The position numbers and the translations under genes were made by a program. Positions 1 to 10,012 of a stretch of 10,012 nt of DNA are shown here, piece after piece. The notes beneath the pieces are model-generated. The model worked only from the letters and a program-made list of their open reading frames with translations. It was not told the origin of the DNA and ran no database searches. Positions within the stretch are counted from its first letter, which is position 1; each line of letters starts with the position of its first letter. Origin of the DNA: a bacterium (lineage in GTDB: Bacteria; Arandabacterota; Arandabacteria; Arandabacterales; JALGWA01); NCBI GenBank assembly GCA_050125095.1, contig JASFEA010000118.1, positions 1-10,012 on the forward strand, in the 5' to 3' direction.

Positions 1-2
1 TA

Positions 3-1598
3 GCCCTCGCCGGCAAGCTCGATGAGAAAGACTACACGGTTTACTGCCTAATGGGCGACGGCGAGCAGCAGGAAGGCCAGATCTGGGAAGCCATAATGGA
101 AGCGGGCCACTACAAGCTCGACAACCTCATCGGCATACTGGACAAGAACCGCCTCCAGATCGACGGATGGGTCAAAGACGTAATGGACATCGACCCCATC
201 ATAGAGAAATACAAGGCATTCAACTGGGAAGTCATCGAATGCGACGGCCACAACATGAAGGAGATCCTGGACGCGCTCGAGAAGGCCAAGGCCGTGAAGG
301 GCAAGCCGACACTCATCGTGGCGCACTCGGTGAAGGGCAAGGGCGTGAGCTTCATGGAGGACGAGGCCGGCTGGCACGGCAAACCGCCGTCGGTCGAGCA
401 GATGGAGCAGGGTCTCAAGGAGCTGGGTCTGGAGGGCAAGATGCCCGTAGACGAGATGTTCAAGCTCGCAAACGACTACCAGGAAGCAGCGACGGCCAAG
501 CTTGAAGCCAAGATGCCCAAGTTCAGCAAGGACTACTTCTGGAATGCCGGCGAGCGGATGAAGTCCGACATGAGCCCCACGCGCAAGGGGTTCGGGCAGG
601 CGCTCTGCGACCTGGGCGACCAGCGGCAGATCGTGTGCCTGGGCGCCGACATCTCAGACTCCATCACCATAAGCCAGTTCTACAAGGGCTGTCCGGGCCG
701 TGACGAGCGCTTCATCAGCATGGGCATCGCCGAGGCAAGCGCCACGGGCGTGGCGGCGGGCCTGGCCAAGGAAGGCAAACTACCGGTGTTCGGAACCTAC
801 GGCGTATTCGCCTCCGGCCGAAACCTGGACCAGATCCGCACGACAGTCTGTTACGGCGAGTTCAGCGTGTTCATCGCGGGAGCCCATGGCGGCGTGTCGG
901 TCGGACCCGACGGCGCCACGCATCAGGCGCTGGAGGAGCTCTTCCAGATGTGCGGCCTTCCCAACATGAACGTGGAAGTACCCTGCGACTACTACGAGAC
1001 GCGCCGGGCGTCGGAGCATCTACTCTTCGATGTCAAGGGACCCAAGTACATCAGGTTCGCGCGCGAGGCGACACCGGCAGTCACAGACGAGAAGACCCCC
1101 TGGGTCTTCGGCAAGGCCAACGTGATCCGCTACCGCGGCGAGAAGGACAAGTTCGCCGACGCCTTCGAGCACGTCCTCGCCGAGAAGTACAAGGGCGAGA
1201 AAGAAGATATAGCCATAATAGCCTGCGGCCCGAGCGTGCCGGAAGCCATGCGCGCCGCCTATATCCTCAAGGAGGAGTACGGCATCGAGACGCGCATAGT
1301 GAACATGCACACCGTAAAGCCGCTGGATAAGGACACCATCGTCAGGGCGGCGAAAGACGTGAATGTAGTCGTCACGGCCGAGGAACATCAGGTCGGCGGC
1401 CTCGGGAACCTGGTGGCGGGTGTGCTGGCGGCGTCAAAAGACCTCTATGGAAAGCAGTTCATTCTGGGTATGATAGGAGTCCAGGACCGCTTCGGTGAAA
1501 GCGGCGCCCCCTGGGAGCTCGTCAAGGAGTTTGAGGTCAGCGCGGAACACATCGCCGCAAAGGCCAAGGAGCTCCACGACTTCGCCAAGAAGAAGTAG
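3..1598 (+). CDS. tkt: Transketolase (TPP-dependent), single-chain fusion of N- and C-terminal sections; 5' end lies outside the window
   Basis: The frame is open from position 3 (ALAGKLDEKDYTVYCLMGDGE...), so ATG51 is internal. TPP/Mg motif GDGEQQEG...ILDKN, plus VKGKG and WHGK. Pyrimidine-binding domain motifs MGIAE and GPDGATHQ. C-terminal domain with HTVKPLD, TAEEH..GGLG and DRFGESG. Stop TAG at 1596-1598. Confidence 0.93.
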   Translation, partial: ALAGKLDEKDYTVYCLMGDGEQQEGQIWEAIMEAGHYKLDNLIGILDKNRLQIDGWVKDVMDIDPIIEKYKAFNWEVIECDGHNMKEILDALEKAKAVKGKPTLIVAHSVKGKGVSFMEDEAGWHGKPPSVEQMEQGLKELGLEGKMPVDEMFKLANDYQEAATAKLEAKMPKFSKDYFWNAGERMKSDMSPTRKGFGQALCDLGDQRQIVCLGADISDSITISQFYKGCPGRDERFISMGIAEASATGVAAGLAKEGKLPVFGTYGVFASGRNLDQIRTTVCYGEFSVFIAGAHGGVSVGPDGATHQALEELFQMCGLPNMNVEVPCDYYETRRASEHLLFDVKGPKYIRFAREATPAVTDEKTPWVFGKANVIRYRGEKDKFADAFEHVLAEKYKGEKEDIAIIACGPSVPEAMRAAYILKEEYGIETRIVNMHTVKPLDKDTIVRAAKDVNVVVTAEEHQVGGLGNLVAGVLAASKDLYGKQFILGMIGVQDRFGESGAPWELVKEFEVSAEHIAAKAKELHDFAKKK

Positions 1599-1631
1599 CA
1601 ACGCCTCTCGAAAAGAGAGAAAGCGACATAT

Positions 1632-2867
1632 ATGCGATATACGCTTAGAGCGCAATCGGCGTCTGCCCCGGCAAAATACGCGGGCACGCTGATTGCGCTT
1701 GTCTTTTTGCTCGCTTCCGGCGCCCCCTGTGAGGAGCACTCGCCCGCCGGCGCCGATTCGGCGGCTTCGCCCGCAGCAGTGGCCGCGGTGCTCCCGCCGA
1801 CCATCGTCTCGATTGAGGACACTCCGAACGACGCCGGCACAGGCGTCGATATTACCTGGAAGGCATCCCCGTCCGAGACGCTCGAGCCGGGCAGCGTAAT
1901 AGAGTACAGCATATTGCGCGCGGAATCCGAAGACGGAGAGTTCGAGAGCGTGGGCACCGCCGTGGCCGGGTCCACAGCTTACTCGGACGGCGGCCTCGAG
2001 CCCGACAGGCCATACTGGTACAGGGTGGCCGCAGTCGGGCTGGAAGGAGAGGCGGAGTCCGAGACGGCCGGACCGGGCTACGGGCGCATGCAGTGGTTCG
2101 ACCACGGCCTCGAGAGCGTGCTCGCGCTCACCGTGCTCGTCTGCGCGCTGGTCATCTTCTCCATCGCCGTCGCGAGGCGCAAGTCGGGCGCGACTTATCT
2201 CCGCAAGCTCCCCGTGTTCGACGCCATTGACGAGGCCATCGGGCGCGCGACCGAGATGGGCAAGAAGGTGCTCTTCATCATGGGGCAGCTCGATGTCGAC
2301 GAGCCCCAGACGGTGGCCAGCATGAATATACTGGCGCGCGTGGCAGACCGCGCCGCGACCTACGGCACCAACCTCGACATCCCCTGCGTATGGCCCATGG
2401 CCATGAGCATGGCCCGCGAAACGGTCAAGGAGAGTTATCTCCGCGCCGGGAAGCCCGACGATTTCAACGAAGACGACATCTATTATATGACAACTGACCA
2501 GTTCGGTTACGTGGCCGGAGTCGACGGCATCATGATGCGCGACCGCCCGGCCGCCAACTTTTACCTGGGCGCGTTCTACGCCGAATCGCTTATATTCGCC
2601 GAGACGGGCTACACCACCGGAGCAATTCAGATTGCCGGGACGGCCGAGGTCGACCAGCTCCCCTTCTTCGTGGTGGCCTGCGACTATACGCTTATTGGAG
2701 AGGAGCTCTACGCTGCCGGGGCCTCGCTTTCGGGCGACCCCGTGCAGATCGGAAGCATCAGGGGCCAGGACATCGCCAAGGCCATCTTCGTCATAATGAT
2801 AATCGTCGGCGTAATCCTGAAGCTCATGGGCATAAACGCTTTCGAAGAGTGGCTGGCAATAGGATAG
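1632..2867 (+). CDS. Membrane protein: signal peptide + fibronectin type III-like domain + TM + DUF6754-like soluble domain + C-terminal TM
   Basis: Hydrophobic N-terminal signal (TLIALVFLLASG). FN3 pattern at aa ~55-150 (P..DTPND.G..V.ITW...Y.I.R...Y.D.GL.P...YWYRVAAV). TM at aa ~163-181 followed by RRK. Conserved-looking DAIDEAIGRATEMGK and QLPFFVVACDYTLIGEELYAA motifs that I associate with DUF6754. C-terminal TM AIFVIMIIVGVIL. The start codon is uncertain (weak SD). Confidence 0.8.
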   Translation: MRYTLRAQSASAPAKYAGTLIALVFLLASGAPCEEHSPAGADSAASPAAVAAVLPPTIVSIEDTPNDAGTGVDITWKASPSETLEPGSVIEYSILRAESEDGEFESVGTAVAGSTAYSDGGLEPDRPYWYRVAAVGLEGEAESETAGPGYGRMQWFDHGLESVLALTVLVCALVIFSIAVARRKSGATYLRKLPVFDAIDEAIGRATEMGKKVLFIMGQLDVDEPQTVASMNILARVADRAATYGTNLDIPCVWPMAMSMARETVKESYLRAGKPDDFNEDDIYYMTTDQFGYVAGVDGIMMRDRPAANFYLGAFYAESLIFAETGYTTGAIQIAGTAEVDQLPFFVVACDYTLIGEELYAAGASLSGDPVQIGSIRGQDIAKAIFVIMIIVGVILKLMGINAFEEWLAIG

Positions 2868-2876
2868 GAAGGTGAA

Positions 2877-3500
2877 ATGAGACTCAAGGTCCCCCTCGCA
2901 ATCATTTTCGTTATGGGGATCTTCACCATAGTCACCCATTTCATACCAGCCCAGCCGGTCGCCGAACTCAACCAGACCTTCAGGAACTGGTATATCGGCA
3001 TTATCTCGTTCTTCATCTTCTTAGGGACAGTCAACCTTGCCCGGTCCAACAGCGAGAAGATCAAGACCAGGGCGCGCGATTGGCGCTATTCCATCATACT
3101 TCTCATCGCGCTGGCCGTGATGCTGGTCGCGGGATTCTACCGTGGCCGCTCTAGCATGGATGAGGGCAGCCCGTTTATGTACCTTTACTTCAACGTGCAG
3201 TACCCGCTTGAGGCAACCATGTACTCGCTGCTGGCCTTCTTCATCACGTCGGCAGCCTTCCGGGCGTTCAGGGCGCGCAACAAGGAAGCCGTATTGCTTC
3301 TCGTCGCCGCGGTGCTGGTGATGCTCGGGAGGGTGCCCATCGGGTCGGCCATATGGGACGGTTTTCCCGATGTAACCGAGTGGATAATGAGCTTTCCCAA
3401 CGCGGCGGCCAAGAGGGGCATAAGGCTGGGCATCGATCTCGGCCTCATATCAATGGCGCTCCGCATGATACTCGGCATAGAGCGGTCTTACATGCAGTAG
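2877..3500 (+). CDS. Uncharacterised polytopic membrane protein (~6 hydrophobic segments)
   Basis: 207 aa, purine-rich SD region (AGGAAGGTG) just upstream of the ATG, 9 bp after the previous stop. Multiple TM-like stretches. Motifs ATMYSLLAFFITSAAFRAFR and KRGIRLGIDLG..LRMILGIER. Confidence 0.85.
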   Translation: MRLKVPLAIIFVMGIFTIVTHFIPAQPVAELNQTFRNWYIGIISFFIFLGTVNLARSNSEKIKTRARDWRYSIILLIALAVMLVAGFYRGRSSMDEGSPFMYLYFNVQYPLEATMYSLLAFFITSAAFRAFRARNKEAVLLLVAAVLVMLGRVPIGSAIWDGFPDVTEWIMSFPNAAAKRGIRLGIDLGLISMALRMILGIERSYMQ

Positions 3501-3516
3501 GAGGACTTAGGGCGTT

Positions 3517-4344
3517 TTGAGCGCATTCGAGAGAATCCAGAAACTCGACCGCCGCATTATATTCCTTACCGTGGCCGCGGCCGTGATTCTGCCGCTCTTC
3601 TTCCCGTTAAGGCTCCCGATCGACGTCACGCCCCCGGTGCAGCGGCTCTATGACGTCATAGAGGGGCTGCCCAAGGGCTCGGTGGTGCTCATCTCCGTAG
3701 ACTACGACCCCTCAGGCGCGCCCGAGCTCGACCCGGCCACGTGGTCCATAATGCGCCAGTGTTTCAGCAGGGATCTCAAAGTCTTCGTGATGGGACTGTG
3801 GGCGACCGGAGTTCCGCTGGGCATGAGAGCCCTCGAGAGGGTGGGTGCGGGCGAGTATGAGAAAGAATACGGCGTCGACTATGTCAACTTCGGATATATA
3901 CCCGGCGGGGCAATTGCCCTCGTCAACCTGGGAAGGGACGTGTACAACGTCTGCCGCGAGGACGTCTACGGAACGGCTGTCGAGGATATCCCCATGATGA
4001 AGAACATCAGGTCGGCCGGCGACTTCGGGCTCGTGATATCCATGTCAATGGGTGTGCCCGGCAGCGACCAGTGGATCTGGTACTACCACGCCCGCTACCG
4101 GGGGAACCTGGCAACGGCGCAGACGGCGATCGGCGCCCCCAAGTATTACCAGTACCTGCAGACCGGGCAGCTAGTTGGCCTCATCGGAGGCATGAAGGGA
4201 GCTGCCGAGTACGAGCGCCTGGTGAACAACTACGGTCTTGCCACGGTCGGCATGGACTCGCAGTCGGCCGCGCATATGCTCATCATCGCGTTTGTAGTGC
4301 TGGGCAACGTCATCTACTGGATCGAAAAGCGGAGGAAGAAGTAG
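3517..4344 (+). CDS. Uncharacterised membrane-anchored protein (N-terminal TM, ~220-aa alpha/beta soluble domain, C-terminal TM)
   Basis: TTG start preceded by AGGAGG (3499-3504). TM at aa ~14-30 and ~253-269, basic tail KRRKK. Motifs DYDPSGAPEL, YGVDYVNFGY and GQLVGLIGGMKGAAEYE. High-GC3 codon pattern. Confidence 0.85.
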   Translation: MSAFERIQKLDRRIIFLTVAAAVILPLFFPLRLPIDVTPPVQRLYDVIEGLPKGSVVLISVDYDPSGAPELDPATWSIMRQCFSRDLKVFVMGLWATGVPLGMRALERVGAGEYEKEYGVDYVNFGYIPGGAIALVNLGRDVYNVCREDVYGTAVEDIPMMKNIRSAGDFGLVISMSMGVPGSDQWIWYYHARYRGNLATAQTAIGAPKYYQYLQTGQLVGLIGGMKGAAEYERLVNNYGLATVGMDSQSAAHMLIIAFVVLGNVIYWIEKRRKK

Positions 4345-4345
4345 C

Positions 4346-4990
4346 GTGTTGATGACCGAAGGCATATGGGTATGGATAGCGGGCGTTCTCACGCTGGCCA
4401 TCTACTCCTTCCTCTACAAGGACAATCCGTTTTACAAGATAGCCGAGTACATCTTCGTGGGACTGTCGGCCGGGTACTGGGCGGTGTACCTCTTCTGGAA
4501 CTTCGCCTATCCCAATCTTTTCCAGCCGCTCGTCGCGGAGGGCAATTACTGGAACATCATCCCCATCATACTGGGATTCATGATGTTCACCCAGCTCTCG
4601 CGGCGCTCGGCCTGGCTCGTGAGGTTCCCGCTCACCTTCGTGCTGGGGGTCAGCCTGGGGCTGCAGCTTATCGCAGCCGTAGAGGGCGATCTCGTGCCGC
4701 AGCTGGCGGGCACCTTCGCGCCGTTCTCCAGGGGCGCCCTCTTCCATACATACGACTTCTGGACCTCAATCGGCTATATAGCGCTCCTCGTGGGGGTGCT
4801 CTCCACGCTGGTCTACTTCTTCTTCTCCAGGGAACACAAGGGAGTGTTCGGCGGCATAGCGCGCACCGGCGTCTTCTATCTCATGATCGCCTTCGGCGCG
4901 TCCTTCGGCTACACCGTGATGGCGCGTATATCGCTCCTGTTCGGGAGGGTTCACTTCATCTTCCACGACTGGCTGCACATAGTCAGATAA
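4346..4990 (+). CDS. Uncharacterised polytopic membrane protein (~6 TM, three internal helical-hairpin repeats)
   Basis: GTG start 1 bp after the previous stop, with SD GGAGG at 4331-4335 (in-frame TTG4349 and ATG4352 are alternatives). Very hydrophobic. Motif SFLYKDNPFYKIAE and three G-x-S-x-G-[YL] motifs. Confidence 0.85.
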   Translation: MLMTEGIWVWIAGVLTLAIYSFLYKDNPFYKIAEYIFVGLSAGYWAVYLFWNFAYPNLFQPLVAEGNYWNIIPIILGFMMFTQLSRRSAWLVRFPLTFVLGVSLGLQLIAAVEGDLVPQLAGTFAPFSRGALFHTYDFWTSIGYIALLVGVLSTLVYFFFSREHKGVFGGIARTGVFYLMIAFGASFGYTVMARISLLFGRVHFIFHDWLHIVR

Positions 4991-5006
4991 TACGGGGGCG
5001 GCTTAC

Positions 5007-5381
5007 GTGTACGCGCTCAGCAAAGAGGAATTCGACGAAGTCGTCACCGAGGTCATCGGCGGTCTCCCCAAGGAGTTCCGCGATCATATCGACAATGTCG
5101 AAGTGGTGGTGACCGACTACCCATCCCGTTCCATGATGCGGCGGGTGCCCCGCGGACATATGCTGCTGGGGCTGTACCAGGGCGTGCCGCAGAGGCAACG
5201 CGGCCCGTGGTACGGCGTGCGGCCCGTGATGCCCGACAGGATCACGCTCTTCAAGAAGAACATCGAGTCCATATGCTCGAGCCGCGAGGCCGTGCGTCAC
5301 AGGATCAGGAAGACGCTCCTCCACGAGATAGGGCATCACTTCTCGATGAGCGACAGCGACCTAAGGGGTATAGGCTGGTAG
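5007..5381 (+). CDS. Minimal zincin-like metallopeptidase family protein (Zincin_1-type)
   Basis: 124 aa, GTG start. Family motifs LP..F...IDNV.VVV.DYP, LLGLYQGVP, PDRITLF..NI and the zinc-binding HEIGHH (HExxH) near the C-terminus. Confidence 0.88.
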   Translation: MYALSKEEFDEVVTEVIGGLPKEFRDHIDNVEVVVTDYPSRSMMRRVPRGHMLLGLYQGVPQRQRGPWYGVRPVMPDRITLFKKNIESICSSREAVRHRIRKTLLHEIGHHFSMSDSDLRGIGW

Positions 5382-7262
5382 TCCCCCGTTCTTTATGTGC
5401 TGGTCAAGGAACTCCACCATCTTGCGGTAGTAAATCAGCCTGTTCGAGAGTTTGCCGATGCCATGCCCCTCATCCGGGAAAATGAGGGTCTCCACCGTGC
5501 CGCCCCGGGCCTTGATCGACCGGGCGATCTGTCGCGCCTCATCCACCGGTACGCGGGGGTCGTTTTCGCCATGCGCGATTAGAAGCGGCGCCCGGATCTG
5601 TTCGGCATTGGTGAGCGGAGAGATCTCGGTCAGGAACTCCTCGTCCGAAAGCGGGCCGTACTCGGCCTCGCGAATCGCCCGCCGGTAGTCGGCAGTGTTC
5701 TGGAGAAATGTGACGAAGTTGGATATTCCGACCGAGCAGATGCCGGCCCCGAATATCTCAGGATAATCCACCAGCGCCGCGAGCGTCACATAGCCGCCGT
5801 AACTCCCGCCCTTCACAGCGATCTTCCCGTATTCGGCGTAACCGTTGTCGACGAGCCACCTGGCGGCTTCGTATATGTCCTTGATGGAGTCCTTCCGCTT
5901 CTTGTAGTCGTCCATCTGCATATACTCGATGCCGTAACCCGAGCTGCCCCTTATGTTCGGGGCGATGATGCCGTAGCCGTTAAGGATTAGGTACTGGAAG
6001 TGGCGCTGGAAGCTCGGCCGGAACTGCGACTCCGGGCCGCCGTGCGCGTGTATGACGAACGGCAGCGGCTGCCCGTCCCAATCTTCAGGAACAAAGAGGA
6101 ATGCCGGGATCTCGAGATCGTCGAAAGACCGGTACTTGATGAGTTCCGGCTCAACGAACATCGTCCGGTCAACTCCCGCGTAGCTGGAGTGAGTCAGCTG
6201 CTTGAGCTCGCCGCCCGCGACGTCATACATCCAGACGTCGAACGTACGCGACGCGCTGGCGAATGCGAATACGAGCTTGCCATCGTCGGAGAATTGAAGC
6301 CCCTGGACTACGCCCTTCATATGGTCCAGGCTCCACTTGCGCCCCGTCCTCAGGTTCATTATGTACAGAAGGCCGTAGCCGTCCACGTTCTCGACCCAGG
6401 CAAGGAAGCGGGCGTCGCGCGTCATATCCATCTCCTCGGTCTCCCAGGGCGAGTCCGAGTTCAGAAACTCGATGTCATCGTCGCCTATCTTCATCCTCGC
6501 CACGCGCACCATGCCGTCCCTGTTCTTGTTGGTGAGGAAGTAGACATATTCGAGATCGGGGTCAAGCCGCCCGTTGACGAATACATAGTCCCCGCTGTGG
6601 TCGGTGAGATGCCGCTCCGCCTTGTTTGCGAGGTCGAGAAGGTAGAGGTCACTATCCACATTGGAAGAAAAATGCGTCATGAGGAGCCTGTTGCCGTCGG
6701 CGGAGATATCGGTGGCGTTGTTCCAGCCCTGCATGCTCGATATCTTGTCCACCCTCTTGTCCTCAATCGCGATGCGGTAGATGAAGAAGTCGGTCCCGTT
6801 CTCCTGGTTGGAGCGGAAGTAGACGTACTTCTCATCGGGGCTCCAGACGGGAGAGCCGTGGCGAACGCCCTCCGCGGCCTTCAGGGTGCTCACCGAGCCG
6901 GTGTTGGTGTCGAGAAGATAGAAGTCCGACTGCTCGCTGCCGCCTATGCTGGCGCCGACTATCATGTGATCGCCGGAGTACGAAGGTACGTAAAAATCGA
7001 TCCCATCCACGAACACAGTCAGCTGATAGGGCCAGCCGCTGGGCAGGATCTCGTACACCTGGTCAACGCCTGACATGAACGTATCGAAAAAGACGCGGTT
7101 CCCGTCTGCACTTATGGCGGGCTCGGACGCCGCTCCGATCTGCATGAAGGTCTCAATATCCGGTATGTTAAGCGAATCTCCCGGCGCCGGGTCGGCGATT
7201 ACGGGTAAGACCGAGAGCAACAGGCCCATGGAAAACGCGGTGAGACAAACTCTGATTGACAT
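5361..7262 (-). CDS. Secreted S9 family peptidase (prolyl oligopeptidase / acylaminoacyl-peptidase-like), beta-propeller + alpha/beta hydrolase
   Basis: I place the start at ATG 7262 (MSIRVCLTAFSMGLLLSVLPVIA, a signal peptide) because a perfect SD AAGGAGG lies just upstream, giving 633 aa. HGGP oxyanion motif, N.RGSSGYG, nucleophile GGSYGG, catalytic Asp in GENDPRV and His in DEGHG. The N-terminal half has propeller repeats (PVWSPD, DISADG). Confidence 0.93.
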   Translation of the reverse strand: MSIRVCLTAFSMGLLLSVLPVIADPAPGDSLNIPDIETFMQIGAASEPAISADGNRVFFDTFMSGVDQVYEILPSGWPYQLTVFVDGIDFYVPSYSGDHMIVGASIGGSEQSDFYLLDTNTGSVSTLKAAEGVRHGSPVWSPDEKYVYFRSNQENGTDFFIYRIAIEDKRVDKISSMQGWNNATDISADGNRLLMTHFSSNVDSDLYLLDLANKAERHLTDHSGDYVFVNGRLDPDLEYVYFLTNKNRDGMVRVARMKIGDDDIEFLNSDSPWETEEMDMTRDARFLAWVENVDGYGLLYIMNLRTGRKWSLDHMKGVVQGLQFSDDGKLVFAFASASRTFDVWMYDVAGGELKQLTHSSYAGVDRTMFVEPELIKYRSFDDLEIPAFLFVPEDWDGQPLPFVIHAHGGPESQFRPSFQRHFQYLILNGYGIIAPNIRGSSGYGIEYMQMDDYKKRKDSIKDIYEAARWLVDNGYAEYGKIAVKGGSYGGYVTLAALVDYPEIFGAGICSVGISNFVTFLQNTADYRRAIREAEYGPLSDEEFLTEISPLTNAEQIRAPLLIAHGENDPRVPVDEARQIARSIKARGGTVETLIFPDEGHGIGKLSNRLIYYRKMVEFLDQHIKNGGLPAYTP

Positions 7263-7308
7263 GCTCTCCCTCCTTGAGCGATATTCAGGGTGAAGGTCAA
7301 AACACCTT

Positions 7309-7336
7309 ATTCTACTACGATTCCGGCCCTGCGCAA
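7309..7336 (-). promoter_or_regulatory. Putative sigma70-type promoter for the S9 peptidase gene
   Basis: Minus strand reads TTGCGC-N16-TAGAAT (-35 at 7331-7336, -10 at 7309-7314), about 47 bp upstream of the ATG. Confidence 0.45.
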
Positions 7337-7358
7337 CACTTGAATATGGATGTGGGAT

Positions 7359-7979
7359 ATGGCTGAAAATGGGAGGAATACGGGACATGGCGGCATCGCG
7401 AAGAGGGGCAGGGTTCTCGCCGTGCTGGGAAGCCCGAGGCGGGACGGCAACAGCGACGTGCTCGCAGCCGAGTTCCTGAGGGGCGCGGCGGCGGCCGGCT
7501 ATGAACCCGCCTACATCATCCCGACCGACCTCGGTATGAGCCCGTGCGACGGCATGAACCAGTGCTTCAAGACGGGCAAATGCGTGATCCTAGACGGCAT
7601 GAATGAGGCCTATGAGGAAGTCCTCGGGGCCACCCACATTCTCATCGCGACGCCGGTCTATTTCATGGGGCCTCCCGGCTCGCTCAAGTCTTTCATCGAC
7701 CGCTTCCAGGCAGTGTGGGCCAGGTTTGAAATTCTCGGCGAGCCCAAACCCGATGCGGCCGGGCGCAAGGGCTTCGCCATCGTTGTCGGCGCCACGCCCG
7801 GTGAGGGGAAGATGTACAGGCCGACCGTGAGCATCATAAAGGCCTTCCTCAACGTGACGGGCTTCACCTATGCCGGCGAGATCATAGCAACGGGGCTCGA
7901 CGAGAAGGTGGAAGCAGGGGAAAGGAAAGATCTCCTGGCCAGGGCCTTCGAGGCGGGCAGGGAATTCGTCACTCGATAA
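7359..7979 (+). CDS. Flavodoxin-fold NAD(P)H-dependent FMN reductase / iron-sulfur flavoprotein (Isf)-like protein
   Basis: FMN phosphate loop VLGSPRRDGNS, ATPVYFMG..G.LKSFIDR, and an Isf-like Cys cluster (PCDGMNQCFKTGKC). The start is uncertain (ATG 7350 or 7359). Stop TAA at 7977-7979. Confidence 0.88.
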   Translation: MAENGRNTGHGGIAKRGRVLAVLGSPRRDGNSDVLAAEFLRGAAAAGYEPAYIIPTDLGMSPCDGMNQCFKTGKCVILDGMNEAYEEVLGATHILIATPVYFMGPPGSLKSFIDRFQAVWARFEILGEPKPDAAGRKGFAIVVGATPGEGKMYRPTVSIIKAFLNVTGFTYAGEIIATGLDEKVEAGERKDLLARAFEAGREFVTR

Positions 7980-8976
7980 CGAAGTTGAGATCCTCACCGC
8001 ATGCTCTGCACTTCCGGCCGTCCATGCCCACATTGCGCGAGGCGAAACCCGCGCGCTCCACGGCCTTCTGACCGCAGCCCGGACAATACGTGTGCTCGAG
8101 GTCGCCCGCGGGCAGATTGCCCGGGTAGATGTACTTGAGCCCGGCCCTCTTCCCTATCTCGACTGCGCCCATGATGGTGCCGGCCGGCGTCCACTCCTTG
8201 CCGGTCTGCTTGTACTGCGGGTGAAAACGCGAGATATGCCACGGGATATCTGGCGATACCGACGCTATGAAACCGGCTATGCTCTCAATCTCATCTTCGC
8301 TGTCGTTCTCACCCGGGATGAGGAGCGTGGTCAACTCCAGGAATATCCCCGCCCCGTGCATCAGCTCTATGGCCTTGAGGACAGGCGCGAGCCTGGCCCC
8401 GCAACGATCCCTGTAGAAGTCATCGCTGAATGACTTGAGGTCGACATTGGCGGCGTCCACCACGCCCGTCATTCTCTCGACCGCTTCGGGCGTCTGGTAG
8501 CCGTTGGTGACGAAGACGTTCTTGAGCCCGGCCTCATGAGCAAGCACGCCGCAGTCATAGGCGAACTCGAAGAATATTGTGGGCTCGGTGTACGTATAGG
8601 CGATGCTCGAGCAACCGGTGGACCGGGCCTCGGCGACCACCGCCTGCGGCGTGAAGTCCTCGCCATAGATCTGCCCGCCCTCATGCGACATCTGGCTGAT
8701 CTGCCAGTTCTGGCAGAAGTCACAGAAGAAGTTGCAGCCGGCCGTGGCGATGGAGAAGCTGCCCGTGCCCGGCAGAAAATGATAGAGGGGTTTCTTCTCG
8801 ATGGGGTCGACGCCGTGGGCGATGAGCTTGCCGTAGACCAGCGAGTGGAGTTTTCCGCCCTGGTTAAGCCGCACTCCGCACTTTCCCCGGGCCCCGTCAC
8901 TCACCCTGCAGCGATGCGCGCAGAGATGGCATACGGCGTCCCCGTCCCTGATTTCATAGAGCATAGCTTCTTTCAT
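7969..8976 (-). CDS. amrS: AmmeMemoRadiSam system radical SAM enzyme (PFL-activating-enzyme-like)
   Basis: Radical SAM motif CNFFCDFC followed by QNW.ISQ. N-terminal CHLCAHRC..GKCGVR, DPIEKKPLYHF, AYTYTEP, NVDLK, HISRFHP, and C-terminal CPGC...CRAC. SD AGGAGG upstream of ATG 8976. Confidence 0.92.
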   Translation of the reverse strand: MKEAMLYEIRDGDAVCHLCAHRCRVSDGARGKCGVRLNQGGKLHSLVYGKLIAHGVDPIEKKPLYHFLPGTGSFSIATAGCNFFCDFCQNWQISQMSHEGGQIYGEDFTPQAVVAEARSTGCSSIAYTYTEPTIFFEFAYDCGVLAHEAGLKNVFVTNGYQTPEAVERMTGVVDAANVDLKSFSDDFYRDRCGARLAPVLKAIELMHGAGIFLELTTLLIPGENDSEDEIESIAGFIASVSPDIPWHISRFHPQYKQTGKEWTPAGTIMGAVEIGKRAGLKYIYPGNLPAGDLEHTYCPGCGQKAVERAGFASRNVGMDGRKCRACGEDLNFVIE

Positions 8977-8999
8977 CGTCCCCTCCTGCTCCTGCGACT

Positions 9000-9028
9000 A
9001 TGATATTGGCCCCGGCATCCAATGTAAA
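9000..9028 (-). promoter_or_regulatory. Putative sigma70 promoter for amrS
   Basis: Minus strand reads TTTACA-N17-TATCAT (-35 at 9023-9028, -10 at 9000-9005). Each box matches consensus at 5/6 with ideal spacing. Confidence 0.65.
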
Positions 9029-9043
9029 GAAGCGAGACCCGAG

Positions 9044-9071
9044 TTGACATAGCGCACGGGCCTGATAATAT
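9044..9071 (+). promoter_or_regulatory. Putative sigma70 promoter for the ferritin-like gene
   Basis: Perfect -35 TTGACA (9044-9049), 16-bp spacer, extended -10 TG-a-TAATAT (9063-9071). Confidence 0.7.
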
Positions 9072-9102
9072 GGGCGTGATTGCATAAAATAAGGAGGAAG
9101 AG

Positions 9103-9555
9103 ATGAGCGGAACGCCGACCGAAGAGATCATCAAGTTCGCAATAGAGAAGGAAATAGAGGCGGCAGCCTTTTATGAGAACCTCGCCGGCAAGGTGAAAAA
9201 CCCGGTTATGAAGGACGCTGTGCTCTCGATGGCCGATGAAGAACGTAAGCATCAGCGTATACTCTCCAACCTCACGCCCAAGCAGGTAAGCTCCTTCACC
9301 GAACCCGATATAGCCGACTTCAAGATAAGCGACTACATGGTTGAGCCCCCCGTGACCGAGGACATCAAGTACCCCGACCTTCTCGTGCTCGCCATGAAGC
9401 GGGAGGAGAAAGCGCATGATATGTACGCCGAGCTCGAAAAGCGCGCGGCCGACGACGCGACTCGCAAAGTTTTCGCGCTGCTTAAGACCGAGGAGCTCAA
9501 GCACAAGCGCAAGCTGGAGAGCGAGTACGAAGACCGTGTTCTGGAGGGCTATTGA
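9103..9555 (+). CDS. Ferritin-like / rubrerythrin-family di-iron protein lacking a rubredoxin domain
   Basis: SD AAGGAGG upstream. Two duplicated halves with di-iron ligands: AIEKEIEAAAFYENLA...EERKH and AMKREEKAHDMYAEL...EELKH. No cysteines. Confidence 0.88.
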   Translation: MSGTPTEEIIKFAIEKEIEAAAFYENLAGKVKNPVMKDAVLSMADEERKHQRILSNLTPKQVSSFTEPDIADFKISDYMVEPPVTEDIKYPDLLVLAMKREEKAHDMYAELEKRAADDATRKVFALLKTEELKHKRKLESEYEDRVLEGY

Positions 9556-9574
9556 GCATCCCATTCGGGGCGTG

Positions 9575-9750
9575 GGTGCGTGCTGAGACCCGCCCTTCCG
9601 ACGTCACCGGCGGATGAGCATTCTGAGATATGGCCTTCTGAGACCTGAGCATTCCGAGACCTGGCCTTCTGAGGCAATGGCGAATGTGCATACCTGGATC
9701 TGGGCCCTTCTGACCCCAGGCGATTGTGCATTTCAAGACCTGACCCCTTA
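9575..9750. repeat. Degenerate intergenic tandem repeat, ~5 units of 31-40 bp built from a 15-16 bp subunit
   Basis: Units start at 9575, 9615, 9646, 9685 and 9725, with consensus about TGWGCATTCNGAGACCTGGCCTTCTGA. The core subunit GCMTTCYGAGACMTG occurs four times in tandem at 9618-9679. Confidence 0.8.
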
Positions 9751-9776
9751 ACGTTCGCATAAAAGTGTGTTATAAT
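9748..9776 (+). promoter_or_regulatory. Strong sigma70-type promoter for the downstream secreted protein
   Basis: Perfect TATAAT at 9771-9776 preceded by a TGTG-n extended -10 element. TTAACG lies at 9748-9753 with a 17-bp spacer, in an AT-rich patch. Confidence 0.72.
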
Positions 9777-9848
9777 ATGCCTGGGTGATCGCATTACTCA
9801 GGCACTCGCCTGATGTCGGCCTTATACTCCTAGCGGAGGGCTGCACGC

Positions 9849-10012
9849 ATGTATCCAAGGAAGGGCATACCCTTGTTCCTAATAATGGCGCTGGCGGTGG
9901 GGCTGCCGGCTTTTTCAATGGTGGAAAACCGCTCCACGAGACCGCCTACACCGCCAACGCTCCAGTCATATCAACACATAATGTCTCCGCCATTGCTCTC
10001 GTCCGGGGGCGA
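9849..10012 (+). CDS. N-terminus of a probable secreted protein (runs off the window; not in the ORF track)
   Basis: SD GGAGG at 9835-9839 and ATG 9849. The frame is open to the end: MYPRKGIPLFLIMALAVGLPAFSMVENRSTRPPTPPTLQSYQHIMSPPLLSSGG. It has a basic n-region, a hydrophobic h-region and an A-F-S candidate cleavage site. Confidence 0.7.
   Translation, partial: MYPRKGIPLFLIMALAVGLPAFSMVENRSTRPPTPPTLQSYQHIMSPPLLSSGG

Follow-up and report, generated by a model that had tools for sequence, protein, structure and literature searches.

A strictly ordered four-gene membrane module with two helix-anchored alpha/beta domains predicted on opposite membrane faces and, in relatives, gene linkage to an actin-fold ATPase

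The window, by which we mean the whole 10,012-nt stretch of bacterial DNA analysed here, carries a cassette of four plus-strand genes, P1 to P4, separated by 9, 16 and 1 nt. No plus-strand terminator was found within the cassette, and a Pfam scan assigns the adjoining genes to a transketolase and a zincin-like peptidase. The genes and their features are as follows.

1632..2867, plus strand: P1, 411 aa; leader, FN3 ectodomain, TM1, predicted cytoplasmic DUF6754 domain, TM2 (open reading frame list and Pfam PF20539)
1779..2096, plus strand: FN3 domain of P1, about residues 50-155, predicted outside the cytoplasm
2118..2174, plus strand: TM1 of P1, residues 163-181, followed by ARRKSGATYLRK; Kyte-Doolittle 2.96, a core in family-mean hydropathy, AlphaFold2 helix at 158-184
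2184..2771, plus strand: soluble part of DUF6754, residues 185-380, predicted cytoplasmic (K+R bias)
2772..2828, plus strand: TM2 of P1, residues 381-399 (hydropathy, single sequence and family mean)
2877..3500, plus strand: P2, 207 aa; six hydrophobic cores, N-terminus predicted inside
3517..4344, plus strand: P3, 275 aa; basic N-terminal tail with D-R-R, TM1, predicted outward Rossmann-like domain, TM2, EKRRKK tail
3547..3555, plus strand: D11-R12-R13 of P3, a twin arginine directly ahead of TM1 (residue counts in 98 members)
3553..3609, plus strand: TM1 of P3, residues 13-31 (hydropathy, single sequence and family mean)
3616..4251, plus strand: soluble domain of P3, residues 34-245, predicted periplasmic (K+R bias; AlphaFold2 model)
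4267..4323, plus strand: TM2 of P3, residues 251-269 (hydropathy, single sequence and family mean)
4346..4990, plus strand: P4, 214 aa; six hydrophobic cores, N-terminus weakly predicted outside

P1 and P3 have a common build, with a membrane helix, an alpha/beta domain of roughly 200-210 residues and a second helix. An earlier note on this DNA had described such a layout, with a domain of about 200-220 residues, and it is real and kept in about 98 relatives of each protein. Family-mean hydropathy (99 P1 and 98 P3 relatives) has the same two cores in each and no third, and AlphaFold2 models place a domain of alternating helices and strands between two helices in both. The translations contain all four strings that the note had quoted (P1 residues 195 and 360; P3 residues 44 and 228), together with the charged flanks and the start (MSAFERIQKLDRR) and end (EKRRKK) of P3.

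Residues 153-407 of P1 match PF20539 (DUF6754) with 363.3 bits against a gathering cut-off of 27 (E = 7.3e-109). This family stands in the Pfam catalogue as uncharacterised and covers P1 alone of the four proteins; literature searches found no paper on DUF6754, PF20539 or PF13941, and nothing relevant on GlmL with actin or ‘membrane complex’. The ectodomain has an FN3 fold: a fold search with the full P1 model matched FN3 chains exclusively, and PDB sequence profiles likewise gave matches to FN3 alone. For the DUF6754 part, an ESM Atlas search gave no usable named match. In the AlphaFold2 model its first half runs helix-strand-helix-strand-helix-strand-helix, whereas its second half is the most conserved part yet is poorly modelled: pLDDT falls below 50 at residues 295-343 and 345-356, and residues 295-356 are the most conserved stretch. 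Given this poor model, there may be re-entrant segments in that part. The GRATEMGK motif of DUF6754 was considered as a P-loop and rejected, as it lies in a helix ahead of a strand with the wrong spacing.

The P3 domain has a Rossmann-like alpha/beta/alpha fold by structural match to Rossmann-type chains, with a flat list in which short-chain dehydrogenases, the KTN/RCK domains of TrkA/KtrA and MTH777 (1kjn) appear at 4-14% identity and none is outstanding. Foldseek returned a single match at E ≤ 0.001, the generic OtsA (TM 0.32). No Pfam family matched P3 at E up to 1, PDB sequence profiles gave a single hit at chance level (E 0.18), and all 30 ESM Atlas matches fall in clusters without a common Pfam family. 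Whereas NAD(P)-binding Rossmann enzymes carry GxGxxG after the first strand, P3 has SVDYDPSGAPE, and the family alignment at this position reads S-x-D-Y-D-P-(S/G)-x-x-P-E. Its predicted location outside the cytoplasm also sets P3 apart from generic Rossmann-like domains.

P2 and P4 have no Pfam or NCBIfam family above cut-off and no PDB relative by sequence profile; the NCBIfam scan as a whole gave nothing above cut-off, and neither protein matched Rnf-Nqr (Pfam) at E up to 1. In complex predictions of P1 (residues 150-411), P2 and P4 with P3 as partner, scores of 0.80, 0.78 and 0.79 were obtained; they were 0.00 and 0.00 with the partner replaced, and with chain 1 replaced the score was still 0.70, a pattern that supports no statement on binding.

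The earlier note had placed the two globular domains on opposite sides of the membrane, and prediction bears this out. In 97 of 99 P1 members K+R residues are more numerous on the domain side, which places the domain inside; in 95 of 98 P3 members they are more numerous on the two tails, which places the domain outside. In P1, the leader and FN3 precede TM1, which is followed by the charged flank ARRKSG..LRK. P2 has its N-terminus inside in 98 of 99 members, and P4 (n = 97) is N-out in 58, N-in in 18 and tied in 21. Besides charge bias and the leader and FN3 of P1, we count towards sidedness the twin arginine of P3 together with TatC, and long N-terminal extensions in two P3-like proteins. Ahead of P3 TM1, the D is kept in 96 of 98 members, the first R in 97 and the second in 98; RR, present in 97 of 98, is followed by x-I-[FY]. 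With a twin arginine ahead of a hydrophobic segment and Tat machinery in the genome (TatC, 216 bits), the N-terminus of P3 may be a Tat-type signal anchor. The two extended P3-like proteins, both of them distant (hmmsearch E about 1e-29), carry some 360-400 residues ahead of the helix; one of them, P0242, starts with a zinc-ribbon-like Cys-X2-Cys...Cys-X2-Cys stretch and has no RR just ahead of the helix. A search for longer forms of P3 yielded 3 proteins without a fusion to P1, P2 or P4, so that fusions put no constraint on topology.

Thus, judged from charge patterns, the P1 and P3 domains very probably lie on opposite membrane faces. That both lie on the same side, with the charge-bias prediction wrong for one of them, is highly improbable: it requires either that FN3 lie in the cytoplasm despite the leader ahead of it, or that the P3 tails of 95 of 98 members, with about 6 K+R, lie outside, and the KTN/RCK matches of P3 are no better than those to short-chain dehydrogenases and other Rossmann chains.

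The earlier note had also taken P1 and P3 for distant paralogues, on two segment pairs aligned by eye, and here the tests lend no support. These pairs score 9 and 11 (BLOSUM62), values that 200 of 200 P3 shuffles reach or beat. When profiles are compared, the first pair's two blocks reach ranks 232 of 68,340 and 477 of 67,818 windows. Among ungapped 25-column diagonals, the one in the register of the second pair comes first (15.6; ranks 1-5 and 8 of 59,738), but the unrelated pairing of P1 TM1 with P3 TM2 scores 14.8, so this diagonal is what two hydrophobic helices give. BLASTP of P1 against P3 gives E 0.21 in the wrong register, and hhalign, the profile-profile comparison that had been proposed as a check, a probability of 0.47% (32 versus 36 sequences) or 0.6% (99 versus 98). 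Smith-Waterman alignment of the soluble parts scores 33, where shuffles give 31.9 ± 5.3 and 184 of 500 reach 33; its gapped profile version scores 17.7 against 16.1 ± 2.3 (22 of 100 reach 17.7). PF20539 matches 0 of 36 P3 relatives at E up to 10, and HMM cross-scores between P1 and P3 are at chance (median -0.5 bits versus -1.3 to -2.0 for decoys). As the inverted repeats of known carriers often keep no sequence similarity, these negative results are weak evidence against an ancient duplication; any relatedness of P1 and P3 would be of a degree not detectable by such sequence comparisons.

Such a duplication, of a two-gene unit inserted upside down, could lie behind P1 and P3, perhaps behind P2 and P4 as well, with decayed similarity, matching domains on each face and a pseudo-symmetric complex. 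The bitopic-polytopic-bitopic-polytopic order and the predicted pairwise flips (P1 N-out and P2 N-in versus P3 N-in and P4 N-out) are what it would leave, although the alternating order, kept in 82 of 82 cassettes, has a 1 in 3 chance and the orientation of P4 is weakly predicted. P1 and P3 have the same build with two helices each, and in the models the first seven secondary-structure elements of their domains come in the same order, with 28 residues from TM1 to the first strand in both; the second halves differ, with three strands without helices in P1, at low confidence, against strand-helix repeats in P3. A conserved Q with K/H at +4 and G at +14, before and in the last helix of both proteins, falls in the best-scoring diagonal, which the unrelated helix pairing equals. 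For P2 against P4, hhalign gives a probability of 0.3%. On balance, we regard the upside-down duplication as unlikely. The helix-domain-helix build common to both proteins does not prove it and is most simply read as a generic anchor for a Rossmann-like domain at a membrane complex.

The cassette itself is strictly conserved. All 82 testable P3 copies, at 62 loci from many phyla, lie in the order P1-P2-P3-P4 on one strand, and 20 loci hold two full cassettes. This genome has about five copies. Neither the window's cassette nor three others here adjoin an ATPase gene, and the neighbours of the four include a glycogen debranching enzyme, GHL10, peptidases and transketolase; 19 flanking proteins scanned around this genome's cassettes include no common partner. 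In relatives, however, the cassette often lies downstream of genes for a GlmL-like actin-fold ATPase (PF13941) and an adaptor, as at locus L098, where genes for a 135-aa protein, the GlmL-like protein (604 aa) and a 377-aa protein precede P1-P2-P3-P4. Across 16 genomes of one phylum, all have both PF20539 (1-6 matches) and PF13941, compared to 0 of 14 control genomes with PF13941 above cut-off, and in 10 of the 16 a PF13941 match ends 1.86-2.10 kb upstream of a DUF6754 match on the same strand. In other phyla, the adaptor and/or the ATPase is found in the upstream flank of 24 of 80 loci, 22 of them on the same strand. In this genome, contig C189 carries genes for a GlmL-like protein and a 374-aa adaptor, and contig C207 one for a 928-aa fusion.

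These patterns bear on whether P1-P4 could be a self-contained, ion-coupled secondary transporter, with the domains as gates or ligand sites and the ATPase linkage incidental. Several copies per genome are carrier-like, and the four cassettes here without an adjoining ATPase have catabolic enzymes as neighbours, including the transketolase. We nevertheless consider such a transporter quite unlikely, given PF13941 in 16 of 16 cassette genomes versus 0 of 14 controls, operon linkage to the ATPase in 10 of 16 genomes and 22-24 of 80 loci, and the finding that P1-P4 resemble no transporter family in Pfam, NCBIfam or PDB sequences. The analogy that the earlier note had drawn to alternating-access secondary carriers is likewise weak, because the inverted repeats of those carriers concern membrane bundles, not soluble domains, and because, in relatives, genes for the cassette and for an actin-fold ATPase are linked. 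Owing to the strict cassette and the ATPase and adaptor gene linkage in relatives, a two-sided, ATPase-linked membrane machine is likelier than a self-contained secondary carrier of mirrored duplicates.

We consider it moderately probable that P1 and P3 are different bitopic subunits of a conserved four-protein inner-membrane module, in which DUF6754 couples to the ATPase and the outward parts meet cargo or ligand. If the predicted sidedness holds in vivo, P1 would expose its FN3 domain outside and the highly conserved DUF6754 alpha/beta domain in the cytoplasm, and the Rossmann-like domain of P3 would sit outside, held at its N-terminus by a signal anchor that contains the invariant twin arginine and at its C-terminus by a helix with a basic tail. 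The membrane core would consist of the six-helix proteins P2 and P4. The GlmL-like ATPase and its adaptor, encoded once or twice per genome, could dock at DUF6754 and serve several paralogous cassettes, and their use of ATP might drive transport of whatever the P3 domain and FN3 bind. More doubtful than either the duplication or the transporter reading taken by itself is the idea that a (2-helix + 6-helix) gene pair was duplicated in inverted form, yielding a pseudo-symmetric heterotetramer of 16 helices that has a Rossmann-like domain on either face and is driven by a shared GlmL-like ATPase; if true, this mirror-image assembly would be a transporter class without a described counterpart.

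Three known kinds of system invite comparison. RnfA/RnfE, NqrD/NqrE and EmrE-type pairs are polytopic inverted-topology paralogues without large soluble domains, and their sequence homology is plain. P1 and P3 resemble them in being neighbouring genes with equal helix number and opposite charge bias, but have no detectable homology. In ECF-type modular importers, a single energising module with an ABC-fold motor serves several S components, and the likeness to about five cassettes with one or two ATPase genes is one of functional analogy alone: the candidate motor here is actin-fold (PF13941) rather than ABC, there is no sequence relation, and no ABC ATPase is among the 19 flanking proteins. 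A helix, a periplasmic alpha/beta domain and a second helix also make up the GldG-like auxiliary proteins of ABC-2 systems, the same anchoring of an outward domain as predicted for P3. P3 itself has no match to any Pfam family.

The module is strictly conserved over many mostly uncultured phyla and multicopy in small genomes, and no studied system matches any of its four proteins. Mirrored duplicates, unproven as they are, would bear on the evolution of two-sided membrane complexes. With a conserved domain facing the cytoplasm and a variable one exposed outside, the two subunits would provide a first working plan of the machine, suggesting a docking place for the motor and a binding place for cargo. 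Between paralogous cassettes (12 within-locus pairs), mean identity is 52% for the P1 domain, 47% for P2, 44% for P3 and 47% for P4; P1 is the most conserved in 8 of the 12 pairs and P3 the least in 8, a small trend.

Four membrane proteins, P1 to P4, always travel together. In the window, their genes are arranged as follows.

51-1598: transketolase gene, preceding the five plus-strand genes
1632-2867, plus strand: P1, 411 aa
2877-3500, plus strand: P2, 207 aa
3517-4344, plus strand: P3, 275 aa
4346-4990, plus strand: P4, 214 aa
5007-5381, plus strand: zincin-like peptidase gene

The gaps between P1 and P2, P2 and P3, and P3 and P4 measure 9, 16 and 1 nt, respectively, and no terminator-like sites were found on the plus strand in 1400-5600. 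A scan for P3 relatives with one genome per species found 598 encoding stretches, and 80 loci with 105 P3 copies were kept. Around all 82 copies with sufficient flank for a gene-order test, the four genes share a strand and run P1-P2-P3-P4; two complete cassettes are present in 20 of the 80 loci. The names of cassette-bearing records are Eisenbacteria, WOR-3, Zixibacteria, Latescibacterota, Ignavibacteria, Stahlbacteria, TA06, Cloacimonadota and Coatesbacteria, among others. By profile matching, P1 belongs to DUF6754 (Pfam match at residues 153-407, E = 7.3e-109) and P3 does not, with no PF20539 matches among 36 P3 relatives at E values up to 10; Pfam and NCBIfam searches gave zero matches above cut-off for P2, P3 and P4. 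The module is outside known kinds, because none of its subunits matches a studied transporter, Rnf/Nqr or PDB sequence and literature searches found no paper on DUF6754, PF20539 or the GlmL-like actin-fold ATPase family PF13941.

The window's genome (3.35 Mb, 268 contigs) has five genes for DUF6754 and four for P3, and its cassettes have varied neighbours (glycogen debranching enzyme, GHL10, M28 and S9 peptidases, an HpaB-like oxygenase and transketolase), with no ABC ATPase among them. The fifth gene for FN3 plus DUF6754 stands alone (381 aa; G000 contig C13:9487-10632, minus strand, locus L093); tblastn for P2, P3 and P4 found none on that contig, where the genes downstream are oppositely oriented. 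The zincin-like peptidase gene follows P4 in all six closest loci (L001-L006), and a fused transketolase gene lies upstream of P1 in five of them, L001 having no upstream flank; this context was not seen in loci from other phyla. Downstream in the window (5361-9555) lie genes of S9 prolyl-oligopeptidase type (minus), FMN-reductase-like flavodoxin fold (plus; its start overlaps the former by 39 nt), radical SAM (minus) and rubrerythrin-like type (plus).

Operon linkage of the cassette to an adaptor and an actin-fold ATPase is recurrent. PF13941 has two matches in the window's genome and is above cut-off in none of 14 control genomes, and all 16 phylum genomes at least 80% complete contain the two families together, with 1-6 matches to PF20539 and 1-3 to PF13941. 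In ten of these (G001-G004, G006-G008, G010, G011 and G013), a DUF6754 match has the end of a PF13941 match 1.86-2.10 kb upstream, with contig and strand in common; in G014 the two lie on separate large contigs, and in the remaining five, including the window's genome, they are unlinked or interrupted by contig ends. Locus L098 (G010) encodes, tightly packed on one strand, a 135-aa protein, a GlmL-like protein (604 aa, PF13941 E = 1.5e-124), a 377-aa protein that matches the RnfC_N barrel-sandwich weakly and below cut-off (E = 6e-4), and P1 to P4. The window's genome has a GlmL-like gene (601 aa) and a 374-aa gene at the end of contig C189, and a 928-aa protein on contig C207 (1191-3977, minus strand, locus L100), in which a PF13941 part (E = 2.3e-99) is joined to a weak NqrA_N-like barrel-sandwich match at residues 727-773. 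In the latter, the ATPase and the adaptor, separate genes on C189, seem to be fused. In loci from other phyla, with about 4 kb of flank available, an adaptor and/or ATPase lies upstream in 24 of 80, on the cassette strand in 22 of the 24; in L066 and L073 the GlmL-like and adaptor genes diverge from the cassettes on the opposite strand. Beside this linkage, a self-contained secondary carrier made of P1-P4 seems improbable.

The helix-domain-helix layout that the earlier note described for P1 and P3 is real and conserved: each has two strongly hydrophobic helices (163-181 and 381-399 in P1; 13-31 and 251-269 in P3) around some 200-210 residues, family-mean hydropathy over 99 P1 and 98 P3 relatives keeps the identical two cores with no additional one, and the AlphaFold2 models put alternating helices and strands between the two hydrophobic helices. 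Both translations also contain the charged flanks and the strings quoted in that note. The P3 model is confident (pLDDT 90.3, pTM 0.85) and runs helix, strand, helix, strand, helix, strand, helices, three further strand-helix units and a last long helix. With pLDDT 67.5, the model of P1 is less certain; its FN3 domain, which filled the match list of a fold search, is confident. The first half of DUF6754 is modelled at moderate confidence (helix 195-209, strand 212-216, helix 225-244, strand 248-252, helix 255-271, strand 283-285, helix 288-300), and pLDDT falls below 50 at residues 295-343 and 345-356. The most conserved stretch of DUF6754, residues ~299-356 (window 2526-2700), with many invariant residues including C350-D-Y-T, is also the worst modelled (pLDDT 26-46); folding there may depend on partner subunits, or the stretch may dip into the membrane.

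That the alpha/beta domains of P1 and P3, both bitopic, face opposite sides of the membrane is well supported, as a prediction from charge bias. Mean K+R in P1 is 6.45 on the domain side versus 1.97 plus 0.84 on the other, placing the domain inside in 97 of 99 relatives; in P3 it is 2.68 in the domain flanks versus 2.80 and 3.58 on the two tails, placing the domain outside in 95 of 98. With such counts, both domains lying on one side is very improbable. The P3 N-tail carries a D-R-R-x-I-[F/Y] motif with RR kept in 97 of 98 members, and the window's genome encodes TatC; a Tat-type signal anchor is therefore a tentative possibility. Two distant P3-like proteins have N-terminal extensions of ~360-400 residues ahead of the helix. 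P0242, one of the two, has a zinc-ribbon-like Cys-X2-Cys...Cys-X2-Cys stretch at its start, consistent with a cytoplasmic N-terminus, followed by a Pro/Glu-rich tract, and lacks RR immediately ahead of its helix. Among the long relatives P0241, P0242 and P0243, one has a ~245-residue insert separating domain from last helix.

Homology between P1 and P3 is not detectable by sequence comparison, and the proposal that they are mirrored paralogues is unproven. The segments lined up by eye score 9 and 11, at least equalled by a window in 200 of 200 P3 shuffles. BLASTP gave a best E value of 0.21, pairing the first P1 helix with the last P3 helix; Smith-Waterman alignment of the soluble parts scored 33 versus 31.9 ± 5.3 for shuffles (reached by 184 of 500), and gapped profile-profile alignment 17.7 versus 16.1 ± 2.3 (reached by 22 of 100 column shuffles). 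The hhalign probability was 0.47% with 32 versus 36 sequences and 0.6% with 99 versus 98 from the 80 loci, and HMM cross-searches (median -0.5 bits, versus -1.3 to -2.0 for decoys made by reversal or shuffling) were counted as chance level. In favour of the earlier note, its second pair has the register of the top ungapped 25-column diagonal among 59,738 (score 15.6), aligning P1 Q379, K383 and G393 with P3 Q249, H253 and G263, but the first P1 helix against the last P3 helix reaches 14.8, so this score is the signal of two hydrophobic helices. In the models, the first seven secondary-structure elements come in equal order, with 28 residues from first helix to first strand in both; the second halves look unlike, P1 being modelled there at low confidence.

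P2 and P4 each have six hydrophobic cores within ~210 residues. Charge bias places the P2 N-terminus inside in 98 of 99 relatives and that of P4, oppositely, outside in 58 versus inside in 18 of 97, with 21 ties. Compared by hhalign, the two reach a probability of 0.3%. Loop lengths of 7 and 26 recur in P2 helices 4-6 and P4 helices 3-5, and these helices are oriented alike. An ancient inverted duplication behind P1-P4 would fit the pairwise flipped orientations and the alternating gene order, although chance alone gives that order one time in three; inverted repeats of carriers often lose sequence similarity. We consider such an origin unlikely.

In the mechanism that we favour, the shared ATPase would dock at, and be coupled through, the cytoplasmic DUF6754 domain; cargo or ligand would be contacted by the FN3 domain and the outward domain of P3, and the membrane path would consist of P2 and P4. 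Having several cassettes for each ATPase is reminiscent of ECF importers, by analogy only. Between paralogous cassettes, DUF6754 appears to be the most conserved subunit, a modest trend in mean identity over 12 pairs (52% for P1 DUF6754 versus 44% for P3).
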